From Basidiobolus meristosporus CBS 931.73 (lineage: Eukaryota; Fungi; Basidiobolomycota): a stretch of 64,000 nucleotides of DNA. The stretch is from the NCBI GenBank assembly GCA_002104905.1, contig MCFE01000355.1:23991-87990 (forward strand), read 5' to 3'. Both the position numbers and the translations under genes were made by a program. Positions within the stretch are counted from its first letter, which is position 1. Each line of letters begins with the position of its first letter. Under the pieces are notes generated by a model. The model was not told the origin of the DNA, ran no database searches, and saw only the letters and a program-made list of their open reading frames with translations. Positions 1 to 64,000 of this stretch are shown in pieces.

Positions 1-139
1 TGAAATCTGGGGTACAGTTATTTTTTGACAGTCTTTGCACAGTGTCCTGAAGAGATCAATACCTCTCAGTCACATGACTAAGAGTTTGTGACTGCCTTTT
101 GATGGGATCATCACAATAACTTTTCATGGGGAGCTATTA

Positions 140-461
140 ACCATAGTTGCATTCTTATCAAGAACCTGCTGTTACACTTCACAGTAGTTTTGACTTTGGA
201 AGCATTAGTACATGGACATCTAAAGGGATGCTAAGCCCACCTCATACTTCTGTAAAGATGCCAACTAAGTTAGGGATTGTAGCTTAAGAGTCATCCCTTG
301 CTAAGCTTGCGGCTTTATACCCTTAGGATCCAAGTTGAGATAAAACTCAAATATTCTTAGCAAGCATTTGCCAGAGGTTATTGTGCTCAATGAACACCCT
401 ACAAACAAAACACTTGGGAATTGTTGGACCATGTACTAGCTTGAATATAGTCATCACCACA
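140..461 (+). repeat. 3' remnant of an LTR-A-related long terminal repeat
   Basis: Matches 7880-8209 and 46660-46986, including the structured module and the terminal ...CACCACA. The 5' part is missing. Confidence 0.75.
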
Positions 462-2827
462 GTGCAAACTAAGTCAAGTAAGTACATATCATATTTGTCC
501 CATCTTAGCCTTCTGAACTTGGCATGCAAAATGATAGGTCTGCAGAATTAGGCTTGCTGATGGATTGTGAACCTATCACCCCCAGAGCAGTACCAAGCAT
601 GAGATCAGCAAGAACACAATATGAGAGGTGACAACACCCATGGATGGAAATACAAGAATACTCTATGGGGCTAAAAGGGCCCAGAAGTGACAATGAATGC
701 CTTACCCTATGAAAAATTATTGTAATGATCCCATCAAAAGGCCATCACATAGTTAAGGTTCCATGACTAAGAGGTACCGGTCCCATCAGGACACCATCCA
801 GAGACTGTTGCAAAATAATTGCACCACAGACTTCACCAAAAGCTTAGTCAAAATTTTTCATCACAACAATATATTAGTGGCTGTTGATTGGTTGCCTGCC
901 AATTTGCTCACTTTCTGATCCCAGGCACTCTATCACCTCCTGTGTTAATGTGAATTGATTGGCAATTACCATGTATTCACACTCCTTACTCACTGACTCA
1001 ACCATTGCTCTTACTTTTATGTAAACCATATGATTAGTATCTGCTGAAACTTTGGTTGTACCTCAATTGCCAATTTTATTGATCTATGCAAGCTCCTATA
1101 CCCTACACTAACATTAATCCCAACCCCACATTCAACAAGTAACTCCCTTAAAGTTCACCACTGAATAATTATTGCTGCTGCAATGCTCTGGTTCCACAAC
1201 TTTGGTGGGAGCCCAACAGCTTTATGCCACTGACCATTCACTGGTTCCCACATGTCCCGGCCTTCAGCTGGCACTGCAAGTTCTAGTACCTCATCTGCCA
1301 GTCTTTGCAATAAATCCTTGCAATATTCAGTGCGTTTTTCTGAGCACTGCTCTCAAAGAAGTGCTGCAACCTCTTGGTGTGCCAATTAATGTTCCAAAAC
1401 TCCACTGAAGGCATTGTGATAGTCTTTCAAGTTCTTGATATAGAAGCCTTGTCTGTAAGTGGGATCTCCACTCTTTCAACAATGGAGTATGTGGAGGCAG
1501 TGGTAGACAACTTGCCTTTTTCTGCAAGCTCAACTACCTTGCTGGAGTGTAGCTCAAATAGCTGCACTTCCAACTCTTGCAAAAACAACTATTTTCTTGT
1601 TGTACTGCTTCTTAGATATGATGGGATTCAGTCTGTTCTGGGCTTGTGGCATTAATTGTTGAGAACTGCTGTTTTTCTTGCATGCCTTCCTGTCTCAGGC
1701 TTGGGTAGACATTTTTCCCTTTAATGCTTTCTTTATCACTGCCATGTTATTCACTTATAGTTTGTCTGCATGCTTCTTGTAATGAACTACATTTTCTGCT
1801 TGATAAATCATGCCTTGACACATTTGTTTTGACCTACTTGTCCCTTGCTGACACTCTCCTGGCAACCTGATGTTTTTTTTGTGCTTGTTTCAAGCTCCCA
1901 ACTGTAGTTGAGATGGGCTCCTATGAAAGCCGCTGGTTTTTATCACTGCCAGATCCTTCACTCTACTTTGACTGAGTGCTTCTTAAGTGGCACTATGCTT
2001 TTTCCTTGATAGCTGTTGTGCCAATGCATCTGTGTCTGTCTGCTTGTCCCTACTTGGCACTCTTTCAGCTACCTGACATCTATTAGACTTGTTCCATCAT
2101 ACCGTGCCAGGGTGTGCGGCGCAATCCATGGTTGCAAAGAACAATTGGGCGCAATATTATAGCTACCAGAAGGAAGGATCATTCTTGGACAATTTTGCAC
2201 TATGCGGGACGATCTTGCACTCTATGGCACAATCTGACACAATGAGGTTGGAACGGATGATCACGCCAACTCGTAATGTTTGCATCACGTGCACAATTGG
2301 ATACCGCTATTATGGCAGGTAAAATCCGGTATTTGGATATGTTTCTTTAATGCAAATGGAAATAAATGTGTATCACACTATAAACTACACTAATACTTAC
2401 CATTTTGGTTACCCTCACTCCAATTGGACGGTATCTCAGTGGTTAATTGGTCCAAAAGTATCCTGAAGCGGGCAGCCCCCAATTGGCTCATTGACTACCA
2501 AAAAAGCTACCGGATTTGCCATCAAATATCCCATTTTGCTTATTGAGCAAGTAAATCCCTGATCCTAGTGATTGGACAAGGTGTCATAGCCAGCACGCGA
2601 GCGATTGTGTAGGTGCAAAACAGATCCAATAGCTGCACTGGTATTACAGATGACGTATATATATGCAGGGTGTTTATTTTTAGGGGTTCTGTCTCAAATG
2701 TGAGACGACCTTGATATTACTTATATCAAAAATTTGATGATCACTGATTTGCGACGGCTTGATCCTGATTGCAAAAAAAAAGGGTTGTTGGGATCATTAC
2801 AAATGTGAGCAATTCAAAGCAATCGCA

Positions 2828-4072
2828 TCATCTTCTCCTGGGTTTTTTTCTCACAGGGATTACTACTGAAGCATTTGGTAGTGACTCACTTTGCACACCT
2901 ATACTACTTCCTGGCTGACTATCATCTTGGCTACTTGTGTATTTGTAGTCAGTATTTTGCCTCCTAGTTGATGAATGCAATGCTGCAGCTTGGCTGCGCT
3001 GAATTGCTCCGGCTGAACAAACTGAACCAGCCTGTGGTGCCACGTGCTGACGCGTTCTTTTACTTGCCAAGGGCTCCGGTGGTTGAGGCACTTCATGTGG
3101 TCATCATCAGTCAGTTCACCAGAAGTAACTTGCTGATGGTCAGGCAAAACAGCACGCGCAGGCGCGCCTTGACGTGTTGAGATGGCCCTTGGCTGAGTTT
3201 GATGTGATGCTGCAAGTTGACGCAACTTGGTCCGCTCCAATGGACTCGTGTCTAAATGAGCAGTTTGGCAAGTTCTCGTAGTTTTGCTCTGAAGCGCGCG
3301 TTGACCCGACGCGTGTTGACTTGAGGCGTGGCATTCCGGTAAAGGGTGTTGGCGTACTCTGGACTGACGTGCGCCGGCACGCTGTGGTTGCAAGAGATGG
3401 TAGGGAATCCAGCAAGGCGTGCTGGCGCAATCTGGATGATGTTGCTTGCGGTCTGTATTCTTCCTCCTGAAGCTCACCATCTGATTCCTCAAGGTATTCA
3501 CTTACCCTCTGTCTGATACTTTGGAGCTGTTGCCTGGATGAGTCCTGTGTATATTGCTCTTGGAAGCCACTTAGCTCTACTAATATGTCACGTAGTACAT
3601 TAGTCATTTGAGGCAAAAACTCATTCAAAATCTCTTTGGTTCCCAAAGTTGAGGCACCAACGGACGCGTCCGGCCCGTACTGTGCAAATTGCGCGCAAAA
3701 TTGCTCCTGCGTGGCTTCTTTGTCAAATCCCCTCACTCTCAGCTCATTCTTGATTTCAATACTTGTCTTGTTATATATCTTTTTACATACATCGGCTGGC
3801 ATCTTGATGTAGAACTCATGCCACAGCTTTCTACTCAAATTCTTCTATCTTTGTCAACTCTCTGAGGTATCTAGTTCTGCTAGATTAATCAGTAGTGCCC
3901 AAATATCTGTATGAAGGCTCATCATAGACACTTGGGCCATACTAAAATCATTTGGCAAGAACTCAAACAGATCCGACATTGACTTTTCTGGTCCGGACCG
4001 CGCTTGTGAGCTGGGGGATAGGTTTTGTCTGGGTTGTACAAAAGATGAGTTGAGGCTTGGTATGGGGACCAA
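2828..4072 (-). pseudogene. Accessory ORF2 of PHIS copy 1 (Myb/SANT/MADF-like N-terminus, low-complexity tail, C-terminal RKKPRRR), disrupted
   Basis: ORF-track pieces 3854-4072, 3140-3838, 2899-3501 and 2828-3091 join into a homolog of 40720-41982. Contains the DIW...QRWKNL motif typical of Myb/MADF helices, plus stops and frameshifts. Confidence 0.7.
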
Positions 4073-4431
4073 AGCAACGGATTTGGATACTTATACAGCA
4101 GTATATTGACATCAACCTGGTCTTATATGAAATATATATGAAAACTAATGTGATTGTTGAAATCTCCATATATTATGCATGATGCATCTTGGATTGCGTT
4201 GACACGCATCAGATCACATCAATCGCAGATTTCCTATTTGATTATAGACCTATGATTAAAGCATCAATAAAAGTATCAAGGCATTGTTTGCGGATGATTT
4301 TTGCGACATAATGATGGGATACGTGGCAATTGATGGAGATTTAACCATAATGTATTAAAAATCAGATAAATAAGGTGGATTGCGCCAAGTCAATTCAAAC
4401 CGCCTTTATACAATCATCCACCAATTTTAAT

Positions 4432-5316
4432 ATGACTTACTCATCTGAATGGTCTTTTCTCTTCAATCCCATTACTACCACTGGATTTCCTTTTGACACA
4501 CCAGAGGAGATCTATTCCAAGTACTGTGGACCATCAACCCCAATCTACTCAAGGAGATCCCTTGTCATGCTTCTCTGCTATTACAAGAGCTATTGCCCTA
4601 CAAGGTTTCATCCCACCATCCATGGCGACAAAAGTCCTAGAAGCTTTCATTCCCAGCTGACAGCAATGGAGAACCACCTTGCAGAGGGTATGAATGACTT
4701 AGAGCAAGCTTGGAATACTAGGTTCAGAAGCTCCAATAGACTTCCATATTCCAGAGTGTTCAGCAACAGGTTCCATATCAGGAGTATTTTGGATACCTTC
4801 CCAGTGAGGATTAACAGACCTTCTAGAGGGCAGAGACACTTTTATTCTGGCAAGTACAAGGCACACTGTGTGAAGTTTCAAGCACTGTCTGATATTGAGG
4901 GTAACATCATCTGGTTTAGTGGGCCATTTGCTGGAAGTAGGCATGACAAAGCACTCTGGGTAGAGAATCATCCTGAATTCAGTAGAGGGGAGAAATGTGT
5001 GGCAGACTTAGCTTATATAGGAGAGGATTGTCAGAGATTAGGATGTATTACAGCTTATAGGAAGCCAAGGAATGGTGTACTTAGCAGGAAGCAGAAGCTC
5101 TACAATGAGATATTTAATCATTTCAGAGTAAGGGTAGAGCACACATTTGGATATCTGAAGAGATTCAGCATATTGGCAGGTAAATACAGAGGAAAGTCAT
5201 ATATAGGAGAAAACAGCAGAATAGGTAAAATAGTTAAGATACTTATTAATGCACAGTATGTTCATACAAGAAGACATCCACTGAGAGAAATGTGTTTGGA
5301 GCATTATGAAGAGTAA
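4432..5316 (+). CDS. DDE_Tnp_4 (PIF/Harbinger/IS5-like) transposase, 294 aa, intact
   Basis: Motifs ILDTFPVRINRP, FYSGKYKAH, GSRHD, VADLAYIG and RVEHTFGYLKRF. The ATG at 4432 gives the same length as the copy at 39476-40360. Confidence 0.92.
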   Translation: MTYSSEWSFLFNPITTTGFPFDTPEEIYSKYCGPSTPIYSRRSLVMLLCYYKSYCPTRFHPTIHGDKSPRSFHSQLTAMENHLAEGMNDLEQAWNTRFRSSNRLPYSRVFSNRFHIRSILDTFPVRINRPSRGQRHFYSGKYKAHCVKFQALSDIEGNIIWFSGPFAGSRHDKALWVENHPEFSRGEKCVADLAYIGEDCQRLGCITAYRKPRNGVLSRKQKLYNEIFNHFRVRVEHTFGYLKRFSILAGKYRGKSYIGENSRIGKIVKILINAQYVHTRRHPLREMCLEHYEE

Positions 5317-5928
5317 ATAAAGCAAGGAAAGCACTATTCTGAGTAACATAAGTAAGATTGAGTAAAATTACCAGTAACTGTATCATACCACTGGCATCAT
5401 GGTAGAAATTATAGTGCCAGATAGTGCCATAGGGTGCCAGATTGATCCAGCACTATAAACAGGCTGGCACTATGTGGCACTATCCAATGGAACAAGTCTA
5501 TTTAACACTTGTCTGGAGCTTTTGGCCCCGCTTTTAACAGGCTCTTAAGGAAGCCACTGGTTTTTAGCCATGGCACCCTTGTTCTTCTGCCGTTAATAGC
5601 TTCTCCTATTCTTAAGAAACTTTGTCAGCATACCAATGCTGGCCCAAGTTCTGTTTTCCTGTTTGAGTCCAGGATAATGCTCATTGAACAAGTCATGTGC
5701 ATACCGCTTTGCCTTGAGTTTTTGCTGTGTTTGCTACATTCTCATCTGCCTGAGCATAACAGTCTGCTTCCGGCTATGCAGAGGTTCTACATTGCCTACT
5801 TAACTGAGAGCCTGAGGAGTGTGTATTATTACCTTCAGTAGGTGCACTGTTAACATGGTCTTTTTTGGATGTAGCCCCACTTGTTGACCTGAATGTTGAA
5901 GCCAGCTGTTTTCCAACTGTTCTTCCGC

Positions 5929-6732
5929 TGTGGTGGTGTAGAGGTACTCCTGGGAGAAGCTACACAACTCAAGGTGTGTGAGGTGTCTGATGGGTGCAAT
6001 AACCTCTGTGTCTAAACTGCTGGTGTCTTTGTCAATATGTCACTATGGTAAAAGCTCCTGCTTCTCTAGCTTCCTAGGTGCTCCAAGTGTCTCCAAAGGC
6101 CTCTGTGTGTCTTGTGCACTACCCTGAAAAGCTCCTTGATGGCAGGTCTGAGATGTACTGTTGAAGGCAGGTGCAGTGATCAACTGCTAATCAATAAGGT
6201 AGAAGTGTTACTGATAGAAGGGATGATTTATTGATGAGGGATTGCTTTCCCTTAAATACTTTTCCTGATTGCCAAGTGATTACTAATGACAAGGTTCTAG
6301 AAGATTCTAGGTATCAGTGGAATTCTTGATGACATCACTACGAGCTAAAAATATGCCAAGAATGTCCTGGAAGGTTCTAAAAGGCACAGCACTCTCAACC
6401 AATCAGGAATCAATAGTCTGAAACCTGTGCAACATAGAAATACCATATATGGTATTGAAATGATAGAGATGGTAACACAGACCTAGGTCATGTGTCACGG
6501 GTACTGACGCGGGTACTTGCCTTATATAGATACATCTACTGATCACAAAGCTGAATAACATCTGGGATAACTAATGCTAATAACTAATCAGGGTAAACAT
6601 CATATGGGGATAATACTGATAATATGGGCAAAAGAAGAATGGGATAATACTGATAAGATAAAATATGGATAAGTATATCATAATGACTATATGAATAAAC
6701 TTGTCTGTGGGAGGTATGTTTACCCTACCACA
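5929..6732 (-). repeat. Solo LTR, family B (804 bp)
   Basis: TG...CA termini (TGTGGTAGGG...CACCACCACA on minus) and a 4-bp TSD CCGC (5925-5928 / 6733-6736). Similar to LTR-A. Confidence 0.85.
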
Positions 6733-7140
6733 CCGCTGCCATCAGCAGTGGTGGTTGGTTAGGAACCAGACAACTTTGCTTTATTTTTTGGCGGCATATA
6801 TACGGAAGTGAGTCAAACTAAAGGGGAAATAGTGCTTCATATATGTGTAGATGTGGTGCCACAGCTTTATTTATGTTGTTTACTATGGCAGGACATCATT
6901 CAATCTTACATTCATGTAGGTGCAATGTCTCAAATACAATACTGTTTTAAGTTTACATGAGTATTGACAAACAGTGATATAAAAGCATTATGTTGTTCAA
7001 GGTCAAACTTTTTGCCACATTGACAAGACTACTTAGATATGATGCTGTAAGAGAAGAGAAAAAAGACCATGTGGCTATTGTAGCAAGCCTCTCAACCATG
7101 AAGCACACAGACAGCATAGGAAGTATTTCAAGGATCATGG

Positions 7141-8209
7141 TGTAGTGGGGTCATAGTGACACCCACTGACAGATGTCCTCATTCCCATATTTTCTACTTC
7201 CCTATATCTCTACTGCACTTATTGTAGTTTTACCCATTTGTCTCACCTGATCAGTACTATCCCATAAGCAAGTTAACTATTGCACCTGCTTACCTTATTG
7301 CACAAGTTATCCCTCACTTTATGTAAGATTACTGGTGATAAGTGCTTCTATATTTGAAAGTACCTGCGCCAGTACCTGTGACACATGATCAAACTGTGTC
7401 ACCATCCCTACCATTTCCATACCATATATGGTATCCCTATGCTACACAGGCTTCAGAGTACTAATTCCTGATTGATTGGATGTGCTGTGCCTCTTAGAAC
7501 CTTCCAGCACCTACTTAGAATACTCTTAGCCCATTCTGGTGTCATTAAGATTTCTATTTATCTTGGGAACCTTCTGGAACACCATGATTGGTAATCACCT
7601 TGTCAGTGAGAAAAGTATATAAGGGAGGCAATCCCTCAACAATAAATCATCATCCCTTTTATCAACATATCAACTAGTTGATTAGTGTGATCACTGCTAC
7701 CTGCGGCTACCTAAACTTCCAACCCCAGACCACAGGACACTCCCAGGAAACCATGCTGACAGCCAACTGACCTTGGAGGCACTACCTGTGAGGATTACTC
7801 AGAGTAGTTATCTTTTACTATATTTGATTCTTTGCCAAGTTTGTTCTTTTACAGGCAAAGATACTTTTCTGTCTTTGTAACTGTTGACCACAGCTGCACT
7901 CTTATCAAGTCCCTGCTGGTGGGGTTTACAGTTGTTTTGACTTTGGAAACTTTAGTACATTGTCATCTCAAAGGATGCTGAACCCAGCACATACTTTTAT
8001 TAAGACACAAACTAAGTTGGGGATTGTAGCTCCATAGTTTGCCCTTGACAAGCTTGCGGCTTTATTCCCCATCACATTAGATTAGAGACAGAGCCCAAGT
8101 ATTCCTAGCAAGCTTTTGCCAGAGATTATTACACCCAGTGAACACCCCACGCACAAAACACTTGAGAAGTGTTGGACATATCTCTCCCTTAGACCTATAC
8201 ACCACCACA
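7141..8209 (+). repeat. Solo LTR, family A (1069 bp)
   Basis: Termini TGTAGTGGGG...CACCACCACA, TSD ATGG/ATGG, TATATAA at 7616 and AATAAA at 7641. Near-identical layout at 45917-46986. Confidence 0.88.
7854..8063 (+). ncRNA. Candidate structured RNA module (copy A1) in the U5 part of LTR-A
   Basis: Same helices as 46631-46840 and 51313-51524; see findings. Confidence 0.55.
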
Positions 8210-8213
8210 ATGG

Positions 8214-11200
8214 CCCATATTTTGCCACACAAGTCATATTTGACCATTCACCAGTCAATACTGTGCCAACATTATCTTGCCAGCCAGTTGATACTTCTAT
8301 ATTGGCACCTGGCCATCTTTGTCACCTTGTGCAAACTGAGTCAGGAGAGTTTGTGACACCTTTAGGCCCACCTCAGCATTCAGAATATGGCACACAGAGT
8401 GATAGCTCTGACAAAGAAGGTTCACTGATGAATTGTGTGCCTATCTCACCTGATAACACTACCACATATGAGCCCAGTCAAATCTCAATATCCAAACAGA
8501 GAACACCCAATAAAGCAAATGCCAATGATACTTTATGGAGCCAAGTGAGCCCTGTAATCCATCTATTGGTGAATGATGTAATGTTGTGGCTAGAGAAGTA
8601 GGACATTTCCACCAATATCAGTAATGGGGGCTTTGAGGATTCATTACTACTTCTTGCCAAAATCATTCCAGGATGCAACTTACCATGTACATGGTACAAA
8701 TGAACAGCTGGTAATGGACACATGGTACAAGTAGACAACCATCATGTGGCTGGCAACATAATGCAAGGACTACTTTAAAGGTATGTATGACCATACTGTT
8801 GCTTTAGCACTTAATGCATTCTCATTAAGCAAGTACTCTACCAGCAAATCCTGCTGGCCACTGATTCTCATCAATCTGAATCTGCTGCCCATTGTACAGT
8901 ATCAGAGCAATAATCTGAAGGTATTCTCACTGGTATCTGGGCATAAATCACCATCCAACTAGGATAGCTACCTGTATCCATTGCTGGATGAAATTTTTAT
9001 GCTTTACAGCGGGATAGCAATATTTGGCAGCCATGTAAAAGCGCATATTAGTATCTGCATTAGAGATAACCCAGCCATCAGCAAGATAGCAGGCTTTCCC
9101 AGGCACAATGGATGGTATTGCTGCTGAATGTGTGAGATCCAGGGTATTTACTCCATAATTCACACAGATTATTATCACCCAAACACCAGCACTAAGAATG
9201 TCATCTTCTCACAGAGAGAACATACAGAAGTCAGCATGCAATTGCAGCAAAGTTGGCAAGCTATATGCCATGGGCCAAAATATGGGATCAATTGGAAGCC
9301 AGAGATACTTAAGATAGAGGGTATCTGTTGGAGCAAAAGCTTTCCACTGGGAGCAAAGCATTTGCTTTTCAATAATATCCCTATACTGATGAGCAAGTTG
9401 TATATTTGACATTTCAAACTAAATGAGCCCTTCAAGATACTGGAGAAGTTTCGGAGAATTGGCAAAATATTATAGAGTATCTGCTACCTTAAGTACTTCT
9501 TACAGGCTCCAATCAATATTCATATGCACATGCAACAATATAAACACAAAGTCTGGATGAACTGGAAATGTATTTATTCAAGTGGCACTCTGAAGCCATT
9601 CCTACCAAGAGTACATTGGAAGCATTGGGAGTCATATGTGAGCATAGTAGGAATATTTATCCAGAAGCAGATCACCAATGTCAACATGACACCTCTACAG
9701 TTGTTGTGCAAGGAGTTGGTGAAAGGATTTGAGCAGCTATACTACAAACATAAAGCTGAATGTGTATATCTCTGCTGCTACTGCATCCATTCTCTACTCC
9801 ATCTTTCACTGTGTGTGGAGAATATTAGACTTTGCCTCACCTTTTATGAGTTTCCTATGGAGCCAATATATGGGGAGATAGGAAGACAATTGAAATTGCA
9901 GGTAATACCATATCCCAATCTCATCAGGAATAATACCTTCAAGTCTGTCATGGATGTGATGAGTTGGCACATGGAGGACAGCCAGGAAGAGTTGGAAAAT
10001 ACTGAGGATGAATGTGCACACGGAGACACCTATGCTTATGATATTTAGAAGCTAAGCAGCCCCAATGTGTGGGTAATCAGTTAAGTAATGCAAAGTTGGG
10101 TTGGGTGCAACTAGCAACTAACTTTTATTGGGAAAACTTTACCAAGATATGCCAGATTTCTCTTGGTCACAAGCTAACTTCTACACCATTCAATAGAATT
10201 GTTCTGTTGGATAGTGCCACATTGAGCCATGAGTGCCAAATGATACCATGGTGTGCCAGAGAGGCTAAGTGAGCCTATTCTTGGCCACAGAGTGTGAAAC
10301 ATGGATCTGCATCTTCATGCAAAGCAGCCCCTGTGTTTCACCTATGATGCAGGAGAAAATCCATTTTTTGACGTTTTTTTGTGGATCAATGTTATGCAGG
10401 ATGTGTAAGAGCACGGAAGAACTGAAGACACGCATCAGTTACTCAATACCCATGGCACTCTGAATCTAGCTCCTGTGGCTTGTAACATGTCGCAACAATG
10501 CATGGCACTATCTTGGTCCACTGGTACTATCTGGCACTCTAAGTGCTTTGTATAGATCTTACTTTAGGGCTAATAATTAAATATAGTGCCAGATAGTACC
10601 AGTGGACCAAGATAGTGCCATGCATTGTTGTAACATGTTACAAGCCACAGGAGCTAGATTCAGAGTGCCATGGGTATTGAGTACCATATGCATATTTTCA
10701 ATCCTTTTGTGCTCTTACACATCCTGCACAACATTGTCCTAAAAAAAAAGGTCAAAAATGGATTTTCTCCAACACAATTGGTGAAACACAGGGGTTGCTT
10801 TGCATGAAGATGCATATCTATATTTCACACTCTGTGGCCAAGTATAGGCTCACTTAGCCTCCCTGGCACACTATGACATCCTTTGGCACTTATGGCTCAA
10901 TGTGGCACTATTCAACGGAACAAGTCTAATACAGAATTCACACAAACAAGGGCCAGAGTGCACCCATAAGAGGGACTAGAATCCAGCAGGAAGAAGGAAC
11001 ATATTGGCTGAGCACCAAGAAGATCTTTGCAGATCTTTAGGAGTTATTCATAGCAGTGTGACAACAGCCAAGTATATGTTTGCAAGATGTATATACTATC
11101 AGCTGTACAATGTATATGGTAACTTTGCAAGTATTACACTAAAAAGCCATAAAGTTGAGGTGACAGGAGTATGTCAATTGCAGCAAGTGTGCATGTTTGT

Positions 11201-11600
11201 AGAGGTTAGTAAGCCAGAGGCCATACTTTTTTTTGATTCTAAATATATGTGAAACTATCAAGGTAGTAATGTTTAAGCAAATAAAGAGGGGCAATTCTAC
11301 AGTGAACATATGAATTGCACAAGGGGAGGTAGATAAAGGAAATACCTTTTGGTAAATTGGTATTGTAACATTATACTGAACTAGCTGAAGGCCACCATAC
11401 TGGCAATATAATGCCATCAGAATCTTGCTATGAGACTGTTGACATACCATCAAGATTTTTGCTATATAAGGCAATTTGATGTCCTGGCCAGCTAGATCCA
11501 TTCAGAACAGATGTAGAGCACAATAAGTCCATCAAACTGCCATGCAATTATTGCCATAGCACCAAATGAATCTTGCCTAGTTTTTAACTTTTTAGCAAAG
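8214..11600 (+). pseudogene. Tnp2/Transposase_21 (CACTA/EnSpm-like) transposase remnant, interrupted by a MITE
   Basis: Fragments resembling GD.PAISK.AGF.GHNG..C and IHSLLHL...FPME...G.IGRQ.K....PYPNL, typical of fungal Tnp2-family transposases. Many stops. Confidence 0.7.
10195..10927. mobile_element. Foldback MITE (733 bp) with PHIS-type termini
   Basis: Termini AGAATTGTTCTGTTG...CAACGGAACAAGTCT, TSD AAT/AAT, and ~340-bp inverted arms. Confidence 0.85.
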
Positions 11601-11637
11601 CACTGACATGATCCTGTCTTAAGACACCTGCGGGACT

Positions 11638-12333
11638 AACTTATTTTTCATAGGGCATAGCATGCCAGGGAGGCCAAGTGAGCCTATACTTGGCCACAGA
11701 GCCTGAAACATAGTTTTTCATCTTCATGCAAAGCAGCCCATACAGCTTACCCATTGTACTGGAGAAAATTCTTTTTTTGACCTGTTTTTAGGGTCAATGT
11801 TGTACATGAGGTGGAAGACCATATAAGGATTGAGAATATATAACTGGTTCTCAATACCCATGGCACTCTGAGCCAAGCTCCTGCAGCTTGTAACATGACA
11901 CAAAAATACATGGTACTATCTTTATCCACTGGCACTATTTCCACTATATTACATGTTAGCCCTGAAGTAGAACCTGTACAAAGCAACTATAGTGCTGGAT
12001 AGTACCAGTAGACTAAGATAGTGCAATGCATTTATGTGACATGTTACAAGGCACCAGAACCAGATTTGGATTGCCATGGGAATGAGTACTATATATACAT
12101 GTTCAGTCCTTCTGTGCATTCAAACATCATGCACAGCATTGATCCCAAAAACCAGGTCAAAAAATAGATTTTCCTCAGCACAATGGGTGAAACACAAGGG
12201 CTATTTTGTATAAAGATGATAAACTATGTTTGGCACTCTGTGACCCAGTGTTAGTATGCCATGCCTCTTTGGCACACAATGGCTCTAATTGGCACTCATA
12301 GCGTAATGCGGTACTGTCTAATGGAACAAGTCT
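11638..12333. mobile_element. Degenerate foldback MITE of the same family
   Basis: Internal arms match 10195-10927. Right end ATGGAACAAGTCT followed by ATT; left end eroded. Confidence 0.65.
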
Positions 12334-12459
12334 ATTCTCATTAACCTGCATCTACTGCTTATTGTACCATATCAGAGCTGAAATCTGATGATAGTTTCAC
12401 TAAAACCTGGACCAAAATCTCTGTTCAATCTGGATAGCTCCCTATATCCAATGATGGAT

Positions 12460-13850
12460 GCAGCTTATATACAATCTAGCAGGTTAGTAGTAAGTGGCCA
12501 ACACATTTAACAACTTGCATTGAAGATACCCTGGCTATCTGCAAGATAGCTGTCACCTCTTGGTAAAGTAAATATTAATGCTAGGATTGTGTGAGATTTG
12601 GGGTACTTTGACCATTACTCTCACATTTTGTTACTGCTTAAATATTAGTACAAAGAGCATCATCTCCCCACAGAGAAAACATGACAAAGGCAGCAAGTAA
12701 TTGCAGCAAAGGCTTCCCACTGGGAGCAATGCATTTGCACCTCATCAATACTCCCATACCAATGACTATGTTGTACAAGGTACAATTCAAGTTAAATGAG
12801 CTCTTTGAGATACCAGATAGAGTTGAGAAATTGGCTAGAGAGTACAATGTATTTGCTATCCAAGGTACTTTCCACAGGCTATAACAGCTATTTGTACACA
12901 TATGCTGAGATATAAATGCAAGGATAGAATGAACTGGACTTTTTTATATTTGAGTGGCCTTTGAAAGCAATTTCTACCAGGGGCTTGTTGGAAGCATTGA
13001 GAGCTACATGTTGATTTTGTAAATTTTTATCTAACACCTGATCACTAATGCTTATTTGGCACATTTCAGCATTATTCATGAGTTTATGACAAAATTTTAG
13101 TGTCTATACCTCAATCATAAGGCTGAACACATACATATTCTATCTGCTGCTACTGTGTTCATTGCTTACTTCATCTTGGTTAGTGTGTGGAGAATATTTT
13201 CTTTGCTTTATCTTTTAGGAGCTCCCAATGGAGTGATATATTGGAGGATACAAAGTCAGGTAATGTTTGAAGTACCACCATATCCCAATCTCATTAAGAC
13301 TATTACCTTCAAGTCTATTATGCATGCAATGTATTGACAAATGGTGGACAGCTCAGAAGAATTGGAAATGGGGAGCATAGATGTGCACCTGGAGATACTT
13401 ATGGCTTGGTATTAGGAAGGTAAGGAGCCCAAGGCATAGGTAATAAATAATTAATGTAAGGTTGACCAAATGAAACAACCAGTTACTATTGCTTTGGCAG
13501 CCTTAGCAACATATCTAGCTTTCTCTGGAATACAAGCCAATTTATACATCTATCAATAAGGATTTCTCAAAAAGAAGAACCAGAGTGAATATATGAGGGG
13601 GACTAGAATTCACATAAAACAGGAATATACAGCTAAGATCTAAAACTATTTTGTGAATATTCAGGAGATAATCTTGGCCCAGGTAGCTACAACCAATGGC
13701 ATGTTTGCAAGATATATATGTTACCTGCAATACAAGGTATATAGCAACTTTGCAAATATCACACCAAAAAGCCATAAAGTTGAGGTAAGACAAGTGTGTA
13801 AATTGCAGCAGGGGTGGTTATTGGCCTTGGCAGACTCTTATAAGTTGATG
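12460..13850 (+). pseudogene. Tnp2/CACTA-like transposase remnant
   Basis: Collinear with 9000-11250 (GFPLGAMHL..., ...PYPNLIK). Confidence 0.55.
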
Positions 13851-14324
13851 GGGTGATATTTTCATATCAGTTACAACCTCTGGCGCATTTCTTGGTACTT
13901 ATGATGATAGACCTGGATTTGATATTAAATCCGGAATTTGTCTCCCCAAAGCCTATATTGAAGCTATGTGATCTCATGCCTTTATGAGGCCCTCATAGTC
14001 AGAGCTCAGGGCTTCAGCTAAATGAAGGCTGTCAGAATTTTCTTCTTCATAGAGGTGTACATTTATCACAAGAGGGGTAACCTGCTTGTAGCAAATTCTC
14101 ACTCCTCCTTTGCCAGAACCTGTAGATAATTTCTCATCTGGCATACAGGTTAGAGATTGCTAAGGACTACATAGTTTTATGATCTGACGCTTGAATGTCC
14201 AAGCTTGATCAGTTTTTGGTCCAATTGATTAGTTTATGTATAGCCTAATAATATATCAATATTAGACTTGTTACATTGTACTGTGCCAGGGAATATTATA
14301 CAATCCTTGGATATTAAAAATAAT

Positions 14325-14689
14325 TGTTAAAACTGTACTATTTGGTATCATTCAGCAGCTAAAAGTTTACTTAGCAGTTCTAAACTAGTCATGGTAGCTG
14401 TAGAGTAAATTTACAGCCATAACCTTGCCACTTTCTTTCAGGTCCATGGTCCTAAGATTATTTCTGATAACTAATATCCAAATAGCACTTTACCAAGCAT
14501 TATGTACTAACCCTGAACTTTTACAGAATGCTACTGATTGTTGGGAAACTCTCCCCACTTGGTATTAAAGTTGAGCTACTTCTACAACAGCATAAACACT
14601 GAGCTTCTTTATGAATAAGCAATAGTTCTACTACTTTCATTGTTTCTTGATAAGCTCCTTGTATCCAAAACACTTCTCAAATTACAACA
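14325..14689 (+). repeat. Copia solo LTR
   Basis: TGTT...CAACA termini, TSD ATAAT/GTAAT. Homologous to 19661, 23967 and 32269. Confidence 0.75.
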
Positions 14690-16616
14690 GTAATTGGGCA
14701 TAATGGTGTAACTAGCAGTAGTCAGGGTTGCTCTTGGTCAATTTTTCACTATGTGGGATCACCTTGCACACTATAGCACAAATTGACACAATGAGGCTGG
14801 TGCAGATGAGTGTGTCAAGTTTGAATGTTTACTTCATGTGCACAATTGGATACCACTACTATCATAAGAAAAACTTGGTATATGGATATGTGTCTTTGAT
14901 ATAAAAAGAAACAAATGTGTATCACACTGTAAGCTACACTGATACTTGCCATTTCTGTCACCATCACTTTAATTGATTGCTATGCCAGTAATTGATTGGC
15001 ATGAAAGTGTCCTGAGACTGTGAGCCCTCAATAAGCTCATTGACTAGTTCACAAGCTACTTGATATACCATCAAATATACCATTTGCTCATTGGGCTAGC
15101 AGATTGCTGATTTGGTGATTGGACTAGGTGTTATAGCTAGCACACAACCAATTGCGTAGGTGCAAGACAGATCTAACAGTTGCACCAGTGTTAAATATGA
15201 TGGATAAGTATACAAGGTGTTTACTCATAGGGGCTCTATTTCAAATGTGAGACAACCTTGGTATTGCTTATATCAGAAATTTAGTGATCACCAGTTAGTG
15301 ATAAATCAATCTGGACTGCAAAAAAAATGTGTTATTTGAAGCATGACAAATGATAATAATTCAAAGCAATTATATTACCTTCTCCTAGGTATTTTTCTCA
15401 CAGAAATACTACTGACACACTTGGTATTGATTCACTTGCACACCTAAGCTACTTCCTTGTTGACATGTTCTTTTACTTGTCAAAGGCTCCTGTAGTGGAT
15501 GCACTTTCCGTGGGTCATGGTCAGTTAGGTCACCACAAATAGCTTGCTGATGGCCAGGTGTTACAGCATGTACAGGTGTAACTGGATGTGTTGGCTGAAC
15601 CTTGGCAGACTTTGATGTGATGCCACTTGTTGATTTAACTTGGCCTGCTCTAATGGATTTGTGTCCAATTCAGCAGCTTAGCAAGTTCGGAAAGTTTTGC
15701 TCTGACTGGCATGCATTAACCTTGTGCATAGCACTCTTGTAAAGGGTATTGACTTGGACTGGACTGATGTGTGCCAGCACACTGGCATTGCAAGGGAAGG
15801 TAAGAAACTCCATAAGGTGTGCCAGCTCAGTCTAGTCATAGTTGCCTGCAGTCTGCATTCTTCCTCTCAAAGCTCACTCTTTGACTCTTCTATGTATTTC
15901 TCTGCCCTCCATTTGATGCATTAGAACTGTTGCCTTCATGGCTCCTGTGCAGGTTGGTCTTGGAAGCCACTTAACTTTACTGATGTGTCTTGCTGTAGAT
16001 AAGTTGTATAATGCAAAAAACTCATTCAAAAGTTCCTTGGTTCCCACAGTTGTGGCACATATGGACACTTCTGGTCTGAGCTGCACAAATTGTCAATGGA
16101 ATTGTTTGCCTGCAGCTTCCTTGTCATATCCCCTCACCCTCAGCTCAATCTTGACTTCAATGCTTGGCTAGTTATATAAAGCCCTTCATAACTCTGCTGG
16201 CAGCTTGATGTAGAACTCATGCCACAGCTTTCTACTCATGTTCCTCCATCTCTGTTGATTCTCTGAGCTATCCAGTTCTGCTAGATTAATGAGTAGTGCT
16301 CAAGTATCTGTATCAAGACTCACCATAGACACTTACGCTATAGTTAAATCACTTGACAGGAACTCAAAAGGATTCACCATTGACCTTTCCAGTCCAGACC
16401 ATGTTAATGAGCTGGGGAGGGGTATTTTCTGGGTTGTACTAAGGATGAATTGAGACTTGGTATTGGTACCATAATGATTGACTTGGATACAAATTCAGTA
16501 GTATATTGGCATCAACCCAGTCTTAAATGAGATATTTATAAAAACTAATGTAATTGATGAATTTTCCATTTATTACTCATGACACATCTTGGATTGCATA
16601 GACATGGATCAGACTA

Positions 16617-19600
16617 TTTCTTGATAAGTTGCTTATATCCAAATCACTTTTTATATTGCAACAGGTATGAGCCCCAGATACCTTAACTTATTCCAAAGAT
16701 GACTTCTACCAGCAAACAAAATAAGTGGGTCTATACAACATAATGTGAGTGACATCTCAATTGCTACAAAACTGACTGACGTACACTATGTACCTGGAAC
16801 AGCTAAGAACCTACACTCAGCAAGTAAAGAAACTGCTCAGGGACTAAAATTTGTTTTTACTAAACTAATTGCTCAACATTGAGTGTAAATGGACAAAAAT
16901 TAGCTTAGGGAATCAGAGATTACAATATATACAAGTTACAATGCAAGATCATTATACCTGAGTATGCCAACATTGCTGAAACTGATGAAACTAGCTGGGA
17001 GACATGTCATAGAAGGCTAGGACATATTAGAGAATAGAAAATGAGCCAATTGGCAAAAAACCAGCTTGTTTTAGGCCTAAATTACTCAATTCCAATCAAA
17101 TTAAGTGTCTGTAAGGGATGTTCATATGGCAAACAAGCTAGGCAACATTTCAGGAGCTCAGGTGGAATCAACACCACCAAAATATTGGCTGTTTTACATT
17201 CAGACACATATGGGCCAATTAGAACACCGTCCTTTGGAGCCAAGAGATACTCTATGATGTTTATTGACAACAGGACTAGATTTACATGGGTATACTCCCT
17301 CAACACAAAGGATGAGGCTTTAGAGATGTTTGAGCACTTCAATAACATGGCCATAACTCAAGCTGGATGTAAATTGAAGGTACTTTGAAGTGGCAATGGG
17401 GGGAATACTGCTTAAAGGAGGCTGCAAAATATTGCTCATCTACTGGTATACTTCCACAGACCACTGTTACATGTGCTCCACAGCAAAATAGACTAGGAAA
17501 ACATGCAAGTAGAACAATAGCAGAGATGGAAGGATCTTTGTTACATGATAACGGATTGCACTACAGGTTTTGGGTTGAATCTGTTGCTACCACAGCATAC
17601 ATCAAGAATAGATACCCAACAACAGCACTATGTAATTCAACACCCTTTGAAGCATATACAGGCATTGAACCGGACCTCCAGCTCCTCAGGATCTATGGCA
17701 GTGGTGTCTTTTATCACATCCCTGACAAAAAATGCTCAAAGCTGGAACCAAATAGTAGAAAGGGGATCTTTCTTGGGCATTGTGAGGATACTAAAGGGTC
17801 TGGGGTGTATGATGGCAAAACTCAGAAGCTGATCAAGAGCAGTGACATATACTTGAGGAGAATCAGATCAGAAAGCCACTAAAATCATTAGCTAGCTGCC
17901 TGATGATGCAATCAACACTAATGAAGAAGATATGTACCTAATTCAGCCAGATATGGAATATAATTCTACCAGATCCAGATTAGCGCAAATTATCACAGTA
18001 AGGAGGTCTACCAGAGAAAGATATGCATCTGGATCCTGGTTATGCACATCCAATGATAATGAAGAAGCTTATCTTGCCTTATGTGCCAAACCCCAGAATC
18101 TTGAACAGGCAATGCAAAGTCCAGATGCTACTATGTGGCAACAGGCCAAGCAGGAGGAGTACTAGTTACTGATCAAGGCAAAAATGTGGGAACTTGCAGA
18201 TTTACAAAGTGGGAGAGAGCCAATAGGATGTAGATGGGTCTATAGGACCAAGATAATCTCAAATGGTACTGTTAATAAGTAAAAGGCTAGATTTGTGGCT
18301 CAAGGCTATCCTAGATCCAAGGACAAGACTCTAAGGAAACATTTGCTCTGGTTGGCCTCTTTAACTTCATTAGGACAGTCCTAGCCCTGGCAGCTGTACA
18401 CAGTCTAGATCTACACTAAATGGTTGTCAAAGCAGCCTTTCAAAATGGTGATTTGCAAGAAACTATATGTATGGAGCAACCAGAAGGCTTTTCTGATCCA
18501 AAAGGCTCCCATTAGGTGTGCAGACTTGGGCAGCTATTGTATTGGCATAAGTAGGCACCTGGAGCATATTATAAAAAGATTGACAAATATCTAGAGGAGA
18601 TGGGGTTCACTTGTAGCACTACAGATCACAACATATATGTGAAACAGCTCAAAAAGAGTGTGATCATTCTAGTACTTTGTGTGGACAACTCTATAATAGC
18701 CACAAGTGACCGGCGGGGACTTGAACAGACAAGATCAGATCTCTTCATCTAGTTTGAGATGAAAGATCTTAGAATATGGCCCAATTTTTGTTGGAATTGA
18801 AGTGAAATTTGACATACCTACACAGAAGTTGTGGTGGATCAGATCTAAGTACATCAAGCACATTCTTAGATGCTTCAAAATGGAAAATAACAAGCCTGCA
18901 GCTACCCCTATGGACAATAATCTAAAATTGAACAAATCTCAGCCAGTTTTGGGTGAAAATGGCTCAAATATGTTCTAAATTTTCCCTATCAATGAATAGT
19001 CAGTAGCCTGATGTACTTGATGATGCCTACATGCTCATATATTACAGTAGCAGGTGGAATAGTCAGTCAACCCATGCAGAGCAATGGATCAGATCAAATT
19101 ACAGCAGTTAAGAGGATTTTCAGATATTAACAAGACACCATAAATATAGTACTGGAATACTCTGGAGCAGCTAATGGGCAAAATTTGATGGTTATAGTAA
19201 CTTGGATTGGGGTACAGATCTGATTGAATGATGTCCTACCACTGGGTATGTACTTCTTTATGCTGGTGCAGCTATTACTTGGAATTGTACAAAGAACCAA
19301 CTGTGACCCTATCTACAACTGAAGCTGAGTATATGGCTGCTGGTCAGCAACCAAGGAGCCTAAATGGCTGCAGATACTATTCAAAGACTTAGGCTTTAAC
19401 CCAGATGAACCAACAAGTATTTGTCAAGATAATGAGAGTTGTTTTTTATTTGCTAGGAATTCTACAAATCATGCCATAACTAAGTACACAAATATACAAC
19501 ACCACTTTGAAAGCAAAGCTGTAGAAAATAGCTTAGTAGAGTAGGTTTACTGTCCAACTGACAAAATGGTGGCAGATATATAGACAAAACCACCAGCTAG

Positions 19601-20401
19601 ATCACAACTTGCATTCTCAAAGAGGAATTAGGACTAAGAAATAATTTAGTTGAGGGGGAGTGTTGAAATACTGCATTATTTGTTATCATTCAGCAGCTAA
19701 AAACTTACTTAACAATGCAAGATTAATCTTGGTCTCTGTAGGACTAAACTGCAGCCCCAATTTTGCCAGTTTCCTCAGATCTATGATCCTATGAGTATTC
19801 CCTTATAGTCAAGATCAAATTACCAACTTTTACCAAACATTATATAGTAACTCTGAAAGAGTTACACAATACTGCTGAATGTTGAGAAACTCTCCCTACT
19901 AGTGTTACAGCAATAATACTTCTGCAAAGGTTTAAATGCTGTTCCTCTTTATGAATAAAGTGTTACAAGTCTTGGTATAAGAGTTGTAGAGGAATAGGGA
20001 GTTTAGCTAGTATTGTATTCACTAAAACTTGAACTGATTTTTATTGAGGTTCCAGCAGCTCCTTGGATACATTTTGCCAGATCAATTGCTGACTAACTGT
20101 ATTTCCTGATGTAGGTTGTGGCTGAAAACTCATTGGATTGCATCTTCATCACCCAATAAGATCCTACTTAATATATCTATTTCTGTCTGATAAGGATCTG
20201 CTGATTGATTTGCTGATCAATGCTACTGATTTGATAGATAATACTGATATACTGATAACCTAAACATATACTAAATGATTTGACTAAAAGCTGATATAAC
20301 TTAAACATTCAAGCGGCAGATCATAACAAATGAACAGTTCAACTATAATCACTATTTCTTGACAAACTCCTTGTATCCATATCACTTCTTGAATTGCAAC
20401 A
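16617..20401 (+). mobile_element. Ty1/Copia retrotransposon remnant (5' LTR tail, PBS, integrase, RT, RNase H, PPT, 3' LTR)
   Basis: TTGCAACA followed by PBS GGTATGAGCCC; integrase (C..C, LHSDTYGP, FIDNRTRFTWVY); RT and RNase H fragments in integrase-RT order. PPT GAGGGGGAG, then 3' LTR from 19661. Confidence 0.85.
19961..20328 (-). repeat. Solo LTR, family C (Gypsy-type), inserted in the Copia 3' LTR
   Basis: Termini TGTTACAAGTC...ATCATAACA. Matches 24497-24862 and 28824-29191; flanks AAAG/AATG. Confidence 0.8.
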
Positions 20402-20529
20402 TATCTCACCACTGGCATGACAATAGATATTATAGTGCCAGATTGAACAGATAATTATAAACAGGCTATCACCATGTGGTACTATCCTATAGAACAAGTC
20501 TATTAATTATCAAACTGGTATTTTCAGTT

Positions 20530-22590
20530 GACACATGAGTCAGCAGGTCCTGATCAGACAGAAATAGACATATTAAGTAAGATCTAATCAAGTGATAATC
20601 ACACAATCAAATGAGTTACTATCCACAATCCACATTGGAAGTACAATTTGTTGGCAATTTATTCAACAAAAAGTATATCAGCAGCTGCTGGGATGCCTGC
20701 AATTATATACTCCTTAAACACATGGAGATTTCACATTGAAGGAGTAAAGTGCACTGTGGACACTGATCATACTGCACTCTATTTATATTTGCTCAGAAGG
20801 TACTATCTGGAAGAGTGATAAGATGGAGTGAAAACATTCTGCAATTTGAGCTGGAGATTGTCTACTACCATAGGAAAAATACCACAGATGCTGATATGTT
20901 ATCAAGACTACAACAAATTGCACAACTCAACCTGGTACATGAATCCAATTGGCCCAGCCAACTACCTAGTACATGGAGGACCATGCTATTCCTAATGAGG
21001 CAAATGAAAATATCAAGAAGATATCTGGGATGAAGCCAACAAGTTTATGATACAGGATTAAGCACTTTACCAATTGTTGATGAAAGCCCTGTTGCCTATT
21101 GCCCTTTTGTTGCTTGCCTGGATTTAATACATAAGCTACACAATGGGTATCAACATCTTGAAATTGAAGGAACCTATGGCCTTGCAAAAACTATAGCTTG
21201 GTGGCCAAGAATGAAACTAGATATTGAGGAGCTAGTGAAAACATGCCCAAGCTGTCAATTCAACCAAGGTCAACCACAAAGAACTACTGAGCTCCTTCCC
21301 TTGGAGCTAGCATGAACATTTGAGAGATGGGGAACTGTCTTCATTGAATGACCACCCACTACTAGAAAATGCAATTGGTACATATTAGTAGCAAATGAAC
21401 ATGAGACCAAATGGCCTCTGATTAGCTTGTATCAGTAGACAGTAAGCAAGAAGTAGCAAGTTTCATCTACAATACAATCTGGATAAAGCTTGGATGCCCT
21501 GTAGAAATCCTATCTGATAGAGGAGCAATTTTTGTGGCAAAAATATTGGAAGCCTCCCTGGCTATGCAGCAGATCAAATATCTAGAAACTTTGGCATATC
21601 ACCATTTAGCAAATAGAGTGACTGAGTAGTTTGATAGAATATTGGAAAAAATGCTGGCTAAGTAAGCAGATGGAGCTGTTAGTAGATAGAATGAATAAAT
21701 TGGCCAAGCACTGTTTCCCTGCAAAGCAGGGTGTACATCACAACCCAACAGTTGCCATTTTACTTTGTGTATGGATGTAAACTAAGGATTCAGGGTGATC
21801 TTACACAGCCAAAACTCTTAGACAATCTGATGGATGAGTTCAGTCAGCCCTGTAGACCACAACACCCTGAACAAATATATCAGGAGGCACATGACAAAAT
21901 TTCTGAAAGTGAATAAAAGATGAAGCAGATAATTATAAGACTATATGTACCAGAAGCATTGAGAGTTGGGAACTTTGCATTGCTAAGACACAACACTTGG
22001 AAGAGGTTTGAGCCACAATGGATGGCACATTTCAAGATCATCAGAGAATAGCCATTTGGAACTAAGCAACTAGTAGATGAACCAGGAAATATACACAAGG
22101 ATCTAGTTCACAGAGACAGACTCAAGCTTGTAAGACTTGCCAACAATGCTGAACCATCAAGATACTGGAACCATAAGAAAAGAAATTCTGGAGAACCCTC
22201 TTAGTTTTAGTAGCAAAGAATGCTATAATCTATTGTTTCAATGTGCAAGTTAGATCAAATTATAGTAAAATCAATTAGTTATATATCTAGCCTTTCAGTA
22301 TATGAGTATTATGTATCCAATCAGTAGTGTTACTCAGCAGATATACCAGCAGGCACTATCACACAGAAATGAATGCATTGAGAAAGATCTAATTGGGTAA
22401 TGATGATTCAATCAAATGAGCAATTAGCCACAACCTCTATTAGGAGATATAACTAGTCAGCAAATGATCTGGCAAACTCTATATCAGCAGTTGCTAGAGC
22501 ATCAGTAGAGATCAGTACAAGTTCTGGTGAATTCAACACTAGCTAAATACCCAATACCTCTACAACCCATTTATCAAGACTTGCAACAAT
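20530..22590 (+). mobile_element. Ty3/Gypsy remnant: RNase H-integrase plus 3' LTR (family C-like)
   Basis: TDH...RWSENILQFELEIVY...ADMLSR (RNase H) and integrase fragments (SDRGAIF, LRIQGDL). An LTR-C-like tract ends ...GACTTGCAACA. Confidence 0.7.
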
Positions 22591-22799
22591 TGAACACTGC
22601 CTCAATTGTAAGGACTGAAACTCTTGGCAATTTCTGCTTGAATAATTGGCAGAGTCACACCAAATTAATATTAAGTTGACCACTTACTTCAGCTAGTTTC
22701 TGGCCATATGCTCTGCTGATCAGAAGCAAAAAATGCTCCACTATTAGCTATGTCAGCTCCTGAATTGGAGGGCTTTGCTTAGTGGGATTAAATAAGACT

Positions 22800-23960
22800 T
22801 TGTTATCTTGCATTTGTGCCTGACATTTATCAGACAGAAATTGATATATTAAGTAAGATCTAATTATGTGAGAATGATGCAATCAAATGAGACATAAGCT
22901 ACATCCTTCAATAGGAAATATAATAGTCAGTAAAGGATCTGGCAAAATACATACAAAGAGCTGCTGGAACCCCTATAAGAATCAGTTAATACAGTACAGC
23001 CTAACTCCCTATTTATCTACAACTTTTAAATGAAGGCTTGTAACATTGGAAGCAGCAATAACCAGAAATCACCCTCTTGAAGAGAAAAAAAGCCACTCCC
23101 AAGATGTCAGAAAATCAAGAATGGGAGAAAGCTATGCACCAAATCCTTGCCTAACAACAGCAGTTACTCCAGAACCTTAGCTATAAACAACAAGGAATAA
23201 CTACCATGGCCCAAGATTTGCAAAGCCCTGTCTAAAGCAGCTACAATAGGAGGGTAACCAATGCCATAGTCAATTAAAGCCTGGAAACTTGGCTCTTTCA
23301 AGTTGAGGAGGCTTTTGAGGTGGAAGGAGTTGCCACAGAAAGCAAGTTGTATTATGCTGCTTCTTACTTGGCAGATGCAGCTTTACAGTAGTACCACAGC
23401 AAGACTAGATCAATCACTATAATAGGAGACTTTACCATCTCTACTTGTGATGAGTCTATGCTGGAAAATCAGAATCCTTTTGAGCCTTCACATCATCAGA
23501 CACTGCCATGAAGGAAGCTGAAGACACTAAGACAGAGAGAAGTTGTTCAGGAATACCTAAATGGGTATAGATGCCTACTTGGCCAGAATGCAAGAGTTGT
23601 ACCTATTGACCAAGATGTATACATTATTGATGAGTCAAGAGAAAGAACTTGCAAGGAAGTGCATTTTCAAAAACCTTGAATATTCAAGAAGCCATTACAA
23701 TTACCATTGACTATGACTTGGCAATATTTGGAATAGAAAAGCCTACCAAGACTAACTGAAAAGTTATAATCACTATGAGAGAAGAGTGTCACAAGCAGTG
23801 TCAATGGAATTTGGCATTATGGCAGAGTATCCTGGCTCAGAAGATTGCAGGAACAAAGTACTTTGCTTCAATTGCATCAACATGGGCACATCTCAAAGTA
23901 CTGCCCTCACAAAAGAATTGAACACTAGCCAACAAGAACTTTCAGCCATTTTGAAGCCCA
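22800..23960 (+). mobile_element. gag: Gypsy LTR-C-like repeat followed by a decayed gag
   Basis: LTR ends ...GCTTGTAACA followed by TTGG. Contains LETWLFQVEEAF...AASYLADAAL and a frameshifted CFNC..HGH.SKYCP knuckle near 23865. Confidence 0.6.
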
Positions 23961-23966
23961 AGAACA

Positions 23967-26900
23967 TGTTGAAGTAGTGAGCTATTTGGTTTGATTCAGC
24001 AGCCAAAAATTTACTTAACAGTTCTGGACTAGTGTTGGTCACTGTAGGAATATTTTAACGCCCTAACTTTGCCACTTTCTTCAGGTCTATGATCTTACAA
24101 TTTTTCCCCTATTGGCATAATCAAATCAGCACTTTTACCAACCATGATGTACTAACCCTGAAACTGTTACAAAATGCTCCTGAATGTTGAGAAACCCTCC
24201 ATACTTAGTGTTACAGCTGTATTACTTCTATAAAGGTATAACTACTGAGCTTCTTTATGAATAGACAACCGGTCAACAATTATCACTATTTCTTGATAAG
24301 CTCCTGATATCAATATAGCTTCTTATATTGCAACATGTTATGAGCCCCAGTTGCCTTGCTCTATTCTAAAGATAGCATCTGCCAGCAAACAGAACAATGC
24401 AAACATCTTTCTTGTAAAGGAGAGGTTTGATGGGAAGAACTACAGACTTTGGAGAATCAAGATACAGATCCACCTTGAGGAAAAAATGTCTTGAGATGTT
24501 ACAAGTCTTGTTATAAGAGTTGTAGAGGAATAGGGAGTTTAGCTAGTATGTATGCACTAAAACTTGAACTGATCTTTATTGAGGTTCCAGTAGCTCCTTA
24601 TATACATTTTGTCGGATGAATTGCTGACTGATTGTGTTTCCTAATTTAGGTTGTGGCTGATGACTCATTTGATTGCATCATCATCACCCAATAAGATCCT
24701 TCTTAATATATCTATTTTGTCCAATAAGGATCTGCTGATTCATTTGCTGACTAATGCTACTGATATCATAGATAATACTGATATACTGATAACCTAAACA
24801 TATACTAATTGATTTGACTAAAAACTGATCTAACTTAAACATTCAAGCGGTAGCTCTTAACAGAGATATAGTGACAGGAAGAGAAGTTGAGCCCAAAGGA
24901 ACAGCAGAAGAAGTGCGTGAGTTAAAGAGGAGGGAAAAGCCTTTATTGCCATATGTATCAATGAGCAAGATTCCTTCAATGAACAAATTCATGCTTCAAA
25001 TACTACCAAAGCAGTATGGGAATCCTTGTAGAAGATCATTAGTGCAAAGTTGGTCTTGAGCAAGCTTTATGTAAGATAAGTATTCTTGAACCTGAGGAAG
25101 GAGCCAGATGATGAAATGTTAAAACTCTTTATCAGAATGGAGATACCTACAGAAGAGCTTTACAGTATCAATGCTGGTGTAGATGAAGAAGAAAAGATAC
25201 TCTGTCCACTTTGCAACTTGACAGAAAAGTATGAGCCACGTATTCCTTTATTTGAAAGTAGAGAAGACAATTTGACTTTAGACTGAGTCACAAGAAGACT
25301 ACTCCATGAACAACTCAAATATAATGATCAAGCAGAGAAAACTAAGATAATCCTTTATTCAGCTCACAATGGCACACAGAAATTAAGGGAAAGCAACAAA
25401 ACTAAAGATCTTTGACAGTGATGTTTTTTATCACATCCCCAACAAAATATGCTCAAAGTTAGAACCAAAGAGCAGAAAAGGGATCTTTGTCAGATATTGT
25501 GAGGATACTAAGGGGTATAGAGCATATGATGGCAACATTCAGAAGCTGATCAAGAGCAGTGACATTGTACCATAGGAGAATTCAGATCAGAGAGTCACTG
25601 AAATCATTAGGCAGATGCTTGATGATACAATCAACACTAATGAAGACAATACATACCTAACTCAACCAGATACAGTAGATAATTATACCAGTTCCAGATC
25701 AGAGCAGATTAAACTGGCTAGGAGATCTACCAGAATAAGAAATGCCCTTGGACCCTGGTGGCAGGCATTGAAGGATCATGAACAAGCTCATCCTGCCTTA
25801 TGTACCATACCTCCAAATCAGGAACAGGCAGTGCAAAGTCCAGAGGCTACTTTGCAGCAACAAGCCATGCAAGAGCAGTACTATTTACTGATCAAGGCAA
25901 AAACATAGGAACTGGTAAATTTACTAAATGAGACAAAGCCAAAAGGATGCTGATGGGCTTACAAGATCAAAATAACCTCAAATGGTACCATTGATAAATA
26001 CAAGGCTAGATTGGTGGCTAATGGCTATTTGTAGATCTAGGGACTAGACTTTAGGAAAACATTTGCTCCTGTTGCCAAGTTAACTTCATCAGGACAGTTC
26101 TAGGCTTGGCAGCTGTACCCAGTCTGGATCTACACTATATGAATGTCAAAGCAGCCTTTCTGAATAGAGTTTTGCAAGAAACTACAATTATGGAGCAAGC
26201 ACAAGGTCTTACCAATCTGAAAGGCCCCTTTAAGGTATGTAGACTTAAGAAACTTTTGTATGGGCTTAAGCAGGCATCTATAGCATGGTATAGCAAAATT
26301 GACACATACCTAGAGGAAGCTGGGCTCATTCAGAGCACTGCAGATCACAGTGTATATGCAAAACAACCCAAAAAGGGTGTGGTTATCCTGGATCTTTATA
26401 TGGACAAAATAAAAATAACCAGAAGTGACCAGGGGCCACTTAAACAGACAAATCATATCTCTTCAGCAAGTCAGAGATGGAAGATCATGGAAAGTTGAAC
26501 TATTTTCTCAAAATTGAAGTATAACTTGACATACCCATGCAGAGAATTGTCCTGAATCAGTCCAAGTATATCAGGGACATTCTTAGTGGCTTCAATGTGA
26601 TACTGCAAACCTGCAGTGGCCCCAATGGACAATAATATATAATTAAGCAAGTCTCAGCCAGTTGCTGGTTGAAATGGCCCTGATGTGTTCCAAAACCTTG
26701 TCCATAAGTCAATGGTTGGTAGCCTGATGTACTTGATGGTATTTTCAAATCCAGATAATGCAGTGGCAGTTGGAATAGTCAATCAATTCAAGTATACTAT
26801 GGACCAGTTCAAATTACAGCAGTAAAGTGGATTTTCAGATATCTCTAAGGTACCATAAATATGGTGCTTGAGTACTTTGGAGCAACTGATAGGCAGAATT

Positions 26901-28007
26901 TGATGGTTATAGTGATTCAGATTGGAGTAAGAATCTGACTGACAGACACTCTACCACTGGGTATGTATCTCTTTATGCTGTGGCAGCTATTACTTGGAAT
27001 TGCAAGAAACAACCAGCTGTGGCCCTGGCTATAATTGAAGCTTACTCTATGGCTGCTTGACACGCTACTAAAGAGGCTCTATTGTTACAAAATTATTCAA
27101 AGACGTAAATTTTAATTCCAATAAAGCAACATGTATCTACAAGGATAATCAAGGCTGCATGTTATTATCTAAAAGTCCTACTAATCCCACCAGAACTAAG
27201 CAAATTGATATACAAAATACTTTGTGAGGGGAGCTGTAGAAACTAACTTAGTAGAGTTAGTTTACTACCCAACTATTAAAACAGTGGCGTGAATATTGAC
27301 CCATCCATTAGCTAGGCAACAGTTTAAGAATATCAGAGAGGAACTGAGATCAAGCAATTATTTAGATGAGGGTGAGTATGAAATATTGGAATGTTTAGTA
27401 TCATTTGGCAGCTAAAAATTTACCTAACAGTTCTGGACTAGTGTTGGTCACTGTACAAATATCTTACAGTCCAAAATTTGTCACTTTCTTCAACTCTATC
27501 ATCTATTGATTATTCACCTATTGTCAAAATCAAGTTAGCACTTTTACCACCATGATGTACTAACCCTAAAACTGTTACAAAATGCCCCTGAATGTTGAGA
27601 AACCCTCCTTATGTAGTGTTGCAGTTGTGTTACTTCTACAAAGGTATAGATACTAAGCTTCATTATGAATAAACAACAGGTCAACAATTTACAATGCTAG
27701 GTTAATCTGGGTCACTGTAGGGCTAATCTGCAGCCCCAATTCTGCCAGTTTACTCAGATCTATGATCCTATGATTATTCCCTTATAGTCAAGATAAAATT
27801 ACCAATTTTTACCAAACATTATGTACCAACCTTGAAACAGTTACAGAATGCTCATGAATGTTACGAAGCCCTCCTTATGTAGTGTTGCAGCTGTGTTACT
27901 TCTACAAAGATATAGATACTGAGCTTCTTTATGAATAAACACCAGGTCAGCTTTTTTCACTATTTGCCAATAAGTTCCCTTTACAAATGATTAATTAAGT
28001 TGCAACA
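23967..28007 (+). mobile_element. Second Ty1/Copia remnant with duplicated 3' LTR
   Basis: 5' LTR 23967-24335, PBS GTTATGAGCCC, gag start (DGKNYRLWRIKIQIHLEE), RT 25900-26800, RNase H. 3' LTR from ~27376 plus a second partial LTR to 28007. Confidence 0.8.
24497..24862 (-). repeat. Solo LTR, family C, inserted in Copia gag
   Basis: TG...CA termini and a perfect 4-bp TSD GAGA/GAGA. Confidence 0.88.
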
Positions 28008-28019
28008 GACTATAGTGAA

Positions 28020-28575
28020 GTGGAGGATGAACTTGAAGAAGACTCAGAACTTACATTTGATGTATTAGAAGAATACCTATCCCAGATGATCTCAAGCTCA
28101 GAAACACCATTGTACTTGAAGGAGCAACTGATGGAATACCTGCCAAAATCATTATTTACTCAGCTTCATCACAGAAGCACATATTGGAGCAATTTGCCTT
28201 GAAAGCTGAAATCAATGTGGAAACCACCAAATCAGCTGCAGTTTATAATATTATTCCTTTACCCAAGTTCCCCAGATAGTACTGACTCTTCTGTAGGAAT
28301 AGAGAGATATATTTCTAGAAGAGCTTGTAAGTCTACCACCAGCCATAGAAGTAGATCATGTCATTAACCCAGCAGATAGCCTCCCACTGAGCAAGGCACC
28401 TTACAGGATGAGTCCTTTGGAAATGAAAGAGATGAAGAGACAAATTGATTAACAATTGGAGCATATGGACATCAGGCCCAGCAAGTCATATTAGGGAGCA
28501 CCAGTGCTTGTGTGAAAAAGAAGGATGAAACACTTGGGATTTGCAATGACTACAGAGCCCTTAACTCTGCTGCAA
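28020..28575 (+). pseudogene. Gypsy protease-RT junction remnant
   Basis: APYRMSPLEMKEMKRQID...RPSKS...VKKKD..L.ICNDYRAL, typical of a Gypsy RT N-terminus. Confidence 0.65.
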
Positions 28576-28675
28576 TTTAAGAAGTAATTTGGATAATTAA
28601 GGGTTTAGCCCATTTCAATAGGTTCCTGATTTTCCTGAAATGCTAGTCTTCACCATTTCCTAATAGACAGCAATT

Positions 28676-29778
28676 AGACTTGTTCCGTTGTATAGTGCCA
28701 CATTGAGCCATGAGTGCCAAATGATGCCATAGTGTGCAAATGATGCCATAGTGTGCTAGGGAGGTCAAGTGAGCCTATACTTGGCAACAGAGAGTGAAAC
28801 ATAGCTCTGCATCTGCATGCAAATGTTATGATCTGCCGCTTGAATGTTTAAGTTAGATCAGTTTTTAGTCAGATCATTTAGTATATGTTTAGGTTATCAG
28901 TATATCAGTACTATCTATGAAATCAGTAGCATTAGTCAACAAATGAATCAGCAGATCCTTATCAGACAGAAATAGATATATTAAGTAGGATCTTATTGGG
29001 TGATGATGATGCGATCAAATGAGTCATCAGCCACAACCTACATTAGGAAATACAATTAGTCAGCAATTGATCTGGCAAAATTTATATAAGGAGCTGCTGG
29101 AATCTCAATAAAAATCAGTTCAAGTTTTAGTGAATACAATACTAGCTAAACTCCCTATTCCTCTACAACTCTTATACCAAGACTTGTAACACAAAGCAGC
29201 CCCTGTGTTTCACCCATTGCTCTGGAGAAAATCCATTTTTGACCTTTTTTTTTGGATCAAAATGTTCAGGATGTGTGAGAGCACAGAAGGACTAAAGACA
29301 TGAATCTGATACTCAATACCCATGGCACTCTAAATCTAGCTCCTGTGGTGTGTATCATGTCACAAAAAAGCATGGTACTATCTTGGACCACTGGTACTGT
29401 CAGGCACTCTATTTAAATATTGGCCCTGAAGTAAAGCCTATATAAAGCACTTATAGTGCCAGATAGAACCAGTGGACCAAGTTAGTGCCATGCATTTTTG
29501 TAACATGATACACACCACAGGAGCTAGATTTAGAGTGCCATGGGTATTGAGTATCAGATGCATGTCTTTAGTCCTTCTGTGCTCTCACACATCCTGAACA
29601 TTTTGATACAAAAAAAAAGGTCAAAAAATGGATTTTTTCCGGAGCAATGGGTGAAACACAGGGGCTGCTTTGAATGCAGATGCAGAGATATGTTTCACTC
29701 TCTGTTGCCAAGTATAGGCTCACTTGACCTCCCTGGCACACTATGGCATCATTTGGCCCTATCTAATGGAACAAGTCT
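28676..29778. mobile_element. Foldback MITE with an LTR-C insertion
   Basis: Termini AGACTTGTTCCGTTG...ATGGAACAAGTCT, TSD ATT/ATT. Confidence 0.85.
28824..29191 (+). repeat. Solo LTR, family C
   Basis: TGTTATGATC...GACTTGTAACA termini, TSD CAAA/CAAA. Confidence 0.88.
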
Positions 29779-29899
29779 ATTATCTTACAAGCTTATTTCT
29801 AAGTTATTATTTGGAAATATGTCATTTAGCAATATGCTAATTCTTGATAGATTAATAGATAAGTGGACTTCTAATTATATCAGCATTGATTGGATCACT

Positions 29900-31450
29900 G
29901 CTGTGCCAATCAATATGTTTCCAAGATACACAGGATGTTCCTTAACACACTCCCACTTAGCTAGCCTGCCTTATAGCTTGCTCTCTCAGCTTCTTCAAGA
30001 CCTTTTAATGTGCGTTAAGTGGTCCTCTTCTGTTGTGCTGTAAATCACTTTGTCTTCTTGGTAGATTACCACAAGCTGTTCTAAGTACCTCTCAAAGATG
30101 GTTTGCATCAATGTTATAAATGTTGCAGGAGCATTAGTGAGGCCAAAACTAATGATCAGGCACTTATACTATCCATATCTGGTCATGAATGATGTCTTGT
30201 GGATATTTTCCGGCCTCACCCTTATCTGATTGTATCCTGAAATGAGGTCAAACATGTTGAAAATGGTGGCTCCATGAATGTGGTCCAATGGATGGGGTAA
30301 TGATTATTCACATTAACTGAGCTAAGGGCTCTGTATTCAATGCACATCCTGAGTGGTCTGTCCTTGCTCCTCACAAAAAGCACTGGTGCTCCCAAAGGTG
30401 ACTTGGTGGGCCTGATGTATACATGCTCCAATTGTTGATCAACTTGTCTCTTCATCTCTTTCAATTGTGATAGACTCATCCTGCAAGGTGTCATGTTCAC
30501 TGAGGGGCTATCTTCTATGTCAATGGCATAATCCACACCTCTAACTAGTTGTAGGCTCACAAGCTCCACTGGATACACATTTGGGTCTTCCCTAAGCTGA
30601 GTCTGGGCTTTCCAAAGAGTTGGAGTAGATGAATCCTTATCTGGCAGGTAGTAGCTCATAGGCCTGGTTGACTATTTTGATCTAAGTGGCATGAGTTTTC
30701 CCATTGATTGATGGACTACAGTTGAATATTCATGCTTTTACAAGTACCAGGTCTAGTTTGCATTTTCCAAAAAGGTAGGTTTATAGGCCTTCTTCATTGT
30801 ATATTATCTGTGTACTTACTGGCTTAGTAATATGGTTGATTATGTGAGCATTCCCATCAGCTGTTGAAAATGAAGCTGATAATTAGGTTCCCAATTGATT
30901 TGAGCTTTAAATGTAAATTGTTCTGAAATTTACTTAGGTAATGCCTCAAAGTCAACCATAATCCTTGTAGGTACCCCATGGATTACTCCATTCAAATATT
31001 ATGGTTTTTCTGAGCTGGAGGTTATTTGGGATAAGTATACTTCTGTCATATGAAAGGTGAGTTTGGAGTGTTCTTCATGTTCAACCTCTACTTCACCATA
31101 CTCTTAGGCTTTAATTTGATTGAGGGTTACTGCTTACTGGTGTTCTTTTTCTCCCTGAGGGGAGTACTTTGAGATGTGCCCATGCAGAGTACAGTTGAAA
31201 TAAAGACCTTTCTTCTTGCATTCCTGTGGGCTGAGATTCCTCTGCATAGTGTCTATTACCATAGGCACTACTTCTGATTGTTTTTTTTATGGTGATTGTA
31301 GCTTTCCTGATCAGTATGGGAAGTCAATCCCTCTTTGATAGATCTTCACATCTATTTGCAACACTTTCTTTTATTTATTAGATGTTGATCACTACACCTA
31401 TCTTTGACAGTTAGGATTAGGCAGTACTTTTACACAACCATAGCATGAGC
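29900..31450 (-). mobile_element. Gypsy gag-PR-RT remnant
   Basis: ORF 30222-30659: PCRMSLSQLKEMKRQVDQQLEHVYIRPTKSPLGAPVLFVRSKDRPLRMCIEYRAL. Upstream zinc-knuckle-like remnant near 31170. Confidence 0.7.
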
Positions 31451-31459
31451 TGTTACACG

Positions 31460-33600
31460 TGACCAGCAGCAACTTATTTCTGGGGAGCTGACTGACAATG
31501 GCCTGCTAGAAGTAACACCAGCACAGTAGCCTTTGGTATGTACAAGAATATTTAAGTGCCTGGCACTTCAGGCCAGTTCTGTAACATTGCCTGGAGTATT
31601 TTGGCATGGTCAAGCTCCAGCATTGCACTCATCATAAGATGATGTACTTAGTGCTGGTGTTTGGGAAATAACAATGTGTGTGAATTATGGAGTAAATACC
31701 CTGGAACTCACATATTCAACAGCCATACCATCCATTGTGCCCAGAAAAGCCTGCTATGTTGCTGATGGCTGTGGTATCTCCAATGCAGATAACAATATGC
31801 ACTTTTTCAAGACAGCCATTTACTGTTATCCTGCTTGAAAGCATATAAAGTTTATCCAGCAATAGATACAGGTAGCTATCCTGATTGTATGGTGATTTAG
31901 GCTTAGATACCAATGAGACTACCATCAGACTTTGGCTCTGATACTGTAAGATAGGTGACATATTCTCTACATTATCTCTGTGGGAAGAGGATGTTTTTAG
32001 TGTGGGAGTTCAGGTATTCATAATGTGTGTGAGTGATGGAGAAAATCCCCTGGATCTCACACATTTGAAAGCAATACTATTCACTGTACCCAAAAAAACC
32101 TGCCATCTTGCTGATGTCTGGGGTATTGCCAATGCAGCTGATAATCTGTGCTTTGATATGATGGCCACTTTGTAGTGTCTTGCTGGAAAGCATACAAGAT
32201 TCTTTCCCCAATGGATACAGGTAGGTGTCCAGGCTGGATGGAAATTTAGGCTTATATAATAGTGAGACTGTTGAAATATTGGACTATTTGGTATCATTCA
32301 GCAGCTAAGAATTTACTTAACAATTCTAGGCTAGTCTTAGTCACTGTAGGACTCATTTACTGCCTTAACTTTGCCACTTTCTCCAGATATATGATCTTAT
32401 GATTATTCCCCTATAGTCAGGATCAAATTAGCACTATTACCAAACATCATGTACTAACCCTGAAACTGTTACAGAATGCTCCTGAATACTGAGAAACCCT
32501 CCCTACTTAGTGTTGCATCTGTATTACTTCTACCAAGGTATAAATACTGAGCTTCTTTATGAATAAACAACAGTTCAACTATTATCACTATTTCTTGATA
32601 AGTTCCTTATATCCTAATCACTTCTTAAATTGCCACAGAGACTTCCATCAGATATCTACTCTGATACAGTAAGAATGGTGGCAGATTAAGGTAAGTGAGA
32701 ATTGATGACCAACAGAATTTGCTGGTACAGTACTTGTTTAATGAGGGTTCATTAAGTGCCAAGACAAAGGCATAGCCATATATACCTTTGAAGTTGCCCT
32801 TGCTTCCTGGTTGTGTGTAATTTTTGCCATCAAGTATATTGGAAATATTTGGGCTTGATTGACACTGTGTGCAGTATTTTGTAACTTCAAAATATTTGCT
32901 GGAATGAATGAGCATCATTGCATGGGGTATTACTGGAGTATATTTGGAGTGTGAGCAATATTTTCCTCCAATGTTGGTAGATTCCTGACAATTTGAATAC
33001 CTTACAATGGTGGCATTCTCAGATGTGAAAGCCATGCAACTGTGGACACATGCTGGACTCACAATGGCCTTTTGGTCATATACTGCCAGCCACATGCCAG
33101 TTGTTCATTTGTACCATGATTGTAGTAAGTAGCATCTCAAAATGATTTTGGCATGAGGTGGTAATAAATCCTCAAAACCCCCATTACAATTTTTTGAGGA
33201 AATATACCACCACTCTAGCCACAACTTCCCATCACTCACTAGTACCTGGATTACTGGGCTCACTTTGCTTCATAAGATATCCTTGGCATTTTTCTATGGG
33301 TGTTGTCTCATTGAATATTGGGATATGGCCAGGCCTATGCAGTGTGCTGTTGTTAGGCAAGGTAGGTTTGTAATCCATCAGTGAGCAGTCCTCTACAGAA
33401 CTGTCACTCTGTGTGCCATATTCAGAAGGCTGAGGTATTCCCAAAGGCATAGCAAACTCACCTCACTAAGTTTGAGCAAGGTGACAAATGCAGCTAGGTG
33501 CCAATATAGAAGTAGCAAGTGGCCAGCAATATACTGTTAGTAGAGTAGTGACTGATGAATGGCCAAATATGACTTATTTGGCAAGCACTGGCTGTGATCA
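31460..33600 (-). pseudogene. Tnp2/CACTA-like transposase remnant, interrupted by a Copia solo LTR
   Basis: ICIGDTTAISNIAGFSGHNGWYGC (31716-31961) and SPACVHSCMAF (N-terminal Cys cluster). Confidence 0.65.
32269..32637 (+). repeat. Copia solo LTR (369 bp)
   Basis: TGTTGAAAT...TTGCCACA termini and a perfect 5-bp TSD GAGAC/GAGAC. Confidence 0.9.
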
Positions 33601-35639
33601 TTGTAACTCTTCCTAAGCTGTCTGCATGCTTCATGGCTGAGAGTCTTGCTAAAAAAGCTGCATAATCTTTTTTTTCTTCTCTTATGGCATTGAATCAAAG
33701 CAGTCTTCTTCATGGGCCAATATTTTTACACTTAACAACATAACACTATTATAGCACTTTTTTGTCAAACTTGTGTGAATTGAAGACAGTCTTGTATGAG
33801 AGAAATTACACCCACTAGAAGATAAGATCCAATGATGACCCACCATAGTTAGCATTATAAATATAGTTGGGGCACCACATATACATATATATGTAACTCT
33901 TCTTTCCCTTTGGATTGACTCAGTACCACATATATGCCATTAAAAAATAAAGCAGGGTCATCAGCCCCTCAACTAAGCCCCACTGTTGACTGCAGAAGAG
34001 GAATGGTTGGACAACAATTTGTGTTGAAAATCATTGCAACAAACAGAACCACATCCAAAAAATGCCATGTTGAAAGTGTGCCCACTGAAGGTATCTCATG
34101 GAGACTCCTCAGGCTCTTGGCAAAGTAGGCAGTTAAAAATATCTGTGAAGCTGCAAGCTGACCTTAATGCTCTGGCAAATCAAAGCGTACAAATCTGGTG
34201 TGCAAAACTTATCAACAGTCTTTGCAAGGTGACCTAATGGGATTAATACCTCTTAGTCATGGGACTTTCATTTTGTGGCGGTCTTTTGAGAGAATCATCA
34301 CAAGTATTTTTCATAGGCAATGTACCTTCTATATTTTGCCTGCCATTGGAAACCTCTTCAACAGCACTCAGCCACACTTGTCCCCATGCATAAACTGCAT
34401 TAGGTACTTTTGTGATGCTTCTTGGTACATATCAGTCTTTTGCATATGGCCTACAGAGTGATAAGCCTGAAGACAGGGCTCACCAATGGATTGTCAGCCT
34501 ATCTCACCTCACAATAGTATGCTGTATAAGCCTGGCAAATCCAAATATGCATTGAGACAGCTGCCATGGAAAAAATGACATAGATGCTCTATGGAACCAG
34601 GTGAGCCCAGTATTCTATCTACTAGTTAATGATGAATTGCTGCAGCTAGAGAAATGATGTGTTTTTCCCAATATCAGTCATGGTGGCTTTGAGGATTTAT
34701 TGCCACTTCTTGCCAAAAGCATGCTTGGATGGCACTTGCCATGTACTTGGTACAAATGAATAACTGTCATGCAGCTGGCAGCATATGACCCCAAGACTGT
34801 CCCAATACCAGCATGTGTCAACAGTTGCATGGCATTCACATCAGAAAAAGCCACCATTGTAAGGTTTTAACTTGTTGGGGCCCACTACCATAGGAGGAAC
34901 ATCACTCACTCTAGAGATATTCCAATATCACACTGTCTAAAGAAGCTCATGCAGTACCCCAAATATTGTGATGCTATAGAGCATCACACTTTGTATTAGT
35001 AAAGCAGAAACAATCCCATTATATTACATGAAAAACATTGCAAGCAACTAAGAAGCAAGGGCTATTTGAAGGTATGTATGACCTAGACTATGCATAGGCA
35101 CTTGATAAACCCTGAGTGAGTAATTACTCCATCAGCAAATCCTGCAAGATTGTGATTTTTATCATCCTGAATATGTTCTTGATCTTATGAGACCAGAGCA
35201 GAAATCCAATGGTAGTCTCATTGGCATCTTGGTCTAAATTGCTGATTCACCTGGATAGCTACATGTGTCCATAGCTGGATCACTAATGTTTCCACTGCCA
35301 CAGGATATCACTAAGTGGTCTTCATGTCAAAGTGCATATTTTTTTCTGCATTTGAGATACTCAAGCCATTGGCAAGAATGCTGGCTTTTCTGGGCACAAT
35401 GAACAGTACTGGTGTTAAATTTGTGAGATCCCATGAATTTACTTCAAAACCTGCACACATTATTATTATCCAAACACCTGCACAAAAAACATCATCTTCC
35501 CCCAGAGAAAGCATTCAGAGGTCTGCAGGCAATAAGCCATTGACCAGATTATTTACTCAATCAAAATCAGAGATATGTTCTAAAGACGGATTATTTGGAG
35601 TAAAATCTTCTCACCATTTGCATTAAATCCTTACAATAT

Positions 35640-38600
35640 ACAAGGGCTTTTTCTAGAGCACTGCTCTTGAAGAAGTGCTGTTACCATTTGCTGTGTGTGT
35701 TGTCACCTCAAATTTCCACAATAAAAATTGCAATAGGCTGTTACATTCTTGAAATTGTTGCTTTGTCAGACAGTGGGGTCTCTACTTAGCCTACAATGGA
35801 GAGCATTGAGGCTGTGGTAGACACACTGTCTTTCTCTGCAAACTCATCTACCTCACTGGAGTGTTGTGCAACTGGCTCCACTTCCTGCTCTTAAGAAAAT
35901 AGCAATTGTCTTCCTGGCAATTCTGCCTGTTCTGGACTTGTGGTGCTGATTGATGAGAGCTGCAGCTTTTCTCATGCTTCCCTGTGTCTGGCTTGTGTAG
36001 ACTTATTCATTTGCCTTTGACTTTCTTTGGCCTACTTGCTCCTTACCTGCACTCTTAGAGCAATCTGGCATTTGCTTACCACTAGTCTTGTGCTTTCAGC
36101 CCTGGTTTTTATGGGCTCCTGAGGAAGCCATGGGTTTTTATCACTACCAGGCCCTTTGCAACTACTTTGATTGAGTGCTGCTTAAGTGGAATTATGCTTT
36201 TCCTCCACAGGTTCTGCACTGGTGCATCTGCCACTGCATGCTTGCCATTTTCTGGTACTCTTTCAGCTACCTGGAATTTCTTGGCTGCTTGTTTAGAACT
36301 TTTGGCATTGTGTGTGATAGGCTTAGATGGGGCTGCTGACTTATAGCCATGACACCATTTTTTTGCCTTTCATAGCTTCTGCTATTCTTAAGATACTTAG
36401 ATAGTATACCAATACCAGCCCAACATCTCTTTGCTGGCTTGAATCCAGCATAATGCTTATGAAATAACACAAGTGCCTTTTGCTTGGCCTTAAATTCTTG
36501 ATGGTCTCATGGTATGCCAGCCTTAAGGTGATGACATGCTAGGCTGCTTATTACCTATTGAATACTAGCCTGCTCTTCATCATTGCACTCAATGGCATCA
36601 GAGATCTTCAATATTGTTTGATTTTTATGGATTAGTATAAACACTACATTTTGTCACTCCCATGCTGTGATAGGCTTTGCTGTAGACTTTATCTTTGGGC
36701 ACTGCTGATGTGCTTCAAAGAGTGTACAGTGTTTCTTTGCTGTAACATTAAGAAATGGCTCACTTTTTGGCTGTGACACTGTGCTACTTGAGCTCCTTTT
36801 TTGCAGCAAAGATACTGCTTTCTTTACCTGGGATATTGATTGCTCCACACCTTGCCTGCATGAGTATTGACATATTGTAACAAGCTTCTCAGCTGTGATG
36901 TATGCAGAAAGCTTAGGAAGTATTTTGAAGATCCAGCCAATGTCTTGCCATACAAGTCATATTTGAGCATTTATCCCTCTCTGCTGTATTAAAAGTCTGT
37001 TTCTGGCTACTTGACACTTGCATAACAACACCTAGCTGCTCTTATCACCTTGTGCAAACTGAGTCAGATGAGTTTGTGATGCCCTTTGGCCAATATTGCC
37101 CTCTGAATATGGCTTGCAGAGTGATAGCTATGAAGAAAAAGGCCCACTGATGGATTTTAACCTATCTCCCCTCAAAGCACTATCCTGCACAAGCCCAGTA
37201 CAATCTAAATATTCACTGAGACTACAACCCTGGAAAAAAATACAAAGGATACTCTTTGGGGCCATGTGAGTCCAGTAGTCCATATACTGGTCAATGATGG
37301 ATTATTGTGGCCACAGAAGAGTCATGTTTTCATCAACATTAGTACTGGGAGCTTTGATGATTCAGTGCTACTTCTTGCCCAAATCATTCCAGCATGCCAC
37401 CAACTGTGTACATGGTATAAATTATCAACTGTCTTGCCAGTAGCAACATATGACCCAGAGACCATGCCAATACTTGCATGTGTCAACAGTTGCATGTCAT
37501 TCACATCGGTTAATAACACCAATCCAAGGGGTCCAAATTGTAAGGGATCCACCACCATAAGTGGAAAGCATTGTTCATACTCCAGATATATTCCAGTAAC
37601 ACCCCATCTAAAGAAACTCATGCATTCCAATGAATGCAGTAAAGTAACACAGTATCTCTTGCAGTTACAGTTCTACTTAATTGATTGCAAGCTATGCAAA
37701 TATCTAAGAAGCAAAGGCTATTCAAGATAAGTATGCCCATACCTTTGCCATGGTGCTTGATGAATTCTCTTTAAATAAGCACTCTACCGGAATATTCTGC
37801 TGGCCCCTAATTCTCATCAACCTGAATCTGCCACCAATCTTACAGTATCATAGCAGAAATCCAATGGTAGTCTCTCTGTAATCTGGACCTACATTATTAT
37901 TCATCCTGGAGAGCTACCTATATCCATTGCTGGATGAATTTTGTATACTTCCAGATGTATACTGGTAAATTACTGTCAGGTCAGAGAGCATATTATTATC
38001 TGCATTGTAGATGCTGTTGCAATCTGCAAGAAGGAGGGTATTTGCAGACAAAGTAGATGGTTATGCTGTGAAATGTTGGAGATCCTGAGGATATACCCCA
38101 TTATTTACACACAGAGATATTATCAAACACCAACACTAATGACATCACTGCCCTGTAAGGAGAATAGACAAAAGATTGCAATCAATATTCAGACACAAAT
38201 GAGACAATTAGATGCAAGGGCTGGATGAGCTAGATATTTACTTCTTCAGGTGGTCTTCCAAAGCCATTTCTACAAAGAGTACATTGGAAGCATTGGGAGT
38301 TGTATGTTAACATTAAACAAATACTCATCTAAACATGAATCACCAATGACAACTTGGAGCATCTATAGATTCTATGCAAGGAGCTGGTGAGAGGATTTGA
38401 GTGGCTATACTAGATACATTAAGCTGAACATGTAGATCTCTGCTACCACTGCATACAACCACTACTCTATTTTGATTGGTGTGTGGAGAGTATTGGATCT
38501 TACTTGACCTTTTGGAAGTTTTTCATGGAGTGGATATGTATAGCAATTGTGAGACAAGTCATGTTGCTGGTACTGAGATATCCCAATCTCATCAAGAATT

Positions 38601-38700
38601 TTACTTTCATGTCTGCTATGGATGTGATGAGATTGATGTAAAAGTCTTGGAGATATTGGAACTGACTGCAAGGAACAAGTAGAATATGTAGTGTTGACAG
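35640..38700. mobile_element. Decayed Tnp2/CACTA-like element: accessory ORF (minus, ~35770-36900) divergent from transposase (plus, ~36950-38700)
   Basis: Same order and orientation as 1250-11600 once nested insertions are removed; ACVNSCMSF and YPNL motifs. Termini not found. Confidence 0.55.
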
Positions 38701-39475
38701 AATAATATATCAAATGTAAAAGTATTGTATATACTTCTATATAATCTGGGCATAACAGACAAGTGGAATGGTTTTAGAGAAGCCCTAAGAGCATATGTGC
38801 AAAGCTTAGGGCTGTTTGGACAACTTATATGATTTCATGTTTTGGATATCTGATCCTTATTGGAAATAATTTGGTCTCACAGTTAGATCTGATCCAGATC
38901 AGCCATCAGGATCTTACTACTTGACTGTGATAAGGCCAGCCACTTGGAATTGTTGACCCCCTACACAATCATATAATGAGATTGTAAGAGTGTTTTCCTG
39001 ACTTTACTGCTTAATAGAGTAAAAAGCTTCACAGTGTTTTAGCAGTTTTTTGACAAGAACTGCATGGCATTCCAACAGTCTTAATGTACTCTTGATTATT
39101 AGACTTGTTCCATTGGATAGTGTCACATAGTGCCAGCCTGTTTATGGTGCCGGATCAATTGGGCACAGGTACCTGCCTAATGTAGAAGTATTTACATCAA
39201 GTAATCCTACATAAAGTGAGGGATAACTTATGCAATAAGGTAAGTAGGTGTGATGGTCAGCTGGCTAATGGTATTATGTTGATCAAGTAAGACAAATGTG
39301 ATCAAACTAAAATATTAGTAGTAGAAAGAGAGTCCATAGTGCCAGATTGGTCTGGCACTCTGCGGCACCATCTGGCACTATAATTTCTACAATGATGCCA
39401 GTGGTATGATACCGTTACTGGTAATTTTACTCAATCTTACTTATGTTGCTCAGAATAGTGCTTTCCTTGCTTTAT

Positions 39476-40360
39476 TTACTCTTCATAATGTTCCAGACAC
39501 ATTTCTCTCAGTGGATGTCTTCTTGTATGAACATACTGTGCATTAATAAGTATCTTAGCTATTTTACCTATTCTGCTGTTTTCTCCTATATATGACTTTC
39601 CTCTGTATTTACCTGCCAATATGCTGAATCTCTTCAGATATCCAAATGTGTGCTCTACCCTTATTTTGAAATGATTAAATATCTCATTGTAGAGCTTCTG
39701 ATTCCTGCTAAGCACACCATTCCTTGGCTTCCTATAAGCTGTAATACATCCTAATCTCTGACAATCCTCTCCTATATAGGCTAAGTCTGCCATACATTTC
39801 TCTCCTCTACTGAATTCAGGATGATTCTCTACCCAGAGTGCTTTGTCATGCCTACTTCCAGCAAATGGCCCACTAAACCAGATGATGTTACCCTCAATGT
39901 CAGACAGTGCTTGAAACTTCACACAGTGTGCCTTGTACTTGCCAGAATAAAAGTGCCTCTGCCCTCTAGAAGGTCTGTTAATCCTCACTGGGAAGGTATC
40001 CAAAATACTTCTGATATGGAACCTGTTGGTGAACACTCTGGGATATGGAAGTCTATTGCAGCTTCTGAACCTAGTATTCCAAGCTTGCTCTAAGTCATTC
40101 ATACCCTCTGCAAGGTGGTTCTCCATTGCTGTCAGCTGGGAATGAAAACTTCTAGGACTTTTGTTGCCATGGATGGTGGGATGAAACCTTGTAGGGCAAT
40201 AGTTCTTGTAATAGCTGAGAAGCTTAACAAGGGATCTCCTTGAGTAGATTGGGGTTGATGGTCCACAGTACTTGGAATAGATCTCCTCTAGTGTGTCAAA
40301 TGGAAGTCCAGTGGTAGTGATGGGATTGATGAGAAAAGACCATTCAGATGAGTAAGTCAT
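39476..40360 (-). CDS. DDE_Tnp_4 transposase, 294 aa, intact
   Basis: Near-identical to 4432-5316; catalytic D, D and E motifs retained. Confidence 0.92.
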   Translation of the reverse strand: MTYSSEWSFLINPITTTGLPFDTLEEIYSKYCGPSTPIYSRRSLVKLLSYYKNYCPTRFHPTIHGNKSPRSFHSQLTAMENHLAEGMNDLEQAWNTRFRSCNRLPYPRVFTNRFHIRSILDTFPVRINRPSRGQRHFYSGKYKAHCVKFQALSDIEGNIIWFSGPFAGSRHDKALWVENHPEFSRGEKCMADLAYIGEDCQRLGCITAYRKPRNGVLSRNQKLYNEIFNHFKIRVEHTFGYLKRFSILAGKYRGKSYIGENSRIGKIAKILINAQYVHTRRHPLREMCLEHYEE

Positions 40361-40719
40361 ACTGAAATTGATGGATGATTGTATAAAGGCGGTTTGAATT
40401 GATTTGGTGCAATCCGCGTTATTTATCTGATTTTTAATACATTATGGTTAAATCTCCATCAATTGCCATGTATCCCATCATTATGTCGCAAAAATCATCT
40501 GCAAACAATGCCTTGGTACTTTTATTGATGCTTTCATCATAGGTCTATAATCAAATAGGAAATCTGCAATTGATGTGATCTGATTCATGTCAACGCAAGC
40601 CAAGATGCATAATGCATAATATATGGAAAATTCAACAATCACATTAGTTTTCATATATATTTCATATAAGACCAGGTTGATGCCAAAATACTGCTGTATA
40701 AGTATACAAATCCGTTGCT

Positions 40720-41982
40720 ATGGTCCCCATACCAAGCCTCAACTCATCTTTAGTACAACCCAGACAAAACCCATCCCCCAGCTCACAGGCGCGGTCTGGA
40801 CCGGAGAAGTCAATGCCAAATCTGTTCAAGTTCTTGCCAAATGATTTTAGTATGGCCTAAGTGTCTATGATGAGCCTTCATACAGATATTTGGGCACTAC
40901 TGATTAATCTAGCAGAACTAGATACCTCAGAGAGTCAACAAAGATGGAAGAATTTGAGTAGAAAGCTGTGGCATGAGTTCTACATCAAGATGCCAGCCAA
41001 TATATGTAAAAAGATATATAAAAAGACAAGTATTGAAATCAAGAATGAGCTGAGAGTGATAGGATTTAACAAAGAAGCCGTGCGGGAACAATTTTGCGCG
41101 CAATATGCACAGTACGGGCCGGACAGGTCTGTTTGTGCCTCAACTTTGGGAACCAAAGAGATGTTGAATGAGTTTTTGCCTCAAATGACTAATGTACTAC
41201 ATGATATATTAGTTGAGCTAAGTGGCTTCTGAGAGCAATATTCACAGGACTCATCCAGGCAACAGCTCCAAAGTATCAGACAGAGGGTAAGTGAATACCT
41301 TGAGGAATCAGATGGTGAGCTTCAGGAGGAAGAATACAGACAGCAAGCAACATTGTCCAGATTGTGCCAGCACACCTTGCTGGATTCCCTACCATCTCTT
41401 ACAACCACAGCGCACCGGCGCACGTCAGTCCAGACCATGCCAACACCCTTTACCAGAACGCCCCGCGTCAAGTCAACGTGCATTGAGTCAACGCACGTCA
41501 GGTCAACGCGCGCACTTCAGAGCAAAACTATAAGAACTTGCCTAACTGCTCATTTAGACACAAGTCCATTGGAGCGGACCAAGTTGTGTCAACATGTGGC
41601 ATCACATCAAACTCAGCCAAGGGCCATCTCAACGCGTCAAGGCACGCCTGCGCGTGCCGTTTTGCCTGACCATCAGCGAGTTACTTCTGGTGAACTGACT
41701 GATGATGACCAACATGAAGTGCCTCAACCACCGGAGCCCTTGGCAAGTACAAGAACGCATCAGCACGTGGCACTACAGGCCGGTTCAGTTGGTTCAGTTG
41801 GAGCAATTCAGCACGGCCAAGCTGCAGCATTGCACTCATCAACTAGGAGGCAAAATACTGACTACAAATACACAAGTAGCCAGGATGATAGTCAGCCAGG
41901 AAGTAGTATAGGTGTGCAAAGTGAGTCACTACCAAATGCTTCAGTAGTAATCCCTGTGAGAAAAAAACCCAGGAGAAGATGA
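40720..41982 (+). pseudogene. PHIS ORF2 (420 codons, Myb/MADF-like, C-terminal NLS-like RKKPRRR) with two in-frame stops
   Basis: One reading frame from ATG 40720, with TAA at 40858 and TGA at 41230, both explicable by C>T. Confidence 0.75.
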
Positions 41983-42729
41983 TGCAATTGCTTTGAATTG
42001 CTCACATTGGTAATGATCCCAACAACCCTTTTTTTTTGCAATCCCAATCAAGCCATCGCAAATCAGTGATAATCAAATTTTTGATATATGTAATATCAAG
42101 GTTGTCTCACATTTGAGACAGAACCCCTATAAATAAACACCCTGCATATATATACATCATCTGTAATACCAGTGCAGCTATTGGATTTGTTTTGCACCTA
42201 CACAATTGCTTGCGTGCTAGCTATGACACCTTGTCCAATAACTAGGATCAGGGATTTACTTGCTCAATGGGCAAAATGGGATATTTGATGGCAAATCAGG
42301 TAGCTTTTTCAGTAGTCAATGAGCCAATTGGGGGCTGCCAGCTTCAGGATACTTTTGGACCAATTAACCACTGAGATACTGTCCAATTGGAGTGAGGGTA
42401 ACCAAAATGGTAAGTATCAGTTTAGTTTATAGTGTGATACACATTTATTTCCATTTACATTAAAGAAACATATCCAAATACCGGATTTTACCTGCCATTA
42501 TAGCGGTATCCAATTGTGCACATGATGCAAACATTACAAGTTGGCACGATCATCTGTGCCAACCTCATTGTGTCAGATTGTGCCATAGTGTGCAAGATTG
42601 TCCCGCATAGTGCAAAATTGTCCAAGAACAATCCTGCCTTCTGGTAGCTATAATATTGCGCCCAATTGTTCTTTACAACCGCAGATTGCGCCACGCACCC
42701 TGGCATAGTACAATGGAACAAGTCTATAT

Positions 42730-45250
42730 AATTAAGCAGACCTAGCTGGCCAATGCATCTGATTACCTTATATTGCAAGTAACATGACAATGCTCTGATG
42801 GCCTCATTGCAAACCTCTGCTGGCATCATAAAGCAGTATGGTACCCTACAGTAGGTTTTGTATAGTGCTCCATACCAATTTACCAAATAGTATTCTCTTC
42901 TTATACCTCCCCTTGGACCATTCATATGTTCCACTGCAGAATCACCCCTCTTTGTTTGCTTGACCTCTACTACCTTGGGTATTCCACATATAACCTGAAT
43001 CAAAAAGTACCATGGCCTCCTGCTTACAAGCATATGTTTGATTGCTGCCACTTCTGCCACATATACCTCCTGAATATTCTCACAATGGACTTTAGTACTT
43101 ATCCAATATATTCCTGCTCCTTGCTGAATTCTAGTCCCCCTTCTGGGTGTGCTCCTGATCTTGTATGTGTGAACCCCATATTCATTAGTGTAAAAGCTGG
43201 CCTATGACCCAGAGAAACCTGGCATGCTTTGGTAGGGTTATCCTAATAAAACTAGTTGCTTGTTGTACCCAAACCTGCACTGAATTGCTTAACTAATTAC
43301 CCATGCAATGGGGCTGCTTAACTTCTTAATACCAAAAACATAAATGATTCCATGTGCACATCTGTCCGCAGAATTTTCCATCCTATCCTGGTAGTCCTCC
43401 ATGTGCCAACTCATCATATCCATGATGGACTTGAAGGTAATATTCTTGATAAGATTGTGACACAGTAGTACCTGCAATTTGGCTTGTCATCCTATCTCCC
43501 AACATATTAGACTTGTTCTGTTGTATAGTGCCACATTGTGCCATGAGTGCCAAATGATGCTATAGTGTGCCAGAGAGGCCAAGTTAACCTATACTTGGCA
43601 ACAGAGAGTGAAACATAGCTCAGCATCTTCAAGCAAAGCAGACCCTGTGTTTCACCCATTGTCCAGGAGAAAATCCATTTTTTGACCTTTTTTTGTGGAT
43701 CACTGTAGTGCAGGATGTGTAAGTGCACAGGAGAACTGAAGATATACATCTGGTACTGAATACCCATGGCACTCTAAATCTAGCTCCTGTGGCTTGTAAC
43801 ATGTCACAAAAATGCATGGCACTATCTTGGTCCACTGGTACTATCTGCAACTATATTTAATTATTAGCCATAAAGTAAGATCTATTCAAAGCACTTATAG
43901 TGCCACATAGTACTAGCAGACTAAGATAGTGCCATGCATTTTTGTGACATGTTACAAGCCACAGGAGCTAGATTTAGAGTGCCATGGGTATTGAGTACCA
44001 GATGCATATCTTTGGTTCTCCTGTACTCTTACACATCCCACACAACTTTGATTTAAAAAAAAAGGTCAAAGAATGGATTTTCTCCAGAGCAATGGGTGAA
44101 ACACAGGGGCTGCTTTGCATGAAGATGCAGAGCTATGTTTCATACTCTGTGGCCAAGTATAGGCTCACTTGGCCTCCAGGGCACACTATGGCATCATTTG
44201 GCACTCATGGCTCAATGTGGCACTATCCAACGGAACAAGTTTATTTCCTCCATAGGAAACTCCCAAAATGTGAAGCAAGAACCAATGTTTTCCACACACC
44301 AAGCAAGATGTAGTAGAAAATGGATACAGTGGCAAAGGATATCTAAGCAATCAGTTTCATGCTTGTAGTATAGCTGCTCAAATCTTGTCTCACACTCCAT
44401 GCATAAAAGCTGAAGAGGCATCAAGCTGGCAATGGTGATTAGCCTCTGGATAATTATTTTTAACATAACAATAAAAGACTCCAAATGCATCTAATATACA
44501 CTGGGTAGAAATGGCTTCAGAAGGCCACTTGAAAAAATGCATTTCCAATTCATCCAGTCCTTACATTGGTAATGCTGTATATGTGTGTGAATATTGATTG
44601 GATCCTGTGAGACAACTTTGGGTAGCAGATACTCTGTAAGATCTTACTGATTCTTTAAAATTTCCTTTGTATCTTGAAGGGCTTGTTGCACCAGAGGTAC
44701 CCCATCTACAACTAGGTCAATAGTATTGAAATATTGCTGCAAAGCAAAGGCATATCTCTCAGTGGAAAGCTTTTGCTCCCACCAATATCCTGTATCCTAA
44801 GTATCTCTGGCTTCTAACTCATTTCATAGTCCAGCTGATGGCTTAGAGCTTGCTAACTATGCTGCAATTGCATGCTGACTGCAGTACATTCCCTCTATGG
44901 GAGGATGTTATTTTTAGGGCTTGTGTATAGATGATAATAAAATGTGCAAGTTATGGAGTAAGTCACATTGAGCTCACACACTTAACATTAATACCATCCA
45001 TTGTGTCCAGGAAAGCTGGTTATCTTGCTGATGGCTGGTGTATCTCCAATGCATATCATAGTATGTGCTATGAGATGATGGGCATTTACTGTTTTCCCAC
45101 TGTTAAGCATACAAAATTCATGTTGGATTGCAATTTAGGCCCAGACACCAGTGTGACTACCATCTGGTTTATGCTCTGATTCTGTAAGATAGGTGGCAGA
45201 TTCAGGTTGATGGGAATTGGTGGCCAGCAGAATTTACTGGTAGAATACTT
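42730..45250 (-). pseudogene. Tnp2/CACTA-like transposase remnant, interrupted by a MITE
   Basis: RFEQLYYKH...CIHFLLHLAWCVENIGSCFTFWEFPMEE (44212-44490), continuing after the MITE at 43289-43477. Confidence 0.65.
43509..44242. mobile_element. Foldback MITE (734 bp)
   Basis: Termini AGACTTGTTCTGTTG...CAACGGAACAAGTTT, TSD ATT/ATT, ~340-bp inverted arms around a short spacer. Confidence 0.88.
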
Positions 45251-45916
45251 ACCTACCCTACTGCTTTATGCCACTGTTCAGTCATTGGTTCCCATACATC
45301 CTGGACTTTAGCTGGTGCTTCAAGGTCTAGCACCTAATCTGCCAGTCTTTGCAACAAATTCTTGCAGTAACTAAGTGTGTTTTCTTGAGTACTGGACTTG
45401 AAGAAGTGCTGCAACCTCTTGAAGTGCCTAGTAATATTTCAAAATTCCACTAAAGGCATTGTGATAACCTTTTGAGTCTTTGACATAGCAACTTTGTCTG
45501 TCAGTGGGATCTCCATTCTGTCAACCATAAAGGACATGGAGGCTGTGGTAGACAAAATTCATTCTCTGCAAACTCATCTACCTCACTGGAGTGTAGCTCA
45601 ACTGGCTGCACTTCCAACTCTTATGAAAACAGCTATCTTCTTGTTGATAATCTTCTTGGATATGCTGAGATTCAGTCTGTTCCAGGCTTACACTATTAAT
45701 TGCCAAGAACTGCAGCTTTTTTCTTACGCATCCCTGTCCCAAGCTTGGGTGGACATTTCCCCGTTACCTTTTCCTCTATCCCTGGTAGGTCTTGCACTGC
45801 TACTTTCTCTGGGTGCTTCTTGTATTGGACTATGTTTTCTCCTTGATAAATGCTGCTCTGATGCATCTGTTTTGGCCTACTTGTCCCCTGCTGGCCCTCT
45901 GCAGGAAACCTGACGC

Positions 45917-46986
45917 TGTAGTGGGGTGACAGTGACACCCACTGACAGATGTGCTCATTCCCTTATTTTCTACTTCCCTATATCTCTACTACACTTATTT
46001 AGTTTTATCCCATTTGTCTTACCCAATCAGTACTATCCCATAAGCCAGTTGACTATCACACCTGCTTACCTTATTGCATACGTTACCCCTCACTTTATGT
46101 AATATTACTAGCTATAAGTGTTTCTATATTAGGCAAGTACCCACGCCAGTACCTGTGACACATGAACAACCTGTGTCACCATCCCTACCATTTCCATACT
46201 ACATATGGTATCCCTATGTTACACAGGCTTCAGAATACTGATTTCTGATTGGTTGGATGTGTTGTGCCTCTTAGAACCTTCCGGCACCTACTTAGTACAT
46301 TCTTAGGTCATTCTGATGTCATTAAGATTTCTATTGATATCCTGAACCTTCTGGAACACCTTGATTAGTAATCACTTAGCCAGTAAGAAAAGTATATAAG
46401 GGAGGCTATCCCTCAACAATAAATCATCATCCCTTTTATCAATATACCAACTTGTTGATTAGTGTGATCACTGCTACCTGCTGCTACCTGAACTTCTAAC
46501 CCTAGACCACAGGACACTCCCAGGAAACCGCGCTGACAGCCAACTGACCTTGGAAGCACTACTTGTGAGGAATACTCAGAGTAGGTATCTTTTATTATAT
46601 TTGATTCTTTCCCAAGTTTGTTCTTGTATAGGCAAAGATACTTTTCTGTCTTTGTAACTTTTGACCACAGCTGCATTCTTATCAAGTCCCTGCTGGTGGA
46701 GTCTACAGTTGTTTTGACTTTGGAAGCTTTAGTACATTGTCATCTCAAAGGACGCTGAACCCGGCACATACTTTTGTTAAGACGCCAACTAAGTTGGGGA
46801 TTGCAGCTCAATAGTTTTCCCTTGACAAGCTTGTGGCCTTATTCCCCTTCACATTAGATTAGAGACAGAACCCAAGTATTCCTAGCAATCTTTTGCCAGA
46901 GGTTATTGCACCCAGTGAACACCCCGCACACAAAACACTTGAGAAGTGTTGGATGTATCTCTCCCTTGTACTTATACACCACCACA
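45917..46986 (+). repeat. Solo LTR, family A (1070 bp)
   Basis: TG...CA termini, TSD ACGC/ACGC; collinear with 7141-8209. Confidence 0.9.
46631..46840 (+). ncRNA. Candidate structured RNA module (copy A2, least decayed)
   Basis: Helices GCAAAGA/TCTTTGT, AGCTGCA/TGCAGCT, TCTTA/TAAGA, GAC..TG/CA..GTC and CCAAC-TAA-GTTGG. Confidence 0.6.
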
Positions 46987-47174
46987 ACGCTTCTTTTGCA
47001 CTTGTTTTGAGCTCTCAGCATATGCTATGATGGGCTCCAGGGATAGCTGCTGGTTTTAAGTGTGCCAGGTCCTTCACTGCTACTCTAACTGAGTGCATCT
47101 TGAGTAAGAGTATGCTCTTTCCTGGGTAAATGTTGTGTTGGTATATATGTGTCTGCCTGCTTTCCCCTTATTGG

Positions 47175-48224
47175 CACTTTTTACTTCTGGGGAACTGACT
47201 GATGATGACCAACATGAAGTGCCTCAACCACCGGAGCCCTTGGCAAGTACAAGAACGCATCAGCACGTGGCACTACAGGCTGGTTCAGTTAGTTCATTTG
47301 GAGCAATTCAGCATGGCCAAGCTGCAGCATTGCACTCATTAACTAGGAGGCAAAATACTGACTACAAATACACAAGTAGCCAAGATGATAGTCAGCCAGG
47401 AAGTAGTATAGGTGTGCAAGGTGAGTCACTACCAAATGCTCCAGTAGTAATCCCTGTGAGAAAAAAACCCAGGAGAAGATGATGCAATTGCTTTGAATTG
47501 CTCACATTTGTAATGATCCCAACAACCCATTTTTTTGCAATCCAAATCAAGCAATTGCAAATCAGTGATCATCAAATTTTTGATATAAGTAATATCAAGG
47601 TTGTCTCACATTTGAGACAGAACCCCTATAAATAAACACCCTGCATATATATATGTCATCTGTAAAACCAGTGCAGCTATTGGATCTGTTTTGCACCTAC
47701 ACAATCACTTGTGTGCTAGCTATGACACCTTATCCAATCACTAGGATCAGGGATTTACCTGCTCAATGGGCAAAATGGGATATTTGATGGCAAATCAGGT
47801 AGCTATTTCAGTAGTTAATGAGCCAATTGGGGGCTGCCAGCTTCAGGATACTTTTGGACCAATTAACCACTGAGATACTGTCCAATTGGAGTGAGGGTAA
47901 CCAAAATGGTAAGTATCAGTGTAGTTTATATTGTGATACACATTTATTTCCATTTACATTAAAGAAACATATCCAAATACCAGATTTTACCTGCCATAAT
48001 AGCGGTATTTGATTGCGCAAGTGATGCAAACATTACAAGTTGGCGCAATCATCTGTGCCAACCTCATTGTGTCAGATTGTGCCATAGTGTGCAAGATTGT
48101 CCTGCATAGTGCAAAATTGTCCAAGAACAATCCTGCCTTTTGGTAACTATAATATTGCGCCCAATTGTTCTTTACAACCGCCGATTGCGCTGCGTGCCCT
48201 GGCACGGTACAATGGAACAAGTTT
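47175..48224 (-). mobile_element. PHIS copy 4, truncated (ORF2 3' end plus left terminus)
   Basis: Near-identical to 41680-42725; ends ...ATGGAACAAGTTT followed by AAT. Confidence 0.85.
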
Positions 48225-48229
48225 AATAT

Positions 48230-49130
48230 CAATTGGATGCAGATGGGTCTTCAAGACAAAAAATAAGGCTAATGGTGCAATTGAAAGATACAAGGCCACA
48301 CTTGTGGCCAAAGAATACTGTTAAACAACAGGACTTGACTACACTGAGACCTTTGCACTGGTAGCTGAGCTTAATATCATCAGATTAATATTGGCTATTG
48401 CAGCAAAATATAGGCTTTTTATTCTTTAAATGGATATAAAATATGAGTTTTTGAATGGAGAACTTGATAGTAAAGTTTATATGGACTAGCCTGATGGGCT
48501 TGTTGTCTAAGACAGTCCCCATCTGGTCTGTCAGCTTAAAAAACCACTATATGGTCACTAGCAATCACTCAGAGCCTAGAATTACAAGATATATATTAAT
48601 TTGGAATCTTTGAGTTTCAGAAGGAGTAATGCTGCCAATGGTATATACTATAAGCCATATAGAGCAAATCCAGTTTCATTAGCTCTATAAGTGGAAGACC
48701 TTGTTATGGCTGCCACTACCCTAGCAACATTGGAAGAGACTAAATCCAGCCTGTGTAGGATGTTCAAGATGTCTGATCTAGGAGTACTCAGTTACTGCTC
48801 AGGGATAAAGTTCTTCATAGACAGAAGTACAGAGACTATTACCCTAAGCTAATCTATGTATATTAAAGATATACCAAATAGGTATCAAATGGAAGACAGT
48901 AAACTGGCAGCTACCCCAATGGAGACAAATCTTAACTTGGTCAAAACTCAACCAAATCAAGAGATCTTGATGCCATCTGGAAGCCCTGAATTTTCTTATT
49001 GATCTATGGCTGGCAGTCAAATGCAAATTATGCTTGGAACACATCCAGATATCTCATTATCAATGGGAGTTTTCAGCCAGCTTGATCAGAACTATGGATA
49101 TGATGATACTGTAGCAGTGTGTTAAAGTAC
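48230..49130 (+). pseudogene. Copia RT remnant
   Basis: IGCRWVFKTK...GAIERYKATLVAK, followed by frameshifted Copia RT motifs. Confidence 0.7.
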
Positions 49131-49754
49131 AGATACTGCTTATACTTTCAACATTAAGTGAAAACCACATAATCTACATGTTCTCCTAATCACTTCCAAT
49201 ATCTTCAAGACTCTTACTACACAAAGACCTTTTTGGCATCTAGCATATATATTCCTTCTTGCTGATGGATTCTAGTCCCCCTTACAGGTTTATTCCGGCA
49301 CTTGTTGGTGTGAATTCTGTATTGAATGGTGTATAGATTGGCTTGAGACCAAGAGAAATTTGGCATGCCTTGGTAGAGTTTTCCTAATAAAGATTAGGGG
49401 CTTGTTGCACCCAACCCAACTTTGCATTGCCTAACTGATTACCCATGCATTGGGGCTGCTTAGCTTCTTAATGCCACAGGTATAGGTGTCTCCATGTGCA
49501 CATCTGTCCTCAGTATTTTTCAACTTATCCTGGCTGTCCTCCATGTGCCAACAAATCAAATCCATGACAGTCTTGAAGGTACTATTCTTGATGAGATTTA
49601 GATATGGTAGTACCTGTAACTTTGCTTGTCTGCCTATCCCCCACACATCCTTTCCATAGGAAATGCCCAAAAGTTGAAGCAAGGTCCAGCAGTCTCAACA
49701 GACCAAGTACAATGGAGTAGCAAATGGATACAGTAGTGGCTGAGATCTACATAT

Positions 49755-50445
49755 TGTAGTGGGGTCACAGTGACACCCTCTGACAGATGTGCTCATTCCC
49801 ATATTTTCTACTTCCCTTATTTTAGTTTTATCCCATTTGTTCTACTTGATCAGTACTATCCCATAAGCTGGCTGACTATTGCACCTGCTTAGCTTACTGC
49901 TTAAGTTATCCCTCACCTTATTTAAGATTACATGATATAAGTGCCTCCAAATTTGGCAAGCACCCATGCCAGTACCTGTAAAACATGACCAAACCATATC
50001 ACCATTCCTACCATTTTCATACCATATAGTATCCCTATGTTACAAAAGCTTCAGAATACTGATCCCTGATTGGTTGGGTGTGCTGTGCTTCTTTGAGCCT
50101 TCAGGAACCTACTTAGAACATTCTCAGCTCATTCTGATGTCATTAAGACTTCTGTTTCACCACTGGAACCTTCTGGAACACCATGATTAGTAATCACTTT
50201 GCCAGTGTGAATGATATGTAAGGGGGGCAATCCCTCAACACTAGATCATCATCCCTTTTATCAATATACCAGGTTGTTGATTAGTGTGAGCACTGCTACT
50301 TGCTGCTACCTGAACTTTTAACCCCAGACCATAGGGCACTTGCAGGAAGCTGTGCTGACATCCAACCTACCTTGGAGGCACTACTTGCAGTAATACTCAG
50401 AGTAGGTGTCTTTTATTATATTTGATTCTTTCCCAACTTTGCTGC
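49755..50445 (+). repeat. 3'-truncated LTR-A, within a minus-strand Tnp2 remnant (49200-51110)
   Basis: Starts TGTAGTGGGGTCACAG and matches 7141-7840; stops just before the structured module. Confidence 0.8.
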
Positions 50446-51312
50446 AATTACATGCTGACTTCTGTACATTCTCTCTGTGGAAAGAGGATGTTCTTAGTGC
50501 TGGTGTTTGGGTAATAATAATGTATGAGAGTTATGGAGTAAGTCCCCTGGATCTCACACATTTGACAGCAATACCGTCTATTATGCCTAGAAAACCTGCT
50601 ATCATCCTGATGGCCAGGGTATCTCCAATGCAGATAGTAATATGAGCATTTACATGGCAGCCATTAACTATTATCCTGCTGGAAAGCATGCAAAATTCAT
50701 TCAGCAATGGATACAGGTAGCTATCCAGGTTGGATGGTGATTTAGGCCTAGATACCTGTGAGACTACCATGAGATTATTGCTCTGATGCCATTACATGAA
50801 TGGCAGATTTGATTGATGAGAATCAGTGGCCAGCAGGAATTGCTGGTAGAGTACATGTTTTATGAGAATCCATCAAGTCCTAAGGCAAAGGCATGGTCAT
50901 ACATACCTTCAAAGGAGCCCTTGCTTATTAGCTGTTGTAATGTTTGCCATCAAATTTATTGGATATGATTGCACTTAATTGATACTGAGTGCAGTACTGT
51001 ATAGCTTTGCAACACTTGTTGAATTGCATCAGATTACTCAGACAGGTATTATTGGAATATATTCAGAATGTGAACAATGTTCTCCCTCAATGGTGGTGGA
51101 TTCCATTGAAATAATTATGATTTAATTCAACATACAAATGCAAATATTCAGAGACAATTTTTTTTTAATTATTTTTTGCTTTATCTCAAGATTTTTGACT
51201 CAAATCATCTGTTTAATCCAAAATACAAAATAAAAAAATAAATAAATCTCAAAGACAAAATTTTTGTTTCACAAGTATCACCCATCATCTTTTCCTAGTC
51301 TTGTCCTATAAA

Positions 51313-51524
51313 GGCAAAGATACTTTATCTTTGTAAAACTATTGGTCTAAGCTGCATTCACTTTATTACCCTGCTGGTGGAGTTTACAGTTGTTACAGTA
51401 TTGGAAGCTTTAGTACAATACTCTATTAAAGGATGTCAAAACCAGTACCTTCTGAAGTGATGCTAACTTATTTAAGTTGGGGATTGTGGCTCAATAGTTG
51501 TATTCTTGACATACTGGTGGCTTT
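51313..51524 (+). ncRNA. Candidate structured RNA module (copy G) in the Gypsy 5' leader, ~70 nt before the gag ATG
   Basis: Divergent from the LTR-A copies but retains all helices through compensatory changes. Confidence 0.6.
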
Positions 51525-51592
51525 ACAAACCCACAGTCTAGTGTAGTGTATTCCAGTATCCCTTGCAAGTTCATCTGCCTTCCTCTCCTACC

Positions 51593-52525
51593 ATGTCCAA
51601 CCTAGAGCTGAACTTTGCCCAGCTCATGGCTGCCTTTACCCAACTGCAGCAAGACCATGCAGACCTCAGAAGCACTCTTGCTCAGTTCCTGAACCAAAGT
51701 GTCCAGCAAACTAGCCATGTCCCAGTCTACCAAGAACCCAAGTATACTCCTGCTACCAAGTTCAATGGCTCTCAGAATGAATTCCATGGCTTCATCAACA
51801 TGGTGAAGAACAATCTTGCACTCCAGCCCAACCGGTACCTCACTGACCAGGCCAAAGTTGGTTTCATCTCCAACCTGCTTACTGGTACAGCTCTGAAGTG
51901 GTTCTCCCCATTAGTAGAGACCAACTCTCCCCTCCTCAGAGACTACCAAGCTTTTCTCACTGAAATGGAGCTAACATTTGGTAACCTTGACCAAGCCAGA
52001 ACTGCTGCCAACAAGATCAAGACCCTCAAACAAGGGAACAAACCAGCATCTGTCTATGCCTCAGAATTCCAACAACTCTCCAGTGACCTCAGCTCCTGGG
52101 GTCAAGCAGCCTTGATAAACCAATTCCAAGATGGCCTCAATGTTGAAGTTTGTGATCTGCTACTCACACTCCCAGATCCAGATACATTGGTTGAAGCTAT
52201 GCACCAAGCAATCCAGTGTGATAACAGACTATTCCAGAAGAAGCAAAAGAACTGTCAAAGACACATTCCTGTTGCAGTCCCAGCTCCTCCTGCTCCCCAA
52301 GTCACTCCAGAAGATCCTATGTGGATTGATAGTGCCAAATACAAGAAACTATCAAAGAGTGTAAAGTCCAGATGTCAACAAGCCAACCTCTGTCTATACT
52401 GTGGCCAACCAGGTCACTTTGCCAAGTCCTGCCCCAACAAGAAGTTCAGCTTCAAGCTGATGCAGTCCTCCAGTAACCAACCTGATTCAGATCTGTTGGG
52501 AAACTCCAATGTCCAGTTGCACTGA
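51593..52525 (+). CDS. gag: Retrotransposon Gag (sushi/PEG10-like, CCHC knuckle), intact, 310 aa
   Basis: KFNGS..., KVGFISNLLTGTALKWF and CLYCGQPGHFAKSCP. Confidence 0.9.
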   Translation: MSNLELNFAQLMAAFTQLQQDHADLRSTLAQFLNQSVQQTSHVPVYQEPKYTPATKFNGSQNEFHGFINMVKNNLALQPNRYLTDQAKVGFISNLLTGTALKWFSPLVETNSPLLRDYQAFLTEMELTFGNLDQARTAANKIKTLKQGNKPASVYASEFQQLSSDLSSWGQAALINQFQDGLNVEVCDLLLTLPDPDTLVEAMHQAIQCDNRLFQKKQKNCQRHIPVAVPAPPAPQVTPEDPMWIDSAKYKKLSKSVKSRCQQANLCLYCGQPGHFAKSCPNKKFSFKLMQSSSNQPDSDLLGNSNVQLH

Positions 52526-52542
52526 CAGGCTTGCAACTGGAC
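52498..52542 (+). promoter_or_regulatory. -1 programmed ribosomal frameshift signal
   Basis: Slippery G GGA AAC in the gag frame, 6-nt spacer, perfect 11-bp stem GTCCAGTTGCA/TGCAACTGGAC. The pol frame is -1 relative to gag. Confidence 0.88.
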
Positions 52543-55500
52543 CCATCTATGAAAATCCAGCATATCCAAGAATCTTCCTTTGCCTCAAAATCTATCCAGT
52601 CCTTGAGAATGCCTGTCAAAATCCAGATCCCTGACTCCAATCCTGTCTCAGTCCTAGCCCTGGTTGATTCTGGTGCTTCATTCTGTTTTATTGACCAAGC
52701 CTTTGTCCAGAAGCACTCTATTACTGTTACCTTGAAATCCTGTCCAGTCCAAGTAGAAGTTACTGATGGAAGATCACTCTGCTCTGGTGCCATTACCCAT
52801 GAAACATGCGTACTCCAGCTGTCCAGTACTGCACACCAAGAAAGAATTGCCTTCAACATCATCAACTCACCACACTATCCTATTGTGCTTGGAAGCTCAT
52901 GTCTGAGCTAGCACAATCCAAGTATTGATTGGAAATCCAAGATCCTGTCATTCACCAGATCCCACCAAGTCAACTCCATGCAATCTCCAGACCCTGATAA
53001 CTGTGAAAAGACTGTTTCCAACAGTTCAACAGCCCAAGATACCTTGCCAGCTGAAGGAGCCCCCTCAGCAACTATACCAGCCAAGTACCAAGAGTTTGCC
53101 CATGTCTTTGACAAGAAGAAAGCAGAACTCCTCCCTGACCATTGGCCTTATGACTGCCTTATTGACCTTGAAGATGAAAAAGTCCCTCCATTTTGCCCAA
53201 TATAAAACCTCTCCCAGCTGGAGTTGAAAGAACTCCATGGTTATAATCAAGAAAACCTCCAGAAGGGTTTTATTCAGCACTCCAAATCACCTGTTGGAGC
53301 CCCAATCCTCTTTGTCAAGAAGAAGGATGGCACTCTCAGAATGTGTGTGGACTACCATGCGCTGAATAAGATCACAGTCAAGAACCACTACCCCCTGCCC
53401 CTTCTCAACACACTGTTGGATCAGCTATCTGCTGCTCAAGTCTTCACCAGGATAGACTTGAGAGGAGCTTACAATCTTGTCAGAATCAAGCCTGGTGATG
53501 AATAGAAAACTGCCTTTTGCACAAGATATGGTCACTTTGAGTACAAAGTAGTGCCATTTGGCCTCACCAATGCCCCTGCTGTATTTCAACACCTCATGAA
53601 TGACATATTCTGTGAATACCTTGACCAGTTTGTGGTAATCTACCTTGAAGATATTCTCATATACTACAAGAGCCAAGATGAACATGATGAACATGTCAAG
53701 AAAGTATTGAGAAAACTAGACTCTGCTGGTCTCTATGCCAAGCTAGAAAAGTGTGAATTTGCCCAGAGAGAAGTGGAATTTTTTGGTTACCTCATCAGCC
53801 CTGAGGGAACAAGAATGGACCCAAAGAAAGTTGACTCAGTCCAATCCTGGAAAACTCCAAGCTCAGTCAAGGAAGTACAATCCTTCCTGGGATTTGCCAA
53901 CTTCTATTGCAGGTTCATTGCCAACTACTCCAAGATAGTCACCCCTCTGACAAAGCTTACCCAGAAGAACATACCTTTTGCCTGTAATGAGGAGCAATCC
54001 ACCTCATTCAACCAACTCAAGAAATCTTTACTGAAGGCCCCCCTGCTTGCCCACCTGACCTTGAGAAGCAATTCATAGTGGAGACTGATGCTTCTGATTT
54101 TGCCCTTGGTGCTATACTCTCCCAGTATGATGAAGACAATGTGTTGCACCCCATTGCATTCTACTCTCAGAAGTTTTCCCCTGCAGAGATCAACTATGAT
54201 ATCTATGATAAGGAGTTGCTTGCCATCATTGTAGCCTTTGAGCAATGGAGACACTACCTGGATGGTGCAAAACACCAAATCAAAGTCTTCTATGACCATA
54301 AGAACCCTGAGTACTTTGCAACTTCCAAAGTATTAAGCCAGAGACAAGCCAGATGGTCACTCTTCCTGTCCAGCTTTGACTTTACTATCACCTATAGACC
54401 TGGTGCAAAGCAAGGAAAGCCTGATGCCCTGTCCAGAAAAAAGGAATATGCCCTAGAAGAGGGAGATGATGCCTGTTGGCAAATGGGACACCCATTGCTG
54501 AGGAAGAAGCATTTTGAGATTCTTGCCACCCAGTCCTCAAGTCTTGTCATCCCTTCATTCCTAGTAAGGATATCAGAATCCCAAGCCTCTGATATGACTT
54601 CCAGCACCGTCAAGAAATATCTGGAATCCCCAGTTGGGCCCCCTCCCAGGTTCCCAAACATCCATAACCTGCATTTGGTAAACAACCTCATCTACCACAA
54701 GCAGCAGCTTTATGTCCCAGACCCTGCCACCCAGCTAGACATCATTAAGTCTTGGCATGATTCAATGGCTGCAGGCCACTTTAGTACTGCCAAAACCTTG
54801 AATACTATCAAAAGAGATTTCTGGTGGCCTAGAATGATAACTCTTATCAAAGAGTACACTCTGACTTGTGATATTTGCAACCGTGCAAAACCAGCCAGAC
54901 ACCAGCCCTATGGACTTCTTCAGCCCTTGCCTATCCCAGAACACCAATGGAGATCTATATCTGTGGACTTCATTACTGACCTCCCTGAGTCCTGTGGCTT
55001 CAATGCTATACTTGTAGTGGCTGACTGGCTGACCAAGATGGCTCACTTTATCCCTTGCTGTAAGAACACTGATGCAAAAGAAACCGCTGCATTAGTCCTC
55101 AAAAATATTTTCCACCTTCATGGTATCCCCAGTGATAATGTGTCAGATAGTGGCCCACAGTTTGTGTCCAAGTTTTGGAAACACTTCATGCAATACCTTG
55201 GTGTTCAAGTCAATCACTCCACTGCCTACCATCCTCAATCTGATGGCCAGACTGAATGAATCAACCAAATACTGGAGCAATACCTCCAGTGCTATATCAA
55301 TTACCAGCAAGACAATTGGGTAGATCTACTCCCTGTTGCTGAGTTTGCCTACAACAACTCAAGCCATAGTGTAACTGGTTTTACACCATTCTATGCAAAC
55401 TATGGATTCCACCCTCAGTTTGATATCCAGATTCCAACAAACCCAATGAGCCCACATGCGGCTGAACATGCCAAAGCAATCCAGGACATCCAGAATACCC

Positions 55501-56045
55501 TCAAGGAAGAGCTATCCTTAGCTCAGGAAAGCTACAAGAAATTTGCCAATCTAAAGCAGCATCCCACCCCTGATCTTAATGAAGGAAATTCTGTATGGTT
55601 GCTCAGAAGAATTATCAGCACCAACCGCCCTTGTGACAAATTGGATTTCAAGAAACTTGGTCCCTTCAGGATCAAGCAGAAGCTTAGCCCTATAGTATAT
55701 CAGCTACAGTTACCAGCAAGTATGAAAATCCATGATACTTTTCATGTGTCCCTCCTGGAGCCGTATTGCAGGAACACCTTGCCAAACCGGCAAGAAGCAA
55801 AGCCCCAAGCCATCCAGGTTGACCAACATCAAGAATTTGAAGTTAAACAGATTCTAGACTCCAAGTATATCCGGTCAAAGCTGTACTACTTAGTAGACTG
55901 GATTGGTTATGGTCCAAGTGACCAAACATGGGAACCAGCTACCCATCTCACTAATTGTCAAGAACTAGTTACCCATTTCCACCAGCAATATCCTGCAAAA
56001 CCTGCCCCAAAGGGAAACAGAGCTTTGCCTGAAAGAGGAGAATAG
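52498..56045 (+). pseudogene. pol: Gypsy pol (PR LVDSGA, RT YLED, RNase H, integrase HHCC/DDE, chromodomain) with 4 stops and 1 frameshift
   Basis: Stops at 52909, 53203, 53503 and 55257, and a frameshift near 54055. Chromodomain EFEVKQILDSK...YYLVDWIGYGPSDQTWEP. Confidence 0.92.
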
Positions 56046-56553
56046 TGTCATGATCACATGACAACCATGAGCACCCATGCCAAGTTTCAGCTTCCTAGCT
56101 CAATTTCTAAGAGATTCCTTCTAGAACCTTCTACCACCTTCCGGAAAGTTCCTGACCATTCCAAACCATTGTTAAGCAATGGAACATTCCATGGAAGCTT
56201 CCCATCATATTTTTCATAGTCCAGTACTATAAATGGAAATACCAGGTCACATGATCAGGTGACCCAATCCATTTCCCCATCCTGTCTCAGTGCTGTGCCA
56301 TCTATGTCATTATCCCCAGCACCATTGCTGTGCCTCACCCCACAACCCCATTAGTTTTAGCCAAAATCTCTTGGCATCAGTATAGCCAAAAATTACATAT
56401 AGTCCTATCCCCCCTTAAGTATTCCTCAGTCTGATAAACACAGGGTTTGAATAAACAGCCTTGCCTTGAATCCTGCCTTGCCTTGATGGTCCACACCTAA
56501 GTCCTTTCCTGCTGTGCCTAGCTTTTCCTCCTGCCTTATGTCTATTCATAACA
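56046..56553 (+). repeat. 3' LTR of the chromovirus (508 bp)
   Basis: Follows the PPT; TG...CA termini with short inverted ends; AATAAA inside; abuts a MITE half. Confidence 0.75.
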
Positions 56554-56728
56554 ATAAAATGGATTTTCTCCAGCACAATGGGTGAAACACAGGGGCTGCT
56601 TTGCATGAAGATGCAGAGCTATGTTTCACACTCTGTGGCCAAGTATAGGTTCACTTGGCCTCCCTGGTGCACTATGGCATCATTTGGCACTCATGGCTCC
56701 ATGTGGCACTATCCAATGGAACAAGTCT
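56554..56728. mobile_element. Right-hand fragment of a foldback MITE
   Basis: Matches 44075-44242; ends ATGGAACAAGTCT followed by AAT. Confidence 0.8.
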
Positions 56729-56729
56729 A

Positions 56730-56860
56730 ATATTCTAAGGCCATTTTTTGTAGCTGCATCTTCATCTGCACCTTCCACACTTGGTAGGTAGATCCATCCA
56801 GCTTTTCAGCAGAGGGAAAAATTCCAGTAATAGCAGCAGTTGACATTGCAGAAAGTGACA
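56730..56860 (-). pseudogene. Copia gag N-terminal remnant
   Basis: Minus-strand translation MSTAAITGIFPSAEKLDGSTYQVWKVQMKMQLQKM resembles a Copia gag start. Confidence 0.5.
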
Positions 56861-57229
56861 GCTTGGGGTTCCTAACCTGTTACAAGAGTGTTGGAGATAT
56901 TGGAAGTGATTGGGAGAATAAGTAGATTATGTGGCTCTCACTCAATGATTTATTGAATGTAAAAGTGGTATTTACACTTTTACATGGTCTTGACATAACA
57001 AACATGTAGAATAGGCTTAGAAAGATCCCAAGAACATGTGTGCAAAGTTTGTAGCAGCTTGGATAGCTTTGAGAGTACACATGATGTGGGTACCAGATGT
57101 ATTGGTGAAATTACACCAATTAAATCCCAACAAGGGATTTGGTCAGTATTCTCTAAGATTTGTAGATAATTATCTAAGTCACTAAGTCCGGTGAATATTT
57201 AGGTGGAATTACAAATTTTGCAACAGCAA

Positions 57230-58100
57230 GTACTACCATATATCAATCTCATCAAGAACATTACCTTCAAGGCCATCATGGCTAAGATGAGCTGACACAT
57301 GGAGGACAGCCAATCCAAGTTAGAAATACTGAGGACAGATGTACACATGGAGACACTTATGCCATTGGCATTACAAAGCTAAGCTGCCCCAGTGCATGGG
57401 TTATCAGCTAAGTAATACAAGGTTGGGTTGGACACAACAAGCAACTAATTCTGATTACAACAACTTTATGAAAGTATGCCAGGTTTCTCCTGGTAACAAG
57501 CCATTTTCTACACCATATGATACATTGGAGAAGTACCAAAAAGTTCTCTGAAAATATTCAGTTGGAATTTGTAGTAAAAGTGGCAACAACAACCATATAT
57601 TTGCAAGATGCATTTGTTACCAGCAATACAAGGTATAATGCAGCTTTGCAAGTATCACACTGAAAAGCCACTAAGGCAAGGTGCAAGAAGTGTATTGATT
57701 GCAGCAGGTATGTGTGAACATAGAGGTTAGTAAGTAGAAGGCCATAATTCTTTCTATTTAAGCTACCTGAGGAGTAACCATGGTAATGGTGGGTAAGCAA
57801 ATACAGAGGGGTGATTCCACAGTGGAATATATGATGGTTTACAGGGAGTTAGAAAAAGGAAATACCATTTGTTAAATTGGAACAGTAGTGTTTTACAGAA
57901 AAAGCTGTAGGCTGCTGTACTGCCATCATACTGCTAACAGAGGGCCCTAAGGAGGCACTCAAAACACTGTTTAGTTTTTTTGCCATACAAGACAATTGAA
58001 AGTATTGGCCAGTTAGGTCTGCTCAGATAAATGCAGACTGCAATAAGACCATCAAAGTGCCATGCAATTCCACCAAAAGACCATTTAAATACCATCATGT
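57230..58100 (+). pseudogene. Tnp2/CACTA-like C-terminal remnant
   Basis: Collinear with 9900-11600 minus the MITE. Confidence 0.5.
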
Positions 58101-58664
58101 TCTTAACTTTGTTTGGCAGTAAAATCAGCAAAGTGTGTTCACAATCCTTTCATAAGATCATGCAGAGGGTCAATAATTCCAAGTTGCTGGCATTGTGATG
58201 GCCTCACTGCAGGATCCTGATGGCTGATCTGGATTGGATCCACCTGCAGGACCAAATCACTTGTTTCCATATGTCCTGGTCTTCAGCTGGCACTACAAGG
58301 TCTAGCACTTCATCTGCTAGTCCTTTCAATAAATGTGTGCAATACTATAGTGGGTTTTCCTGAGCACTGCTCTTGAAGCAGTGCTGCAGCATCTTGGTGT
58401 TCATAAAACTGTTCCAAAATTCCACCATAGGTATTGTGATGGTCCTCTGATTTCTGATGTTGTTGCTTTGCCTGACAGTGGAATCTCCACTCTGTCTACA
58501 ATGGAGGATATAGAAGCTATAGTAGACAAATTGCCTATCTCTGCAAACTCATCATCACATGTAAGAAAAAAGTAAAGCTTTTACCACCAACCAGCTGTGG
58601 TGAGAATATAGAGTAATCCACCAGCTCTCTTAGTCACATTCCTGATATTCAAAACTGTCACCAC

Positions 58665-58870
58665 AGCCACTGGTTTGTCATGGGAGAGTCACTGAGCCAC
58701 AATCCCTAGCTTGATGGGCATCTTAATGGAAGTGTATGCATGATTATTACAATTTGGGAATCCCATGTGCTAGGACCTTGAAAGTCAGAATAGATATGAA
58801 CCACCAGCTGGTTCTCAATGAGAGTGCAGCTTGCTTCAATTTTGGCAAAGACAAAGAGGCATCTCCTGTC
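58665..58870 (-). ncRNA. Highly diverged fifth copy of the structured RNA module
   Basis: Minus strand reads ...AGCTGCACTCTC...CCAGCTGGTGG...TTAAGATGCC...GGGATTGTGGCTCAG...GACAAACCAGTGGCT. Confidence 0.45.
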
Positions 58871-59163
58871 TGCACTGCAAGTGATACAGCAAAAGAAATC
58901 CATCCCCTAAGTAAAATGATTCCAGATGGTGGTAGATTTTGCGTTTACGCCTACAAATTCACATTTACTTGGTGTGTGAGCTTTGCTGTATCTTGCCCAT
59001 GCTCTTGTTTAGGGGGACCAATATTTTGGTGAAAATATTTCGAGTAAATCCCACTCATGAGCACGCTCAATGCTGGTATTAGTATTTATTGACAATGGGT
59101 TCAAAATTGAAGTGGGGGAGGGGTGATTGAAGTGTACAGTGTGGGCGGGATTGTGCATAAGGT

Positions 59164-62100
59164 CTATAGATGCTCTGGTTCCATCTCCGCCTCCTCTTCC
59201 GAGTCCTCGGTGCTACTCGCATCTGTATTTTCTTGCAAGATATCTGTTGTTGGTCAGTAAAGTATCCTCAGAAAGTCGACCCGGAAAACCACCACTTTAC
59301 CATGCCATTGATTCTCCCTGAAGGCACATAAGTACCCATCTGCTTGGGTCTTGTCCAGGTGGTTCAAACTGGAGATGCTGTCATCGTCACTTTCATCACT
59401 ATACCCACTAGAGAAGCATACAGTTACCAGGGCGAACAGTCAACCGGTGATACGAAACCACTTACGGGTATGGTGAATAAGACGGCGACCGGTCATTGTT
59501 ACTGGCCGACATCATCCCGGGACTAGAAGTATAGTTCGACCGCATCTCTGTGGCCAAGAGCTCTTCCTCATCGATCACAATCTCTGGGCCGGTGATGATG
59601 GATACTTCTAAAAGGAAAGATTCGGTTTAGCTCAGGGAAAGGTACCAAGAGAGTACTGGGTTTGGTTACTGGATGTCTCATAAGAGGCAAAGCCCATGTT
59701 GTTGCGACGTGCATCTCTTAATCGCTTTTTTTGGACGGCGATCCGTAGAAAGCCTTTGAGTGTGTCCAGGCGAACTTTATCAACAATCTGATCCACTCGC
59801 TCCTTACGCTTGATATAGTCGGTGGGTCTACATTGAGGCAAGGGTTGGTACAAAAGCGACAGGGTCTCAGCATGACTACCAACAACACCTACAGGAAACT
59901 CTTCACGGGGTCTGTCAACTTGTAGATGGACAAAAGCAGGAGCATCTTTGTGAAACTAATCTTCCGACCGTTCACGCCAAGATCCATGGCCTCCTAGCAG
60001 GATATAGAGCTTGTAAGTAATCAGGGCAGCACACATCATATCCACGAGCCAACCTGATAAACCAAGTTATAGATCTGTTTCCTTTGACGAATCTCGGCGG
60101 GATTCAGATTCGTCAACCGGATATTCAACGCAGTCAAGTCAGGAAGCCTCGTCTCCGGACGCCGATCAATCAACTCGATCACGTTTTTGCTAGAGCTGTT
60201 TCGTAGCACTTGCTGGTGCAGTAAGTCAGGCTTCTGCTGAATACAGCAATCGCGTAGCAGTGCCGTCACAGAGTACTCATCGGGGTATATCTTGACGTCG
60301 AATGGGGTGGACAATTTCTGACAGATACAAACTGTTAATAAACCTACACTGGGCAGGAAGCAACCCGGTCTTACCGAAAGAAGCTTCACGATGTCCTTCT
60401 GATATATGTATCCATTCCCGTGAATATCGACCTCGCTCCAAGCTTTCTTGAAGGTAATCAATTGTCAAGGACAGTACAATGGGAGATCGTGGTACTCATC
60501 GAACCGGTAACTGAAAAAGGATATTTTCTGATGTCATCTCTCTTCATTAACGAGTACGACGAGGCGATTTGGTAGCAATAGGAGAATCCGTCCATCACCA
60601 CCACTACGAAGAGGTTGGCGAAGATGTACATGGAGATGACGTTGAAAGAAATGAATAGGAAATATGCCCAGACAGGACTGCCACAGTCAGTCTCGAGGTA
60701 GAATCGAGCGGAGCCAACACACTCGGGTGTTTGGACGACGAAGTCATGCATGAAGCTGTTCCACCCTTCACCAGTGGACATCCCGGCCAGATTTAAGATG
60801 GAATTGGCAAAAGTCCGGAAATTGGCATGGGCACCTCCGTTCTCACCCATCTTGGTCAAGCTGAAGATTTCCATGAACGCTATGGCGTAGATCACGAACA
60901 GCAGGAACCAAACAGCCAAGAGGTTGACAATGGTCCTCAGACTAACACTAGAAGTTTGACAACACGATTCAGCAGGAATGCCAGACGATGTGACGAATAT
61001 GTCATGAGGACTTACAACATGCTGCGCAGAAGTTGGTGCAAGCTGTCCACTTTTTGAACCACCTTGAACAACACAAGGGTGACAAATATCCTTAACGCAA
61101 GGCGAGAGCCATTCGGCGTGTTGAAGATGAACTTCTCAAACAGTTGGGAAACGGTGGAGATTGCCAGGCCGAAAGTGATCACAATATCAAACACATTCCA
61201 GGGATTCATGAGTACCTGGGTAACCGATGCTCAGACAGTATACAGCCACAAAATCAGCGAAAAGGCCTACCAATTTGACGCCCAGGCCTAGACACTTCAC
61301 TCCAATCTCAAATATGTATCCTAGAAAAACCAAACCAAAGAGGATATCTACCCCATGTTAGGTAACGTCGGCTTATACGGGCCGAACTGTCAAAGTACCT
61401 TTTGCCGTGTTCACTGCCTCAGGTTGTCCGTGATACTGGGTCACCAAAAGTAGTGCATCGAATATGGTGACGCCAACCACAAAGCGGAATAGGAACCCGT
61501 TTTTCTCGATGGCCTTCTTGTAGCACCATTGACGTATGGTGTCCCGTGGAGGGTACAGAGGGCGAATCGATGGCTTGATCTGTTTCAACTGATTCTTCAT
61601 GTCAATCCATCTCCGTTGCTCAGCGGTGAGAAACGCAGTTCCATTACGGGTGTTGAAATTCTCGATGATTACCGCAACGAACAGGGTTAGCACAAACACA
61701 GCGCCTACGATGTTGTAAAGCATGAAAAATATGGCATTGTACCACGAATACCGATCCTCAGGCTGTATGTTGTATCCCTTGACTTTCATGGTGGTCAGCA
61801 TGACATCCACCCAGCCTTCGTTGGAGACGATTTCAAACAGCACCAACAACGAGGATCGGAAGCTGTCGAAATTGAAGCCGTCGGGATTGGACCAAACACG
61901 CGGCTTCCACATTTTGATGGTGGCATCGAAGTACAGCCCTTTGCAGTCTCCACGAGTTAGGATATTTGGCGCAGTATCATTACAGCTGTACATAAGGCCA
62001 GCAAAGAGATTCAGGCCGTAGATAGAGAAAGGCAGGATGAAACAAAGGGAAAGCAGGACAGCGTCGATAATACGTGGAAGTCCTGAGTACAACGTGCCAT

Positions 62101-64000
62101 AGAACACCTCTCGTACGGCCGAGAAATAACTAGCAATTCTTAATGCTCTGAACCCTTTGGCCGCCCTTAATGTTCTTGGAATTCCGGTTGGTTCCTTAGG
62201 ATTGATCGCCAAGGTGATGTACAGGGTAATTAAGACTGAAAAATCCACTCGATTCCAAACGCTTTTCCAATAAGCGTCCGGCGTAAACAAGAATCCATCA
62301 GCAATGACACGGATCAAGAACTCCAGGGTGAATATGATCGTTATGATGATGTCCACGATAAAGAACATATCAATATCTCGATGATGAATTGGGATGATTT
62401 CTAGCCGGCCAAATTTCCTAAGCAATCGCTCGCGCTGTGCAAACGGAGTATTCAGCGCAGCAAACACAACGCTGACTATCACGCATATCAGGATGAACCC
62501 GTTGAAAAGGTGACTCCATGTGAAATGGCTGAATGAAAAGGTCTCAATCGAAGGATCTGAATTACCCACAAGCACTTTGCAAAATCTTCGTATCGGATTG
62601 TTCCTCTTGAATATAAAAAGGGATGTATCATACGTAGGGTGTGCCGTCATGAAGTCATTAAGAATTGCTTCGCGTTGGTTATAGTGCTCATTTGAGGTGT
62701 TTCCCTCGTAGGTAGTCCTGTCTAGATTGGAGTCTTCTCTTTCGGTCCCGAACGTGTTGCTGGTGTTATTTCTAGCTTCTGCGTGTTTCTTTTTTCCATG
62801 GAAAAATCTTCGCAGGCGAGCAGTAAATCCCTGTGGGCTCGTTCTCCTTGCTTGATTGTTATCCACCTAGATGAGGAAAGAATTAGCGACGTCCGCTCTA
62901 GCCAACCCAATAGCTAACGTACTTTCGTATTCGATTCTTGTAGAAATTCACGCGCAGCACGCTTTTGGACTGGTAGCACGAGGTTTGAAGGAATGCTGTC
63001 TACCTCCAGCGCCTTTGGACTTGGCTTTAAGTAATAATATGGATTCCATTTACTGAGTTGACATGGCTCGTATAAGTCACAGTTGTCATGGTAAAAGCAG
63101 ATTCACGAAAATGATACCTGATGACATTTTGACTCTCTTGCTGCCTCGTTTCGATCCGCTTCACAGTCTCCTCGAGTTGCATTTTACGCTTTTGCTCCTC
63201 GTCCATTTCAAAATTCTCCACTATCACGGCGACGAACATGTTGAGCAATATAACTAAGCATGGATTAGGTTTCTGGAGAATAATACCACGCCCAGACATA
63301 AATACTCACAATTGGAAAAGCAGAAAAACAGAAGAATAAACACGGAAGAAAAGACCGCCATGTTGTATTGCCGCTGGATACCAGGCAGGCTGAACAGCGT
63401 GTCAGTCCAGTTGTCTCCCGAGAAAATCTAGTACACTCGAAGTGTCATTTGGGAGAAGTCGAGAATTCTTTGTAAATCAAATGCGTACCTGGAAGAGAGC
63501 CAGGAAACTGGCAGCAAAGTTGTCAAAATTCATATACATGTTATCGCTAGATTGTATTTGGCCACCAAATAGCTGCATCGCCTAGTAGAAAAGTTGGATG
63601 TGATTAGCGACTAGTCGATTATTGTAGAATGGAAGAACCTCTTACCACCGTGGCGCTAACCCCGATGCATATGACGATGAAAAGAAACAAATTCATCATG
63701 CCAACAACATTACCCACTGTACGAGCCTGGACAGGAAAGGTAAGTCATACTTGCAGGATCCATCGAGTCTCAGGGAAGACACCTACAATCAATTTTCGAA
63801 TCCGTGGTACACCATCACAATACGATAAACCTCGCTATTTGAAACACCGTGAAGTAGCGATAGAGCATTCCTGAGAAGGCGGTGGGGATTGGGGGTATCT
63901 GGATTATGCAGGTGATCACTGCCAGGAACAGATCCAACCTATTCCTTTTGGAGGAGCAAAATTTACTATGGCGGTCAGGTCGCCGTGTGGCGAAATACCG
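59164..64000 (-). CDS. CCH1: CCH1/NALCN-clade four-domain calcium channel alpha subunit, 3' part (end of domain II through domain IV and C-tail); 5' end outside the window
   Basis: Exons: 63787-64000, 63646-63726, 63489-63581, 63310-63427, 63118-63253, 62923-63052, 61399-62866, 61271-61347, 61016-61215, 60525-60947, 60375-60453, 60054-60317, 59893-59993, 59670-59827, 59466-59607 and ~59336-59407; the last exon is uncertain. Splice phases are consistent from 63786 to 59408. Pore motifs SGDNWT, SNEGWV and TGEGWN. Minus-strand AATAAA near 59088. Confidence 0.92.
60454..60524 (-). other. U12-type AT-AC intron (71 nt, phase 2)
   Basis: 5' splice site ATATCCTTTT, branch site TCCTTGAC 11 nt from the terminal AC. 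Removing it restores DDIRNFKKAWSEVD. Confidence 0.88.

Follow-up and report, generated by a model that had tools for sequence, protein, structure and literature searches.

Two families of LTR retrotransposons of a fungus have in common a stretch of ~200-340 bases, placed ahead of the capsid gene, that contains a probable RNA fold. Both are represented in the window (the whole 64-kb stretch of DNA that was analysed), one by solo copies of an LTR, called here LTR-A, and the other by a degenerate chromovirus. The multi-helix fold predicted for this stretch, hereafter the module, matches no described RNA family and is probably real, at about three chances in four, with helices P6, P4, P2 and P1 carrying the evidence. 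As to its function, we tentatively suggest, at a probability of roughly 0.4, that the tract is a structured domain of the sense-strand genomic RNA acting as a genome-selection signal, i.e., in packaging or dimerisation.

An earlier note on the same DNA had listed five homologous tracts, and all five are real: a profile search of the window recovers them with E values of 6e-72 (c3), 1e-70 (c2), 2e-60 (c4), 1e-53 (c1) and 4e-18 (c5, on the minus strand) (Table 1). By BLAST, c3 is 93% identical to c2, 78% to c1 and 71% to c4 (E 7e-26), and c5 is marginal (E 4e-4). Copies c1, c2 and c5 are decayed; in the last of these P3 is intact and the remaining helices are degraded. Homology extends beyond the module into a longer cassette. 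LTR-A positions 645-925 match positions 253-524 of L001, a chromovirus locus from outside the window, at 76% identity (BLAST, E 1.5e-55), and weaker motif matches continue to ~46901; on the chromovirus side the homology begins ~55 nt past the primer-binding site and ends shortly ahead of the gag ATG. Outside the cassette, no similarity was found between LTR-A and LTR-C, the chromovirus LTR. A coding explanation of the cassette was considered and rejected, as any frame would be interrupted by the variable lengths and by loop indels of 3, 14 and 17 nt.

Table 1. Retroelement features and module copies in the window, with the helices predicted for copies c3 and c4
Feature	Position	Strand	Remarks
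3' part of LTR-A-like LTR	110..461	+	78% to LTR-A; module copy c1 inside
Module copy c1	~110-296	+	CM 77 bits; P1 missing, several pairs broken
Second solo LTR-A	7141..8210	+	90.7% identical; 4-bp duplication ATGG; contains module copy c2
Module copy c2	7854-8043	+	CM 177 bits
Solo LTR-A	45917..46987	+	1071 bp; TG..CA ends; 4-bp duplication ACGC on flanks
Whole common cassette in LTR-A	46561..46901	+	LTR positions ~645-985
Module copy c3, within solo LTR-A	46631..46820	+	LTR positions ~715-905; CM 180 bits
c3, helix P1	46632-46640/46647-46655	+	
c3, helix P2	46656-46663/46809-46816	+	
c3, helix P3	46669-46675/46802-46808	+	
c3, helix P4	46677-46686/46773-46782	+	
c3, helix P5	46690-46699/46758-46767	+	
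c3, helix P6	46714-46722/46735-46743	+	loop GAAGCTTTAGTA
c3, helix P7	46784-46789/46793-46798	+	
LTR-A-like LTR, 5' 705 bp	49755..50441	+	84%; ends just before module at unrelated repeat (50441-~51270)
Module copy c4, chromovirus leader	51313..51503	+	CM 199 bits
c4, helix P1	51314-51322/51326-51334	+	
c4, helix P2	51337-51344/51492-51499	+	
c4, helix P3	51350-51356/51485-51491	+	
c4, helix P4	51358-51367/51451-51460	+	
c4, helix P6	51395-51403/51416-51424	+	
c4, helix P7	51463-51469/51474-51480	+	
Ty3/gypsy chromovirus gag-pol, degenerate	51593..56045 (ORFs 51563-56045)	+	capsid, CCHC knuckle, PR, RT, RNase H, IN, chromodomain (Pfam scan, ORF list)
LTR-C, chromovirus's own 3' LTR	56047..56556	+	complete, 510 bp, TGTCAT..ATAACA
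Degenerate module copy c5	58683..58870	-	nhmmer E 3.6e-18; CM only 14.6 bits, E 0.25

The element that the earlier note named LTR-A is a genuine solo LTR, as follows from its ends (first letters TGTAG, last letters CCACA), from the 4-bp duplications and from a paralogous empty site at 1870/1874. DNA contigs from public runs show it at very high copy number in the source organism and also in two further organisms. A TATA-like GTATATAAGG is found at ~46391, ~240 nt 5' of the module; the transcript start, placed from this TATA box only, would be 30-40 nt past it, so that the module would lie ~200 nt from the 5' end of the LTR-A transcript. In one public-run contig (X8), from another organism, an LTR-A-like LTR end (equivalent to 46986) is followed by TATT and TGGCACCCAACGTGGGG, a tRNA-type primer-binding site that resembles the tRNA-Lys(CUU) site of gypsy elements. 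The LTR-A family is therefore primed differently from the chromovirus. This tRNA-type site was not found anywhere in the 64-kb window, nor was any primer site downstream of copy c1. A search of public RNA runs for the stretch gave no match, and the contigs that cover LTR-A are DNA. The possibility that LTR-A is a compound of an older LTR, its old primer site and a leader was also tried and rejected, as the putative old site has no complementary match of at least 8 nt.

LTR elements lie nested in the window. Two direct repeats, each ~1 kb long, at 41681-42726 and 47181-48228 (94-97% identical, 5.5 kb apart) look like the LTRs of a further element, the internal region of which hosts the solo LTR-A insertion. 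Another retroelement is present in inverted copies ~34-39 kb apart (94%; 3295-5456 versus 39336-41497, 2.2 kb, and 2084-3098 versus 41712-42726, 1.0 kb), and differences between copies are mostly transitions. The LTR-A-like fragment at 49755-50441 stops at LTR position ~705, and the 5'-truncated chromovirus leader (51273-51536) resumes at the equivalent of ~660-690; both breaks are near the same homologous point, ~830 bp of other repeat and an AT-rich tract lie between them, and there is no target duplication. Ectopic recombination in the common cassette is one possibility.

The reading frame of the window's chromovirus is broken into several ORFs, and its 5' LTR and primer-binding site are missing. 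LTR-C is nevertheless recognised as the element's own LTR, because its positions 335-507 (56381-56553) correspond to L001:19-191 at 88.5% identity. It carries the self-primer motif AGTCTGATAAA at 56428-56438, ~30 nt past a TATA-like CATATAG. In L001, the same AGTCTGATAAA at 67-77 is complementary over 11 nt to positions 194-204, right after the LTR end. In this chromovirus clade, a stretch of 9-11 nt located 30-40 nt past the LTR TATA box is complementary to the letters directly following the LTR end (..ACA, then GTTTGATCAGAC). Both partners are altered together in L021 (AGTCTGATCAA and TTGATCAGACT, 11 nt; 2728-2738 with 2960-2970), and L025 has a 9-nt complementarity (386-394 with ~520). In self-priming of the Tf1 type, the 5' end of the mRNA pairs with the primer-binding site (PMC2864245). 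The 11-nt complementarity of the predicted 5' end to the post-LTR site, with partners that co-change among relatives, is thus the signature expected of a Tf1-like self-primer.

The order of elements in L001 is the LTR end (..CATAACA), GTTTTATCAGACT at the primer-binding site (192), the module (315-502) and the gag ATG (601); L002 has the same order, and in both loci the module starts ~120 nt 3' of the primer-binding site. In these chromoviruses the module accordingly sits in the leader upstream of gag, 3' of the primer-binding site, and not in the region between the RNA 5' end and that site (R-U5). We rejected the notion that it forms the R/U5 end of the LTR of the chromovirus itself, in view of the ..ACA LTR ends of L001, L002 and L021 and the self-priming site upstream of the module. 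Of the earlier proposal that both families have an RNA fold under selection in their 5' leaders, the leader position and the fold survive, and the element map had to be redrawn: the module is 3' of a self-priming site in the chromovirus, and within the LTR itself (R/U5), 5' of a tRNA-type site, in LTR-A.

A 39-nt piece of the LTR-C U3 (56201-56239, CCCATCAT..CTATAAATGG, then a GGTCAC/GTGACC hairpin) resembles 51281-51318 and L001:283-320, i.e., the leader before and into P1, at 77-79% (E 0.003-0.005), and may reflect chance or a trace of promoter duplication. In a chromovirus family without the module (P0014), every pol-to-gag interval (the LTR region) holds a 117-aa ORF with no Pfam match (L004:221-574 and 5915-6268; same in L005-L013).

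Three relatives outside the window, L001, L002 and L023, have the module. L001 is the nearest of them, its Gag being 77% identical to the window's; that of L002 is 49% identical to the window's, and the Gag of L023 is 62% identical to that of L002. In searches with the gag protein the module-bearing relatives were P0001, P0002 and P0047 only, and the last search added no close relative. The module was not found in the next clades of the gag tree, represented by P0003 (L021), L025, P0004, P0008, P0014 and P0048, nor in the locus of P0049; the L022 locus (P0010) covers only 50 nt upstream of gag and is uninformative. Sister chromovirus clades (L021, L025) pass from the primer-binding site to gag in ~50 nt. 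Since they manage without it, the module looks like an acquired accessory and no universal requirement, which leaves room for the alternatives to packaging discussed below. DNA-pattern scans of metagenome contigs gave 0 and then 2 matches, and a scan of viral contigs 1 match; all three were discarded as chance matches, being unrecognised by the covariance model, and L026 and L028 as read are without the module. Identity of the module between clades is 60-66%, equal to that of the gag coding sequence (58-61%), and between L002 and L023 the module is 86% identical as against 62% for gag.

The predicted architecture consists of a 5' hairpin, P1, and a ~165-nt multi-branch domain shut by the stacked helices P2 and P3; inside the domain are P4, P5, a short UUG/CAA extension and the hairpins P6 and P7. 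The MFE structure of c4, RNAalifold on a plain MAFFT alignment and the helices drawn in the earlier note, which had advised the RNAalifold check, agree on this arrangement. With the plain alignment A4 of the six best copies, RNAalifold gives 48 pairs, 14 of them changed on both sides; with the P6 segment alone, six of seven pairs are changed on both sides. The individual pairings claimed from the window copies were verified base by base, namely TCTTA/TAAGA against TCACTTTA/TGAAGTGA, GAC..TG/CA..GTC against AGTATTG/CAATACT, AGCTGCA with TGCAGCT, TGTAGCT or TGTGGCT, CCAAC/GTTGG against CTAACTT/AAGTTGG, the GCAAAGAT hairpin with its varying loops, and the closing helix AACTATTG/CAATAGTT.

Hairpin P6 displays one invariant loop, GAAGCUUUAGUA, on four stems, again checked base by base: AGTATTG/CAATACT in c4 and L001, TGAC..TG/CA..GTCA in LTR-A, CTTGATTAAA/TTTAATCAAG in L002 and TGATCAA/TTGATCA in L023. 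P4 comes in three variants (TCTTA/TAAGA, TCACTTTA/TGAAGTGA and CCT.G/C.GG(G)). In L001 both P4 strands have the LTR-A form within flanks that are c4-like, so that two strands ~90 nt apart have changed together between close relatives. P2 is AACTATTG/CAATAGTT, GATAA(A)TTGC/GCGATTATC in L002 or GG(A)TAATTGC/GTGATTACC in L023, and three of its pairs are changed on both sides between c4 and L002. P1 keeps its stem around a loop of 3 to 6 nt, one A-U pair being replaced by G-C in L023. In P3 the only changes seen are transitions resulting in G.U, and the CUGG/CCAG of P5 is invariant and so uninformative. Across the curated helices G.U outnumber A.C by 30:5 (18:1 in intact lineages), which indicates that the folded molecule would be the sense RNA, and neither DNA nor the antisense strand.

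The strands CUGGUGGAGUUUACAGUUGUU, CAAAGGA, ACCAG and GGGGAUUG, which join the helices, are invariant. The unpaired motifs CTGGT(G/T)GAGTTTACAGTTGTT, CTTTAGTA, CAAAGGA and ACCAG are invariant in all intact copies, the outside relatives included. In most genomic copies of LTR-A, position 46660 is A, so that P2 is again perfectly paired, and position 46703 is T, which brings back the invariant GAGTTTACAG. A pseudoknot between CCAC and GTGG, which had been considered for the LTR-A copies, is not supported: it is absent in c4, L001, L002 and L023, and position 46668 is changed from C to A in many genomic copies. CAAAGGA could pair with the P1 3' strand AUCUUUG (46647-46655 / 46741-46748, and the same motifs in L023); in L023, where this strand has ACCUUUG, the match improves to 6 perfect pairs, and such pairing would give an alternative conformation of the leader.

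The statistical support for the covariation is moderate. In the alignment made with MAFFT only (A3), 70.8% of cells are paired and 15 pairs are changed on both sides, against 34-48% and 5-12 in slid controls; in the alignment fitted to the covariance model (A5), the values are 74.5% and 22, against 34-50% and 5-8. Shuffled controls are exceeded as well. Because a single sequence of the set had supplied the structure, and the aligned sequences are relatives, 200-nt windows of gag coding sequence from the same elements were used as a further control. When no fitting is applied, the module reaches no more than roughly double the background. Given equal freedom of register, it is 84-92% paired, compared with 75.9 ± 4.2 (maximum 85.5) for 80 control windows, i.e., at or just above the top of the gag windows, and all 7 pairs of P6 are changed yet paired, with a maximum of 6 in a control helix. 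Compensatory changes of the kind expected of a leader domain are thus present, and of moderate strength by this control. The MFE z-scores, -0.35 and -0.52, are not significant, folding energies being no better than those of shuffles. There are about four independent lineages only, which cannot suffice for proof of the R-scape grade.

The fold has no counterpart among known families, in line with the Rfam check advised earlier. Rfam 15 gave no match at the gathering score in the 64-kb window (hammerhead, HDV, twister, pistol, hatchet and VS ribozymes, group I and II introns, RNase P/MRP, snRNA, 5S, tRNA-like RNAs and riboswitches included), and none in L001, L002 and L023 at E values up to 1 with lax filters. 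ARAGORN found no tRNA.

The location of the module on opposite sides of the primer site in the two families, with different primers, argues that its function is a property of the leader RNA and not of priming, a role that the earlier note had allowed for and that now appears unlikely. Under the packaging and dimerisation reading, the CCHC zinc knuckle of Gag would bind the loops and the exposed G/U-rich strand (GGUGGAG); the P6 loop, with its AAGCUU palindrome in the window's lineages, may start dimerisation of the RNA; and the full-length RNA would thereby be packaged into particles. As a self-contained cassette, it could work before the primer-binding site, as in LTR-A, or after it, as in the chromovirus, and this would explain a possible exchange between families. 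The CCHC knuckle of Gag is seen in the window; that Gag binds the module is our inference. The dimerisation part is weak: AAGCUU is found in the P6 loop of c3, c4 and L001, but c1 and c2 have it in mutated form and L002 and L023 lack it. A bolder version, which we regard as doubtful, has the cassette as a portable Gag-recognition module moved between families by recombination, with the high-copy, tRNA-primed LTR-A packaged by chromovirus Gag or competing for it.

Among the alternatives, the simplest one denies any function to the RNA: the similarity would be due to recent descent and recombination between families, and the covariation to chance in AT-rich related sequences. The gag windows, which under the same procedure give 76% paired cells and many apparent double changes, the insignificant z-scores and the small number of independent lineages all speak for it. 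Yet the paired fraction of the module exceeds all 80 control windows for three of the four reference sequences, P6 stands above every control helix, loops are conserved while stems are replaced, G.U prevails over A.C, and across gag proteins ~50% identical the module is conserved as well as the coding sequence or better; we thus hold this explanation to be unlikely, if the strongest of those competing with ours. Slightly less likely is control of translation, in which the module, as an IRES-like element or enhancer, would bring ribosomes or initiation factors to the start codon of gag, the structured leader (>550 nt in LTR-A elements) blocking scanning. IRES activity has been reported for several retroelement leaders; the module lies 5' of gag in every case, with 18-103 nt between it and the start codon, it can stand on either side of the primer site, and upstream AUGs in some copies (c4) would penalise scanning. 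On the other hand, the spacing to the AUG varies, neither a polypyrimidine nor an 18S-complementary feature is found, sister clades translate gag from ~50-nt leaders, and in LTR-A the primer site and internal sequence lie between module and gag.

A position-independent cassette in the transcripts of two families, with conserved internal-loop motifs, might also serve the fate of the RNA (nuclear export, stability or protection of the unspliced transcript, as CTE, RTE and MTE do), but known transport elements are usually 3' of the coding region, and the module has no sequence or Rfam resemblance to them, so we consider such a role improbable. A shade less probable again is an accessory role in reverse transcription, in priming or strand transfer, or its fossil form, in which the tract is the R-U5 and primer site of an older self-priming LTR and P2 the old duplex of 5' end and primer site. 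That the clade is self-priming, with an 11-nt complementarity covarying between L001 and L021, that a TATA-like motif stands ~30 nt before the 5' strand of P2 in c4 and L001, and that this stretch resembles part of LTR-C (E 0.003) would suit it; but the actual primer duplex is elsewhere (56428 and the primer-binding site), and the module follows the primer site in one family and comes before a site of the tRNA type in the other. Besides, L002 and LTR-A have not kept the TATA-like motif, the 3' strand of P2 has no LTR end (..ACA) before it, and the module is without similarity to the R-U5 of LTR-C. Finally, the undescribed ribozyme that had been proposed, comparable to the hammerheads of plant retrozymes and self-cleaving or otherwise active in the leader or LTR, has found no supporting sign: a multi-helix junction with invariant unpaired nucleotides would befit a ribozyme, but no Rfam ribozyme is detected at the gathering score or at E up to 1, and a cut in the leader would detach the cap and, in the case of the chromovirus, also R-U5 and the primer-binding site from gag-pol, which makes this explanation extremely improbable.

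Cis-acting RNA signals of LTR retrotransposons have been defined experimentally for a few systems, i.e., Ty1, Ty3, Tf1 and retroviruses, and to our knowledge almost nothing is known of such signals in early-diverging fungi. The module is compact and conserved, its fold can be tested and its invariant nucleotides are clear-cut, and its two architectures, before and after the primer-binding site, combined with two priming systems make a natural experiment on leader functions that do not depend on position. Should it be a Gag-recognition signal, it would offer a handle on cross-mobilisation between families and on the abundance of LTR-A; if it is moreover portable, one family would hitch-hike on another by means of a common RNA domain while LTR ends and priming are kept apart. 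Were it not functional, it would be a warning about apparent covariation in related AT-rich repeats.

Several known systems invite comparison. Like HIV-1 Psi/DIS, MLV Psi and the Ty1 and Ty3 leaders, the module is a multi-helix domain in the 5' leader before gag, with exposed conserved G-rich strands, apical loops, one palindromic loop (AAGCUU in the window's lineages) and a Gag that has a CCHC knuckle. It differs from them in having no sequence or Rfam relationship, in lying, in LTR-A, within the LTR and before the primer site, and in its palindrome, which L002 and L023 do not have. Tf1 of Schizosaccharomyces pombe resembles the host chromovirus in the complementarity of 11 nt at the predicted RNA 5' end to the post-LTR site, and in the module, likewise, distant strands are brought together by a closing helix, P2; unlike the Tf1 structure, however, the module is separate, 3' of the self-priming duplex, and is found also in a tRNA-primed family.

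The Cassandra TRIM carries a 5S rRNA-like module in its LTR, and plant retrozymes a hammerhead ribozyme. LTR-A is similar to both in having a discrete structured-RNA module inside the LTR, and so in every solo LTR, but its module matches no host RNA gene or ribozyme and in the chromovirus is outside the LTR. Leader or packaging regions common to autonomous and non-autonomous LTR elements occur in BARE1/BARE2 and RIRE2/Dasheng. Here too a leader segment is common and the rest differs, with LTR-A, seen only as LTRs, at very high copy number; whereas pairs of the BARE1/BARE2 type share LTR ends and primer site, the two families described here differ in LTR ends, U3 and mode of priming.

Follow-up and report, generated by a model that had tools for sequence, protein, structure and literature searches.

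A probable U12-type AT-AC intron in a Cch1-type channel gene of Basidiobolus meristosporus, shared with Mucoromycota and absent from the deposited gene model

The window, as we term the whole 64-kb stretch of Basidiobolus meristosporus DNA analyzed here, carries on its minus strand a gene for a Cch1-type four-domain cation channel, whose 5' third falls outside the window end. The gene was delimited by tblastn of the deposited proteins P0157, P0156, and P0151, and the features relevant to this study are the following:

59164..64000, minus strand: gene for a Cch1-type four-domain cation channel; the window covers domain II through the stop codon
60525..60947, minus strand: upstream exon, encoding the domain IV S5-pore-S6 region and the start of the C-terminal tail; ends with MKRDDIR + AA
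60454..60524, minus strand: putative U12-type AT-AC intron of 71 nt, phase 2, after the second base of an Asn codon
60516..60524, minus strand: 5' splice site ATATCCTTT (U11/U6atac recognition sequence), identical in 8 of 8 aligned copies
60464..60471, minus strand: branch-point box TCCTTGAC (U12 snRNA pairing), with the putative branch A at 60465
60454..60455, minus strand: 3' terminal AC, the same in all aligned copies
60375..60453, minus strand: downstream exon, C + FKKAWSEVDIHGNGYIYQKDIVKLLS, an EF-hand-like post-IVS6 segment (from translation and model mapping)
60374-60318, minus strand: ordinary GTAAGA...CAG intron after the downstream exon (intron i18 of the L006 model)

Pfam Ion_trans matches were found on three exons in the window and repeatedly in the full-length models. 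The upstream exon, whose start was taken from the deposited model and converted to window coordinates by alignment, matches profile positions 134-238 (1.1e-16), which correspond to the S5-S6 half of the domain. The homologs carry the UniRef name 'Calcium-channel protein CCH1', and among solved structures NALCN comes first (E 5.5e-115), ahead of Cav2.2 at 5e-91. This agrees with a preliminary description of this DNA that had called the gene a CCH1 calcium-channel gene. A search with the 497-residue exon gave, as the best match by far, a 1812-residue protein of Basidiobolus ranarum. Two Cch1 paralogs are present in B. meristosporus (GCA_002104905.1), P0156 on MCFE01000021.1 and P0157 on MCFE01000103.1. 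The window gene is the P0157 paralog; its 5,340-nt alignment with MCFE01000103.1 (the CBS 931.73 allele, locus L006) shows 99.29% identity (31 mismatches, 4 gaps), which places the window in B. meristosporus but in another strain, haplotype, or assembly. The differences between the two comprise 11-12 synonymous changes, 1 non-synonymous change, and about 15 non-coding ones; on the resulting 11-12:1 balance of silent over replacement changes, a pseudogene reading is rejected, and the Cch1 gene of the window is under purifying selection. Compared with the CBS 931.73 allele, the window is one base short at 63826 (TTTT to TTT) and at 63809 (GG to G). Both losses are coding and frameshifting, and because the gene shows purifying selection they are most likely homopolymer assembly errors in the window.

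At the junction between the two exons, the minus strand reads GAT GAC ATC AGA AA/ATATCCTTTTTCAGTTACC...CATTGTACTGTCCTTGACAATTGATTAC/C TTC AAG AAA GCT TGG or, in a shorter rendering of the intron ends, AGA AA/ATATCCTTTTTCAG at the donor and CTGTCCTTGACAATTGATTAC/C TTC at the acceptor. The donor ATATCCTTT agrees with the U12 donor consensus /RTATCCTT, and TCCTTGAC agrees with the U12 branch box, defined as TCCTTRAC about 10-20 nt from the 3' end without a polypyrimidine tract. The branch A at 60465 lies 11 nt before the final base of the intron (60454), CAATTGATTAC stands directly 3' of the branch box, and a reading of the sequence finds the intron devoid of a polypyrimidine tract. Translation of the flanks shows an upstream frame that ends with SYSLMKRDDIR and a downstream frame that opens with FKKAWSEVDIHGNGYIYQKDIVKLLS. 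With the AT-AC intron removed, AA and C form the split Asn codon and the predicted product is MKRDDIR-N-FKKAWSEVD, i.e. DDIRNFKKAW. The donor, the branch box 11 nt from the end, and the AC acceptor that had been picked out on first reading all lie on the minus strand where they had been placed, and the restored frame and the R-x-F-x-x-x-W spacing that had been expected of the spliced message are obtained in this predicted product.

The motifs by themselves are not beyond chance, and motif statistics on a single sequence are weak. The donor consensus RTATCCTT occurs 6 times in the 64-kb window versus 5.45 times expected. A permissive composite of the donor, then the branch box, then AC or AG within 8-16 nt has a sole real match in the window, which is this intron; the same composite was present in 58 of 300 simulated windows (about 19%; ~0.2 expected per window). 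A relaxed scan of the window for a second convincing U12 intron found none, and an Rfam scan of the 64 kb for minor snRNAs gave no match, which is uninformative for so short a piece. The intron rises above chance because it occupies the very place at which splicing has to restore the reading frame and because seven other copies have these signals at the corresponding codon.

We retrieved the loci of relatives, placed both exon edges by tblastn, and aligned eight copies: the window, L006, L007, and L002 from Basidiobolus, L001 from Apophysomyces, L003 from Geosiphon, L004 from Cetraspora, and L005 from Diversispora. An AT-AC intron at the identical codon and in the identical phase was found in 7 of the 7 other copies (six species from three subphyla, plus the paralog):

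B. meristosporus CBS 931.73 allele: 71 nt; branch box same as in the window; branch A 11 nt from the 3' end
B. meristosporus paralog: 72 nt; branch box ATCCTTAAC; branch A 11 nt from the 3' end
B. ranarum: 70 nt; branch box AACCTTAAC; branch A 11 nt from the 3' end
Apophysomyces (Mucorales): 92 nt; branch box ATCCTTAAC; branch A 20 nt from the 3' end
Geosiphon (Glomeromycotina): 73 nt; branch box TTCCTTGAC; branch A 12 nt from the 3' end
Cetraspora (Glomeromycotina): 109 nt; branch box TTCCTTGAC; branch A 19 nt from the 3' end
Diversispora (Glomeromycotina): 121 nt; branch box TTCCTTGAC; branch A 23 nt from the 3' end

The donor reads ATATCCTTT in every copy, a YCCTTRAC box always lies 11-23 nt before the terminal AC, and the other intron sequence is unrelated. 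The branch A lies exactly 11 nt from the end in 4 of 4 Basidiobolus copies; distances of 19-23 nt, as in Apophysomyces, Cetraspora, and Diversispora, are near the upper end of the range for U12 introns. The only invariant columns of the alignment are the exon edges, the nine donor bases, and the terminal AC. Among the Basidiobolus copies the interior of the intron is 47-48% identical, whereas identity reaches 81-83% in the adjacent exon and 100% in the signals, and the two substitutions that separate the window from the CBS 931.73 intron, at 60500 and 60457, are both outside the signals. Conserved signals around a diverged interior are the pattern that would be expected under selection on U12 signals, and this pattern would be unexpected were ATATCCTTT coding or the branch box irrelevant. 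At the protein level, comparisons over the junction were made with natural deposited proteins; those of B. ranarum (P0001) and of the paralog (P0156) read SLMKRDDIRNFKKAWGEVD and agree there at every residue with the product that the AT-AC splice would give in the window, and 167 of 207 junction-spanning homologs align without a gap over the 21 residues around the site.

Judged by all of the sequence criteria and by the conservation of position and signals across three fungal subphyla, which uphold the U12-type AT-AC class first proposed, 60524..60454 is very probably a genuine U12-dependent AT-AC intron in one of the two Cch1-type paralogs of B. meristosporus. We infer from the sequences that the 60525/60453 junction is used in RNA.

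In order to compare the junction with the public annotation, each deposited protein was mapped exactly onto its own DNA, with the longer isoform P0151 used for B. ranarum. The AT-AC borders are already annotated in intron 20 of the paralog P0156 (72 nt) and in intron 20 of B. ranarum P0151 (70 nt). All of the 70 other introns in the three genes are GT/GC-AG introns (38-201 nt, median 61 nt), so the remaining introns are, as had been stated, ordinary U2 introns; the model mapping gave no second U12 intron in the Basidiobolus Cch1 genes, whose 5' parts hold only GT/GC-AG introns. The preliminary description had also warned that standard predictors would mis-model the gene, and P0157, the public model of the window's gene, is wrong at the junction. 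It reads DDIR-KYPFSVTGSMSTTISHS-WSEVD, the translation running through the donor, so that a 17-residue stretch, KYPFSVTGSMSTTISHS, stands for NFKKA (net +12 residues) and is found in 0 of 207 homologs. Likewise P0007 of Apophysomyces reads DEIR-KYPFIC-KVW, in which K-Y-P-F is the translation of AA/ATATCCTTT. Breaks exactly at the junction were found in P0157 and P0158 (Basidiobolus), P0007 (Apophysomyces), and P0002 (Geosiphon), and further ones in P0004 and P0152 (Cetraspora), P0013 and P0171 (Diversispora), and P0160 (Ambispora). Models of at least six other species, including Apophysomyces, Geosiphon, Cetraspora, Diversispora, and Ambispora, are damaged at the same codon, and all of the junction-breaking models belong to lineages known, or found here, to keep U12 introns. 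Common gene predictors accept GT/GC-AG introns only, which would account for models damaged at an AT-AC site.

Three other readings of the junction were weighed, with donors scored on a U2 matrix built from the 70 donors of the family, among which the lowest true donor scores 1.3 bits. The preliminary description had itself named a competing splice, a weak in-frame junction of the U2 type, under which the U12-like motifs would be coding or due to chance and the product would read IRKYPFSKAW:

60447..60511, minus strand: GT-AG alternative of 65 nt (donor 60511, acceptor 60447), at most a cryptic site

This pair is in frame and its acceptor is respectable (6.2 bits, rank 46 of 70), the deposited Apophysomyces model uses an analogous GTTACC...AG pair, and the B. 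meristosporus paralog and B. ranarum have in-frame GT alternatives too. However, the 60511 donor, TCA/GTTACCGGT, scores -0.8 bits, under all 70 true U2 donors, and the product is 2 residues longer and no longer has the conserved [FY]-K spacing, at odds with the 167 ungapped homologs. The sequence and the offset of the alternative GT donor vary between copies, and the GT-AG reading leaves unexplained the YCCTTRAC box and the terminal AC, which are kept in eight copies with randomized interiors. As the main splice, the 60511/60447 pair is therefore very unlikely, although low-level cryptic U2 splicing may occur at the in-frame GT-AG sites of the window copy, the paralog, B. ranarum, and Apophysomyces.

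A second possibility is that the deposited model is right, so that translation proceeds through the donor (KYPFSVTGSMSTTISH) and a shorter intron, 60477-60443, is removed:

60443..60477, minus strand: 35-nt GT-AG 'intron' of the deposited model P0157 (intron 17, from model mapping), rejected here

The splice is in frame and has the standing of a public annotation. Nevertheless, its 35 nt are fewer than those of all 70 other introns in the family, its donor (2.1 bits) and acceptor (1.0 bit) are both in the bottom ~5%, and the 17 residues that it would add lack a counterpart even in the paralog of the same genome. Moreover, the supposedly coding insert of P0157 evolves as intron sequence does, and we consider this model extremely improbable.

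Finally, AT-AC termini alone are insufficient to define the type of spliceosome, and U2-dependent AT-AC introns have been reported (PMC1557818; Wu & Krainer 1997, as cited in PMC2831892), but removal of this intron by the major spliceosome, as in the 'AT-AC II' class of some sodium-channel introns, has hardly any probability. The donor is a perfect U12 consensus from +3 to +9 and scores -4.9 bits on the family U2 matrix, the canonical U12 branch box stands 11 nt before the end and is not accompanied by a polypyrimidine tract, and donor and box are both conserved.

For the U12-dependent AT-AC intron, the established model of minor splicing suggests the following course. The U11 snRNP would pair with the donor ATATCCTTT, and pairing of the U12 snRNA with TCCTTGAC would leave the branch adenosine, 11 nt before the AC end, bulged out. 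The excision of the 71 nt would then be catalyzed by U4atac/U6atac.U5, and AGA AA would be joined to C TTC to encode KRDDIR-N-FKKAWSEVD, the conserved helix after IVS6.

The working U11/U12 system that the preliminary description inferred for this organism agrees with published surveys of the species. B. meristosporus has 249 predicted minor introns, or 0.554% of its introns (Larue & Roy 2023, PMC10639083), a density among the highest outside Amoebozoa (PMC10639083), and 237 in another prediction (Olthof et al. 2024, PMC11347168); genes for U11, U12, and U6atac and a putative divergent U4atac have been described in it (PMC11347168). The Cch1 intron shares with this published set the species, the intron class, and the consensus signals, and differs from it in that the intron of the window copy is missing from the deposited model. 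Because P0157 lacks the AT-AC intron, annotation-based counts could not include that of the window copy, whereas the intron of the paralog, being annotated as AT-AC, was available to the published annotation-based surveys. Our literature search found no paper mentioning a minor intron in Cch1 or NALCN. The intron is nevertheless an ordinary one for a fungus already published as rich in minor introns and is less novel than had been held at the outset, and the finding leaves unchanged the view of which fungi have a minor spliceosome.

The intron is not confined to Basidiobolus. Like B. meristosporus, Rhizophagus irregularis and other Mucoromycota with minor introns are early-diverging fungi that have retained the minor spliceosome (PMC10639083; PMC2846911), and the orthologous Cch1 intron is present in three Glomeromycotina species and one Mucorales species, where the corresponding models are mostly mis-predicted. 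No intron was found at this codon in Entomortierella (Mortierellomycotina), where the next, phase-0 intron is kept, or in Catenaria (Blastocladiomycota). In the ascomycete Saitoella the gene is intronless, and in Selaginella the codon likewise lacks an intron, the nearest being a GT-AG intron 11 codons downstream. Outside Basidiobolus, Mucoromycota, and Dikarya the sample thus consisted of one blastoclad and one plant. On the simplest reading of this distribution, the intron would already have been present in the common ancestor of Basidiobolus and Mucoromycota, if not earlier, and would later have been lost, cleanly, in Mortierellomycotina and in the sampled Dikarya (one ascomycete, Saitoella).

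The main value of these results lies in the correction of wrong public gene models. The spurious 17-residue stretch of P0157 sits in the helix right after the pore, and alignments, structure predictions, and annotation-based counts of minor introns for such fungi are slightly wrong as a result. The analysis also adds a well-supported minor intron conserved between Basidiobolus and Mucoromycota.

The AT-AC introns of animal channel genes invite comparison. The fungal Cch1 intron and the U12 intron of the animal Nav and Cav genes belong to the same four-domain cation channel superfamily and the same AT-AC U12 subtype, have a consensus donor and branch box, and have each been conserved over very long times. 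The conserved U12 AT-AC site of the animal Nav and Cav genes, however, is in domain I S1, a site that NALCN lacks (Fux et al. 2018, PMC6259924), and in the rat the minor introns are introns 2 and 13 of 44 in Cacna1c and intron 3 in Scn5a (PMC8767276). The fungal intron does not share the domain I S1 position: it follows the last Ion_trans domain, after IVS6 (residue 1577 of 1907 in the paralog), whereas the animal sites are in domain I S1 or domain II. The preliminary description had implied a link to the conserved animal introns, which does not hold, since the positions differ and none of the animal sites is after IVS6 (PMC6259924; PMC8767276); the superfamily and the intron class are the same, yet it is another intron.

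It is conceivable, though rather doubtful, that the post-IVS6 AT-AC intron is ancient in the Cch1/NALCN branch and has persisted there over several hundred million years, with a history separate from that of the animal domain-I intron. In a weaker form of this idea, the recurrent, weak in-frame GT-AG sites may supply a U2-spliced back-up isoform. If the stronger form were true, minor introns would have been retained separately in the four-domain channel genes of fungi and animals, which would hint that slow minor splicing limits channel dosage, rather than being a frozen accident.

In the deposited Cch1 models of several other fungi, the position orthologous to the U12 intron is the exact point at which the model breaks, whether by truncation, deletion or read-through. 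Four of these damaged models (loci L001, L003, L004, and L005) were checked at the DNA level.

Deposited Cch1 models broken at the orthologous U12 intron
P0007, Apophysomyces
P0002, Geosiphon
P0004/P0152, Cetraspora
P0013 and P0171, two Diversispora species
P0160, Ambispora
P0158, a second B. ranarum paralog

The window (60511) and Apophysomyces (L001, ~7062) share a weak hexamer, GTTACC, which follows the AT donor at a distance of 13-16 nt. Four copies of the gene each have some GT...TTCAAG alternative that happens to keep the frame: that of the window, the paralog in B. meristosporus, and those of B. ranarum and Apophysomyces. These GT alternatives near the AT donor may be a coincidence or a cryptic back-up site.

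Compared with L006, the CBS 931.73 allele of this gene, the window copy contains three single-base gaps, each of the two coding ones shifting the reading frame of the paralog.

Single-nucleotide gaps in the window copy relative to L006 (minus-strand gene)
63826, deletion in a coding homopolymer, TTTT to TTT, residue 550
63809, deletion in a coding homopolymer, GG to G, residue 556
63735, third gap, intronic

The substitutions between the window and CBS 931.73 in this gene (11-12 synonymous versus 1 non-synonymous) point to a living gene and, because of this pattern, the two frame-shifting gaps look like assembly errors.

About 3 kb downstream of the 3' end of the channel gene, long ORFs of 393 and 199 aa (54078-56045, plus strand) contain sequence that is RNase H/integrase-like and chromodomain-like, and they resemble a retrotransposon of the Ty3/gypsy type; GC skew is strongly negative across the stretch that holds them (52-56 kb). 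Elsewhere in the window, a relaxed motif scan found degenerate identical matches paired far apart, which implies putative repeats, the first pair below being inverted and the second direct.

Paired matches in the window
3775-3824 (plus) and 41017-40968 (minus)
7864-7523 (minus) and 46641-46302 (minus)

Basidiobolus and Entomortierella have in common a phase-0 GT-AG intron that follows the U12 intron site by 27 codons and lies between ...KLLS and KLS.PFDVKIY.

Phase-0 GT-AG intron downstream of the U12 intron site
L010 (Entomortierella locus), 6561-6647
L006, 6129-6185
Window, 60374-60318

Since this U2 neighbor is shared, loss of the U12 intron in Mortierellomycotina was precise and left the adjacent U2 intron in place.
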